A stretch of DNA of 40,909 nt, filler included, from Candidatus Nanoarchaeia archaeon (GTDB taxonomy: Archaea; Nanobdellota; Nanobdellia; Woesearchaeales; DATDTY01), in NCBI GenBank assembly GCA_035290625.1. It is 3 parts of 3 records of this genome, joined end to end, with 100 filler letters (N's around TTAATTAATTAA, not from the genome) between each part and the next. Parts side by side here need not be neighbours in the genome. Positions count along the whole stretch, not along the records: positions 32,936 to 40,909 come from DATDTY010000084.1; 2 more parts are not named here. One strand, given 5' to 3'. Numbering within the stretch: the stretch's first letter is position 1; every line of letters begins with the position of its first letter. Shown piece by piece: positions 1 to 40,909 of this stretch. The notes beneath the pieces are model-generated. The model did not search any database. It was not told where the DNA came from and saw only the letters and a list, made by a program, of their open reading frames with translations. A program made the position numbers and the translations under genes.

Positions 1-28
1 TCTCACATAATAAAGAAAACGATGATCC

Positions 29-1858
29 TTATCCCATTACCTCAATCTTCTCTCCCATCACGATGGCATCAGCGAGGAGCTTCCCAATCTTGCTTTTCCT
101 GTTAATGTTGATCATGCCGGATTTCCCGACTTTTGCCTGCATCACAAAATCCCGCTGGTGGTAGATAGACACATCCCGATCCTGGTATTCAGGCCCAAGA
201 ATGAGCTGGACAGCTTGTTTTGAGAGCCGGGGCTCAAAGGACAGGGAATTTCCAAGGCTCGGGGCCTCGCCTTTGAACTCTGTAAGGCTGCGCACATCAA
301 TGCTGATGCCCAGCTTTTTCTCCATTTTCTCGATGCTCTCTCCCTGCTTTCCGATAATCCGGGCGATATCCCTCTCCGGAACATAGACTGCAACCCTTCC
401 ATCCGAAAGCATCTCTGCGCGCACATGCTTGACAAGCAGGGAAAACTCATCTTCAATGGCACGCTGCGCAAGCTTCTGGGAAGGCGATTGTGTGGCTCCC
501 TTCACAGGTATGACAACGGTCTCCTCACCGTACGAATACAGCTCGTACTCAGCTTTCTTCGTCTCGAAATCAGTCACAACAACAATCGGCCTCGCCAGAT
601 CCTCCTCGGTCATTCCCTCTGGCACTTTCACAGTCATCATTATGGAAAGCACCTTTGATGGCTTTCCGTTCTTGATGAAGATGACAGTATCAATAACCTG
701 GGGAATGACTCCAAGCTCAATCCTCCCGACAAAGCGCTGGATTGCATCAATAGGCTTTGAGGCATGGACAACGCCGACAAGGCCGATGCCTGCAAGCCTG
801 AGGTCAGTGAAGAGGTGGAAGTCCTGGGTGTTTCTCATCTCATCGAAAATCGTATAGTCCGGCCTGGACAGGAGCAGGATATCATGGATCTCCTGCGCAT
901 CAGCATGCGAGATTGCATATTGTGTGATAGTATCGGCAAGGATAAGATCCCTGGGAGCTTCGATGGTCTTGACAATCTTGAGCTTGCTTGCGTAGAATTC
1001 TGCCAGCGCCTGGGCAAAGGTTGACTTTCCCATCCCCGGAGCCCCGGCGATGAGGACACCCTCGGCCTGGGACTCTATCCGCTGCCTGAGCCGCTCAGAG
1101 AGATGGTAATCTTCCATGCTGAGCTTGGTGATTGGCCGCACAGCAGTGATCTCCCATGCATCAGACAAGGGTGGCTTTGTTATAACAATCCGATACGGAC
1201 CAAGCTGGACAATGGTTGATCCTGGCCGCTCAATCTCGATAAACGCATCGTTCCGCACGCCAGCGTTTTCTATAATCTCCCGGGCAAGTTCCTGGAGCTT
1301 TTCCCGCGAGAGAAGGGTAGAGCCAATAGTGGAGAATTTCCAGTCTCCGGGAAGCCCTTGCTTTGCAGAAGGGAGAACGCCTTCCCTCAGGTGCACCGAC
1401 ATGGTCGTGCTGTCAAAATACGACTCGAGTTGGATGGGCTTAGGTGTCTTCTCAAACTTCTTGAAATGGACAGGGATGCCACGCACATCTGCAATTTGCT
1501 TTTGCAGGCTATTGTGGGTGAAGAGAGTGACCCCCTCATCATAGCAGAGGTCAAGGATAAGCGAGTCCACTTTTTCAAGTGTTAAGTGCTCTAATTCAAG
1601 CTGCGTCGGCATGCGGCCAGTAAATTCAATCTGGAAATTCAGGCGTGACGATGCTTTTCGCAGCCGGTCAAGCTCATCCATTCCCACAAATCCCTTCGCC
1701 TTGTTCTCCTGAGCGCTCTTGTGAAGAAAAGCGACTAATGCGTTGTGGATAAGAATCTTCTCTGCCTTGATGCCGCCTTGCTCAAGGCTGGCAGAGACCA
1801 GTCCTTCCAGCAGGACTGAGCTGTCTGGCACAATCCGTTCTATCGTGAGCATACACAA
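29..1858 (-). CDS. PIN-domain ATPase with C-terminal KH domain (PINA/MJ1533-like)
   Basis: N-terminal IVPDSSVL PIN-like start; Walker A GAPGMGKST; Walker B IFDEMR; KH motif ARIIGKQG. Confidence 0.9.
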   Translation of the reverse strand: MCMLTIERIVPDSSVLLEGLVSASLEQGGIKAEKILIHNALVAFLHKSAQENKAKGFVGMDELDRLRKASSRLNFQIEFTGRMPTQLELEHLTLEKVDSLILDLCYDEGVTLFTHNSLQKQIADVRGIPVHFKKFEKTPKPIQLESYFDSTTMSVHLREGVLPSAKQGLPGDWKFSTIGSTLLSREKLQELAREIIENAGVRNDAFIEIERPGSTIVQLGPYRIVITKPPLSDAWEITAVRPITKLSMEDYHLSERLRQRIESQAEGVLIAGAPGMGKSTFAQALAEFYASKLKIVKTIEAPRDLILADTITQYAISHADAQEIHDILLLSRPDYTIFDEMRNTQDFHLFTDLRLAGIGLVGVVHASKPIDAIQRFVGRIELGVIPQVIDTVIFIKNGKPSKVLSIMMTVKVPEGMTEEDLARPIVVVTDFETKKAEYELYSYGEETVVIPVKGATQSPSQKLAQRAIEDEFSLLVKHVRAEMLSDGRVAVYVPERDIARIIGKQGESIEKMEKKLGISIDVRSLTEFKGEAPSLGNSLSFEPRLSKQAVQLILGPEYQDRDVSIYHQRDFVMQAKVGKSGMININRKSKIGKLLADAIVMGEKIEVMG

Positions 1859-1877
1859 GGGTGAAGAGGGGGATTAT

Positions 1878-3239
1878 TTAAGGGTTATGGTGGCGTATCT
1901 TTTCCAGCAGAAAGCTTGTGAGCCTGTCCGCATCATCCTTCTTCAACCCATCAAGATGCAGGAGTTCCTGCGAAGATTTGCCGATTGTAGAGAAATGGAC
2001 ATCCCAGAGGCCAAACAGCTTGTCATAGATATCCTCATCAACAAATACGTTCTGGATTTTGCGATAGGGGGTCGCAGATTCTACAGTGGTGAAGATCCCC
2101 CTCTTAAAGATGAAAAGATCCTGCGTTGAGGCATAGGACATGCTTTGGATGAAAAAGAAATCCCTTGCTGCGTGGATGAGAAAGGCAAAAGGAGGGAGCA
2201 CAAGAAAGCTGAGAAGAAAAACAAGAAGCACAGGAACGCCGATTCCGATGGCGAAGATCCTGACAAGGATTACTCCGATGACAAAAAGGGAGGTAAGGCC
2301 GACAAGCAGCCTTGCCGTTGCCCCCAATCCGGTCTTCATTGGCCGCCATACTGAAATATTTACTTCAGCCAGATCCTTGAAATGAGATTCAGACAGCCCC
2401 ATATTCCTGATGAGTGTGCTTCGCAGGAGTTTTGCATCAGCAGCAGAAAGGTAGGGGATGGCGTTCAGGATTACGTCCTTCCGCTCTTTGCCGACAACCC
2501 CCAGCCTGAGGTCGCCTGTTTCGATGATGAGGTCTGCAAGCCCAGTCAGCCGCCTCCAGATGCTCCTCCTGATGTGGATATCCTGGATCTTGTGATACGG
2601 AATATGCACACGAGCCTTTGAAAAGAGAGAGTAGTCCAGCTCAAGGTTGTTTGGCAGGACATAAAAAGAGAAGGCGATCTTGAACAGCAGGAGTTTAGAG
2701 ACGAATCCTATAAAAAAGAAAAGATAGAGGAGGGAAAGAACGCCATTGTTGAGAACGAAAGGCAGCCCGGCAGACCATGCGAGGATCAGCGCACCACACT
2801 GGAAGAGTGCGTGGACTCTATACGTCTGCCCTTTTTTCTGCTCGGTTTTTGCGTGTTGCAGGACTGTTATCACCTCATTGGCGTCGTTGATGGAAAGGGC
2901 TGAAAGCCTGCCAGGCTGCTGGGAAATGGTCTTGACCTCAATGGAGGTAAGCCCAAGAAGGCGCTCCAGAAAAGACTGGGTGCGATGAGTGTCCTGGATC
3001 TTGTCGTACAGAAAAAGAGCTCTTGACTTGGCGAAGATTCCGGATTGAATGAACAGCCCATCATCCCTCAGATCATAATGCTCGAAGAAAAGCCGTAGGG
3101 AATTCATTGAAAATGCTGCAACAAAAAAGAGTATGAACAGGAAGTCCTCAGTAAAGCCGGTGGTGAGCCCGATGAGGAGGGCGATGATGATCCCCGGAGC
3201 AAGGCTGAGCAGCGCCTGCGGTTTGTAGATGCGGCTCAT
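1878..3239 (-). CDS. Membrane protein with three bacterial PH (bPH_2) domains, YdbT-like
   Basis: Three repeats of a TM pair plus a Y-x-KIQ(D/N) ... (L/T)FG(L) motif (LYDKIQD, PYHKIQD, PYRKIQN). Confidence 0.8.
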   Translation of the reverse strand: MSRIYKPQALLSLAPGIIIALLIGLTTGFTEDFLFILFFVAAFSMNSLRLFFEHYDLRDDGLFIQSGIFAKSRALFLYDKIQDTHRTQSFLERLLGLTSIEVKTISQQPGRLSALSINDANEVITVLQHAKTEQKKGQTYRVHALFQCGALILAWSAGLPFVLNNGVLSLLYLFFFIGFVSKLLLFKIAFSFYVLPNNLELDYSLFSKARVHIPYHKIQDIHIRRSIWRRLTGLADLIIETGDLRLGVVGKERKDVILNAIPYLSAADAKLLRSTLIRNMGLSESHFKDLAEVNISVWRPMKTGLGATARLLVGLTSLFVIGVILVRIFAIGIGVPVLLVFLLSFLVLPPFAFLIHAARDFFFIQSMSYASTQDLFIFKRGIFTTVESATPYRKIQNVFVDEDIYDKLFGLWDVHFSTIGKSSQELLHLDGLKKDDADRLTSFLLEKIRHHNP

Positions 3240-3721
3240 TCAGATTTCCCGCGTTTCGGTATTCTTGAAAGGATTTTGCTTCGCAGCTTTTCAGCGTTGC
3301 TATAGTTCAGGCCGTCAATATGCGCATTTTCTCCAGACATAGGCGTAGCAGTCGAGACATGGACATCCCATAAGCCAAAGATCCTGTCAAGGAGATCCTG
3401 ATCTGAATAAACATCCTGGAGTTTGCTGTAGGGAAGGATAGTCTCCCTTCGTGTTACAGCCCCTTTTTTGATGACAATAAAATTCCTTTCAATGTCATAA
3501 TAATACGTTTCGTAGTAAACCCGTTCATACCAATAGATGAGAAACGGCGCTATGAAATACAACGCATCAACAATGACCAGGAAATATTTTAATTGTTGCC
3601 AAAAGAAGAGATGGAGCCAGAAAGGAGCCAGGAAAAACGATGCCATAAGAGACAAGGCTCCAAGGAGCGTTTTCTTGACGATCTTAACCCGTTCCAGCGG
3701 AAGCTCTTCGACTGTTTTCAT
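3236..3721 (-). CDS. Membrane protein with single bPH_2 domain, YdbS-like
   Basis: Two TM helices then PYSKLQDVYSDQDLLDRIFGLWDVHVSTA; ATGA overlap with the downstream gene. Confidence 0.8.
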   Translation of the reverse strand: MKTVEELPLERVKIVKKTLLGALSLMASFFLAPFWLHLFFWQQLKYFLVIVDALYFIAPFLIYWYERVYYETYYYDIERNFIVIKKGAVTRRETILPYSKLQDVYSDQDLLDRIFGLWDVHVSTATPMSGENAHIDGLNYSNAEKLRSKILSRIPKRGKSE

Positions 3722-3751
3722 AAAGAATCTGTTGAAACAGTGATATATAAA

Positions 3752-3851
3752 NNNNNNNNNNNNNNNNNNNNNNNNNNNNNNNNNNNNNNNNNNNNTTAAT
3801 TAATTAANNNNNNNNNNNNNNNNNNNNNNNNNNNNNNNNNNNNNNNNNNNN
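3752..3851. other. Artificial contig linker (N run with TTAATTAATTAA)
   Basis: 100-nt N block containing a six-frame stop spacer. Confidence 0.97.
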
Positions 3852-3936
3852 ATCCTGCCAAGTCAGCGATTTCCTGTTGTGTTTTCCCTTGGTTTGCCCA
3901 CTTAAGGACAAGTTCGCGTGTTTGAAGGTTTAACAT
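3852..3936 (-). CDS. Truncated helix-turn-helix protein N-terminus, possibly a transposase
   Basis: Manual translation MLNLQTRELVLKWANQGKTQQEIADLAG runs into the contig end; G-K-T-Q-x-E-I-A pattern is typical of HTH. Confidence 0.5.
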
Positions 3937-4057
3937 GCAAACAAGAAAACACAGATACTATATAAACTATGCGTTATTTTTGTCTTATACTAATCATTAG
4001 GAACTATTAAATACTGGTTTCCCCCATATCAATATCAAGATATACGCGGAAGGGCGC

Positions 4058-5833
4058 ATGGTGAAAAGAATATCAATCTTTGGAATTCTATTTCTGCTGT
4101 TAGGGCCTTCTCTTGCCTTTGCTAATTTCCCTCCAGAATTAACAGAAGGGCACGCAGAACCGCCTGTCGCTGCGCCTGGCGATCTTATTGTTTACCAAGT
4201 TACGTATATCGATGAAGATGGTGATGCTCCGGAATATGTGAGGATTATCTTTACCGGGAAGGAAGCAAGAGAGATGAGGAAGATAAGCGGAGATTATAAG
4301 ACCGGATCTGTATATGAATTCAGCTGGAAACAAGATGATAGTTTTGACTATCGCTTTGAAGCAAGCGATGGAAAAGAGACTGCTCAACTGCCTTGGTATG
4401 GCGGCACTCTGGCTCCGGTCAATATCGTTTCTGAAAAGTTGGAAAGCAACAAGATCTATTTTTTCTCCAGAGAAACTAATGAGCCGCTTTGGAGTTATGA
4501 TATTGGAAAAAACCAGGTGCAAAATGCAGTCATTTCAGATGATGGCAGCAGCATTGCAGTGAAAACAAATGATTATATCTACTTTTTTTCTAAGGATGGC
4601 GATCAGCCGTTATGGGGGCATCAATGCGAGACCGGAGAAGAAGACCCTTCTGGCGGAGGCGGTTGGGTTGATATCTCTGCTGATGGAGGCTCTATCGCTG
4701 GCGGCTGTCGTGGGTCTCTAACGCTCTTTTCAGGCGATGGAAAATCCGTATGGACAAGCAAAGACGCCAGTGGAGTCTATGCAGTTTCTATTTCAGCTGA
4801 TGGTGAATATCTTGCTATTGGAACCTCATTCAGCGACGAGCTTATCTTCTTTTCTAAGAAAAGCAATAGGCCGCTTTGGAAATACCATGCAACATCGGAT
4901 GTGCATGGCTTGTCGGTTTCTTCTGATGGCAGCCTCGTTGCTGCTGGCTCTCATTCTCCTGAAGAGATAGCCTACCTCTTTTCAAAGGAAAGCAATCTTC
5001 CCTTAACGAAACACAAGACGAGCCCCGATGCGCCAGTCTGGACTGCTGCAATGTCCAGAGATGGAAGATATAGTGTCTACGGATTGGACAGCGCAGATAC
5101 CTACACTTCAATTTTTCTTTTCTCAAATGATAAAAATACTCCTCTAAAAACCTGGACAACGGATTGGTGGGTCCGCTCTGTAGACATATCCTCTAACGGC
5201 AAATACATCGTTGCTGGAAGCGGAGACCACAATGTGTATTTAATTGACAGGGATAACGACGAGCCACTATGGAAGTTTGAGGCTGGTGAAAGGGTCGGTT
5301 CTGTTTCTATCTCGCAAGATGGGAATTACATCGCTGCGGGAAGCAAGGATAAAAAGGTCTATCTCTTCTCTAAAGAAAGCAATGTTCCGTTATGGGGTTA
5401 TAAAGCAGATTCCTGGGTCGATGCTGTTGCAGTCTCTGCCGATGGCAGCTATATTGTGGCTGGAACTGGCGCCACCAGCTATATGTCCGAAGGGCATCAT
5501 CCAATCTATAATCCGGAAAAACGTATAAAAGAAGAGATTGAAGGCAATGGGGAAGGCGTTGGAAAAAATTCTGAAGGAGAAAAAGAAACTTTTGAAAAAG
5601 AAGCAATTTGCGGGGATGGGATTTGCGAAGGTGCAGAAACTTATGAACGTTGTCCAAATGATTGTTGCGGTGAAGACTGTAACCTTGTAGAGGATATTTC
5701 TGAAGGAGAGAATGACGGCAAAAAGGGAGACACCAAACAGGCAGACATTAAACGGGAGGGCATCGAACCAAACGAAGAGAAGAGTTTATTTGAGAAGATA
5801 ATTGGGTTTTTCAGAGGACTGTTTGGAAAGTGA
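4058..5833 (+). CDS. Secreted WD40/PQQ-like beta-propeller protein with Cys-rich C-terminal repeat
   Basis: Signal peptide; repeated (V/I)S-x-DG-x-YI-x-AGS ... PLW blades; CGDGICE...CPNDC motif; amphipathic tail SLFEKIIGFFRGLFGK. Confidence 0.8.
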   Translation: MVKRISIFGILFLLLGPSLAFANFPPELTEGHAEPPVAAPGDLIVYQVTYIDEDGDAPEYVRIIFTGKEAREMRKISGDYKTGSVYEFSWKQDDSFDYRFEASDGKETAQLPWYGGTLAPVNIVSEKLESNKIYFFSRETNEPLWSYDIGKNQVQNAVISDDGSSIAVKTNDYIYFFSKDGDQPLWGHQCETGEEDPSGGGGWVDISADGGSIAGGCRGSLTLFSGDGKSVWTSKDASGVYAVSISADGEYLAIGTSFSDELIFFSKKSNRPLWKYHATSDVHGLSVSSDGSLVAAGSHSPEEIAYLFSKESNLPLTKHKTSPDAPVWTAAMSRDGRYSVYGLDSADTYTSIFLFSNDKNTPLKTWTTDWWVRSVDISSNGKYIVAGSGDHNVYLIDRDNDEPLWKFEAGERVGSVSISQDGNYIAAGSKDKKVYLFSKESNVPLWGYKADSWVDAVAVSADGSYIVAGTGATSYMSEGHHPIYNPEKRIKEEIEGNGEGVGKNSEGEKETFEKEAICGDGICEGAETYERCPNDCCGEDCNLVEDISEGENDGKKGDTKQADIKREGIEPNEEKSLFEKIIGFFRGLFGK

Positions 5834-8073
5834 GAAAAATAATTTTAATGGTATTGATTTTCGCTATTTTGGTTAGTGGTTGCACTAAAGAAATTGAAGA
5901 ATCAACCAAAGAAATATTAGTAAAAGAACTAAAGGAAGAAATAAAACCATCAGAACCTACTTATAAATACGTGACAGAAAAACCTACCGGCTGGTTTAGA
6001 ACAGGACAGGAAGCGGATATTGTTTTGTATGCAACCGGATTTAACGAAAGTGGCGGTCCTCTAGTCTTGAATCATCCTAGTAAAGTTGCTACAGACGGTA
6101 AGAAATTGATTGTTTCTGACACATGGAATCACCGTGTTTTAATCTGGAATGAAATTCCTACAAAGACTGATCAAGCACCAGATTTAGTATTAGGGCAGCC
6201 TGATTTTAGTTCGAATATAGGAAAATTGGGAGCAAGTGGGATGAACTGGCCAATTGGTGTGGCAACAGATGGGGAGAGATTGTTGGTGGCAGACGCAAAT
6301 AATGATAGGGTATTAATCTGGAGTGAATTTCCTACAAGTAATGGTCAGCCCGCAGATTTTGTTTTAGGAGCCCCTGATTTTGATAGTTGGTCGAGATATC
6401 TCGATTGGGAGGCCCAAAGGAAGAAAGAGCCAAGCACAAAAGACCCCAGAAAGGAGATTAACTGGCCATGGGACGTTTGGACCGATGGGAAAAGAGTGGC
6501 GATTGCAAGTACAACAGACAGCTCTGTTTTGATCTGGAATTCTTTTCCAGAAGAAAACAATCAGCCTGCTGATCTGATTTTAGGCCAGCCGGATTTTCAG
6601 ACTCGCTTCAGAGACAAAAACGAACTAGTTAATTGGCCCATTCCTTTGGTTTCACTGATGACACCTAGAAGTATAACTTCTAATGGGGAATATCTAGCGA
6701 TAGGAATGTATGGCGGATACGGGATGTACGTGTGGAAGAGCTTTCCAACGGAAAATGGCCAGCCTGCAGATTTTGTTACCTACCCAAAGCGTCTTCCAGA
6801 TGAGCCGACTGGTATGGTGGCAGGTTTAACAATTGATAACGGCAAATTGTTTGTCACGAGTAGCCACCAGGTTTTTGTATGGAACAACTTGCCTATGGAT
6901 GAAAACCAGAAAGAAGATTTTCGCATAGGAAAATTAGACCCGAGCTTAGAACGTGGCGGGCTGTCAGCACCCGAAGGTGTTGCTAGTGATGGACAAAGAT
7001 TATTTGTGGCTGACACCTATCAAAATAGAGTCTTGATCTTTAATAAAGTTCCAGCCGAAGTGGATGCCAAATCAGATTTGATTTTAGGCCAGCCGGATTT
7101 TGGCATTGACATTTTCTCTTCAAAAAATAGTTTTCCTAACCCGTTTCCATATTCAAATGGCAAACAGCTTTTTGTGTGTTCTGGTTCACGCCTAGGGTTA
7201 GCAATTTACAGGCAGATTCCTGATGAAAGCAAAGCAAAAGCAGACATAGTCATATCAAATTGGAGCGGAGCAGAACTCGGTGATTGCGGACAAATAACAA
7301 GTGATGGAAAAAGGTTGATTATTGCTGCCAGGGGATCGGGTAAGATTTTAATTTGGAATAATATCCCGGAGAAGAATAATCAGTTACCTGATATTATCCT
7401 TGGGCAGACAACTGATTTATCACAATACAGACATGGGATAGGGAAGTATAGTTTCAATGGCCCTATGGGTGTTACAACTGATGGTACAAATCTATTTGTA
7501 AGCGACAGCGACAACAACCGCATTCTTGTCTGGAATCAAATACCAGTTGCTAATCAGGCCCTTCCAGATTTTGTTTTAGGCCAGCCAGATTTTGAAACGA
7601 ATTCCGAAGGCGGTGCGCTTAACCAACTCTCACATCCAGTGCAGATATCTACTGATGGAAAAAAGTTGGTAGTTGCCGATCATTCCAATAACAGGGTATT
7701 GGTATGGAAGGAATTGCCCACAAGAAGCCAGCAGTCAGCAGATTTTGAAATAAAAATCATCAATCATTCAGAAAATATTGCTGACTTGCCACCAACTGCT
7801 AAGTTAAGCATGCCTGCAGGAGTTTATGCATATAACAATAGCCTGTTTGTTGCTGATGGAAATAATAGGGTGCTTATCTGGAATTCTTTCCCTGAGAATG
7901 GGCTAGAAGAGCCTGACATTGTTTTAGGCCAGCCGGATTTTGTAAGCCAATACAAAACTAATTCTAAAGATGGGCTTTTTATGCCACATTATCTTAGCTT
8001 TGATGGAAGCTATCTCTGGGTAGGAGAGATGAAATTTTCGAATAGGTTATTAAGGTTTAGTGTTGAAAAATGA
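5830..8073 (+). CDS. NHL-repeat beta-propeller lipoprotein
   Basis: GTG start; lipobox-like VSGC; repeats of ATDGxxLxVAD..N.RVLIWN..P......D.VLGQPDF. Confidence 0.85.
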   Translation: MRKIILMVLIFAILVSGCTKEIEESTKEILVKELKEEIKPSEPTYKYVTEKPTGWFRTGQEADIVLYATGFNESGGPLVLNHPSKVATDGKKLIVSDTWNHRVLIWNEIPTKTDQAPDLVLGQPDFSSNIGKLGASGMNWPIGVATDGERLLVADANNDRVLIWSEFPTSNGQPADFVLGAPDFDSWSRYLDWEAQRKKEPSTKDPRKEINWPWDVWTDGKRVAIASTTDSSVLIWNSFPEENNQPADLILGQPDFQTRFRDKNELVNWPIPLVSLMTPRSITSNGEYLAIGMYGGYGMYVWKSFPTENGQPADFVTYPKRLPDEPTGMVAGLTIDNGKLFVTSSHQVFVWNNLPMDENQKEDFRIGKLDPSLERGGLSAPEGVASDGQRLFVADTYQNRVLIFNKVPAEVDAKSDLILGQPDFGIDIFSSKNSFPNPFPYSNGKQLFVCSGSRLGLAIYRQIPDESKAKADIVISNWSGAELGDCGQITSDGKRLIIAARGSGKILIWNNIPEKNNQLPDIILGQTTDLSQYRHGIGKYSFNGPMGVTTDGTNLFVSDSDNNRILVWNQIPVANQALPDFVLGQPDFETNSEGGALNQLSHPVQISTDGKKLVVADHSNNRVLVWKELPTRSQQSADFEIKIINHSENIADLPPTAKLSMPAGVYAYNNSLFVADGNNRVLIWNSFPENGLEEPDIVLGQPDFVSQYKTNSKDGLFMPHYLSFDGSYLWVGEMKFSNRLLRFSVEK

Positions 8074-8519
8074 AAATATTTGGAAAAACCTTGAAAGAAT
8101 ACATTTTGCCAATTTGGTATTATATAGTGGGAGCAGTTTTAGTGGTAGCGTTGCAATACTATGTGGCGCTGCATTTATCTGACAGGTTTCCTTTTGCCTT
8201 AAACTTAACCCAGGCTTTATGGGCCCTTATGGTGGCTTTGTCAGTAGTTAAGCTTACCGTGCTTTATGATTTTAATTTTAAGAATGTCCTGGTTTTGGGA
8301 GTTTTATATTCTTTTATCATCCACGGGCTCAAGGCCTTTGTCTTTAGGGTATTTTTATTCCCTTACTCAGACCCTACTGTTGAGCAATATATCCTGCATC
8401 TCTTAAACAGGTTTCTGTATGGAAGCTTTTTGGTTATGGTCATTGTTGTCGTTCTTGGGCTTCTCTTTATTCAGTTAAAGAATAATTCAGAAGTTAGAAA
8501 GGAAGCTCGGTGGCTATGA
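8070..8519 (+). CDS. Hypothetical 4-TM membrane protein
   Basis: Four hydrophobic segments; tightly coupled to both neighbours (4-bp overlap upstream, 1-bp gap downstream). Confidence 0.75.
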   Translation: MKIFGKTLKEYILPIWYYIVGAVLVVALQYYVALHLSDRFPFALNLTQALWALMVALSVVKLTVLYDFNFKNVLVLGVLYSFIIHGLKAFVFRVFLFPYSDPTVEQYILHLLNRFLYGSFLVMVIVVVLGLLFIQLKNNSEVRKEARWL

Positions 8520-8520
8520 A

Positions 8521-9675
8521 ATGAAAAAAATAATATCAGTTTTGCTTATTTTATCAATTTTTCTTATTGGCTGTGCTGGAAAAATAGAAAAAATTAAAGA
8601 AGAAAAACCATCTGAAGAAGCGGTAAAAACAGGGCCTCCGCTCATTGCGGAGGAAAAAGAGCCAGAGAAAGAAATAATCAAAGAAAGGCCAGAAGAAAAA
8701 ATGCCAGAAGAAAAAATAGAATCAGTCAGTATTCCCGCGGATATTGAAGAGAATTGTATAGGTTTTCTTACTGGGACCCCGCAAGAGGCAGAATTGATTA
8801 GTTTAATAGGAGCAGCATGGGCCAGACCTCACTCAGGACCATTTGCCTGGGGATGGATAGAGCCAAAAAAAGGAGAATTTGATTTTATTCCCGTAGATGA
8901 GTGGATAAAAAAAGCGCAAGAGAATAAGGTGGCGATCCTTGCCACAATATGGCCTTACGCTGAGTGGGATCAAAAGCAGTGTCGTTCTTCCAGCTGTGAA
9001 GTGCCATCTGGAGACCAATTCTATCCCTGGGGTAAAATAGGCGGAATACCCAAATCGAGATGCGCTCCCTGCAATCTTGAAGACTACAAAAATTTCCTTT
9101 CAGAGCTCGTGGAGAGATACGATGGCGATGGAATTGATGATATGCCTAATTTAATAATTCCAATAAAGTATTATGAAATCTTAAATGAGCCTGAAATGAA
9201 AGAGCCTGATTTAACCTTTTATAAAGGGACAGAAGAAGAATATGTTCAGATTTTAAAACTCAGCAATGAAGCAATAAAACTGGCTTGTGCAGACTGCAAA
9301 GTTGTTCAGGGCGGCGCAGCAGGTATAATGCCTAATATGCTTGCTTACTGGAGAAAAATTTTTGAATTAGGCGGAGCGGATTATTTTGATATAGCAAATA
9401 TTCACTATATCAATTCAAGAGATTTAAATACGTTGAATGTAAAGGATTTCAAAAAGCTTATGCAGGAGAAAAATATTAACAAACCAATCTGGGTGACAGA
9501 AGCAGAATACGGTTCTGAGTCCCAAGTTGAAGCATCTGCAGAAGGGGCATTAAATGCAGGCGCTTCAAAAATATTTTTCACAAGATTTAAAGCAGGACAA
9601 AAAAGCCCTCCAAAGCCAGGAGAGTATTCAAAAATTTATGATAGAATACCCTTAAAATGCAGGCAAGTAGAATGA
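8521..9675 (+). CDS. Clan GH-A glycoside hydrolase lipoprotein (GH5/GH39-like)
   Basis: Lipobox-like LIGC; YYEILNEP acid/base motif; NIHY; KPIWVTEAE nucleophile motif. Confidence 0.75.
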   Translation: MKKIISVLLILSIFLIGCAGKIEKIKEEKPSEEAVKTGPPLIAEEKEPEKEIIKERPEEKMPEEKIESVSIPADIEENCIGFLTGTPQEAELISLIGAAWARPHSGPFAWGWIEPKKGEFDFIPVDEWIKKAQENKVAILATIWPYAEWDQKQCRSSSCEVPSGDQFYPWGKIGGIPKSRCAPCNLEDYKNFLSELVERYDGDGIDDMPNLIIPIKYYEILNEPEMKEPDLTFYKGTEEEYVQILKLSNEAIKLACADCKVVQGGAAGIMPNMLAYWRKIFELGGADYFDIANIHYINSRDLNTLNVKDFKKLMQEKNINKPIWVTEAEYGSESQVEASAEGALNAGASKIFFTRFKAGQKSPPKPGEYSKIYDRIPLKCRQVE

Positions 9676-11135
9676 ATATGAAAAAATTAGGAGTTTTATT
9701 AATTTTATTTTTGCTTGTTTTAATAATTTTTATTGTAGGTTGCGCTAAAGAAATAAAGGAGGAGCCAAAAACAGAAGTACAAAAAGAACAGCCAGTAGCG
9801 CAGCCACAAGAGGGAACAGAAGTTGGAAAAATAAACGAAACAACTGAGGCGCAGGAAACAGAAACAGAAGAAACCCAAAAATCGGAGATACTCGAAGAAA
9901 AGCCGAAAGAAACACAAACAAACTGGCTAGCGTTCCACGGCAGCAATGCAAGGACAGGCTTCTCTGAATCAAAAGCACCATCGAAGCCCACTGTCCTGTG
10001 GAAATGGACTGTTGGCGATTTCGAGCAAATAGGCTATGATGGCAACTTTGAGGCAAACTGGCCCATCATTGATAATGGCATGGTCTTTATCGCTCCAGAA
10101 GATATATTTGCATTAGACTTGAAAACAGGCAAAAAAATATGGTCTTATGCCGGAGAAATAAGGAAGTTCTTTCCAAGGGGTCTGGCAGCAGGCAAGGGAA
10201 AGCTTTTTGCAAGCGTTAATGCCGGCGATAACCTGGATAATCTTCCTGCAGGATTTGTTTATGCATTGGATGCGGGTACGGGAGAGTTTTTATGGAAATA
10301 CCAGACTCAAAAAGGCATCTCGCATTCCCTGCCTTTGTTTGCGGAAAATAAACTCTTTGTCGGAGATGATTCTGGAACCATCTATGCGCTTGATGAAGCT
10401 CATGGAAATCTCATCTGGAAGAAATATCTGGAGGATGCAGAGGTCGTTCATTCTTCGCCTGCTTACAGCGATGGAAAAATCTTTGTGGGAACAGAAGGGT
10501 CGCAAAGAAGCAATGCAAATCCAAGCCATCTCTATGCCCTGGATGCAGAAACAGGAAAAGAGTTGTGGAGGTTTAAAGTAGATTATATCCAAGGAAAATT
10601 AAATCTGATTCATTCTACCCCTGCTGTTTTGGAAGATGTCGTTTATGTCGGCTCGGAAAACGGCTATTTCTATGCTTTAGATGCAAACGATGGCAGCTTA
10701 ATCTGGAAAAACAAGATTGCTTCCGGAACAGGAGAATTAATTGGCGTATCGGCTGCCGCAGCTTTAGGCTATGGCAAGGTATTTATTGGTACCTATGAAG
10801 GAAAATTCTTTGCTCTGGACCAGAAAGATGGCAAGGTCATGTGGAAATATGACTTTGGCAAGGCAAACGCAGATTCTTCGTCTGTCTTGGCAGACAATAA
10901 AGTTTATTTTGGCGTTGGTGAAGGCGGTGATGGATACTTCTACAGCTTTAATGCAGAAAATGGAGATATAGTATGGAAAGAGAAGCTTGGCGGCTCTTCA
11001 GCTGCTTTGGCAAATGGGATCTTAATCGTGCCTAACAGGCTGGTAGAAGATAACTTTAAGCCGAGCACGCCAGCCATTATTGCCTTCTCAGATGGTGGGG
11101 AGGAGTCGCTTTGGCATGAAAATACGTGGCAATGA
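9672..11135 (+). CDS. PQQ-like (BamB-type) beta-propeller lipoprotein
   Basis: Lipobox-like IVGC; acidic linker; W..FHG...RTG motif; repeated LYALDA.TG..LW blades. Confidence 0.85.
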   Translation: MNMKKLGVLLILFLLVLIIFIVGCAKEIKEEPKTEVQKEQPVAQPQEGTEVGKINETTEAQETETEETQKSEILEEKPKETQTNWLAFHGSNARTGFSESKAPSKPTVLWKWTVGDFEQIGYDGNFEANWPIIDNGMVFIAPEDIFALDLKTGKKIWSYAGEIRKFFPRGLAAGKGKLFASVNAGDNLDNLPAGFVYALDAGTGEFLWKYQTQKGISHSLPLFAENKLFVGDDSGTIYALDEAHGNLIWKKYLEDAEVVHSSPAYSDGKIFVGTEGSQRSNANPSHLYALDAETGKELWRFKVDYIQGKLNLIHSTPAVLEDVVYVGSENGYFYALDANDGSLIWKNKIASGTGELIGVSAAAALGYGKVFIGTYEGKFFALDQKDGKVMWKYDFGKANADSSSVLADNKVYFGVGEGGDGYFYSFNAENGDIVWKEKLGGSSAALANGILIVPNRLVEDNFKPSTPAIIAFSDGGEESLWHENTWQ

Positions 11136-11154
11136 AAAAGCGTGCTTACTGCCC

Positions 11155-12129
11155 CTATAACAGCAGCCACGATGCAATAAGAAAGTAAATAACAATGGAT
11201 GTCAAATCAGAGATCACTGTCGCAAGAGGGCCGCTTCCCAATGCAGGATCATGCCCCATCTTATAGATAATCAGGGTTGTGACTAACGAAGTAAAGTTTG
11301 TGACCATCAATGCAATAAACAGCGAGATGGATATGACAAATCCGGTAAATGGGGCATTCCAAAATAGGAAAATTCCTACCATGGTTAAACTGCTTATTAA
11401 CACCGCCAAGATGCCTGCAATCACTGTTTGCTTGAGGAAGTACTGGCCGAGATTGAGATCCTTCCCCAGAGTTGCCAAATCCCTGACAAAAAGGGTTTGA
11501 TGCTGTGTTCCAAGGGCATCTGACATGTACACGATGGCCGGAATGAAGAATGCAAGGATGAGGTAGGTCTGCAAGGTTGATTCAAAAATGTTGATGAAGT
11601 AGGCTGCAATCATAATGCCTATCAGCCCCACAATCAACCAAGGCAGGCGATGAAGGACAGAAGCAAGCAACGGAACTTTTGTGGTGTTCTCATAGTTTAG
11701 ATGGGATTTGTGGATTCCTGCAAAATGCAGGATATCCTCCTGCAGCGATCTGTTAAGGATGGATGTTATCAGATTTGCCGGGATTGCTCCCAGGATCTTC
11801 CTGTTCTTGACAACAGGGATTGTCTTGATGCCATATTTCAAGGCTACATGGGCAGCTTTTTCATCCTCAGCATCTGGAGAAAGAGACACCACCTTCTTCT
11901 TCATGATTCTGCCGACCTTTGTTTCCTGCGGGTAACTGAACATATCCCGGATGGAAACAACGCCAACAAGCTTTTCGCCCTTGTCAACGATGTATATGGG
12001 GTCTATTATCTTGAACCGATTGCCTTCTTTTGAAAGGAGGCGCAGCACATCCCTGATTGCGCTGTCCCGTTTAACTTTGACAATCTCGCTAATCGCGTGG
12101 CGTCCTGCTGAACCTGCTTTGTATTCCAT
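11155..12129 (-). CDS. mgtE: Magnesium transporter MgtE (CBS pair plus membrane domain)
   Basis: IYIVD...LVGVVSIRD CBS domain; RLPWL; DPALGSGPLATVISD membrane signature. Confidence 0.9.
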   Translation of the reverse strand: MEYKAGSAGRHAISEIVKVKRDSAIRDVLRLLSKEGNRFKIIDPIYIVDKGEKLVGVVSIRDMFSYPQETKVGRIMKKKVVSLSPDAEDEKAAHVALKYGIKTIPVVKNRKILGAIPANLITSILNRSLQEDILHFAGIHKSHLNYENTTKVPLLASVLHRLPWLIVGLIGIMIAAYFINIFESTLQTYLILAFFIPAIVYMSDALGTQHQTLFVRDLATLGKDLNLGQYFLKQTVIAGILAVLISSLTMVGIFLFWNAPFTGFVISISLFIALMVTNFTSLVTTLIIYKMGHDPALGSGPLATVISDLTSIVIYFLIASWLLL

Positions 12130-12174
12130 GTGCTTGCTTCTGCTATTTCAGCTGTTTATATGTGTCTTCCTTAC

Positions 12175-12383
12175 TCCCTCAGCTCCTGAGGACCGTTCAT
12201 ATTCTTCCGGCAGAGGGGCTATACTCACGGGCAAATATACTTGAGCAATTGTTGCCCGTTCGTAATATGTCGGAAATTGCAAACATGTATAATAAATTGT
12301 TACAATTTCCGAGCATGCTCAAAAATCTTTGATTTTTGACATGTAAAGGCAATACTTTATGCTCAATTATTTGTTGCCTTTAC
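12175..12383. repeat. Chain of five adjacent inverted repeats upstream of mgtE
   Basis: CCTCAG/CTGAGG; ACGGGCAA/TTGCCCGT; TCGGAAATTG/CAATTTCCGA; TCAAAAATC/GATTTTTGA; GTAAAGGCAA/TTGCCTTTAC. Confidence 0.6.
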
Positions 12384-12508
12384 TATATAAAAACTTTGTG
12401 GCTATCCCTGGCCAGTGAACATACCCCCTGACCCAAAGGTTTAAATATGTTATAAAATATATCTCCTACTAGAAAATGTATATTATAATATCATCGGCAT
12501 AATTAAAA

Positions 12509-12574
12509 TATACCCGATATAAGGGAAATCATGATATAATCGATGTAATGGGAATTATACTATACCCGATATAA
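12509..12574 (+). promoter_or_regulatory. 14-bp direct repeat TATACCCGATATAA, candidate RHH operator
   Basis: Exact copies at 12509-12522 and 12561-12574; the second overlaps the RHH start codon. Confidence 0.55.
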
Positions 12575-12708
12575 TGAAAAAACCAATCTCAGCTACAATT
12601 GAGGAAGACCTTATCAGGTGGATTGAGCGGGAGACAAAAGGCCAGAGGTACCGCAACAAGTCCCATCTTATTGAAGTTGCCCTTGAGCAGCTGAGGAAGG
12701 AGTCATGA
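12574..12708 (+). CDS. Ribbon-helix-helix (CopG-like) regulator, 44 aa, not in the ORF track
   Basis: MKKPISATIEEDLIRWIERETKGQRYRNKSHLIEVALEQLRKES; beta-strand ISATI plus YRNKSHLIE helix motif; ATGA overlap with the ATPase gene. Confidence 0.85.
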   Translation: MKKPISATIEEDLIRWIERETKGQRYRNKSHLIEVALEQLRKES

Positions 12709-14972
12709 TGGCGCTCGTGGACCAAAACAAGCAGCCTTTCACGTATGACGTGTTAAGAGAAGGAGAGGATGTGACCCTCAGGATAGACTGCGAGGCATAC
12801 CTGCGAAGCCCTTCCCTGGAGGACGATCCTGTCCTTATGGCCAAGGCCATTGACATCCTTATGGAAGCAGGCACGGTCACCAAGATCGTGTTCACCCAGA
12901 AGAGGGATTATGAGTATGACTATACACAGACCCTCATGCTCCTGGACCTTGCGAAGGCCTATAACCAGATCATCAAGAAGCGGATCATCACCTACCAAAG
13001 CATCGGAGACCCAAAGACCTATGCCGAAATCCAGAATACGGTGTATCGCATGCTCAAATCAGATCCCCTGGGAGCGTATGTGGAGCTCAAGCGGCTTTCC
13101 AGGCGGGAGAGCATCTCAATGCAGCACTCTGCTGCTGAGCTAGAGGCGCATCGGCTGCATCGCATCGTGACGCAACTCAACATGATCGTTAGGATGCTTG
13201 ACCAGACAAGCCTGATACAGCTCGCCCAGCCCTACCTTGCAGGCTATGTTGTTGGAGACCGGTCTGTTTACAGGAAGCTGTTCACTCCAACGATCAGGCC
13301 AGATTTCATGTTCACGAAGCTGATGGCGAGCTACCCTGTTGAGGGAGAGGAGCTTGCCAGCTATGGTGTTGAAGATACTGAGGTCACGCTCTTCAGGCTT
13401 CCCAACACCATCCAATTCCTGTATCATATCCTTCCTCCGGAATTCAAGATGAGCGAGGAGAAGTATGAGATCGTGGATACTGCGAGGAAGGTCATGGCTG
13501 AGCATAAGCCGACACGCTCTGAGTTTGTTGATCCCCAGAGGATGCGGCAGGTATTCATGAATGTTGGCCATGATCTGATCGAGGAGCTTGCCAGCCAGAG
13601 GAACATGAACCTGCGTGAGAAGGAGATCCAAAGCATGACGAAAATCCTTGTCCGGTATACTGTTGGCTTTGGCCTGATTGAGGTGCTTCTTCAGGATGAA
13701 AAGATCCAGGATATCACCATCAATGCGCCCATGGGCCAGATTCCGATGTTTCTCGTGCATGAGGATTTTGACGAATGCGTGACCAATATCATCCCCACTG
13801 TAGGAGAGGCGGAGTCCTGGGCGTCAAAGCTCCGCATGCTTTCAGGCAGGCCTTTGGATGAGGCAAATCCCATCCTTGATACAGACCTCAGCCTGCCTGC
13901 AGCCAATGCACGAGTGGGCGTGATTGCTCCGCCATTGAATCCCTACGGCCTTGCCTATGCATTCAGGAGGCACCGGGACAGGCCATGGACATTGCCGCTC
14001 TTTATCAACAACCGCATGCTGACGCCGCTTGCTGCCGGGCTTCTCTCCTTCATCATTGACGGATCAAGGACGCTGCTTGTTGCAGGAACGCGCTCTGCAG
14101 GAAAAACAGCACTGCTTGGAAGCCTTCTGACAGAAATCATGCGGAAATACCGCATACTGACAATCGAGGACACTCTCGAGCTTCCTACGACTCCTTTGAG
14201 AAAGTTGGGGTATAATATTCAGCCCATGAAAGTAGTATCTGCCCTGACCCACGGCTCTACCGAGGTCAGCGCAGAGGAGGGAATTAGGGCAACCCTGCGG
14301 CTTGGCGATTCTGCCTTAATTGTAGGAGAGGTGCGTTCTGTTGAGGCACGGGCGTTGTACGAGGCAATGCGGGTTGGAGCTCTAGCCAATGTGGTTGCAG
14401 GAACGATCCATGGGGATTCTCCCTACGGCGTATTTGACAGGGTTGTCAATGACCTGCAGGTTCCGAAGACAAGCTTCAAGGCAACAGACATCGTGGTTGT
14501 GGCAAATCCTTTGCGGAGCTCTGACGGGCTGCAGAGATGGAGGAGGGTCACGTCAATCACTGAAGTCAGGAAGCACTGGACTGATGACCCCCTACAGGAA
14601 GGAGGGTTTTCTGACCTCATGAAATACAATACAAAGACTGACCAGCTTGAGCCGACTGCTGACCTTAAAAATGGCGATTCTGATATCCTCAAGGCCATAG
14701 CTGGAAATGTGAAAGAGTGGTCAGGAAACTGGGATGCAGTGTGGGATAATATCCTGCTCAGGGCGAAGATCAAGGAGACAATTGTGAATCTGGCGCTGGC
14801 TAGCCACAGGCCTGATATGCTTGAGGCGGAATTCGTCATCCAATCGAATGATGAATACCACAGGATCTCGGCGACTGTCCGTGATGAAGTAGGCTATCTG
14901 GAGAGCCAGAGGATCTTTTTCGAATGGAACGAATGGCTGAAGAAGAGCATAAAGGCAGAAAAGACAGAATAA
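12705..14972 (+). CDS. Type II/IV secretion (type IV pilus) assembly ATPase, VirB11/CpaF/FlaI family
   Basis: Walker A GTRSAGKT; TIEDTLEL Asp box; Walker B LIVGEVR; GTIHG His box. Confidence 0.92.
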   Translation: MMALVDQNKQPFTYDVLREGEDVTLRIDCEAYLRSPSLEDDPVLMAKAIDILMEAGTVTKIVFTQKRDYEYDYTQTLMLLDLAKAYNQIIKKRIITYQSIGDPKTYAEIQNTVYRMLKSDPLGAYVELKRLSRRESISMQHSAAELEAHRLHRIVTQLNMIVRMLDQTSLIQLAQPYLAGYVVGDRSVYRKLFTPTIRPDFMFTKLMASYPVEGEELASYGVEDTEVTLFRLPNTIQFLYHILPPEFKMSEEKYEIVDTARKVMAEHKPTRSEFVDPQRMRQVFMNVGHDLIEELASQRNMNLREKEIQSMTKILVRYTVGFGLIEVLLQDEKIQDITINAPMGQIPMFLVHEDFDECVTNIIPTVGEAESWASKLRMLSGRPLDEANPILDTDLSLPAANARVGVIAPPLNPYGLAYAFRRHRDRPWTLPLFINNRMLTPLAAGLLSFIIDGSRTLLVAGTRSAGKTALLGSLLTEIMRKYRILTIEDTLELPTTPLRKLGYNIQPMKVVSALTHGSTEVSAEEGIRATLRLGDSALIVGEVRSVEARALYEAMRVGALANVVAGTIHGDSPYGVFDRVVNDLQVPKTSFKATDIVVVANPLRSSDGLQRWRRVTSITEVRKHWTDDPLQEGGFSDLMKYNTKTDQLEPTADLKNGDSDILKAIAGNVKEWSGNWDAVWDNILLRAKIKETIVNLALASHRPDMLEAEFVIQSNDEYHRISATVRDEVGYLESQRIFFEWNEWLKKSIKAEKTE

Positions 14973-15087
14973 AGCGCAGCAATAAAGGCAGAGCAAATAT
15001 AGAAAAGGGAGAAAAAGGAGAGCAGAGAAAAAAGCAGGAAAAGCAGAGAAAAAAGCGGAGAAAGCAAACAACGAGAAGAAGCAAACC

Positions 15088-17256
15088 ATGGCTGATGTTG
15101 ACACACTTATAGCAAAGTACCAGGGGAAGATCAAGCACCAGCTTGGCCAGGCAGCAGGACAGCCTGAGGCTGAGGCTGCCAAGGTCACCTACTCAAGGGA
15201 ATACCAGGCATTCAGAAAGCAGTTCATGCCAGCCAACCTCAACATCTACGAGCAGCTCTGCCAGATCTCGGGTCAGATTCTCAAGCTGAAGCTGAAGCCT
15301 GAGAAGGAGAAGGAGTATCAGGAAGCTGCCTCTATTGCCCATCTGAATATCACTCCTGCAGGGGCATACTCCTTTGCTATACTCTCCTCCATACTCACCA
15401 TCTTCCTGCTGGGAAGCCTGGCCTTTTTCATAACTGGCGGACTCTTCTTTACGTTTTTTTTCTTTCTTTGCGGAGTCCTCATCATTGCTCCGTTGCAGAG
15501 GATTCCGATGTTTATAGCCTCCCAGTTCCGCATGAGAGCATCAAACCAGATGGTGCAGTGTATCTTCTATGTTGTCACCTATATGCGGCACACCTCAAAC
15601 CTGGAGCTTGCAGTTGATTTTGCCTCAGAGCGCCTTATGCCTCCGCTTTCACTTGACCTTAAGAAAGTGTTGTGGAATGTGGAGACGGGAGAGTTTGATA
15701 CTGTAAAAGAGAGCCTGGACAATTATCTGGAAGGCTGGAGGAAGTGGAACTTTGAGTTTATCGAGTCATTCCACCTCGTTGAGAGCTCACTGTATGAAGG
15801 CGATGAGCCAAGGCGCCTGGAGTCTTTGGATAAGGCGCTGGATGTGATCCTCACTGGAACCTATGAAAAGATGCTGAGGTATACGCACGCCCTGCAGAGC
15901 CCAATCACCATGCTGAATATGCTGGGTGTCATCCTGCCTATCCTTGGGCTCGTCATATTGCCGCTGGTCGTGAGTTTCCTTGAGGCTGTCAAATGGTACC
16001 ATATCGCGGTGCTCTATGATGTGCTCCTGCCAATTGGCATCTATTACCTGGGCAAGACCATCCTCGCAAACAGGCCTACAGGATATGGGCAGACCGATAT
16101 CGGCAAGGATCCGCAGTTTGAAAAGTACAAGAAGATCTCAGTCAGGATTGGAAAGAAAGAGGTTCTTGTAAGCCCGTTTTTTGTAGCCATGAGCATTGGC
16201 ACGCTGCTGGTATTCATCGGGATCCTGCCGTTGCTGATCCATGCAGCAAATCCGGATATCCCTGATGACATCATTCCCTCTTACGGCTTCAGATTCCTGG
16301 AGTACAGGGATGTAAGAGATGCCAATAATATCGTCATTGGAAAAAACGGCCCCTTCGGGATAGGCGCCACGCTGCTTTCCTTGTTCTTCACCTTAGGCTT
16401 AGGCCTTGGCCTGGGAATGTATTTCAAATTCCGCTCCGAGAACCTGATAAAGATCCGGGAGGAGACGAAACGCATTGAGAATGAGTTCGCTTCCAGCCTG
16501 TTCCAGCTCGGCAACAGATTGGGAGATGGGCTGCCTGCGGAAATAGCATTTGACCGGGTTTCTGCAGCGATGCAAGGCACGGTATCCGGAGATTTTTTCC
16601 AGCTCGTCAGCATGAACATCACGAAGTTGGGAATGGGCGTGGAAGAGGCAATCTTTGACCCAAGGCATGGGGCGCTTGCTGCCTATCCCTCGGCCGTCAT
16701 TGAGAGCTCAATGAAGGTGCTTGTGGAGAGCGTCAGGAAGGGCCCAAAGATTGCTGCCCAGGCTCTTGTGAATGTTTCCAGGTATATCAAGGAGATCCAC
16801 ACCGTCAATGAGCGGCTTCAGGACCTGCTCGCCGAGATCATCAGCTCAATGAAATCACAGATCAGCTTCCTGACGCCTGCAATCTCAGGGATTGTGATTG
16901 GAATAACCTCTATGATCACTGCCATCATCGGGAATCTGGACACGCTGCTCCCGAGGATCGGAGGAGCTGAGGCAGCAGGCCAGGGAGCAACTGCGCTTGC
17001 AGGACTGTTTAAGGGAGGAATCCCGACGTACTGGTTCCAGATTGTAGTTGGGATCTATGTCGTCGAGCTGATTTATATCCTTACTGTGCTGGTCAATGGG
17101 ATCGAGAACGGCTCTGATAAGCTCAATGAAAGATACCTGCTCGGAGTCAACCTGATCAGGAGCACTGCCATCTACTGCGCAATCGCCTTCGTTATCACTG
17201 TCCTGTTCAACCTGATAGCGGGAGTCATCATGTCGAATCTGATCGCAGGGTTGTAA
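15088..17256 (+). CDS. Type IV pilus membrane platform protein (TadC/FlaJ/GspF-like, duplicated domain)
   Basis: Multi-TM protein with two cytoplasmic domains (SNLELA...PPLSLDL; LGNRLGDGLPAEIA) directly downstream of the pilus ATPase. Confidence 0.8.
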   Translation: MADVDTLIAKYQGKIKHQLGQAAGQPEAEAAKVTYSREYQAFRKQFMPANLNIYEQLCQISGQILKLKLKPEKEKEYQEAASIAHLNITPAGAYSFAILSSILTIFLLGSLAFFITGGLFFTFFFFLCGVLIIAPLQRIPMFIASQFRMRASNQMVQCIFYVVTYMRHTSNLELAVDFASERLMPPLSLDLKKVLWNVETGEFDTVKESLDNYLEGWRKWNFEFIESFHLVESSLYEGDEPRRLESLDKALDVILTGTYEKMLRYTHALQSPITMLNMLGVILPILGLVILPLVVSFLEAVKWYHIAVLYDVLLPIGIYYLGKTILANRPTGYGQTDIGKDPQFEKYKKISVRIGKKEVLVSPFFVAMSIGTLLVFIGILPLLIHAANPDIPDDIIPSYGFRFLEYRDVRDANNIVIGKNGPFGIGATLLSLFFTLGLGLGLGMYFKFRSENLIKIREETKRIENEFASSLFQLGNRLGDGLPAEIAFDRVSAAMQGTVSGDFFQLVSMNITKLGMGVEEAIFDPRHGALAAYPSAVIESSMKVLVESVRKGPKIAAQALVNVSRYIKEIHTVNERLQDLLAEIISSMKSQISFLTPAISGIVIGITSMITAIIGNLDTLLPRIGGAEAAGQGATALAGLFKGGIPTYWFQIVVGIYVVELIYILTVLVNGIENGSDKLNERYLLGVNLIRSTAIYCAIAFVITVLFNLIAGVIMSNLIAGL

Positions 17257-17313
17257 GGGCGACAGCTTTTCATCGAATCCCTTTAGGCAGGGAGTAAGAG
17301 AAAATAGGAAAAG

Positions 17314-17467
17314 TGGGGACGCGGAGATGGTCACTATTCGGTCCTGCCATTCCGGCAAGCCGCCATAGATTTGAACTCCGGACAACTACGTTTCGTCGTA
17401 ATCGAAGATTACGAGATGCTTCGAAAACACTTCAGCGTAGTGCTCTCCCAGTCTGAGCTACGTCCCC
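17314..17467 (-). tRNA. tRNA-Phe(GAA) with two introns (37/38: 17392-17429; 59/60: 17328-17369)
   Basis: Removing 38-nt and 42-nt inserts gives a 74-nt cloverleaf: GGGGACG/CGTCCCC acceptor, GCTC/GAGC D stem, CTACG/CGTAG anticodon stem with CT-GAA-GA loop, CGGAG/CTCCG T stem with TTCAAAT loop. Confidence 0.92.
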
Positions 17468-17588
17468 AGCAAGGCTGGAAAGGTTACTGTCGGTTTATAT
17501 TTGTTTTGGTTGTGCAAACGGGTCGGGTTTCAATACCCAGGAAATAACCAATAACTCTTTTATACTCTTATAGATTTTCTCTCACACC

Positions 17589-17930
17589 ATGCACGGAACG
17601 GCACTTGAAAAGGTTGAGGGAGGAAAGCTTGTCCGTATTGCTATTGATTTTGATGCAAAGATCAACCGTATTGCCATAACTGGCGATTTCTTCCTGCACC
17701 CTGAGGAAGAGCTTTCAGCAATTGAGCAGAGCCTTATCGGGCAGCCCTCAGGCAAAGAGCTCCGGTTTTACGCCAGCATTATTGAGCGGGTCGTGGAAGC
17801 AAAGGGAATCCAGATGATTGGAATCAACACTGAGGCTATCGCAAGACTCGTTGTTGTAAGTATGAGAGAGGCAGCAGAGAGAAAAGCAGGGGGAAAACCA
17901 GAAGGAAACGCAGAGGGAGAGCATGAATAG
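17589..17930 (+). CDS. lplB: Lipoate-protein ligase accessory (C-terminal) subunit
   Basis: KVEGGKLVR...ITGDFFLHPEE...IEQSL signature. Confidence 0.88.
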   Translation: MHGTALEKVEGGKLVRIAIDFDAKINRIAITGDFFLHPEEELSAIEQSLIGQPSGKELRFYASIIERVVEAKGIQMIGINTEAIARLVVVSMREAAERKAGGKPEGNAEGEHE

Positions 17931-18654
17931 CGTCTGGAGGCTCATTCCGCTGGAGACTCATAACGCCTTTATGAACATGGCAATTGATGAGGCAATCACA
18001 GAGAGTGTGGCAGCCGGAGGCCAGCCAACAATACGGTTTTATCAATGGGATCCAAGCGCAGTATCAATCGGGTATTTCCAAAGCCTCTCGCAGGAAGTCA
18101 ATGAGGAAGCGTGCAAAGGGATGCACATTGTGCGGAGACGAACTGGCGGAGGGGCTGTCTACCATGATGCAGAAATTACGTATAGTGTCATTGCTCCTGA
18201 ATCGATGTTCCAGGGCATCACTGAGAGCTATCATGAGATATGCGGGTGGATCATTAAGAGCCTTGGAAAACTTGGGATTCAGGCAGAATTCAAGCCTATC
18301 AACGATGTCATTGTTCAAGGAAAGAAGATATCGGGCAATGCCCAGACAAGGCGAAATAAGGTTTTGCTCCAGCACGGCACTATCCTCTATGATGTAGATG
18401 TGGACAAGATGTTCTCTCTCTTACGAGTGCCTGATGAGAAGATACGGGATAAGGTCATTGCCAGTGTCAAGGAAAGAGTAACAAGCGTTCGGGCGGTCTG
18501 CCAGCGCGAGAAGGAAGAGCTTTATCATGCGCTGCTCCTCGGATTCACTGATGGCAAGCAATGGGAGGTTGGCAGGCTTTCAGAAGAGGAAAAAAAGAAG
18601 GCTCGGGAGCTTGCCAGGAGATACGAGTCAAAGGAGTGGAACTATCTGAGATAA
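17923..18654 (+). CDS. lplA: Lipoate-protein ligase A catalytic subunit
   Basis: NMAIDEA; VRRRTGGGAVYHD; ND.....KKISGNAQ; LQHGTIL. Confidence 0.92.
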   Translation: MNSVWRLIPLETHNAFMNMAIDEAITESVAAGGQPTIRFYQWDPSAVSIGYFQSLSQEVNEEACKGMHIVRRRTGGGAVYHDAEITYSVIAPESMFQGITESYHEICGWIIKSLGKLGIQAEFKPINDVIVQGKKISGNAQTRRNKVLLQHGTILYDVDVDKMFSLLRVPDEKIRDKVIASVKERVTSVRAVCQREKEELYHALLLGFTDGKQWEVGRLSEEEKKKARELARRYESKEWNYLR

Positions 18655-18865
18655 GGTTGAATATGACCTCTAAATAAATTTTAGATACCTTTATATATAT
18701 GCTACTGTCTATCGCAGCCGATTCGGGGGATGCAAAAACTTCAACGCAGCGAGCTCAGATGAATAGATTTCTATGTCCACCAACGGGAGCAGATACTATT
18801 GAAGAGAGCCTACTATTTATTGAAGAGAGCATACCATTGATGAAAAAACCAAGGGGGTGAAGCGC

Positions 18866-18940
18866 ATGGAAGCATGGAGATTGGACGATGATGATGACGA
18901 CAGTGGTGGAGATGACGTCGATTCTGACGATCAGTACTAG
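18866..18940 (+). CDS. Putative 24-aa acidic micro-protein
   Basis: MEAWRLDDDDDDSGGDDVDSDDQY, with SD-like GGGGGTGA 5 nt upstream. Confidence 0.4.
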   Translation: MEAWRLDDDDDDSGGDDVDSDDQY

Positions 18941-19055
18941 GTAGGAATAAGGCTGAAGGCAGTCGCCAAAGGCTGCCATGCCAATTCAGGCAGTCTCGGC
19001 AGGATTCAGTCCGAGCAGGGGAAGGATTAAAACACGCGAATCGAACTTTGGAAGT

Positions 19056-20126
19056 TCAGGCAGGAGAAAAAAGAGCCTCAACAAGATCTTTCATAAACAA
19101 GGCAGCTTCTCTCCCATCAACAACGCGGTGGTCATAGCTGAGGGAAAGCGGCAGTATCTTCCGTACAACAACCTTTCCTTCCTTCACAACAGCCTCGTCC
19201 TGTATATCGCCCATACCTAAGATTGCCACTTCAGGATAATTGATGACAGGCGTGAAGTATTCTACTCCAAGATGGCCTAGGTTCGTGATTGTGAAGCTTC
19301 CTCCTTTCATGTCCATGGGATTGAGTTTCTTGCCCACCTTAGCGAAATTCTGGATCTCTTTGGCAATTGTGATGGTGTCTTTTTGGTCAGCTCCCTTGAC
19401 AACCGGAACCCTTAATCCATCTCCCTCATCAACAGCGATGCCAATATTGTAGTATTTCTTAACCCGTATCTCTCCTGCAGCTTCGTCAAGGGTTGAATTC
19501 AGCATGGGATGTTTCTTCAAAGCAGCGACAACAGCCTTCACAACATAAGGAAGATACGTCAGTTTCACATCCTCACTCTCAGCTTTCTTCTTCTCCTTTT
19601 CCCGCAAAACAGCAAGTTTTGTAACATCAGCTTGCTGCATATGCGTGACTTGAGCAGTAGTGCGGATGCTCTCAGCCATATGCTCTGCAATCGCCTTCCT
19701 GATGCCTGAAAAAGGAACCCTGTCAATGTAGCCGAACATGTCATATTTCTTCTGAACCTTGACGCCCTTGCTCTCAGCTGCCAACCCTGCCTTTCCTTCC
19801 TTTCTTGGTATGTGAATCTTCTCAGCCTTCTGCTTCTCTCCATCATCCAGGAACCCGATTACAGTACCGGCGTCCTTCTTCTCTTCGCCTGATTCCTTGA
19901 TCGTAACCATTGTCTGGCCGACTCTGATGACCCCTCCTTCTTTGACATGCAGCCTGATGATGGTTCCAGCTTTTGGGCTTGGAATTTCAACAATGGCCTT
20001 GTCTGTCTCTATCTCTCCCAGGGCCTGATCTGCATCGACAGCATCCCCCTCCTTGACCAGCCATTTGACTATCGTTCCTTCCTGTATGCCTTCTCCTACA
20101 TCCGGGAACTTGAATTCGTATGCCAT
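19056..20126 (-). CDS. pdhC: 2-oxoacid dehydrogenase E2 (dihydrolipoamide acyltransferase)
   Basis: Lipoyl domain with ETDKA; catalytic DHRVVDG; no recognisable peripheral subunit-binding domain. Confidence 0.92.
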   Translation of the reverse strand: MAYEFKFPDVGEGIQEGTIVKWLVKEGDAVDADQALGEIETDKAIVEIPSPKAGTIIRLHVKEGGVIRVGQTMVTIKESGEEKKDAGTVIGFLDDGEKQKAEKIHIPRKEGKAGLAAESKGVKVQKKYDMFGYIDRVPFSGIRKAIAEHMAESIRTTAQVTHMQQADVTKLAVLREKEKKKAESEDVKLTYLPYVVKAVVAALKKHPMLNSTLDEAAGEIRVKKYYNIGIAVDEGDGLRVPVVKGADQKDTITIAKEIQNFAKVGKKLNPMDMKGGSFTITNLGHLGVEYFTPVINYPEVAILGMGDIQDEAVVKEGKVVVRKILPLSLSYDHRVVDGREAALFMKDLVEALFSPA

Positions 20127-21091
20127 CAGTAGCTCATCACCCTCTTCATCGCCTCAACAACACGCACGACATTCGGAAGATACAATCTCTCCATCTTATA
20201 GAGCGGAAACACCGTGTCAAACCCGGCAACCCGTTCAACAGGAGCTTTCAGCTCACCAAAAATCTCCTCGTTCAGCCTTGCAATGATCTCTGCCCCAAAG
20301 CCGGAGGTCTTGGGAGCTTCATGGACAATAATGCACCTTCCTGTCTTCTTTACTGAGTTAATAATAGTTTGCATATCCAATGGCTTAAGAGTCATGACAT
20401 TCACAATCTCACAATCAATATCAACGCGGGATGCAGCATCTTTCACAACCTGGAGCATCGCTCCCCAGCTAATAATAGTAACATCCTTCCCTTCTCTCGC
20501 GAGCTTGCACTTGCCTAAAGGAATCACATACTCCTTGTCAGGAACCTCTTCCTTGATTTGCCGGTACAGCCGCTGCGGCTCGAAGAAAATCACCGGGTCG
20601 TTATCCCTGATTGCTGCAGCCAACAGCCCCTTTGCCTCATATGGGGTTGAGGGAACCACTACCTTCAGCCCGGGGATATGGCAGTACAAGGCTTCCATGC
20701 TTTCTGAATGGTGCTCTAAAGCCCTGATCCCCCCTCCATACGGAGTCCTGATAACCAGAGGGCAGCTGAATGCGCCTCGCGATCGATGCCTGATCCTGGA
20801 AGCATGGGAAATCAGGTGGTCAATGCCTGCGTAGAGAAACCCAGAAAACTGGATCTCTGCAACAGGCCGCAAACCTGCAACTGCCATTCCGATCGATGCT
20901 GCCACAATCCCTGCCTCAGACAGCGGAGTGTCCATCACCCTGTTTTCCCCAAACTTCTTTTGCAATCCATCAGTAACCCTGAAAACCCCTCCATTCCTTC
21001 CGACATCCTCTCCAAGGACAACAACATTCTTGTCTCTCTTCATCTCCCGGAATAATGCAAGGTTGATCGCTTCAACAATTGTTCGTTCCAT
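20126..21091 (-). CDS. pdhB: 2-oxoacid (pyruvate) dehydrogenase E1 beta
   Basis: GEDVGRNGGVFRVT; DTPLSE; EIQF; HHSES; VHEA. Confidence 0.93.
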   Translation of the reverse strand: MERTIVEAINLALFREMKRDKNVVVLGEDVGRNGGVFRVTDGLQKKFGENRVMDTPLSEAGIVAASIGMAVAGLRPVAEIQFSGFLYAGIDHLISHASRIRHRSRGAFSCPLVIRTPYGGGIRALEHHSESMEALYCHIPGLKVVVPSTPYEAKGLLAAAIRDNDPVIFFEPQRLYRQIKEEVPDKEYVIPLGKCKLAREGKDVTIISWGAMLQVVKDAASRVDIDCEIVNVMTLKPLDMQTIINSVKKTGRCIIVHEAPKTSGFGAEIIARLNEEIFGELKAPVERVAGFDTVFPLYKMERLYLPNVVRVVEAMKRVMSY

Positions 21092-21092
21092 C

Positions 21093-22118
21093 TCACTTCA
21101 GCCCCTTCAGATATTGAAGTTGCTTCCTCAGCTCCTCAGGCATCTCTTTATACATATACTGGAACATATCATCAACAGGGCAGGATTTGTCGTTCTCATA
21201 CTGGCGCACTGCCTCTTCAACCAGCTCTTTGTTCTTCTTCAGGATCGCAGTTCTCTGCTGAACCAGGCTCATCTGGAACCTCTCAAGCCTTTCAATGGGA
21301 TCTCTCTTTTTCCAGTGTTCAACCTCTTCCTTTGAGCGATACCGAAACGCATCATCACTTGTTGTATGGTCAGACATCCTGTAAGTAACTGCCTCAATCA
21401 GCGTCGGGCCTTTCCCTTGCTTTGCCCTGGCCAATGCGTCTGCTGTTGCCTTATAGACTCCGAACACATCATTTCCGTCAACCCGGATTCCCTGGATGCC
21501 GTAGGCAATCGCTTTCTGGCAGAATGTTTCTGCGTGTGTCTGGGAGCCCGGGGCTGTCGATATCGCCCACTGGTTGTTCTCGCAAAAAAACACAACAGGA
21601 GCATTGAAGACTCCCGCAAAGTTCAAGCCGTCGTGGAAGTCTCCCCTGCTTGTAGCCCCATCTCCAAAATACGCAAGCACCGCGCTCTTCTTCTTCTGGA
21701 TCTTCAGGGCAATCCCTGCGCCCATCGCCAGGGCAATCTGTGATCCAACAGGGATGGATATCGGAAAGATGTTCCTCCCTTTTGGAGGGATATTTCCCCG
21801 TTCATCCCCTCCCCAATACCTCAACAAGTTCAGCATAGGCACACCCATCGCAATCAGGCTGCCGGTCTGCCGATAGCTTGGGAACACCCAGTCTTCTGCC
21901 TCAACCGCCAGAGCAGAGCCGACTTGGGAAGCCTCCTCTCCAACGTACTGCGCATACGTTCCTATCCTGCCCTGCCTCTGCAGACTTAATGCTTTCTGGT
22001 CAAACTGGCGAATGAGAAGCATCTTCTCGTAGAATTCCTGTGCGCGTTGCCTGGGAAAACTGCCTTTCGCTCTTCCTTTCTCATCCAGGAGCTGCAACTC
22101 ACTAAACGCCTTTTTCAT
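21093..22118 (-). CDS. pdhA: 2-oxoacid (pyruvate) dehydrogenase E1 alpha
   Basis: LQRQGRIGTY; TPP motif GDGATS...ENN; YRMSDHTTSDD. Confidence 0.93.
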   Translation of the reverse strand: MKKAFSELQLLDEKGRAKGSFPRQRAQEFYEKMLLIRQFDQKALSLQRQGRIGTYAQYVGEEASQVGSALAVEAEDWVFPSYRQTGSLIAMGVPMLNLLRYWGGDERGNIPPKGRNIFPISIPVGSQIALAMGAGIALKIQKKKSAVLAYFGDGATSRGDFHDGLNFAGVFNAPVVFFCENNQWAISTAPGSQTHAETFCQKAIAYGIQGIRVDGNDVFGVYKATADALARAKQGKGPTLIEAVTYRMSDHTTSDDAFRYRSKEEVEHWKKRDPIERLERFQMSLVQQRTAILKKNKELVEEAVRQYENDKSCPVDDMFQYMYKEMPEELRKQLQYLKGLK

Positions 22119-22999
22119 GAGAGACGATGAGAATCCAGGCTCTTATAAAGATTGTTATTTGCTCTCTCAAAATACTCTCCTGCCCTGTACGAGCTTCTGA
22201 CTAATGCACCGGAGGCGACATACCTGAATCCCATCTCCTCTCCCACTTTCTTATAGAATAAGAACTTTTCAGGAGCGACGTATTCTCTCACAGGGGCATG
22301 CCTGAAGCCTGGGCTCAGGTATTGGCCGATCGTCAGGAAATCGACGCCGTTCTTCCTTAAATCCCTCATCGCAGCAACAACCTCCTCCGTGCTCTCGCCA
22401 AAGCCCACCATGATGGAAGATTTGGTGCACCGTGTTGCGTCAAGCTCCTTTATCGCCCTCAAAACAAAAAGGCTTTGCCGATAATCCGCCCTCCTGTCCC
22501 TCACTTTTGCCTGGAGCCGCTCAACCACCTCGATATTATGCGCGATAACATCGGGATTTGCAGCGATGATAGCGTTCAGGCAATCAAGATTTCCCCTAAA
22601 GTCTGGAATGAGAACCTCAATCTTGATTTGAGGATTTGATTTCCGTATCTCTCTGACGCATCCGGCAAAATGACTGGCTCCTTGATCAGGAAGGTCGTCC
22701 CTGTCCACAGAGGTGACAACAACATACGTAAGCCCCCATGAATGAATCGTCTCGGCTAATCTCCTTGGCTCTTCAGGATCCAATTCCTTCCCGGAGACTG
22801 CAGTCTTCACAGCGCAGAACCGGCAGCCCCGGGTGCAGACATCGCCCATCACCATGAATGTTGCTGTGCCTCCACTCCAGCATTCAGAGATATTGGGGCA
22901 ATGGGCCTCCTCGCAGACCGTGACCAGCTTTTGCGCATGGATTGTCTCCTGCACATCCCTGAATGTTTGCAGGAGAGGGAGCCTGATCTTCGGCTTCAT
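22115..22999 (-). CDS. lipA: Lipoyl synthase (radical SAM)
   Basis: CEEAHCPNISEC auxiliary cluster motif; CTRGCRFC radical SAM motif; C-terminal RSSY. Confidence 0.95.
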   Translation of the reverse strand: MKPKIRLPLLQTFRDVQETIHAQKLVTVCEEAHCPNISECWSGGTATFMVMGDVCTRGCRFCAVKTAVSGKELDPEEPRRLAETIHSWGLTYVVVTSVDRDDLPDQGASHFAGCVREIRKSNPQIKIEVLIPDFRGNLDCLNAIIAANPDVIAHNIEVVERLQAKVRDRRADYRQSLFVLRAIKELDATRCTKSSIMVGFGESTEEVVAAMRDLRKNGVDFLTIGQYLSPGFRHAPVREYVAPEKFLFYKKVGEEMGFRYVASGALVRSSYRAGEYFERANNNLYKSLDSHRLS

Positions 23000-23280
23000 T
23001 TTCCGAGGGCCCAATTCTTCAGCGTCTCAAAATCACAGGATCCGCAGATCTTTTTTCCTGTTTTCTCGTTATAGAACAAGGGCACTCCTCCGCAGAATAC
23101 TTTTCCATGCCCATCGGTGTCTACAGACTCCATGAACTTCGCATTTTCCTCGTTGTGCCAGACCTCGACGTAATGGATCTTCACGCCCAGCTCCTTCTCA
23201 ACTTTCCTGATAATGGGATCCATCTCCCTGCAGTGGACGCATTCAGTTCCGGAAAACTGAACCAGCCTGTCTTTTGTCAT
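22996..23280 (-). CDS. Thioredoxin/glutaredoxin-like protein
   Basis: CVHC active site; cis-Pro CGGVPLF; ATGA overlap with lipA. Confidence 0.85.
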   Translation of the reverse strand: MTKDRLVQFSGTECVHCREMDPIIRKVEKELGVKIHYVEVWHNEENAKFMESVDTDGHGKVFCGGVPLFYNEKTGKKICGSCDFETLKNWALGK

Positions 23281-23509
23281 ACTCCGGAGCAGGTTTGCAC
23301 GGCTATTTAATTGTTTTTCTTTTTGCACAGATTGTATCGACGGGAAGAAGATCAGCCATTGAAAAAATCAACTCTTTTTTGCCGAAGGGCGAAGAACATG
23401 AACTCCCATAGCATTGCTCTGCTTACACTTTCTCATCAAAAAAAGCAAAAAGTATTTAAAGGAGAAAAATCAGTAAAAAAATAGCAAATCTGCTAAAGAG
23501 GTGAAGTGC

Positions 23510-23551
23510 ATGGCAAAAAAGAGAAAGGCAGCAAAGAAAAAGAAGAGGTAA
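23510..23551 (+). CDS. Putative 13-aa basic micro-peptide MAKKRKAAKKKKR
   Basis: TATA-like TATTTAAA near 23453, SD GAGGTGA 5 nt upstream, downstream hairpin CTGCCTCAG/CTGGGGCAG plus T-rich tract. Confidence 0.5.
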   Translation: MAKKRKAAKKKKR

Positions 23552-23596
23552 AATCTTTGGACTGCCTCAGACAGCTGGGGCAGAACTTCTTCTTTA

Positions 23597-23763
23597 AGGC
23601 TGCGTTCAAATTCTCGCTTCGCTCGGATTGCCATCGGTTCGCTTTGTTATTCTCTCAGAACAGGGCTGACTTCCCAGTAAGGGACATCCCCCTGTCAGCA
23701 CGTTACGGTGTTTGTGATGGAACGCTCACAAAATGATGGCAACCTTCACTTTGAACGCAGCCT
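23597..23763. mobile_element. MITE-like element A
   Basis: Perfect 14-bp TIR AGGCTGCGTTCAAA/TTTGAACGCAGCCT, flanked by the exact 7-bp direct repeat TTCTTTA; no protein-like ORF inside. Confidence 0.75.
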
Positions 23764-23807
23764 TTCTTTAAGCAAAGCATAAATACACAAGATATTTCTT
23801 ACCGCTT

Positions 23808-25001
23808 ATGCTTATCGGACTCGTCGGCAAGCCGAATGTTGGAAAATCGACGTTCTTCAAGGCGGCAACCCTGGCTGAGGTTGAGATTGCCAATTACCCC
23901 TTTGTCACAATTAAGCCGAACCATGGGACTGCCTATGTCAAGGTGGAATGCGCGGAGAAGGAGCTTGGCACGACGTGCAACCCGAGGCTCGGTTACTGCA
24001 TTCGAGGGAGCAGGTTTGTTCCCGTTGATACTATGGATGTGGCAGGCCTGGTTGAGGGCGCGCATGAAGGGAAGGGAATGGGCAACCAGTTTCTCGATGA
24101 CCTCAATCAGGCGGACGTTCTTATCCACGTCATTGACTGCGCGGGAGCAACGAATGCGAAGGGTGAGCCGGTAAGCCCCGGGACAAGGGACCCTGCCTTA
24201 GATGTGCGGTTCCTTGAGGCAGAGCTTGACCACTGGTACCTTCGCCTCATCAGGAAGGGATGGGAGAAGTTCTCGAGGGCAGTCAACCACAAAAAGTCAG
24301 ATCTTGCAAAGGCGCTGGCAAAGCAGCTCAGCAGCCTTGGGGTGAGCGACAAGCTCTGCGAAGCTGTTCTGGAATTTTTGGAGCTTCCTTTGGACCTCAA
24401 AGAGTGGAGCGACAGCCAGGTTGTGCTGTTTGCGGCAGAGCTGCGGAAGGCTACCAAGCCGATGCTGGTGGCCTGCAATAAGATGGATCTTCCCGGCAGC
24501 AAGGAGAACCTGCTGAGGCTCAGACAGCAATTTCCAGGAATAACCTTTGTAGCGTGCTCAGCTGATGCAGAGCTTGCGCTGCGGGAGGCAGCAAAGAGGG
24601 GGCTTATTGACTATATTCCGGGTGAGAATCATTTTGAGACCAAGAAAGAAGCAGCTTTGACAGACGGACAGAGGCGAGGACTCGATCAGATACAAAAGCT
24701 CCTGGCTGGCCATGCTTCCACAGGAGTGCAGGAGGCCCTGGACAAAGCTGTCTTTGAACTGCTTAAGTATATCGCAGTCTTTCCTGGAGGGGTCCATAAG
24801 CTTGAGGATTCAGAGGGCAGGAGACTGCCTGACTGCTTCCTGGTTCCCGGAGGCAGCACTGCGCTGGATTTTGCGTATCGCCTCCATACTGACTTCGGAA
24901 AGAAATTTATCCGTGCAATCGACGTAAAGACCCGGCGGACCGTTGGCAAGGAGCATGTGCTGAATCACCGGGATGTCATTGAGATCATCCATAATGCATA
25001 A
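23808..25001 (+). CDS. ychF: YchF/Ola1 family (archaeal Ygr210-type) NTPase with TGS domain
   Basis: GKPNVGKST; NYPFVTI; DVAGLVEGAHEGKGMGNQFL; NKMD; C-terminal TGS HTDFG. Confidence 0.93.
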   Translation: MLIGLVGKPNVGKSTFFKAATLAEVEIANYPFVTIKPNHGTAYVKVECAEKELGTTCNPRLGYCIRGSRFVPVDTMDVAGLVEGAHEGKGMGNQFLDDLNQADVLIHVIDCAGATNAKGEPVSPGTRDPALDVRFLEAELDHWYLRLIRKGWEKFSRAVNHKKSDLAKALAKQLSSLGVSDKLCEAVLEFLELPLDLKEWSDSQVVLFAAELRKATKPMLVACNKMDLPGSKENLLRLRQQFPGITFVACSADAELALREAAKRGLIDYIPGENHFETKKEAALTDGQRRGLDQIQKLLAGHASTGVQEALDKAVFELLKYIAVFPGGVHKLEDSEGRRLPDCFLVPGGSTALDFAYRLHTDFGKKFIRAIDVKTRRTVGKEHVLNHRDVIEIIHNA

Positions 25002-25032
25002 GGCTTAATGCATAGGGGCTTAATGCATAGGG
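24992..25032 (+). repeat. Three tandem copies of TAATGCATA(A/G)GG
   Basis: Copies at 24992, 25006 and 25021, overlapping the ychF stop. Confidence 0.7.
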
Positions 25033-25125
25033 ATTTTAACCCGGGTGGAAATCTTCTGCGGTTCATCTTATGATGCTCTTCGAATGAGAAATTTCGGTGG
25101 AATGATGCTGAAGGGCAATGAGCAA

Positions 25126-25277
25126 CTGCGTTCAAAATCTCTCGGGTGAGCGCCAAGTTCGCCTCTTGATGTTGCTGTGATGAGCGACATATCCCCGTAG
25201 GGGGCAACTCCCTTGTCGCACTGCTTGTTTCAGCGTAGAGGCTCACGAATGGGCGCGCACCTTCATTTTGAACGCGG
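25126..25277. mobile_element. MITE-like element B (homolog of A)
   Basis: Ends CTGCGTTCAAAAT / ATTTTGAACGCGG match element A termini; shares CCTTCA and the internal hairpin core; no clean TSD. Confidence 0.65.
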
Positions 25278-25324
25278 CCGTAGTGAGCACAACATTTATT
25301 AAAACAGCAATAAACTAACAGCCT

Positions 25325-26299
25325 ATGACAACATTGCGTCATGTTGAGCGGCTGGTTCTGGGGAGGCTGGAGCTTAATGCCAGAATCCAGTTTTCCACTC
25401 TTGGGAGGCAGATCAGAAAGAGCCAGCAGCAAGTGAGCTATACGGTCAATTCCCTGGTGGAGAAGGGCGTTATCCGGCAGTTCTACCCCCTTCTGGATTA
25501 CTCCAAGCTGGACAGCCTCAATTTCCGGGTGTACTTCAAGGTCGTCTATATCAGCCAGGAGAAATTCGACGAGATGGTCCAGTACCTCATCGCAGAGCCT
25601 CATACTGCGTGGATTGCAGGATGCGGAGGGAGATATGACCTGATCTGCACATTTTTGGCGCTCAATCCCTCCCAGTTTAACAAGACGTTGAGGGGCATTA
25701 TGGAGAAGTTTCCTGAGCAGCTGCAAAATTACACGGTGCTTACCACAATCGTGATTACACAGTTTGGCAGGAAATATCTCTTCCGCCATGACTTGCTTCC
25801 CGCAGTTATCATCGGAGGGGATCGGAAACCGGAAAAGGTGGATGTGACAGACCTCCATATTCTCCAGGTGCTTGCTGAGGATGGCCGGGCAAGCGCTGTC
25901 AGGATTGGGCAGCTGTTCTCGATGAGCCCGAAGACTGTCATTGAGCGGATCAAGCGCCTGCAGGAGCGAAAGATCATTCTCGGTTTTAGGCCGTCACTCA
26001 ACCCCCGGAAGATGAATTATATCTCTGCCCTGCTGACCATCAAGTACCATAACATCTCAATCGAGATGGAGAAAAGCCTGATCAGCCACCTTAAGGCGCA
26101 TCCGAACGTTGTCAGCATAGCCAAGACCTTAGGGGAATGGGATATTGAAATCATCACTGAAGCTCCGGATATCATGGAGCTCAGGAAGACTGAGATGGAG
26201 ATACGGCAGAAATTTACCGTGCTCATCCAGCAGATTGAGAGTGTCCCGCTGTATAAGATCTACAAGACGAATTTTTTTCCGAAGTTTTTGGTGGGATAA
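25325..26299 (+). CDS. Tandem-duplicated Lrp/AsnC family transcriptional regulator
   Basis: Two HTH+RAM units (LELNARIQFSTLG..., LAEDGRASAVRIG...; GRYDL, GEWDIEI). Confidence 0.88.
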   Translation: MTTLRHVERLVLGRLELNARIQFSTLGRQIRKSQQQVSYTVNSLVEKGVIRQFYPLLDYSKLDSLNFRVYFKVVYISQEKFDEMVQYLIAEPHTAWIAGCGGRYDLICTFLALNPSQFNKTLRGIMEKFPEQLQNYTVLTTIVITQFGRKYLFRHDLLPAVIIGGDRKPEKVDVTDLHILQVLAEDGRASAVRIGQLFSMSPKTVIERIKRLQERKIILGFRPSLNPRKMNYISALLTIKYHNISIEMEKSLISHLKAHPNVVSIAKTLGEWDIEIITEAPDIMELRKTEMEIRQKFTVLIQQIESVPLYKIYKTNFFPKFLVG

Positions 26300-26331
26300 C
26301 CTTTTTATACTTGGGTTTCTGGAAGGGTGCT

Positions 26332-27513
26332 ATGGGTTTTTTCCACCTTCGCGATATTGATGTACGGAACAAGAGAGTCCTCGTGCGGACAGGATTTGAT
26401 GTTCCGCTTCTTTCTGGAAAAATCGAAGATGATCGGAGGATCAGGGAGGGGCTTCCAACAATAAGGCATCTGCTTTCCAGGAAATGCAAAGTTATCCTTA
26501 TTGGCCACATGGGGAGGCCTGGAGGAAGGAGGATTGAGGAATTCCGATACGATCCTGTTGCAAAGAGGCTTTCTCAGCTGCTTGGCAGAAAGGTGGCAAA
26601 ACTCGATGACTGCGTTGGCCCAAAGGTTGCCAGGAAGCTGAAACTCCAGAAGCCAGGCCAGATCATTCTTCTGGAGAACCTGAGATTCCACAAGGAAGAG
26701 CAATCCACAACAACGGGAGAGAGGAGGAGGTTTGGCAAAGCCCTTGCCTCCTACGCAGACGTGTATGTGAATGAGTGCTTCTCAGATTCCCATCATGATG
26801 ACACCTCAATCACTGAGGTTCCTGCCCATATCCTAAGCTGCTCGGGATTCCAGCTTGATGCTGAGCTGGAACACCTGGGAAAGGCTGCAAAGCCCAAGCG
26901 GCCTTTTGTTGCGATTGTCGGAGGGAAGAAGGCTGAGAAGATCGCGACCCTGGAAAAGCTCCTGAAAAGGGCAGATGCGGTGATTGTCTCAGGCCTGATG
27001 GCAAATACCTTCCTTAAGGCCATGGGCATTGATATCCAGACCTCTCTTTATTCAGAAGAGATGCTGAGCCAGGCAAGGAAGCTCTGCAGGCATAAGAAAG
27101 TTATCCTGCCGTTTGACTGCGTCTACATCAATGGAAAAGTGAAGCAGTGCGCAATTTCTCAGTTGCCGAAAGGAGCGAGCATAATGGACATTGGGATGGG
27201 GACTCTTGCCTCTTATAAGAGGATTCTGAGGCTGGCAAGGACTGTCTTTTGGGCAGGGCCTGTTGGAAAGTTTGAAGATAAGCGTTTTGCCCGCGGCACA
27301 AAGGAGATTGCATTTTGCATTGCCAGGAGCAATGCGATCTCTATTGTCGGAGGAGGAGACACTTCTGCCGCAGTTGACCAGTTCGGGGTGGCGAGGAGAT
27401 TTACGCACATCAGTTCAGGCGGCGGAGCATCCCTTGCTGTGGTTGAGGGGAAGAAACTGCCGGGGATTGCTGCTTTGGAGGAGAGCTATAGGAAATTTAA
27501 GAAGGCTCCCTGA
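26332..27513 (+). CDS. pgk: Phosphoglycerate kinase
   Basis: KRVLVR; HMGRP; LLENLRFH; AIVGGKK; GGGDT; HISSGGGASL. Confidence 0.95.
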   Translation: MGFFHLRDIDVRNKRVLVRTGFDVPLLSGKIEDDRRIREGLPTIRHLLSRKCKVILIGHMGRPGGRRIEEFRYDPVAKRLSQLLGRKVAKLDDCVGPKVARKLKLQKPGQIILLENLRFHKEEQSTTTGERRRFGKALASYADVYVNECFSDSHHDDTSITEVPAHILSCSGFQLDAELEHLGKAAKPKRPFVAIVGGKKAEKIATLEKLLKRADAVIVSGLMANTFLKAMGIDIQTSLYSEEMLSQARKLCRHKKVILPFDCVYINGKVKQCAISQLPKGASIMDIGMGTLASYKRILRLARTVFWAGPVGKFEDKRFARGTKEIAFCIARSNAISIVGGGDTSAAVDQFGVARRFTHISSGGGASLAVVEGKKLPGIAALEESYRKFKKAP

Positions 27514-27892
27514 TCTTTTTAATGTTTTCCCAGAGTCCGATTATGTTGCTTTCAGTATCCCTGAAATAGGCTGCGTATCCCATTTCTCCTACCTGGAATT
27601 TTCCTTTTATCATTTTTCCGCCGTTTGCTTCAATCTTCTTTGATGAATCCTCAATGCTTGCCACATTGATGGTTATGACTGCTGAATCAATCGGGGCTTG
27701 TCGCCGCAGTATTCCTCCATTGATGAACCCGCTTTCCTTCGCCATGCCTTTCTCATCTGTAGGGCCTGTGCGGAGTATGACGTACTTCATCTCGGGTATT
27801 GAAACGGCATTCCAATTGAAAACAGCCTCATAGAATCTTTTTGCCCTCTCTACCTGGTCTGCAGGTATCTCAAAATGCACTACTTTGTCCAT
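27497..27892 (-). CDS. VOC/glyoxalase family protein
   Basis: VVHFEIPAD...RAKRFY; INGGI; AYFRDTESNIIGLWE. Confidence 0.9.
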   Translation of the reverse strand: MDKVVHFEIPADQVERAKRFYEAVFNWNAVSIPEMKYVILRTGPTDEKGMAKESGFINGGILRRQAPIDSAVITINVASIEDSSKKIEANGGKMIKGKFQVGEMGYAAYFRDTESNIIGLWENIKKIREPS

Positions 27893-27915
27893 TCTTTTCT
27901 CCCTCCTTGCGTGCG

Positions 27916-28731
27916 TTAGCCTGATTCCTGAATCTTCCCAATCTGAGAATTGAGCAGCCTTATCTCCTTTAGTGCAGCTCCAACATAGTCTGAACTGCCA
28001 TTTTCATCCTTCTCATACGCATAAATAATGCTTGAAGTTGCATGGATGCGGTGAATCCTCTCTTTTGGAACTGCTTCCAATGAGCCTGCCTGGGCTCCGA
28101 TGCCGGGTATGAGCAATGGGACTGGCTGCTTGAATGCTTTGGTTATCCTTTTTAGCTCTCCAGGAAAGGTTGCTCCTATTACAGAGCCTATTCCAGGGGT
28201 GTAATGCTTATTGATCATCTGGGCTATTTTCATCGGGTCCTGGAATTCTGATGAGCTGGGATTGGATGTTTTTGTAAGGATATAGATGCCTTTTCCCTTT
28301 TTGCAGTATTCAAAGAAGGGCTGTAAGGAGTCTGATCCCAAAAATGGGTTTACAGTTACTGCATCTACCTCCCAGAAATCAAAGATCGCTTTTGCATAGA
28401 CTGCATTGGTTTTAGCAATATCTCCGCGCTTTGCATCTAAAATCACGATGTGATCCTTTCCTTTTGCCAGCTCGATGACCTTTTTTAATGCCCTCAACCC
28501 TTCAAATCCGTATTGCTCATAATAAGGAATGTTTGGCTTTACTGCGCCAATCGGGATGTTTTCACCGTCAATTGCTTCAATGATGTTTTTAAAAAAAGAA
28601 AAGATTGTCTTTTCAATGCCCTTATTTGTTTTATCTTTTATTGGTATCTTTTCAATAATGGGATCCAGTCCAACAGAGAGGATTGACTCTTTTTCCTTTA
28701 ATCTGTCTATATAATTCATTTTATAATTCAT
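27916..28731 (-). CDS. pyrF: Orotidine-5'-phosphate decarboxylase
   Basis: VGLDP; KPN; DAKRGDI catalytic motif; TSNP; LIPGIGAQ. Confidence 0.93.
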   Translation of the reverse strand: MNYKMNYIDRLKEKESILSVGLDPIIEKIPIKDKTNKGIEKTIFSFFKNIIEAIDGENIPIGAVKPNIPYYEQYGFEGLRALKKVIELAKGKDHIVILDAKRGDIAKTNAVYAKAIFDFWEVDAVTVNPFLGSDSLQPFFEYCKKGKGIYILTKTSNPSSSEFQDPMKIAQMINKHYTPGIGSVIGATFPGELKRITKAFKQPVPLLIPGIGAQAGSLEAVPKERIHRIHATSSIIYAYEKDENGSSDYVGAALKEIRLLNSQIGKIQESG

Positions 28732-29354
28732 TTTGGCCACTTCTTCGGGTCTTTGCTCCATTCGAGGCAGGCCTGTTTTTCTTTCGGTGTTATGCACTTT
28801 TTTTCTTCTGCCGCATTCAGCAATGCTGAGAAATTAGACAGGGTTGTAAGCGTTACCCCTGCTTTTGAGAAGCCTTCCCTTGATTCCTTCATCTCATACG
28901 TGAAGATTGCAATGCAGTCTGTGACTACGCCTCCTTTGTCCCGTATTGCCTGAATCGCATTTAAGGCTGAGCCTCCTGTTGAGATCAGATCCTCTACCAC
29001 AAGGACTTTCTGACCTGGCTTTAGAACACCTTCAACCTGGTTTCCCTTGCCGTGCTCTTTTGCCTTTGGTCGGACATAGATCATTGGCTTCTTGAGCTTT
29101 GCGGCAACTAATGAGGCATGGCTGATGCTTCCTGTTGCCACTCCTGCGATGATATCAAAGCTCAGTTTTTTTTGTTGTATTACGTCTGCCATTGATTGTA
29201 TAATTGCTTCCCATTTCTCAGGATAGCTCATCAGAAGCCTGTTATCACAGTAGATCGGCGCTTTAATGCCGGAAGTCCAGACATACGGCTTTAATGGCGA
29301 TAATGTGACTGCCTTGATGCTGAGAAGGAGGCTTGCTACCTGTTCTGGAGCCAT
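28728..29354 (-). CDS. pyrE: Orotate phosphoribosyltransferase
   Basis: SGIKAPIYCDNR; YVRPKAKEHG; PRPP motif VVEDLISTGGS. Confidence 0.95.
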   Translation of the reverse strand: MAPEQVASLLLSIKAVTLSPLKPYVWTSGIKAPIYCDNRLLMSYPEKWEAIIQSMADVIQQKKLSFDIIAGVATGSISHASLVAAKLKKPMIYVRPKAKEHGKGNQVEGVLKPGQKVLVVEDLISTGGSALNAIQAIRDKGGVVTDCIAIFTYEMKESREGFSKAGVTLTTLSNFSALLNAAEEKKCITPKEKQACLEWSKDPKKWPK

Positions 29355-29519
29355 AAACTCCTGGTTTTGAGGGAGTCTTTTATAGTTTGCGGTTGCAGGG
29401 CTCCATGCAGTTAATCTCCTTATGTCCCTTATAGAAATCTAGACCAGTCTCTACTTCATATGTAAAAATGATAAATCAAAAAAATCCCATCTCCTCTATT
29501 CCAGAGGGTCGCCTAGCTT

Positions 29520-29666
29520 CTAGAATCTTCGTGGCTTTTTTTTACGGAAGCACTCTCTGCAGTATACTGGCCTGTCTCCTGCTGGCTTGAACGGAACTTC
29601 GCATTCTTGGCCGCAGTCTGCACAGGTAGCTTTGTGCATTGTTCTTTCCCCAAAATCTCCTTGCAT
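29520..29666 (-). CDS. CxxC-x17-CxxC zinc-binding domain protein, 48 aa (frame not in the ORF track)
   Basis: MQGDFGERTMHKATCADCGQECEVPFKPAGDRPVYCRECFRKKKPRRF. Confidence 0.9.
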   Translation of the reverse strand: MQGDFGERTMHKATCADCGQECEVPFKPAGDRPVYCRECFRKKKPRRF

Positions 29667-29754
29667 TTGTTTTTCCTCTGCATAAAAAAGAACGAGCCTT
29701 TCTTATGGTACGAGGGAGAATTCATGGCGGGTTTATAAACTTTTCCCCTGGCAC

Positions 29755-29992
29755 GGGCTCAGTAGAAAGCCTTGCTGTGGCTTGCGAGTGAGCTCCTTCT
29801 CACTCGCTCACAAGCCACCGGTTGCCACAGGTACTCAAAAATGCTTCACATTTTTGGTCGCTCCTTCGGAGCAGTTCGGCTCGCATTGTACTCTGAATAA
29901 ACCGGCATTCCCCGAATGGGGCTTCCCCGTTGTCGGTCTGCATTTGAGCCGAGCCTCACGAAGGGCGGCAACGACGGCTTTCTGCTGAGCCC
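29755..29992. mobile_element. MITE-like / structured RNA element C
   Basis: 17-bp TIR GGGCTCAGTAGAAAGCC/GGCTTTCTGCTGAGCCC (one G-T); flanks CTGGCAC / CTGGCGC (6/7 TSD); several hairpins including cUUCGg; core homologous to A and B. Confidence 0.7.
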
Positions 29993-30018
29993 CTGGCGCG
30001 GCGCCCACCAACCCCTGC

Positions 30019-30636
30019 TTATTTCTTCTTTATCCTCTTCAGCCGGAACACATTCTCGCGCTCCATCTCCTCCAGCCTTAAGGTGATGAAGTCCTTGGCC
30101 CTCTTCATGCGCGGAATGACCTCAAACTCAAGCGCATTTACTCTCCTCTTGGTCTTATCAATCTCAGCCAGGATCTTTTTCATGGCAGTCTCGGTTTCTG
30201 CTTGCCTGACGATATCCAGGACCACCTTCTCAAATGCCTCTGCTGCCTCATCGATCACTGCTGAGGAGCTTGCAATGCTGTAGCCGCGCTGAAGCATCCC
30301 TTTCTGAACTGCTGTTGAGCTCACTCTCGGGACGACCACTCCCATGATATTTGCCTGGCCAAGCTGGACCTGCGGGCGCTCCCTGATGGCAAGGCTGAGC
30401 GACTCAAGAGTCACATCAGACTCAATAAGTCTTGCAGTCTCTATCTTCTCCAAAGCTTCCCTGTAGTGCCCTGCAACCTGGCTGCGCAGGCGTTTCGCCT
30501 CCTTAAGAATCTTGAAGAATTCCAGGATCAGGCCATCCCTCTTCTTCTTCAGGAGCCCGTACCCTGACTGGGCAAGCTTGATCCGCTTCTTGAGCTTGAT
30601 AAGCTCAGACCGTGTTGGCTTTACGTCAAGGGCCAT
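30019..30636 (-). CDS. atpD: A/V-type ATP synthase subunit D
   Basis: KPTRSEL; GYGLLKKKRDGL; KTKRRVNALE. Confidence 0.95.
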   Translation of the reverse strand: MALDVKPTRSELIKLKKRIKLAQSGYGLLKKKRDGLILEFFKILKEAKRLRSQVAGHYREALEKIETARLIESDVTLESLSLAIRERPQVQLGQANIMGVVVPRVSSTAVQKGMLQRGYSIASSSAVIDEAAEAFEKVVLDIVRQAETETAMKKILAEIDKTKRRVNALEFEVIPRMKRAKDFITLRLEEMERENVFRLKRIKKK

Positions 30637-30641
30637 GTTCC

Positions 30642-32012
30642 CTAACCATCTCTCTTGAGGAACTTTTCCTTCAGCTCAGGAGACAGCCGCGCCAATTCAT
30701 TCTCCGGGATCGGAGCAAGGAGCTCCCACCCTATTCCCAGCGTTGTCTGGATATTTCTGTCATCTGATTTTCCCTGAGTGACAAAACGCTTCTCGAATGC
30801 ATCTGCGAATTTCAGGAGCCTCTTATCCCTCTCAGAGAGCGACTCCTCTCCAACAATGGCGACAAGGCCCCGGAGATCCCTTCCTTCAGCATAGCTGGCA
30901 TACATCTGGTCTGAGAGCTGCTTGTGGTCTTCCCTTGTCTTTTCCTTGCCGATGCCAAGGTTCATCAGCCGGGAAAGGCTGGGCAGGACATCAACTGGAG
31001 GATAGATATTCTTCCGGTGCAGCTCTCTGCTCAGGACAATCTGGCCTTCTGTGATGTATCCTGTCAAATCAGGGATCGGATGCGTGATATCATCTCCAAT
31101 CATCGTCAGGATTGGGAACTGGGTGATAGAGCCCTTCCTGCCCTTGATCATGCCTGCGCGCTCGTAGATGGAGGCAAGGTCTGTGTACATGTATCCAGGA
31201 TAGCCTCTTCTTCCAGGAACCTCCTCCCTGGCAGCTCCAATTTCGCGCAGCGATTCGCAGTAGTTGGTCATGTCTGTGAGGATAACCAGCACGTGCATCT
31301 CAAGCTCATAGGCAAAGTATTCAGCGCATGTCAGCGCCATCTTTGGGGTGATAAGCCGTTCAACAGCAGGATCATCAGCCAGGTTGAGGAACACAACGCT
31401 CCTCTCCAATGCGCCTGTCTTCTCAAAGTCTCTGATGAAATACTGGGCCTCTTCATTCGTGATGCCCATTGCTGCAAAAATAACAACAAATTTTTCCTTT
31501 TGGCCAAGGACCTTTGCCTGGCGCGCGATCTGAAGCGCAATCTCGTTATGGGGCAGGCCGGAGCCTGAGAAGATCGGAAGCTTTTGGCCCCTGACAAGCG
31601 TATTTGTCCCATCAATCGTGGAGATGCCTGTCTGGATAAAATCAGCAGGGGATGCCCGGGAGTAGGGGTTGATTGCCTGGCCGCTGATCTCAAGGCGCTT
31701 CTTTGGGATGATTTCAGGGCCCTTATCAATCGGCCTTCCAGCGCCGTTCAGGATCCTTCCCAGCATCTCTTCAGTGCAGGAAAGCTTGATCGTCTCTCCA
31801 AGGAACTTGACTGATGAAGACATGTCAATTCCCGAGGTTCCTTCAAAAACCTGCACAACAACAACCTCTTCTGAAGTATCCAGCACCTGGCCGTTTTTTA
31901 TTGTTCCGTCAGGGAGCTTGACCTTCACCAGCTCTGCGTAGCCAACCGGCTCAGTCTTCTTGACAAAGATCAATGGACCCGCAACCCTGCTTATGGTTTT
32001 GTATTCTTTCAT
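30642..32012 (-). CDS. atpB: A/V-type ATP synthase subunit B
   Basis: [47 protein letters not shown] upstream of the chosen start. Confidence 0.95.
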
Positions 32013-32022
32013 TGTTTCACCA

Positions 32023-32835
32023 TTATTCTTCATGCTCCAACCCGCCAAACTCCTTTTCCATCTCCTTATTTATGGATTCCAGGCTTGATGCGTACTCCTT
32101 GACAAACTTGACGTTGGGGATCCTGTCCCTAGCTTTTACCTTCAGGATATCCTTAACAAGGCAGCCTTTCTCCAGAGACTCGTGCGCATGCTTCGCATAC
32201 AGCAAGATACTTTTCATCATCAGATATGTCTTGTTCAGGGAGCAATAGGTGTCTATCTCATGATATGCGTTCTGCTGCAGGATAATCTCCCTGATCATCC
32301 GGGCGACCTCAAGGGTTATCTGCTCCTTCTCCGGCAGCGCGTCTGATCCAACGAGCTGGACGATTTCCATGAGCTTTTCTTCGTCCTGCAGGATGGACAT
32401 GATCTGGTTGATCAGGCCTCTCCATTCCTTAGCAACATTCTCGGAATACCATGGCTCTAATGTATCCAGATAAAGGGAATAGGATGTGAGCCAGTTAATT
32501 GAAGGAAAATGGCGCCTTTGGGCAAGCTTCGCATCAAGCGCCCAAAAGGTCTTTGCAACCCTCAATGTTGACTGGGTGACAGGCTCTGAGAAGTCTCCGC
32601 CTGGCGGAGAGACTGCTCCGATAACAGTAACTGAACCCTCTGTTGCTGAGCCCTCCTTTGCGCCAAGAGGGACCGCCCGGCCTGAGCGCTCATAGAATTC
32701 TGAAAGCCTTGTTGACAAATATGCAGGATATCCTTCCTCGCCTGGCATTTCCTCCAGCCTTGAGGAGATCTCACGCATGGCTTCTGCCCATCGCGATGTT
32801 GAGTCAGCCATCAATGCAACTGAGTAGCCCATGTC
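32023..32835 (-). CDS. atpA: A/V-type ATP synthase subunit A, C-terminal part (5' end cut by contig edge)
   Basis: [36 protein letters not shown]. Confidence 0.95.
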
Positions 32836-32935
32836 NNNNNNNNNNNNNNNNNNNNNNNNNNNNNNNNNNNNNNNNNNNNTTAATTAATTAANNNNNNNNN
32901 NNNNNNNNNNNNNNNNNNNNNNNNNNNNNNNNNNN
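32836..32935. other. Artificial contig linker
   Basis: 100-nt N block with TTAATTAATTAA. Confidence 0.97.
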
Positions 32936-32993
32936 GAGCATAATCGTAGATGCATTCCCCTTTTCCCAGAGCCTCAAGATATCTCCCTTTCAT
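32936..32993 (-). CDS. N-terminus of DUF2283-like putative antitoxin (truncated by contig edge)
   Basis: MKGRYLEALGKGECIYDYA...; ATGA overlap with the upstream toxin-like gene; YDY motif. Confidence 0.5.
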
Positions 32994-33431
32994 TTTTCCA
33001 GCCGTTTTAGGTTTGGTATCGTGTCTGTGTTTATAAACGTTATTATCTCCAGCTTGTCAAGCTTCAATTCGAATATAATCCTTAAAAAACCTTCCTTTCT
33101 TCGAAAAAAGGCAGCATACCTTCCATTTTTCTGCAATCCAACTCCTTTCGGGCTCTCTCTTAAGAGTGCATGTATCAAGTCTTCTTCCTTAAATATTTTC
33201 CTCTGCGAATCGCTTAAATGATCCAGGGCGTGAGGACTTACTTTGATTCTTTCTTTATTGAAAATTCGGGGTTTAAGACGTGGGCTTTAGCCCGAATTTT
33301 CAATCCCGAAAACCGCACGATCAAAAACCCCGACATTTAGGTCGGGGATTAGTGCGGTTTTCGTTATACTTAGAGAGTATTTCATTGTATCTGTCAGTTT
33401 CAATTACCTCAATTATTTTTGTAGTGTTCAT
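32990..33431 (-). pseudogene. DUF4258/RelE-like putative toxin interrupted by a 106-bp palindromic insertion
   Basis: MNTTKIIEVIETDRYNEILSKY (33431-33366) joins NKERIKVSPHALDHL...IITF (33259-32990) in frame once the insert is removed, giving 111 aa. Confidence 0.7.
33258..33363 (-). mobile_element. Non-autonomous IS200/IS605-like palindromic element
   Basis: Two hairpins (CGAAAACCGCAC..CCCCGAC/GTCGGGG..GTGCGGTTTTCG and TTGAAAATTCGGG/CCCGAATTTTCAA); ends in TCAA on the minus strand; no TIR pair spanning it and no long TSD. Confidence 0.65.
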
Positions 33432-33502
33432 CAGGAGGCATCTCACGAGAAAGCAGTGGTAGGAAGTATTTTAATGTTTTCATGATGGAACTAACGAACA
33501 AG

Positions 33503-33575
33503 CAACCTCTTTAAACATCCCTTCATTCTCAAGCAGCAATGGACAGGAAGAGCGCGGGGGTCTTGGTAGGGGCAT
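33503..33575 (+). repeat. Cassette-boundary repeat copy 1
   Basis: CAACCTCTTTAAACATCCCTT...ATGGACAGGAAGAGCGCGGGGGTCTTGGTAGGGGCAT. Confidence 0.85.
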
Positions 33576-33813
33576 TTTGAAAGAGACTTAACTTACTTTT
33601 TGACTGTCATCTTCCACTCATCACCAAATAAGAGATGATCTGCTCTCCGTCAGAAGCATTGAAGCCTTTGAGGAAGAAGGATAGAAGGATTAGGAGGAGG
33701 ATTGGCGGTTTCACGGTCTTTTTGCAATACTCTTAAGAAATGAGATATTTAAATTCTCCCCTCCAAAAACACAAACAGAAACTATTTAAAGAGCGGTACC
33801 TTCTTGAAGAACC

Positions 33814-34026
33814 ATGAAATACCGGGTTGTGATTGAGCAGGATGAAGAAGGGATGTTTGTGGCAGAATGCCCGACATTGCCTGGCTGCCTCTCCCAGGGC
33901 AAGAGCCGCAGCGAGGCAGTGAAAAACATCCGGGATGCGATGCGCGGATACCTCATAAGCCTAAAAAAGCACAACGAGGCCATCCCTCCCTCAATTGATG
34001 AGGAAGTTGTGGAAATCCATGCCTAA
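33814..34026 (+). CDS. hicB: HicB family antitoxin
   Basis: YRVVIEQDEEGMFVAECPTLPGCLSQGKS..EA..NI.DA. Confidence 0.92.
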   Translation: MKYRVVIEQDEEGMFVAECPTLPGCLSQGKSRSEAVKNIRDAMRGYLISLKKHNEAIPPSIDEEVVEIHA

Positions 34027-34243
34027 GTTGCCAAGGCTTTCTGGAAGAGACATTGTACGGGCCGCGAGAAAGTTGGGATACGAACTGGACCATCAGACAG
34101 GAAGCCACATGATCCTGCGGCAGAACAGTGCGCCTTATCGCCGCTTGACCGTCCCCAATCATAAGGAGCTTTCAAAAGGAACATTGCGGGCTATTATCCG
34201 GCAGCTTGGTCTGGCCAGAGAGGAATTTCTTGGACTGTTGTGA
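34019..34243 (+). CDS. hicA: HicA family toxin
   Basis: MPKLPRLSGRDIV; TGSHMIL; TVPNHKELSKGTLRAI. Confidence 0.92.
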   Translation: MPKLPRLSGRDIVRAARKLGYELDHQTGSHMILRQNSAPYRRLTVPNHKELSKGTLRAIIRQLGLAREEFLGLL

Positions 34244-34310
34244 AATGCTTATGGGAAAAAACTTAAAGGTTTTTACCCGATTGATTATGGTTTTGCGGAG
34301 CTGCATCCCC

Positions 34311-34362
34311 CAACCTTTTTAGACATCCCTTGATTATGGACAGGAAGAGCGCGGGGGTCTTG
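34311..34362 (+). repeat. Cassette-boundary repeat copy 2
   Basis: CAACCTTTTTAGACATCCCTTGATTATGGACAGGAAGAGCGCGGGGGTCTTG; abuts the stop codon of the next minus-strand gene. Confidence 0.88.
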
Positions 34363-35019
34363 TTAGAATACCACTGAAGACAAATCTCCATACCCCTTTA
34401 GAAAGATTAGATTCCAGTACAGGGCAAATCTGATTAATGGCGCATCCCCATACTTGTCTTTTACTCCATAACGACCGTACTCTCGTATAAGGCTTCTTAA
34501 GACGTTTCTCGTATCATCAATAGCGGCTTTAACCCTTCTTCCTGTAACTAAAGATAGTACTGTAGTTGCATACGGCTTTATGAAGACCTTCATATTTTTA
34601 TCTTTTGAAGGTGTTGATGATCTGGTGGGATCTATCACCACCATAAACTGAGCCTCATAGCCTATATATGCATCTGCCTTGCCTTTTTTAACAGCAATCT
34701 CCCCGAGTTCCTGCGCTGAATCACAAGCCACTGCATACGTTATTGTAGAAGCCAAGAGATGGATGTTGCTCTCTTCCAAAATGATATGACCATTATGGCC
34801 CGCAATCGAATCCTTATCCCCATGGCCATGCAGAACCATCAGCCTTGGGCTGCCCTTTCGTATCGACTTTTCAAAATTCTCCTTGGTCGCTTTTGGGCCT
34901 TCGAGATTAATTATCGTATACTCTTTTCCTATCGCCCCTATTATACTTTCGGAGAAGTAGTGCATGCATGCTGTAGGAGGGTCATATCTGGGGCGCATGA
35001 ACAAGATCGTTTTAGTCAA
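34363..35019 (-). CDS. Caspase/CHAT/gingipain-fold (CHF) putative cysteine protease
   Basis: hhhHGHG and hhACDS His-Cys dyad spacing; AYIGY downstream; TTG start coupled to the upstream gene. Confidence 0.65.
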   Translation of the reverse strand: MTKTILFMRPRYDPPTACMHYFSESIIGAIGKEYTIINLEGPKATKENFEKSIRKGSPRLMVLHGHGDKDSIAGHNGHIILEESNIHLLASTITYAVACDSAQELGEIAVKKGKADAYIGYEAQFMVVIDPTRSSTPSKDKNMKVFIKPYATTVLSLVTGRRVKAAIDDTRNVLRSLIREYGRYGVKDKYGDAPLIRFALYWNLIFLKGYGDLSSVVF

Positions 35020-35221
35020 TTTCTCCCCTGCTTAAGCTCTGTATCATCCTGAACTGCACTTCCACAATCCTTTTGCCAAGTTCTGTCCTGTTTCTTACCT
35101 CTTCCAGCATCTCCGCAACCGTAATCGGCTTGCCCATGAGCAATACCTTTGCATTCCTGTTTAGCGTCTCCAGCCGGGCTATAACAAGATCCTCTATCTC
35201 CTTGCTGCTATTGTTGCTCAT
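35012..35221 (-). CDS. Small hypothetical protein (69 aa)
   Basis: LVIARLE...EEVRNRTELGKRIV; overlaps both neighbours. Confidence 0.8.
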   Translation of the reverse strand: MSNNSSKEIEDLVIARLETLNRNAKVLLMGKPITVAEMLEEVRNRTELGKRIVEVQFRMIQSLSRGEID

Positions 35222-35403
35222 AGTATCTCCAATTGTTTCATCTTTTTTAAAATTTTTTCGCCTAATTTTGTTTTTCCTTCTACTTCATCGTATGCCCTGT
35301 TCCATGTGTATGGCCTTCCTTCTATAAGAACAATGATCTGGCTTCTTTCATCATCAGGCAGATTAGAATACGCTTTTTTAAATGCTGGCATTAAGTCCTT
35401 CAT
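35218..35403 (-). CDS. Small hypothetical protein (61 aa), apparent paralog of the adjacent gene
   Basis: SD GAGGAG; MKDLMPAF...DEVEGKTKLGEKIL. Confidence 0.8.
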   Translation of the reverse strand: MKDLMPAFKKAYSNLPDDERSQIIVLIEGRPYTWNRAYDEVEGKTKLGEKILKKMKQLEIL

Positions 35404-35529
35404 TTTCTCCTCTTTATCTGCATCACATGCCATGTTTATATATCTTTCTCTGACCCGTCGGCATATGCGGGGTTTATTAAACGCACGATTTTGGACAGCG
35501 GATTTGGGTTTTTGCTTGGGAGGGATGTT

Positions 35530-35668
35530 ATGGCTGGAGAATTGGGGGCAGGCACCAATGTTAAGGTTTGCGCCATCAACCTTTTTAGACATCCCTTGAT
35601 TATGGACAGGAAGAGCACGGGGTCTTGTTAGGAGCATTTATCATTCTGTCAGCACTGGCTATCTTATT
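35530..35668 (+). repeat. Cassette-boundary repeat copy 3 (longest signal-peptide-like extension)
   Basis: ATGGCTGGAGAA..GGGGCAGG..AAGGTTTGC..CAACCTTTTTAGACATCCCTTGATTATGGACAGGAAGAGCACGGGGTCTTGTTAGGAGCATTT... Confidence 0.85.
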
Positions 35669-35675
35669 GGCGCCT

Positions 35676-36647
35676 TCATAAATAATGATAATAAACCTCA
35701 AAGAATTTACGATGGGTTTGTTTAGCCTTCTCAAGAGCAAACCTCATAAGCACCACATATGTTCCTAAATCAGCAGCCTGAAGCGCCTTGAGATACCTTT
35801 CCCTCACTGTTTTTCTTATGATGATGGGAAAATACCCTCTTTTGATCAATATATAATTGAGCAGCATTCGCCCGATTCTGCCATTCCCATCTGCGAAGGG
35901 GTGGATCTTCTCAAATCGATGGTGGAATTTAAATGCTAATTCAAGCGGATACATTGCATCCTTATTGTCCTGATACCACGTTATCAGCATCTTCATCTCT
36001 TTTTCGACGTGCTCGGGTTTGGTTAATTCAAGATCTCTGCCAAGCAGGATATTGGGCACTTTTTTATAACCAACCCGATTATCAATATTCTTCATGATTT
36101 TTTTGTGCAGATTGATGATAGCTGATTCAGTCAGCTCCCTCTTCGAATCAAAGAGATCCGAAAACACCATATAGGAATTCTTTGCATCATAGACCTCTCT
36201 CAGGTCAGCAGAGCTCTCTACCTTATCCTCAAAGACGATCTCTGAGAAGTTTTTTAATGTGAGCGAGTTGCCTTCAAGAGCGTTTGATTCGAATACAAAG
36301 TTAGCGACGAACCTCTTTTTAACGTCCATCCAATCCTTGCTGTGGAGAGATTTCCTGATTTCGTGGTATTTAATGTTCATTTCCTCAATCTTCTCTACTT
36401 CAGAAAGATCGAGAGGATATTCAAGATGAGCGTATCTCTTTCGTATATCCTTCATAACCAAAGCATGGGTTTTCCTGTCCACATCAAGCGCAAAATCCTT
36501 CATGCCTTTTTTTATCTGGGCATCGGAGACCTCACCTTTCCTGCCGAGGTACTTGCTTATCTTAAACACTGTGTTTTTTATTCGCAGGGTTTTATTTACG
36601 TAGAGGTAGGGTATCCCCTTCAGCTTCCTTTCCTGAACAAAGACCAT
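35676..36647 (-). CDS. Fic family protein (adenylyltransferase)
   Basis: Canonical HPFADGNGRIGR; SNALEGN inhibitory-helix motif. Confidence 0.93.
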   Translation of the reverse strand: MVFVQERKLKGIPYLYVNKTLRIKNTVFKISKYLGRKGEVSDAQIKKGMKDFALDVDRKTHALVMKDIRKRYAHLEYPLDLSEVEKIEEMNIKYHEIRKSLHSKDWMDVKKRFVANFVFESNALEGNSLTLKNFSEIVFEDKVESSADLREVYDAKNSYMVFSDLFDSKRELTESAIINLHKKIMKNIDNRVGYKKVPNILLGRDLELTKPEHVEKEMKMLITWYQDNKDAMYPLELAFKFHHRFEKIHPFADGNGRIGRMLLNYILIKRGYFPIIIRKTVRERYLKALQAADLGTYVVLMRFALEKAKQTHRKFFEVYYHYL

Positions 36648-36784
36648 GGCGCTGGTTACACCTACATATATTTAAATCTTTCTATTTGTGTAGGTGTATC
36701 CTCACAAACGGGTATTTTGGAGAAGACGGCAGCAGGATTTTCTGCATGTAAGGGATGCGGGCGGAATTGGGAGCAGGGAGCTGG

Positions 36785-36891
36785 ATGGCTGGAGAACGGG
36801 GCAGGATGATCCTCAATCAAGGTTTGCAACAACCTTTTTAGACATCCCTTGATTCTCAAGGGGCAATGACAAAGAGTATGAGGGGGTTCTT
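36785..36891 (+). repeat. Cassette-boundary repeat copy 4
   Basis: GGGGCAGGATGATCCTCAATCAAGGTTTGCAACAACCTTTTTAGACATCCCTTGATTCTCAAG...GGGGGTTCTT. Confidence 0.85.
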
Positions 36892-36922
36892 ATATAAATC
36901 TTCGGAATCACTGTTTCTGAAG

Positions 36923-37126
36923 CTATCCTCTCCTGCCCCAATTAAGCCTGTTCCATAGCCTTTCGTGGAGGTAGTAGAAGATGAGCTTTGCAATAACCTC
37001 AAAAGCCCCTACTCCCAAGGATATCCTGACATTTCCTGTAAATGTAAACACTATTGTGATGGTAATCAGTGTTGCCAATACTCTCCAGCTGATTGTCTTA
37101 GCCAGGGTTCGCTTGTGGTGGTCCAT
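36923..37126 (-). CDS. DUF2061 family small membrane protein
   Basis: RTLAKTISWR...YYLHERLW motif. Confidence 0.85.
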   Translation of the reverse strand: MDHHKRTLAKTISWRVLATLITITIVFTFTGNVRISLGVGAFEVIAKLIFYYLHERLWNRLNWGRRG

Positions 37127-37564
37127 TTAATAGATCTCCTTTGGATTGATCCTTTTTAATACCACCTTCTGCTCGTCTTGTTTGAAGGTTATATGGAAAT
37201 GCTCAAAAAACCCATGCCTGCCAAGAAGCAACGGAACGTCGTTATCATTATCCTGGAGGATAAGGGCCGGGACATCCAGAGAATACCGCTCACGATTTCC
37301 TTCAAGCATAAAGCGCAGTCTGGAACGCTTCACCTTAACTTTTCCGCCAATGCCTCCTGTCTCGGTTGATGCTGCATTTTCTTTCATCCCAAGCAAATCT
37401 GCCAAATCCCTTGGAACAACAGTAGTGTCTGCCCCAGAATCAACAAGGCCCACTACTTTCATTACCTGCTCAAACTTATTTCTTACAATAACCGGGATAA
37501 ATGGCGCATGCCGCAATGTCCCATCTTTTCTTGGAACATGGATGTACCTGTATATAATCGGCAT
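37127..37564 (-). CDS. Retropepsin-like aspartyl protease
   Basis: GLVDSGADTT; GIGG flap; LLGR..FF. Confidence 0.85.
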   Translation of the reverse strand: MPIIYRYIHVPRKDGTLRHAPFIPVIVRNKFEQVMKVVGLVDSGADTTVVPRDLADLLGMKENAASTETGGIGGKVKVKRSRLRFMLEGNRERYSLDVPALILQDNDNDVPLLLGRHGFFEHFHITFKQDEQKVVLKRINPKEIY

Positions 37565-37565
37565 T

Positions 37566-37754
37566 TTAGAAAATCAACGTGTCTTTTTTTGGGAGCTTAG
37601 CAATGGTCGGGGCAGGGCGGCATTGTTTTATCTCCTCTTCCAGCTTAGCCAGGCTCTTGTCATGTGCTACTATCTTATCCCTGCATATCACTATCCACTC
37701 TCCTACATAGGCTGATAAATCCATTCCCTTTGGAAAAACATCCTGGGCTGCCAT
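37566..37754 (-). CDS. DUF5678-like small protein
   Basis: YVGEWIVIC..KIVAH motif, directly upstream of the aspartyl protease. Confidence 0.75.
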   Translation of the reverse strand: MAAQDVFPKGMDLSAYVGEWIVICRDKIVAHDKSLAKLEEEIKQCRPAPTIAKLPKKDTLIF

Positions 37755-37812
37755 AGGTGTTGTATGTGCGTATGTGCTTATAAACCTTTCGCGTTGCCTG
37801 TGTTTTCACAAA

Positions 37813-37935
37813 ACTGATTCTGGACAGGATGGCAGTTGAGGGGAGAGAAAGGGGCAGGATGATCCTCAATCAATGCTGGCAACAGCCTTTTTAGACTTCC
37901 CTTGATGAACCAGGACGGGAGGGGCGTGGGGGTCT
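37813..37935 (+). repeat. Cassette-boundary repeat copy 5
   Basis: ACTGATTCTGG..GGCAGTTGAGGGGAGAGAAAGGGGCAGGATGATCCTCAATCAA..CCTTTTTAGACTTCCCTTGAT..GGAGGGGCGTGGGGGTCT. Confidence 0.85.
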
Positions 37936-37985
37936 ATCCAAATTTCAGTAAATCTTAAATATACTCCTATCCCTGACTGGGTACT

Positions 37986-38494
37986 ATGTTAAGGGTACTC
38001 TTTGACACAAACATTTATGGATTCCTATTAAAGGAAAAAGATTCTCAAGACATAGAAAAGAAAATAATTCAAGACAAGGAGTTCATTGTTTATGGGTATA
38101 GCCCAATAAGAAAAGAGATCCGGGCAATCCCCCGAGTCTCAAAATTAAGCAAAAAGGCAAGGATTAGGATCCTGGGATTGTATGATTCTATCACAGGCAA
38201 TCATTTCCTTAAGGATTCAATACAGATCACCCATTTGGCCAGGAAGTATTATGATTGCTACCGGAATTTTGGAGGCATTGGGATACAAGTATCAGGATAG
38301 ACTTTATGATTGTTGCGTGCGCAAGCCTTAACAAGCTGGATATTGTCTATTCTGCTGACAATAAAACCCTATTGAGCAAGCAGGCTTTAAAGGCGTATAA
38401 ACATATCCATATCAAAGAAAGCTTAAAGCTGCCAACCTTCTTTACTTACGAAGATCTCCTTGTAAGATTCAGAAGCCTAAGTCCTTCAGCTTGA
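37986..38494 (+). pseudogene. PIN-domain (VapC-like) protein, frameshifted near 38270-38285
   Basis: VLFDTNIY...RKE in one frame; IDFMIVACA...VYSADN in another overlapping frame. Confidence 0.75.
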
Positions 38495-38579
38495 AGACTT
38501 TTCTTGTAGAAGCCTCTATAAACTTATTGATGTCTCTAATAAACTCCGCGTCTTTCCCAGGTTCTTTGATACTTTTCAC
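38469..38579 (-). CDS. Putative 36-aa small protein convergent with the PIN gene
   Basis: GTG start, SD AGGAG and TATA-like TTTAAATA upstream; MKSIKEPGKDAEFIRDINKFIEASTRKVFKLKDLGF. Confidence 0.5.
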   Translation of the reverse strand: MKSIKEPGKDAEFIRDINKFIEASTRKVFKLKDLGF

Positions 38580-38646
38580 GCATTATGCAATACTCCTGGC
38601 TTATTTAAACTTTTCGAGTGAGTTCCTGGCAGGGAGTTTTTACCAG

Positions 38647-38797
38647 ACTGATTCTGGGCAAACGATGGCGGGATTCTCCGGTTATGGCAGTTGAGGGGAG
38701 AGAAAGGGGCAGGATGATCCTCAATCAAGGTTTGCAACAACCTTTTTAAACATCCCTTGATTAGCTGCGTATATGGACAGGAGGGGCGTGGGGGTCT
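38647..38797 (+). repeat. Cassette-boundary repeat copy 6
   Basis: GGCAGTTGAGGGGAGAGAAAGGGGCAGGATGATCCTCAATCAAGGTTTGCAACAACCTTTTTAAACATCCCTTGATT..ATGGACAGGAGGGGCGTGGGGGTCT; abuts the stop of the wHTH gene. Confidence 0.88.
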
Positions 38798-39054
38798 TAC
38801 TTAATCTGCTTTAGAGTATCCTCCCCATTCTTATGAACCCTGTACAATTTACCAATCTTATCTTCGGGGTTGAGGCAGAGGATAAGCTTTTGATCCGTTA
38901 GTTCCTTGAGTGTTGCAGAAGCTTGGGACATAGCAATCTTTAATGATCCCTTCACATCATTTGCAGAAACAGGGGTTGAGGATTTGGATACCAGTATCAA
39001 TACGCTTTTTCGTCTTCCGCCCCTCTTTAGCCAGGCAACCAAGCTCCAATCCAT
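38797..39054 (-). CDS. Winged helix-turn-helix regulator (ArsR/MarR-like)
   Basis: SQASATLKEL...LILCLNPEDKIGKLY...GE pattern; divergent from the downstream block. Confidence 0.8.
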   Translation of the reverse strand: MDWSLVAWLKRGGRRKSVLILVSKSSTPVSANDVKGSLKIAMSQASATLKELTDQKLILCLNPEDKIGKLYRVHKNGEDTLKQIK

Positions 39055-39146
39055 ACTCTTGTTTTTGTTAACTGAATATTTAAATTAAGTTAAGAAAACA
39101 TTAAGAAAAAGAAAACCTTAAATAGGGGCAGGGCTTCGCTCATGGC

Positions 39147-39440
39147 ATGAGAAAATGCATTCATTGCAAGCGGGGATACAAAGAATTCATGATGAGCAAT
39201 TATAATCTTGGACTTTGCAGGAAATGCTTTGATGCTTTTGAAGATAGGATTGACAGAGATGACTCCATTGACGAAGTGACTCATAAAATAACCTGCCCAA
39301 AATGCAGACATACTTATGACTTTATCGTTGATGAACAATGCAAGACAAAAAACTGCAATGTCTGGTTTTTCTGGGATGATCTGGACTGCAGGGTGATTGC
39401 ACGATGGGTTACACTTGGAAAAGCTGCCTCAAAGAAGTGA
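39147..39440 (+). CDS. Cys-rich putative zinc-finger protein
   Basis: CIHC, CRKC, CPKC and CKTKNC motifs. Confidence 0.65.
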   Translation: MRKCIHCKRGYKEFMMSNYNLGLCRKCFDAFEDRIDRDDSIDEVTHKITCPKCRHTYDFIVDEQCKTKNCNVWFFWDDLDCRVIARWVTLGKAASKK

Positions 39441-39474
39441 CGTAGCTCCTGAAACCAGAAGAAACAAGGCGCAT

Positions 39475-40116
39475 ATGAAATACCCAAAGATTAATACCTT
39501 ATGGAAACGGGATGCAAACAATGCCATTATTGAAGGAGAGTATTCCTGTCCCGAATTTGGAAACATACAGAGATGGCACATAACTGAAAAGATTGACGGG
39601 ACCAATATCAGGATTGTTTTCACTCGGGAGACGTCAACATTAGAATTCAAGGGAAGGACTGATGATGCAGAGATACCAAAAATATTACTGTCCAGATTAA
39701 AAGACATCTTCACAGAAAGGAAAATTTTGAATCAATTCTCGGATGCGCATACTGTTATATTATACGGGGAAGGGTATGGCAACAAAATCCAACGAGCTGG
39801 TAAACATTACAGGGATGATCGCTCGTTTATTCTTTTTGATGCCCGGATTGACGGTTGGTGGCTGGAGCAGCATAATGCGGCAGATATTGCGCATAAGCTA
39901 TGTGTAGACTATGTGCCTTATCTGGGCATCGCTTCAATAGAAGGGGCAGTTCAGAGACTAAAAGAACAGCAGAAAAGCATGATATCGAATACTCTCATCG
40001 CAGAAGGGATCGTTGCGAGAAGCCATCCTTTAATGCTCTTTAGGGATGGAACTCCTATTATGTGGAAGTTGAAAGTGAAGGATTATGAAAAAACCAAAAA
40101 AGTAATGTTTCAATGA
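39475..40116 (+). CDS. ATP-dependent RNA ligase-like nucleotidyltransferase (Rnl2-like, phage-type)
   Basis: Motif I TEKIDGTN; III LYGEGYG; IIIa FILFD; IV EGIV; V KLK. Confidence 0.85.
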   Translation: MKYPKINTLWKRDANNAIIEGEYSCPEFGNIQRWHITEKIDGTNIRIVFTRETSTLEFKGRTDDAEIPKILLSRLKDIFTERKILNQFSDAHTVILYGEGYGNKIQRAGKHYRDDRSFILFDARIDGWWLEQHNAADIAHKLCVDYVPYLGIASIEGAVQRLKEQQKSMISNTLIAEGIVARSHPLMLFRDGTPIMWKLKVKDYEKTKKVMFQ

Positions 40117-40430
40117 AAAAAACAATATCGCTAACACTTTTGAAACGAGCAGGATACAAAGAATACGAGGATGGTCTGGGCAATAAAACTTTTCAAAAGA
40201 AATTTGTTGATAAGAAGGGTACGAAGTACTATATCCATTGCTCTTACTCTTCCCTTGTTGGAAGGATTTTCTGGGAGTTTTCAATGAACTTAGAGATAGA
40301 ACAAGGAGCTGTGGAATTCACAACAATCCAATGGTTCAACGAGGGCTCAGGAAGGACAATCAAGGATGTTGAGGATTACTTTGGATGGCTGTGGAAAGCT
40401 CATAATAAACCGTATCACGAATTGTATTGA
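40113..40430 (+). CDS. Hypothetical protein (phage-like)
   Basis: 105-aa ORF with ATGA overlap to the ligase gene. Confidence 0.7.
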   Translation: MKKTISLTLLKRAGYKEYEDGLGNKTFQKKFVDKKGTKYYIHCSYSSLVGRIFWEFSMNLEIEQGAVEFTTIQWFNEGSGRTIKDVEDYFGWLWKAHNKPYHELY

Positions 40431-40476
40431 TGGGAAGAGTTCTCTGAAGACGACGGGGAAGGGACGTAGTAGAAGA

Positions 40477-40909
40477 TCACTTATCTTCTTTTCTCAGAAT
40501 AACCACCAACCCAGCAAAAACAGCCAATGAGATGATGTACGACACCAGATAGGTGTTGAATCTCCGGTATCTCAACTCAGCATCACCTTTATACTCATAA
40601 ACATTCGTTGTCCCTTCTAAGGGCTCTTGCTTTCCAAGCTTCCATCCTTTGTTATAGGCATCTGTGAAGATAACATACTTCTTTTCAGGCTTGCTTATTG
40701 TGTAGCTTATAGGGCTGTTTTTCTTGTAACTGAGGGTATACAATGTTTCTAAATCATCGCTTTGATAGAATTTGTTTATTTTATATTTGTTTTTCAATAA
40801 AATCAGAGTATCGGTTTCATTAGCCAATTCTAAATCCGTATCATTTAACAGCCATTCATGCCTTATATAGTCAGCTTCTTTTGCCAGGATAATGTACTTT
40901 ACATTTATC
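40477..40909 (-). CDS. C-terminus of membrane-anchored protein (YfhO-like tail), continues beyond the window
   Basis: Open frame to the window edge; VIFTDAYNKGW motif followed by a C-terminal TM helix. Confidence 0.55.
   Translation of the reverse strand, partial: INVKYIILAKEADYIRHEWLLNDTDLELANETDTLILLKNKYKINKFYQSDDLETLYTLSYKKNSPISYTISKPEKKYVIFTDAYNKGWKLGKQEPLEGTTNVYEYKGDAELRYRRFNTYLVSYIISLAVFAGLVVILRKEDK

Follow-up and report, generated by a model that had tools for sequence, protein, structure and literature searches.

Several structured MITEs of prokaryotes, namely Correia/NEMIS, ERIC, BOX, QMITE and the Sulfolobus MITEs, are intergenic, multicopy and modular and carry stable stem-loops (PMC10969869, in the portions available). 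The elements described here come from a window of 40,909 nucleotides (the whole stretch of DNA analysed, filler included) of a Candidatus Nanoarchaeia archaeon, and share all of these features. They differ in a predicted tertiary element that is conserved across the order and in their insertion at a set distance from a TATA box; the available portions of PMC10969869 contain no occurrence of the word "triplex". It is useful to compare the family with IS5-family IS elements and their MITE derivatives as well. GG-ended TIRs of 14-16 bp and target duplications of 8-9 bp are common to both, whereas the interior of the present elements is no IS deletion product (0 of 31 autonomous loci carry the core), is shared by many TIR classes and contains a covarying rod with a predicted triplex. 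Insertion near promoters is also a property of E. coli IS5, which uses SIDD sites upstream of promoters (PMC5493358, in part), whereas here it is genome-wide and occurs at a sharp 15-18-nt offset from the archaeal TATA box.

Major-groove triples within a mobile element, as predicted here, bring to mind the ENE and dENE of plant and fungal transposon RNAs and, outside such elements, the telomerase triplex. According to the accessible part of PMC13541005 these are U·A-U-rich RNA structures involving a poly(A) tail or a pseudoknot, whereas the present core is rich in G-C, has its third strand directly after the hairpin and may act as DNA. Short GC hairpins, GNA loops and a possible single-stranded DNA fold are shared with REP/REPIN and IS200/IS605. 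The latter systems use HUH transposases, without IS5-type TIRs or 8-9-bp duplications. The orientation bias of IS200/IS605 arises from lagging-strand single-stranded DNA (PMC3971601, in part), whereas a replication bias was found here in only one of four genomes. In the literature, as far as the texts were accessible, we found no account of this MITE family, of any prokaryotic MITE with a triplex or of archaeal IS that target sites at an offset from TATA; supplementary MITE catalogues (e.g. PMC11602168) could hold these sequences.

Anatomy and spread of the family

Elements A, B and C are members of a non-autonomous DNA transposon (MITE) family in Woesearchaeota-type archaea. An earlier note on this DNA had regarded them as a family of three, but they are three among about 176 loci that make up about 2% of the small, 1.37-Mb genome, and 46 of the 150 genomes of the order contain matches, with 1 to more than 100 copies each; 104 have none. 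The fold is kept across many families of the order. A profile search gave 188 matches in the genome and none in its reversed sequence. Full-length copies are short (133-297 nt), non-coding and multicopy; among 123 of them, 19 overlap with a crude ORF call. TIRs were detected at 123 of the 171 loci with flanks, and the target duplications measure 8 or 9 bp, varying by subfamily; a duplication with at most one mismatch is present in 50 of the 123 copies (shuffled maximum 4). The TIRs, the duplications and one paralogous empty site bear out the mobile, MITE-like nature proposed earlier. Copies up to 98.8% identical occupy different, unrelated sites, and TIR arms are visibly shuffled among copies.

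The cores of the three elements, the GTTCG and CTCAC(G/A)AA anchors, the second helix and the long terminal helices were all recovered where the earlier note had placed them. The corrected element ends are 23598-23762 for A, 25124-25279 for B and 29756-29991 for C, and the duplications, previously described as 7 bp at A and C, are 9 bp long at all three. A is a 165-bp MITE of TIR class GGCTGCGTTCAAA, with its left duplication at 23589..23597 (plus strand) and the right copy at 23763-23771 (8/9 identical). B measures 156 bp and its left TIR is decayed at the first bases; its duplication lies at 25115..25123 (plus) and 25280-25288 (7/9 identical). C, a 236-bp MITE of TIR class GGCTCAGTAGAAAG, has its duplication at 29747..29755 (plus) and 29992-30000 (8/9 identical), and contains two additional 5' hairpin modules, an optional hairpin of about 42 nt (29777..29818) and an optional double hairpin (29831..29873). 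At the first of these modules, contigs from runs X8 and X13 lack 44 nt and probably represent other copies; no contig from four DNA runs contained a joint spanning any of the three elements. A search of viral contigs with the core pattern gave no matches, and a stricter core pattern failed to recover A, B and C themselves. No tRNA or tmRNA was found in the window.

Transposase partner and insertion at promoters

The anatomy of the elements makes it very probable that the MITEs owe their mobility to transposases supplied in trans by IS5-like elements of the order, a diverse clade with members about 0.9-1.0 kb long. IS5-like and MITE TIRs agree at at least 12 of 13 bases in 39/123 own and 44/105 foreign copies, and both kinds of element, the ends of which we take to be IS903-like, make the same 8-9-bp duplications. 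Transposase-bearing elements with identical or near-identical TIRs, for which the earlier note had proposed a search, occur in related genomes; the own genome holds cut ends only, two of them with a MITE-type TIR at contig ends, one adjoining an IS5-like transposase tail. The single complete resident IS5-like element shares only 7-9 of 13 bases with the MITE ends in most copies, which counts against the IS5-like partnership. The transposase appears to be of the DDE type (about 280 aa), and its D, D, E and Y-R-E-K residues are invariant in nine sequences; the sole model match, that of the resident element to NF033579, scored 98.9 bits, below the cut-off of 140. Transposase and MITE co-occur weakly (19/45 versus 29/104 genomes, p=0.09). 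IS6, considered for a likeness of the TIRs, was rejected as mover, as the resident IS6 and its close relatives end in GG(T/C)(T/A)AAGTCAAC, unlike the MITE consensus; the ends of an IS1634 element also differ, and the ISL3, IS1595 and Mutator-type Pfam families were sought in the own genome and not found.

The same MITE interior occurs under different TIR classes and, as far as the sequences tell, the core passes between TIR sets. Divergent TIRs had been read earlier as a sign of selection at the RNA level. Since the TIR variants match the ends of autonomous IS5-like elements of the order, the terminal "covariation" is explained by the specificity of the transposases, each of which requires a matched pair of ends, so that one TIR arm changes with the other.

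The target of MITE and IS alike, in either orientation, is the upstream border of BRE/TATA, some 45-46 nt ahead of a leaderless start codon. Their ends lie about 16 nt from the TATA box, with a sharp offset of 15-18 nt. A TATA-like motif is present 10-22 nt from the end in 78/123 own copies (random expectation 2.4%; control windows 20/123 and 7/123), and near the end in 84/118 foreign copies and 12/16 IS. Next to A, a likely TATA-like box of an Obg-like GTPase gene is found at 23778..23785 (plus), called by eye where the motif regex made no call, and the ATG at 23808 is 46 nt from the element end, the modal distance. Past B, a TATA-like box follows after 16-17 nt (25295..25302, plus) and the ATG of an Lrp/AsnC-type gene (25325) is again 46 nt away, while the box located 17 nt past the left end of C (29732..29739, minus) faces away from the element. 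We infer that the transposase may be tethered to TBP/TFB. Ty3 targets TFIIIB, and the TATA-offset insertion resembles that behaviour. A gene ends toward the copy in 67 of the 95 copies with both neighbours called.

Rod and core

As a single strand the element is predicted to fold into a rod of P2, P3 and P4 capped by an apical hairpin; P3 contains an invariant tandem mismatch, and two unpaired linkers separate it from P4. Covariation in the family alignment supports the earlier view that fold is conserved over sequence. In A, the 5' anchor of P3 (23637..23642) pairs with 23724-23729 around the mismatch, which reads T·C/C·T on the plus strand and G·A/A·G on the minus strand. The two variable linkers of each rod (16-21 nt) gave no clear signal of pairing with each other, and their longest genome matches (12.0-12.1 nt, shuffled 11.6-11.7 nt) indicate no clear target, so that the guide role suggested earlier finds no support in them.

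The core of A (23665..23699) comprises the outer helix P4, the hairpin P5 (23672-23684) and a third strand (23690-23693), with triads 23675-23681·23690, 23674-23682·23691 and 23673-23683·23692 and a possible fourth, 23672-23684·23693. In B (core 25184..25219; P4; P5 25193-25203; third strand 25210-25213) the three C-G·C triads are intact, and in C (core 29901..29937) the lowest triad is broken by a third-strand G at 29929. New in this analysis is a position-specific three-way covariation of the core, C-G·C to T-A·T, in a parallel Hoogsteen register. In the other genomes (105 parsed of 119 copies, 44 genomes) T95 is found in 25/29 copies with T-A at 76/86 versus 2/73 with C-G, and T94 in 15/15 copies with T-A at 77/85 versus 4/89 otherwise; the neighbouring third-strand column remains C in 27/29 and 15/15 of those T-A copies. 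When the core was masked for tree building, 22/25 and 11/12 pair changes fell on the same branch as a change in the third strand, compared with null maxima of 9 and 6 and with 1 for the control column. In a held-out set of 74 copies, canonical triads occur in 73 at each position. The picture in the own genome is less regular: a first test confined to it left the triad pair 86-95 (0.495) not above the null maxima (0.36-0.65), the raw alignment keeps all three canonical triads in only 62/123 full copies, T sits on a G-C pair at 94 in 18/142 copies, and a G·G mismatch occurs at 76/86 in 13.

On this covariation we consider it probable, with good confidence, that the core is an intramolecular triple helix in which three, often four, P5 pairs take a major-groove third strand; only a triple helix would explain three-way covariation in a parallel register. 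The earlier note had offered "switch or triplex" for the spare CCC strand. The triplex half is upheld, while the antiparallel switch is unsupported because A-to-G changes in the G-run have their counterparts at a constant +9 offset (85 with 94, 86 with 95), i.e. in parallel, and no single antiparallel register accounts for both. A UNCG register on the minus strand is contradicted by the 76-86 and 77-85 covariation, and a K-turn was set aside by eye, the GA pairs being two pairs from the bulge.

The sequence is equally compatible with Y·R-Y triples on the plus strand and R·R-Y triples on the minus strand, and the strand signals are mixed. G-U pairs had been said to favour the plus strand, but helix mismatches on that strand are 74 G-T versus 101 A-C (p=0.049, the copies being non-independent). 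Folding of the plus strand is likewise unsupported: the near-invariant T·C/C·T tandem (98-100% of copies) becomes tandem G·A when read from the other strand, which points to minus; beside it, C·A (20) against T·G (1) favours the minus strand. A side hairpin with tandem GA on the minus strand occurs in 83/228 copies, 45 with a GAA loop; in A (23613..23625, minus) it reads C-GA-GC-GAA-GC-GA-G, with a GAA triloop. P4, alone among the helices, leans to plus in its wobbles (13 vs 7), and the G-N-A loop at the apex fits plus as well. The copies have no preferred orientation, whether measured against the promoter (33 vs 37) or, with 23 vs 33 (p=0.23), against read-through genes. The replication-strand bias is strong in the own genome (119/172) and is not repeated in three other genomes (27/70, 9/21 and 4/7). 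Stems erode at 0.22-0.61 of the linker rate on short terminal branches and more slowly, at 0.14-0.33, on internal ones. Because constraint thus persists on terminal branches, host-level selection on the fold may be at work.

How the fold may act

The joint explanation we consider best, with modest confidence, is an IS5-mobilised MITE with promoter targeting and a triplex core acting in single-stranded DNA. For its central part, a fold formed in transiently single-stranded DNA as a mobilisation aid, the case is nearly balanced, and we favour it over a role in RNA. The strand would probably be the minus strand, where the triplex would be of the purine motif (G·G-C / A·A-T) and the G·A pairs sheared, and the folded core would join both ends or recruit the transposase or a host factor. 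Core-bearing MITEs would then be set in motion at a higher rate than simple deletion derivatives of an IS, with selection acting mainly through the copies that transpose. Full cruciform extrusion is disfavoured on reasoning only, since about 36 linker bp would need melting. We know of no single-stranded step in IS5-family transposition. A more tentative extension is that the core is a portable module, its passengers capturing the ends of successive IS5-like invaders and being mobilised via folded single-stranded DNA (or RNA) by transposases docking at TBP/TFB-bound promoters.

Somewhat doubtful, though the strongest competitor, is the same MITE with its fold acting in RNA. Read-through or internal transcripts would form the rod and the triplex (C+·G-C / U·A-U on plus, or the minus fold), which would protect or end the upstream transcript or recruit the transposase to the MITE, comparable to the ENE, which sustains eukaryotic retrotransposon RNAs. 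According to the available part of PMC13541005, C+·G-C and U·A-U are the usual pyrimidine-motif triples and can replace each other, yeast telomerase RNA contains U·G-C, and plant and fungal TE RNAs make use of triple helices, but 3-4 adjacent C·G-C triples require protonated cytosines. Long unpaired linkers are cost-free in RNA, genes often end toward the copies, constraint is left over on terminal branches, and RNA folding z-scores are strong (A -4.4, B -5.3, C -10.4); folds of TIR-less interiors with DNA parameters, in a model without a triplex term, are unremarkable (z -1.1 to -1.9). The lack of orientation bias to promoter or local genes speaks against RNA, as do the tandem GA and side hairpin on the opposite strand and the TSDs, TIRs and target sites, which are those of DNA transposition.

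We disfavour, as very improbable, an ordinary MITE whose covariation is mutational, arising by template switching, gene conversion and shared ancestry. Template switching in quasi-palindromes yields compensatory changes without selection, and the copies are related and have shuffled TIR arms, but such processes cannot create a mirror, parallel third-strand match or hold a tandem mismatch near invariance, and the triple changes recur on many branches, under 27 and 18 TIR types, with the control column silent. Least probable, by a little, is that a structured ncRNA of ribozyme or guide type, domesticated or independent, rides in IS ends and serves the host: the fold is conserved over many families, the core is missing from the IS sampled and the fixed-length variable linkers resemble guide pockets, but the distribution is patchy with very uneven copy number, the linkers have no clear target, the apex is replaced in some rod-keeping copies (rows left out of the parse), near-identical copies at unrelated sites argue against a guide or bridge RNA, and the comparison with Rfam gave nothing at the gathering threshold; with the limit relaxed to E 10, three weak matches came up, all of them outside A, B and C.

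Three-way base-triple covariation is seldom so clean, and the natural intramolecular triplexes backed by evolution are mostly U·A-U-rich eukaryotic RNAs. The 35-nt G-C-rich motif with its natural swap variants makes the question of a prokaryotic DNA or RNA triplex testable with short oligos. If the portable-module view is right, selection would be acting on a natural triplex in a mobile element of prokaryotes, and IS5-family transposition would include a so far unrecognised step that is single-stranded or assisted by RNA. The IS5-like elements offer a promoter-targeting transposase clade, and the family, lying as it does along the upstream border of many promoters, is relevant to how DPANN archaea regulate their genes.

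MITE family and its IS5-like partners

Elements A (23598-23762, preceding an Obg-like GTPase gene), B (25124-25279, between that GTPase gene and an Lrp/AsnC-type gene) and C (29756-29991, after the A/V-type ATPase D gene) belong to a MITE family that spans the order, sits next to promoters, and has IS5-type ends and a conserved fold in its interior. Their cores, anchors and helices lie where the earlier note had placed them, the element ends being shifted to these coordinates; the target duplications it had described at A and C are real, and are 9 bp long, not 7, at each of the three elements. Each element folds well beyond shuffled sequences, and A, B and C match neither Rfam nor tRNAs. The surrounding contig, C83, covers only 3852-32835, between N gaps at 3752-3851 and 32836-32935. 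By eye, we also noted a lysine/arginine-rich ORF of 13 codons, preceded by what resembles a ribosome-binding motif, immediately 5' of A (23510-23551, + strand), a short unit containing TAATGCATA that is repeated three times in tandem over the GTPase stop codon (24993-25032), and a small cysteine-rich ORF (<80 aa, about 29500-29690, minus strand) downstream of the TATA box adjoining C.

An iterated profile gave 188 matches, merged into 176 loci, in the 1.37-Mb genome of the window (G000), and zero in the reversed genome. TIRs of 14-16 bp, of the form GG(C/T)N6(G/C)AAA, were found in 123 of the 171 loci with flanks; there are 63 different left 14-mers, yet both arms within one copy agree. Copies are at most 98.8% identical (median 54%), and their lengths group near 145, 160, 200 and 240 nt because hairpin modules of about 42 nt are added on the 5' side. 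Five copies (L154, L217, L215, L158, L163), among the rows left unparsed in the set from other genomes, keep the TIRs and rod with a different apex that is without C/G runs. Flanking duplications, 8 or 9 bp long and differing at no more than one base, are present at 50/123 copies (33 perfect; shuffled maximum 4), and C81 carries an empty site paralogous to that of one copy on contig C44; the family is thus a MITE.

A covariance model built from 46 sequences has matches in 46 of 150 genomes from the order, a tally that scored no more than 19 candidates in each genome and includes the unpublished G131. In a phylum-wide draw, given without its order mix, it matches 29 of 150 genomes; the 28 besides G000 are all of the same order. 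Another genome of the order, G073, holds at least 104 copies. The core pattern has at least 123 matches over species genomes and 0 in viral contigs; among the 80 records listed, 50 are titled Woesearchaeota, Nanoarchaeia or Nanoarchaeota, 1 'archaeon' and 29 'uncultured Methanosarcinales', the last reflecting either a loose submission label or spread outside DPANN.

G000 contains a multicopy 967-bp IS (L111, contig C49:19040-20006) encoding a 284-aa IS5-like transposase. It matches most MITE copies at only 7-9/13 TIR bases, and the TIR classes of the MITE are reproduced by those of its relatives in the order. In total, 39/123 own and 44/105 foreign copies agree at 12/13 bases or better with one of the 12 IS loci sampled. 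MITE interiors that are 81-85% alike occur under different TIR classes, and the core was found in 0/31 IS loci examined. Taken together, these findings indicate that covariation in the terminal helix stems from the need of each transposase for a matching pair of ends, and that the core is a passenger changing ends. Across genomes, transposase and MITE tend only weakly to occur together (p=0.09). In G000, contig ends truncate two more ends that have a MITE-type TIR, one of them beside an IS5-like transposase tail.

L111 has its own separate 197-219-bp derivatives, without the structured core, on C15, C17 and C30. The genome also carries a multicopy element of the IS6 family (L012, C49:1-915), which has 9-bp duplications and an N-terminal zinc finger, a 32-bp palindromic two-end remnant (C67:39801-39832) and an IS1634-family transposase (L001) on the 2.3-kb contig C61. 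Further collapsed repeats at contig ends comprise two TGT-ended families (9 and 8 places), presumably IS481-like, IS200/IS605-like ends (6) and a hairpin repeat (11).

Insertion beside promoters

In 78/123 own copies a TATA-like motif is found at a distance of 10-22 nt from an end, with a peak at 15-18, as against 2.4% at random and 20/123 and 7/123 in control windows. The usual distance to the next start codon is 45-46 nt, and the promoter may be faced by either end (33 vs 37 copies, both ends in 8). The same placement recurs in 84/118 foreign copies and in 12 of the 16 IS with clear ends (21 examined). We infer that insertion is tethered to TBP/TFB; alternatively, the targeting could reflect a preference for DNA structure, as described for E. 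coli IS5 (PMC5493358).

Interior fold and a putative triple helix

Within G000, ten base pairs in helices P1, P2 and P3 exceed the maximum of a tree-based null. When 90 foreign sequences are aligned to the model, an alignment that leans to it, 84.5% of cells pair (60.8% shuffled, 35-45% slid), with 97% in P2, 83% in P3, 57% in P4 and 85% in the apical hairpin P5. Within P3, covarying pairs flank a T·C/C·T tandem that is kept at 98-100%; on the minus strand this tandem reads as tandem G·A in a Py-GA-Pu context, following the context rule for such tandems. In the lineage of L105, L103, L109 and L110 Watson-Crick pairs replace this mismatch and the triplex is kept. Two linkers of 16-21 nt showed neither mutual pairing nor a clear target in the genome.

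The core consists of a pyrimidine run (columns 76-79), loop (80-82), purine run (83-87), linker (88-92) and second pyrimidine run (93-96). Among own cores (142 parsed of 188 matches), T-A at 76/86 goes with T95 in 16/16 and T-A at 77/85 with T94 in 8/8. In foreign cores (105 parsed of 119, 44 genomes) T95 accompanies the first swap in 25/29 vs 2/73 and T94 the second in 15/15 vs 4/89, the neighbouring column being unchanged in 27/29 and 15/15. In a 202-copy tree computed after masking the core, pair and third strand change on one branch in 22/25 and 11/12 cases, where the null reaches at most 9 and 6 and a control column gives 1 in each. In 74 previously unseen copies, picked by a pattern leaving three triad positions free, 73 carry a C-G·C or T-A·T triad at every one of them; another 57 cores parsed of 98 have 7 TAT, 49 CGC and 1 CGT at the lower position and an invariant upper one. 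The covarying partners, 85-94 and 86-95, are in parallel register, which is explained by Hoogsteen triples and by no Watson-Crick hairpin, dimer or double-strand symmetry. These sequence patterns argue strongly for an intramolecular triple helix at the core apex.

Some observations are contrary to it: 86-95 did not clear the null maximum in the first, own-genome test, own cores include subfamilies in which T sits on a G-C pair (18) or G opposes G (13), and just 62/123 full own copies have three canonical triads in the raw alignment. Core recombination could also inflate the count of independent triad origins. Mutual information within the core is highest between columns 83 and 87, where A occurs with A, and G with G or C, a coupling that may keep four triads by lengthening the triplex at top or bottom. 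We found no published account of such a triplex in the literature searched, and none is mentioned in the consulted parts of a MITE review (PMC10969869) and an archaeal IS survey (PMC13343696).

Strand, polymer and function of the fold

The data are compatible with a pyrimidine motif (C+·G-C, U/T·A-U/T) on the + strand or with a minus-strand purine motif (G·G-C, A·A-T), both described classes (PMC13541005). It counts for the minus strand that its motif needs no protonation. The minus strand is also indicated by the tandem GA, with C·A 20 times and T·G once beside it, by helix mismatches overall (101 A-C vs 74 G-T), by lower predicted energy in 134/228 copies as RNA and 147/228 as DNA, and by a side hairpin with tandem GA in 83/228 and a GAA triloop in 45. 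The plus strand is favoured by the wobble pairs of P4 (13 vs 7) and by the G-N-A loop at the apex.

Orientation in G000 follows replication-type GC skew (119/172 on the G-rich strand, reached in 0/20,000 contig-flip permutations). The link is not repeated in G073 (27/70, an opposite trend), G101 (9/21) or G015 (4/7), and we give it little weight because IS orientation bias can also stem from clamp binding (PMC3971601). Several TIR subfamilies in G000 are all in one orientation.

Short terminal branches show faster stem erosion than internal branches do, still below the linker rate, which is consistent with selection through transposing masters, host selection being possible as well. Action of the fold as RNA is possible, and somewhat less likely than action as DNA. 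Evidence at the DNA level comes from orientation, which shows no bias relative to promoters or neighbouring genes; GNA triloops and triplexes of the purine motif are better suited to DNA than to RNA. We lean, tentatively, to a role in single-stranded DNA, in which form the fold would aid mobilisation of the MITE.

What the first reader, a model, noticed from the sequence alone, without database searches (positions are those of the whole stretch)
33503..38797. Integron-like array of TA/defence cassettes delimited by six copies of a non-attC direct repeat
Seen: six same-orientation copies of CAACCTTTTTA(G/A)ACATCCCTTGAT...GGAC(A/G)GGA(A/G)G(A/G)GCG(C/T)GGGGGTCT, with cores near 33503, 34311, 35577, 36830, 37883 and 38738 (spacing 0.8-1.3 kb). 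Each interval holds one self-contained module: hicBA; caspase-fold trio; Fic; DUF5678 + aspartyl protease + DUF2061; PIN + small ORF. A DUF4258/DUF2283-like pair lies left of the array and a wHTH/phage-like block right of it. In two cases a cargo stop codon abuts the repeat (34363, 38797), as in integron cassettes. The repeat does not fit attC: there is no consistent RYYYAAC..GTTRRRY pair or long palindrome, and no recombinase is in the window. Inference: an undescribed cassette capture/shuffling platform for toxin/defence modules in DPANN archaea.
Basis: partly seen in the sequence, partly recalled or inferred. Interest (0 to 1): 0.85.

Follow-up and report, generated by a model that had tools for sequence, protein, structure and literature searches.

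The report
Repeat-punctuated toxin/defence gene cassette row
In a tiny groundwater archaeon, seven same-direction copies of a short promoter-like DNA unit separate six small toxin-antitoxin and defence gene modules, which looks like an integron but has none of an integron's parts and shows no proof so far that the modules move.

Summary
The repeat is real and non-random. All six copies sit where stated (6 hits, 0 expected). A metagenome contig that overlaps the locus (L008) adds a seventh copy upstream. The array lies on one 7,974-bp contig (C84); the window is three contigs joined by N spacers. Every copy sits at an operon boundary, all on one strand, and none occurs elsewhere in the 1.37-Mb genome, in 400 sampled genomes of its order, or in other contexts in public metagenomes.

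The shared unit has three parts: a 24-nt core that resembles this organism's BRE/TATA promoter, a 3-14-nt variable linker, and a 23-nt G-rich box. It is not an attC: it has no R''/R' motif pair and no single-strand hairpin. No recombinase gene lies within about 20 kb.

The copies are mosaics of one another, and neighbouring copies are the most alike. Single cassettes have stand-alone homologues in 76 of 400 related genomes. One comparable array built on an unrelated unit was found among 20 neighbourhoods (G491, unpublished); a three-unit row in G448 holds an IS200-type transposase and may differ.

Best reading (about 0.4): junction scars of stepwise cassette accretion. Mobility is unproven: gene order is identical in all three assemblies. 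Interest is moderate.

The parts
33503..33563 (+). Unit r1. Core 33503-33526 has 3 mismatches and reads TTTAAAC. A 14-nt linker follows, then the G-box at 33541-33563 and the tail TGGTAGGGGCATTT.
   Evidence: promoter PWM score 13.3 on +
34269..34366 (+). Unit r2. A-module 34269-34290 (GTTTTTACC plus a short hairpin), core 34311-34334, 3-nt linker, G-box 34338-34360. The tail TGTTAG supplies the stop codon of the 218-aa gene.
35526..35640 (+). Unit r3. A diverged B-module, core 35577-35600, 3-nt linker, then a G-box with a 1-nt deletion and the tail TGTTAGGAGCATTT.
36779..36889 (+). Unit r4. B-module GGGGCAGGATGATCCTC, a 12-6-12 imperfect palindrome, core 36830-36853, a 13-nt linker, then a diverged G-box at 36867-36889.
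37802..37935 (+). Unit r5. A-module, B-module, core 37883-37906 (2 mismatches), 6-nt linker, type-2 G-box at 37913-37935.
38636..38797 (+). Unit r6, the longest copy. A-module, a 23-nt insert, B-module, core 38738-38761 (reads TTTAAAC), a 13-nt linker, type-2 G-box at 38775-38797.
   Evidence: promoter PWM score 12.5 on +
32936..33502 (-). Right part of cassette 1. It holds the 5' end of the DUF2283 gene (cut by the contig start; full length on L008:8749-9135), a 62-aa partner ORF at 32990-33178, and a multi-copy MITE-like insert at 33254-33367. Unit r0 lies upstream at L008:8534-8614, outside the window.
33814..34243 (+). Cassette 2: hicB (33814-34026) and hicA (33995-34243), with their own TATA box at 33785.
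   Evidence: DNA homologues in relatives cover C84 876-1308 only
34363..35427 (-). Cassette 3: a three-gene operon. It comprises a 218-aa protein with a caspase-like (C25/CHAT-like) fold (34363-35019), a 69-aa ORF (35012-35221) and a small ORF of about 64-69 aa (35218 to about 35412).
35676..36701 (-). Cassette 4: the Fic gene (35676-36647), with its own TATA box at 36676 set inside a 23-nt inverted repeat (36654-36701).
   Evidence: PADLOC PDC-S04 and SoFic; homologues cover C84 2741-3763
36923..37790 (-). Cassette 5: an operon of DUF2061 (36923-37126), aspartyl protease (37127-37564) and DUF5678 (37566-37754), with its own TATA box at 37784.
   Evidence: PDC-M52B
37986..38494 (+). Cassette 6: a PIN-like gene split by a frameshift into 104-aa and 79-aa frames.
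   Evidence: sequence identical in L008 and L020
38797..39054 (-). An 85-aa putative winged-helix protein that bounds the array on the right. Its stop codon overlaps the last base of r6.
   Evidence: phrog_31115, E 4.7e-5

Best explanation
This is a chromosomal additive island. Six small, self-promoted toxin-antitoxin or defence modules were probably stacked one after another at a single site. Each insertion left a copy of a junction unit about 50-61 bp long: a 24-nt core, a 3-14-nt linker and a 23-nt G-rich box, in some copies extended leftwards by A and B modules.

On this reading the units are att-like recombination joints. Sequence left of the joint belongs to one cassette and sequence right of it to the next, so the halves assort independently. 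The enzyme is not encoded locally. It would be either ordinary homologous recombination between the units or a recombinase acting in trans. The core also reads as a +-strand BRE/TATA promoter, so each joint probably fires a short transcript as well.

Shown here: the anatomy, co-orientation, exclusivity to this locus, the mosaic structure, the promoter likeness, the lack of attC features, and the presence of stand-alone cassette homologues elsewhere.

Inferred, not shown: that insertion created the copies, which enzyme did it, and that cassettes still move.
For: 1. Seven co-oriented units with exactly one at each of the operon boundaries: 6 modules, 7 units, none inside a module.
2. The unit occurs nowhere else in the genome. 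The pattern scan gave 6 forward hits, all on C84, and 0 in controls. The best non-array nhmmer hit has E 0.21.
3. The copies are mosaics. The G-box is 100% identical in r0, r1 and r2, although their linkers are of three different types and their left halves are 17-39% alike. Linker types pair r0 with r5, r1 with r4 and r2 with r3. The B module is identical in r5 and r6 and 78% alike in r4.
4. Neighbouring units are the most alike: r2/r3 share 96% over 56 nt and r5/r6 share 84% over 114 nt.
5. The seven copies share a common right edge at GGGGGTCT, except r4 (GGGGGTTC) and r3, which has lost one G.
6. The cassettes are unrelated to one another and each has its own TATA box about 30 nt before its ATG.
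7. Single cassettes have 65-74% DNA homologues in 76 of 400 other genomes of the order. In those genomes the match always stops at gene or promoter borders and never enters a unit.
8. One comparable array built on an unrelated unit was found among 20 fetched neighbourhoods. G491:C50 has 11 full units over 19 kb carrying an RM enzyme, nucleotidyltransferase pairs and a PIN-like gene (UNPUBLISHED genome). A three-unit row in G448:C42 includes Fic but also holds an IS200-type Y1 transposase and may be a different thing.
9. G491 and its sister species G552 share cassettes in a different order (both UNPUBLISHED).
10. Three independent assemblies agree on the structure.
Against: - No variant of cassette content or order was seen. 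C84, L008 and L020 are collinear and 100% identical where they overlap.
- No unit-to-unit junctions appeared in the four runs laid, other than those explained by r0. Those runs were contigs only and cannot show rare forms.
- No recombinase, transposase or anchor gene (tRNA) lies in about 20 kb.
- The unit is private to one population: 3 of 11 metagenome contigs found with the core pattern carry the full unit, and all three are this same locus.
- The strongest conservation is in a core that looks like a normal promoter. Selection for transcription plus gene conversion could therefore explain much of the pattern without any mobility.
- In G552 the shared cassettes are not separated by units.
Confidence: 0.4

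Rival explanations
1. Shared regulatory unit only. Each copy is a promoter/operator with a conserved transcript start. It drives short sense or antisense RNAs at cassette borders, and a common regulator and gene conversion keep the copies alike. It plays no part in moving genes.
For: - The core fits the genome's own BRE/TATA profile better on + than on - in 7 of 7 copies. Scores are 13.3 and 12.5 for r1 and r6, 6.0-7.2 for r2-r4 and 3.7 for r0 and r5, against a random 95th percentile of 2.5.
- In r1, r4 and r6 an ATG lies 30-31 nt after the T-run. That is the leaderless geometry seen in 200 of 1088 long ORFs of this genome.
- 7 of 8 short core look-alikes in related genomes sit 30-32 nt before an ATG.
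- The best non-array match in the genome is a real promoter and gene start at C49:20014-20082.
Against: - The linker between core and G-box varies from 3 to 14 nt, so the G-box is not at a fixed distance from the promoter.
- 5 of 7 copies read TTTAGA, a poor TATA box.
- Every cassette already has its own stronger promoter.
- The ORFs that start in the G-box are 9-30 codons long and not conserved.
- This reading does not explain co-orientation at convergent, divergent and tandem gene junctions alike, nor the one-unit-per-boundary rule.
Confidence: 0.22
2. Site-specific cassette platform served in trans by a Xer-type tyrosine recombinase, analogous to Acinetobacter dif modules. The binding site would be the imperfect palindrome TCAATCAAGGTT-TGCAAC-AACCTTTTTAGA that overlaps the core.
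For: - A 12-6-12 palindrome with 9 of 12 positions complementary is present in r4 and r6. In r5 the two arms carry matching changes (GTT to GCT and AAC to AGC).
- The genome encodes two XerA-like recombinases, at C33:514-1467 and C48:86-976. They score 216 and 177 bits against the XerA model, whose cut-off is 220.
- Xer-type sites need no linked recombinase gene.
Against: - The left arm is absent in r1 and r2 and weak in r0 (4 of 11 positions, my count on the sequence).
- There is no second copy of the site elsewhere in the genome that could be the chromosomal dif it would mimic.
- At least two crossover zones are needed to explain the mosaic, whereas one fixed crossover point is expected.
- Neither recombinase is linked to the array.
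Confidence: 0.15
3. The unit itself is a small non-autonomous mobile element, either MITE-like or an IS200/IS605-type end pair moved by a Y1 (HUH) transposase. It spread locally between genes that were already there, or cargo elements of that type inserted head to tail.
For: - The copies are co-oriented and have no terminal inverted repeats or target duplications, as in single-strand transposition.
- The core ends in TTGAT immediately before the variable linker. TTGAT is the ISDra2 target from my recall only, not from any call.
- G000 has 3 full-length Y1_Tnp genes.
- In G448:C42 one of the two inter-unit intervals holds an IS200-like Y1 transposase, and the G448 unit carries a hairpin.
- In unpublished G491 the unit also occurs on other contigs.
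Against: - No hairpin: DNA folds of 5 units on both strands give z-scores from -1.2 to +1.2. The consensus fold has 8 pairs and none covaries.
- The ends of the genome's own IS200-like copies (GCCCTTTAGGGC hairpins) are unlike the unit.
- There are no copies outside the array.
- The left boundary of the unit differs from copy to copy.
Confidence: 0.1
4. A true integron remnant (a CALIN, a cluster of attC sites lacking an integrase) of the kind reported in Archaea.
For: - It is a co-oriented array with a site at each cassette border.
- The cargo is TA and defence genes, as reported for archaeal cassettes (PMC9668308, passages read).
- Two stop codons abut a site.
Against: - There are 0 RYYYAAC...GTTRRRY pairs on either strand of C84, against a shuffle mean of 1.7.
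- The units form no single-strand hairpin.
- No IntI is present. The two Xer-like proteins score 196 and 179 bits against the integron-integrase model, whose cut-off is 265, and each match is split into two stretches.
- Rfam returned no relevant hit. IntegronFinder's attC model could not be run.
Confidence: 0.03

Closest known systems
Integron cassette arrays and CALINs, including archaeal ones (Ghaly et al. 2022, PMC9668308; passages read)
   Same: [quoted passage not shown]
   Different: No attC motif pair and no folded single-strand hairpin. No IntI or attI. Each cassette carries its own promoter, and 2 of the 6 cassettes face the opposite way. The site contains a promoter-like core.
Accretion of integrase-less cis-mobilizable elements (CIMEs) and additive genomic islands at att or tRNA-end repeats. 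PMC5704250 was seen only in the search listing. Earlier scan notes on Asgard arrays built on tRNA, rRNA or actin tails were seen.
   Same: Direct repeats of an att-like core flank each small element. Elements are stacked in tandem at one site. There is no local recombinase. Homologous recombination or a trans-acting integrase is invoked.
   Different: The repeat is not the tail of a tRNA, rRNA or flanking protein gene: no tRNA was found, and similarity stops before both boundary genes. The elements are only 0.8-1.3 kb long.
Acinetobacter dif (pdif) modules moved by XerC/XerD. PMC6449649 and PMC13141974 were seen as listing and abstract starts only.
   Same: Small modules, often TA pairs, bounded by short recombination sites and served by a chromosomal Xer enzyme encoded elsewhere.
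   Different: dif modules sit on plasmids, are bounded by 28-bp 11-6-11 sites in alternating orientation, and mimic the chromosomal dif. Here the sites are all direct, only 3-4 of 7 show a palindrome, and no dif-like twin exists in the genome.
Comparable arrays in the same archaeal order: G491:C50 (UNPUBLISHED) and, more weakly, G448:C42
   Same: Co-oriented non-coding units of about 100 nt between defence or TA cassettes of mixed gene orientation. There is no recombinase among the ORFs scanned on the 33-kb G491 contig. A PIN-like cassette is 73% identical in DNA to the one here.
   Different: The unit sequences are unrelated to ours: 0 of 50 local alignments against the G491 units reached z above 3. 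G491's unit also occurs on other contigs. G448's row has only three units and contains an IS200-like transposase.

Membership tests
Integron / CALIN | attC sites with an R'' (RYYYAAC) and R' (GTTRRRY) pair 35-130 nt apart | tested here: not met
   0 pairs on either strand of C84; shuffles gave a mean of 1.7
Integron / CALIN | attC folds as an imperfect single-strand DNA hairpin | tested here: not met
   10 folds (5 units on both strands) gave z-scores from -1.22 to +1.20. The consensus fold has 8 pairs, none covarying.
Integron / CALIN | Score above threshold with IntegronFinder's attC covariance model | not testable with these tools
   The model is not held here. The Rfam scan at E up to 10 gave 7 weak hits, none a recombination-site family.
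Integron / CALIN | IntI integrase with its extra domain, next to attI | tested here: not met
   No recombinase in about 20 kb. The genome's two Xer-like proteins score 196 and 179 bits against TIGR02249 (cut-off 265), each in two split stretches.
Integron / CALIN | Co-oriented sites delimiting each cassette | tested here: met
   7 units on the + strand, one at each boundary of the 6 modules
Xer/dif modules | Site of two 11-bp inverted arms around a 6-bp spacer (definition from PMC2958812, passages read) | tested here: inconclusive
   Complementary positions counted by eye on the sequences: 8 of 11 in r4 and r6, 7 of 11 in r5, a 9-nt spacer in r3, 4 of 11 in r0, no palindrome in r1 and r2.
Xer/dif modules | Site resembles the host's own chromosomal dif | tested here: not met
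   No other copy of the unit in 1.37 Mb. The genome is in 84 contigs, so dif may simply be unassembled.
att-site accretion (CIME-like, tRNA- or rRNA-anchored islands) | Repeat is a copy of the end of an anchor gene at the edge of the array | tested here: not met
   No tRNA on L008 or L020. Unit similarity ends before the 125-aa and wHTH boundary genes. No other source of the unit in the genome.
att-site accretion (CIME-like, tRNA- or rRNA-anchored islands) | Direct repeats flank each element, and element content differs between strains | tested here: inconclusive
   The flanking repeats are present. Only one arrangement was seen, in 3 assemblies of one population.
MITE / IS200-IS605-derived element | Terminal inverted repeats with target duplication (MITE), or subterminal hairpins (IS200/605), and dispersed copies | tested here: not met
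   No TIR or TSD at the r5 and r6 edges. No hairpin. No dispersed copies. Unlike the ends of the genome's IS200-like copies.

The most novel reading that the evidence does not exclude
Woesearchaeota-type DPANN archaea may run an undescribed gene-cassette system with no attC and no linked integrase. Its docking site would be a lineage-specific, promoter-bearing junction unit of about 50-60 bp, recombined by host homologous recombination or by a trans-acting Xer-like enzyme. Small TA and defence modules would be stacked, swapped and immediately transcribed at it. The arrays in this genome and in G491 (and possibly the short row in G448) would be independent instances of this one mechanism.
Probability: 0.25. 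Interest if true: 0.8.

Novelty: new variant of a known kind. Interest (0 to 1): 0.55.

Why it matters
DPANN archaea have tiny genomes yet carry many toxin-antitoxin and defence genes, and how they gain and reshuffle those genes is poorly understood. A cassette row that works without attC sites or a local integrase would extend the 'integron logic' beyond integrons. In this scan it joins similar integrase-less arrays in Asgard archaea built on tRNA, rRNA or gene tails (notes seen). It would also give a concrete, testable recombination site.

If the unit is only a shared promoter, the result still matters in a smaller way. It would mark a co-regulated defence island, and it would warn against reading every repeat-punctuated gene row as a capture platform.

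Tried and rejected
- **Rfam.** A scan of 32900-40909 at E up to 10 gave 7 weak hits, all far below their gathering scores.
- **Viral contig scan.** 0 matches.
- **Genome-collection scan.** 4 loci, all bacterial core-only chance matches.
- **Metagenome scan.** 8 of 11 contigs were core-only chance matches.
- **BLAST of the 165-nt unit against 400 other genomes of the class.** Only 16-33-nt hits at chance-level E-values.
- **G-box pattern in 400 other genomes of the order.** 23 hits against 22 for the reversed control, and none has a core upstream.
- **Sequencing runs.** 20 rows from 11 studies hold the stretch, and no RNA holder is listed.
- **Laying four runs.** All four were Logan contigs, which break at the units, so they cannot show rare junctions. 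The 'goes back' joints at 33577 and 34366 are explained by unit r0. One low-depth 199-nt skip across r4 (depth 3, side 27) is unreliable. Parts without cover are not interpreted.
- **Coding readings of the unit.** The + strand ORFs from the G-box ATG run 9-30 codons and are not conserved. A proline-rich frame on the - strand stays open in 5 of 7 copies, but the linker indels are not multiples of three and no homologue exists in the genome.
- **Similarity between our unit and G491's.** None found.
- **Other arrays in G000.** The C15 repeats are the starts of paralogous antitoxin genes, and the C33 cluster is a different repeat family.
- **G699 repeats.** These proved to be coding paralogue tails.
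- **Origin-recognition-box likeness of the G-box.** Considered from recall only and dropped.
- **First earlier-findings look-ups.** By place and by sequence they returned nothing for this stretch.

Full report
**What the window is.** The 40,909-base window is not one molecule. It joins three contigs of one 84-contig, 1.37-Mb bin (G000) with N/TTAATTAATTAA spacers. They are C82 (1-3751), C83 (3852-32835) and C84 (32936-40909, the whole 7,974-bp contig, GC 0.421 against 0.459 for the genome). Everything in the finding lies on C84. Earlier notes of this scan call the organism a groundwater DPANN archaeon of the Woesearchaeota/Nanoarchaeia type. I did not test that label.

**Does C84 belong to the genome?** A public metagenome contig, L008 (14,918 bp), is 100% identical to C84 over 5,833 bp. 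It continues leftwards into sequence that is 99.8% identical to contig C73 of the same bin. A small multi-copy element inside C84 (window 33254-33367) has copies on C67, C33 and C28. Both facts tie C84 to this genome. A third assembly, L020, is 100% identical over 5,322 bp and extends C84 by 3 kb on the right. The array is therefore not a misassembly.

**The observation.** The core CAACCTTTTTAGACATCCCTTGAT occurs six times in the window with at most 3 mismatches, at the stated coordinates. All six are on the + strand, and none appeared in 100 shuffles. The whole genome holds these six and no others; the reversed control gave 0. L008 and L007 show a seventh copy, r0, 1,097 bp upstream of r1 and just outside C84. 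A profile built from the seven copies finds exactly seven on L008 (E from 1e-16 to 2e-23). It finds nothing in the 8.5-kb left flank, the right extension or the rest of the genome, where the best E is 0.21.

**Anatomy of the unit.**
- The 24-nt core is 79-100% identical between copies.
- A linker of 3, 6, 13 or 14 nt follows the core.
- A 23-nt G-rich box, GGACRGGARGRGCGYGGGGGTCT, comes next. It is exact in r0, r1, r2, r5 and r6, has a 1-nt deletion in r3, and is diverged in r4.
- In r0-r3 a tail TGKTAGGRGCATTT follows the box.
- To the left, r0 and r3-r6 share a purine-rich B module (GGGGCAGGATGATCCTC in r4-r6).
- r2, r5 and r6 share an A module (GTTTTYACC plus a short hairpin).

**Genes.** Pfam confirms HicB and HicA, Fic, DUF2061, an aspartyl protease, DUF5678 and an RNA ligase. 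It also confirms DUF2283 on the full-length gene in L008.
- Fic matches the PADLOC families PDC-S04 and SoFic, and the protease matches PDC-M52B.
- The 218-aa protein has no family hit. Its Atlas model resembles Peptidase_C25 and CHAT domains (TM 0.61-0.75), which supports a caspase-like fold as a lead.
- The 'PIN' gene is split into two frames in all three assemblies. Only a 168-aa relative in unpublished G491 weakly hits PIN (E 0.008).
- DUF4258 and the winged-helix call are not confirmed.
- The overlapping or abutting coordinates of the two three-gene groups show that they are operons.

Six modules are thus delimited by seven units, one unit per boundary and none inside a module. Each module has its own strong TATA box about 30 nt before its first ATG.

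**Tests for a known recombination site.**
- attC: no RYYYAAC...GTTRRRY pair exists on either strand of C84, against 1.7 expected.
- Hairpin: five units folded as single-stranded DNA on both strands are no more stable than shuffles, with z from -1.2 to +1.2.
- Consensus fold: one 8-bp stem with no covariation.
- Rfam: nothing relevant.
- tRNA anchor: none on L008 or L020.
- Recombinase: Pfam finds no integrase, resolvase or transposase among 18 ORFs of C84 or 20 ORFs of the flanks on L008 and L020.
- Elsewhere, the genome has two XerA-like tyrosine recombinases at the starts of contigs C33 and C48. They score 216 and 177 bits against the XerA model (cut-off 220), and 196 and 179 bits in two split stretches against the integron-integrase model (cut-off 265). 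It also has a resolvase fragment and six Y1 transposase matches, three of them full length. None is linked to the array.
- Palindrome: TCAATCAAGGTT-TGCAAC-AACCTTTTTAGA overlaps the core in r4 and r6. A partly compensated version sits in r5, but it is absent from r1 and r2.
- IS200: the ends of the genome's IS200-like copies carry GCCCTTTAGGGC hairpins unlike anything in the unit.

**What the core looks like.** In this genome TTTAWA peaks sharply 30 nt before the ATG of long ORFs. That holds for 200 of 1088 ORFs within -32 to -28, so most mRNAs are leaderless, and an A-rich BRE lies just upstream.
- A weight matrix from those promoters scores the core higher on + than on - in all seven copies. 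Scores are 13.3 (r1), 12.5 (r6), 6.0-7.2 (r2-r4) and 3.7 (r0, r5). The random 95th and 99th percentiles are 2.5 and 7.8.
- The G-box begins with ATG 30-31 nt after the T-run in r1, r4 and r6.
- Short BLAST look-alikes of the core in related genomes lie 30-32 nt before an ATG in 7 of 8 cases inspected.
- The best non-array match in G000 is the real promoter and start of an epimerase-like gene.

The core is therefore promoter-like. Against a purely regulatory role, the linker length varies, five copies carry the weaker TTTAGA, the ORFs that start in the G-box are short and unconserved, and every cassette already has its own promoter.

**Distribution.** The family of G000 holds only G000.
- In 400 other genomes sampled from the class, the 165-nt unit gives only 16-33-nt chance-level hits.
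- In 400 other genomes sampled from the order, the G-box gives 23 hits against 22 for the control, none with a core upstream.
- In public metagenomes the core pattern finds 11 contigs. Three carry the full unit, and all three are this same locus.
- The unit is therefore private to one population, and all assemblies show the same cassette order.

**Cassettes elsewhere.** C84 used as a DNA query finds 65-74% identical homologues of single cassettes in 76 of 400 other genomes of the order. These are Fic with its promoter (C84 2741-3763), hicBA (876-1308), the PIN-like gene (5050-5636), protease plus DUF5678 (4191-4786) and the DUF2283 pair (6-315). The small element at 319-432 is also widespread. 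No match enters a unit.

**Arrays elsewhere.** I fetched 20 of those neighbourhoods.
- One shows a clear array of co-oriented non-coding repeats. G491:C50 has 11 full units over 19 kb beside ribosomal-protein genes. Its cassettes encode a type IIG restriction-modification enzyme, nucleotidyltransferase pairs, a STAS protein, a TPR protein and a PIN-like homologue of ours. No recombinase was found among the 31 ORFs scanned on the 33-kb contig.
- G448:C42 has a weaker three-unit row. Its two intervals hold Fic and an IS200-like Y1 transposase with two unknown ORFs, so it may be IS200-related and a different thing.
- G491's units are unrelated in sequence to ours.
- G491's unit also occurs on other contigs, including a second run of three units.
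- Its sister species G552 shares three cassettes in a different order but has only two units on that contig.

All statements about G491 and G552 rest on UNPUBLISHED genomes and need the depositors' permission before any publication.

**Relationships among the seven copies.**
- G-box: identical in r0, r1 and r2; type 2 in r5 and r6; diverged in r4.
- Linker: pairs r0 with r5, r1 with r4 and r2 with r3; r6 is unique.
- Sequence left of the core: groups r3, r4 and r6 against r0 and r5.
- B module: identical in r5 and r6.

The left and right halves of the unit, and even the linker, therefore assort independently, which requires at least two exchange zones. Neighbouring units are the most alike: r2/r3 share 96% over 56 nt and r5/r6 share 84% over 114 nt. 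This reticulate, neighbour-biased pattern fits repeated recombination between units, or units formed at successive insertions. It fits better than one fixed crossover point or a single burst of a mobile element.

**Verdict.** The most likely reading (about 0.4) is a chromosomal additive island in which the units are junctions left by stepwise stacking of small integrase-less modules. Homologous recombination or a trans-acting recombinase would recombine them, and the core doubles as a + strand promoter.

The rivals are:
- a purely regulatory shared promoter unit (0.22);
- a Xer-type site-specific system (0.15);
- a small mobile element or IS200/605-type ends (0.1);
- a true integron remnant (0.03).

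No evidence of present-day cassette movement was obtained, and the available read data (contigs only) could not have shown it. Supplementary tables of the archaeal integron paper were not consulted.

Noticed in passing
window 33254-33367: A MITE-like element of about 113 bp with internal inverted repeats lies inside cassette 1. In one run its depth is about 114 against about 10 for its neighbours. Copies exist on C67, C33 and C28 and in many genomes of the order. Contig L007 carries the same locus without it, so the insertion is polymorphic. It probably belongs to the promoter-hugging MITE families noted earlier in this genome.
   Followed up: partly
window 3752-3851 and 32836-32935: The window is three contigs (C82, C83, C84) joined by N runs around the string TTAATTAATTAA. 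The apparent 55-nt palindrome at 32834-32937 is this artificial joint. Genes to the left of 32835 are not neighbours of the array.
   Followed up: yes
window 37986-38494: The PIN-like gene is broken into two overlapping frames of 104 and 79 aa. The sequence is identical in three independent assemblies, so this is probably a real pseudogene and not a sequencing error.
   Followed up: partly
window 36654-36701: A 23-nt inverted repeat (GGTTACACCTACA...TGTAGGTGTATCC) brackets the TATA box of the Fic gene. It looks like an operator for autoregulation, and the DNA homology to relatives extends through it.
   Followed up: no
G000 C33:514-1467 and C48:86-976: There are two paralogous XerA-like tyrosine recombinases, each within about 500 bp of a contig start. 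Two Xer-type enzymes in a 1.37-Mb genome is unusual, and what lies upstream of each is not assembled.
   Followed up: partly
L020:1190-1522 and L128:5956-6288 (G491, unpublished): A 110-aa helix-turn-helix protein about 5 kb to the right of our array, next to an AAA_14/DUF4143 ATPase, is 56% identical to a protein encoded inside the G491 array. It is a possible array-associated regulator or simply a common cassette.
   Followed up: no
G000 C33:98900-101900 and C15:28000-32000: There are two other local clusters of direct repeats. The C33 cluster is a GCACCTGATTTGGG...GGGGTTTTCAT family near the contig end, next to copies of the same MITE. The C15 cluster consists of the conserved starts (MVNVDID...) of paralogous antitoxin-like genes.
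   Followed up: partly
L128 (G491:C50, unpublished), units at contig positions 19561 and 21033: Two units of the G491 array carry an identical 51-nt insertion that splits the C-rich box. It may be a tiny secondary insertion element.
   Followed up: no
L008:14904-14918: The last 15 bases of contig L008 diverge from C84 and L020 and read as the reverse complement of sequence about 60 nt upstream. This is a fold-back artefact at the contig end, not a variant.
   Followed up: yes
G000 C46:22004-22632, C18:1-630, C41:4612-5096: An IS200-like element of about 630 bp (tnpA only) is present in three copies, one of which has an internal deletion. Both ends carry GCCCTTTAGGGC hairpins.
   Followed up: partly
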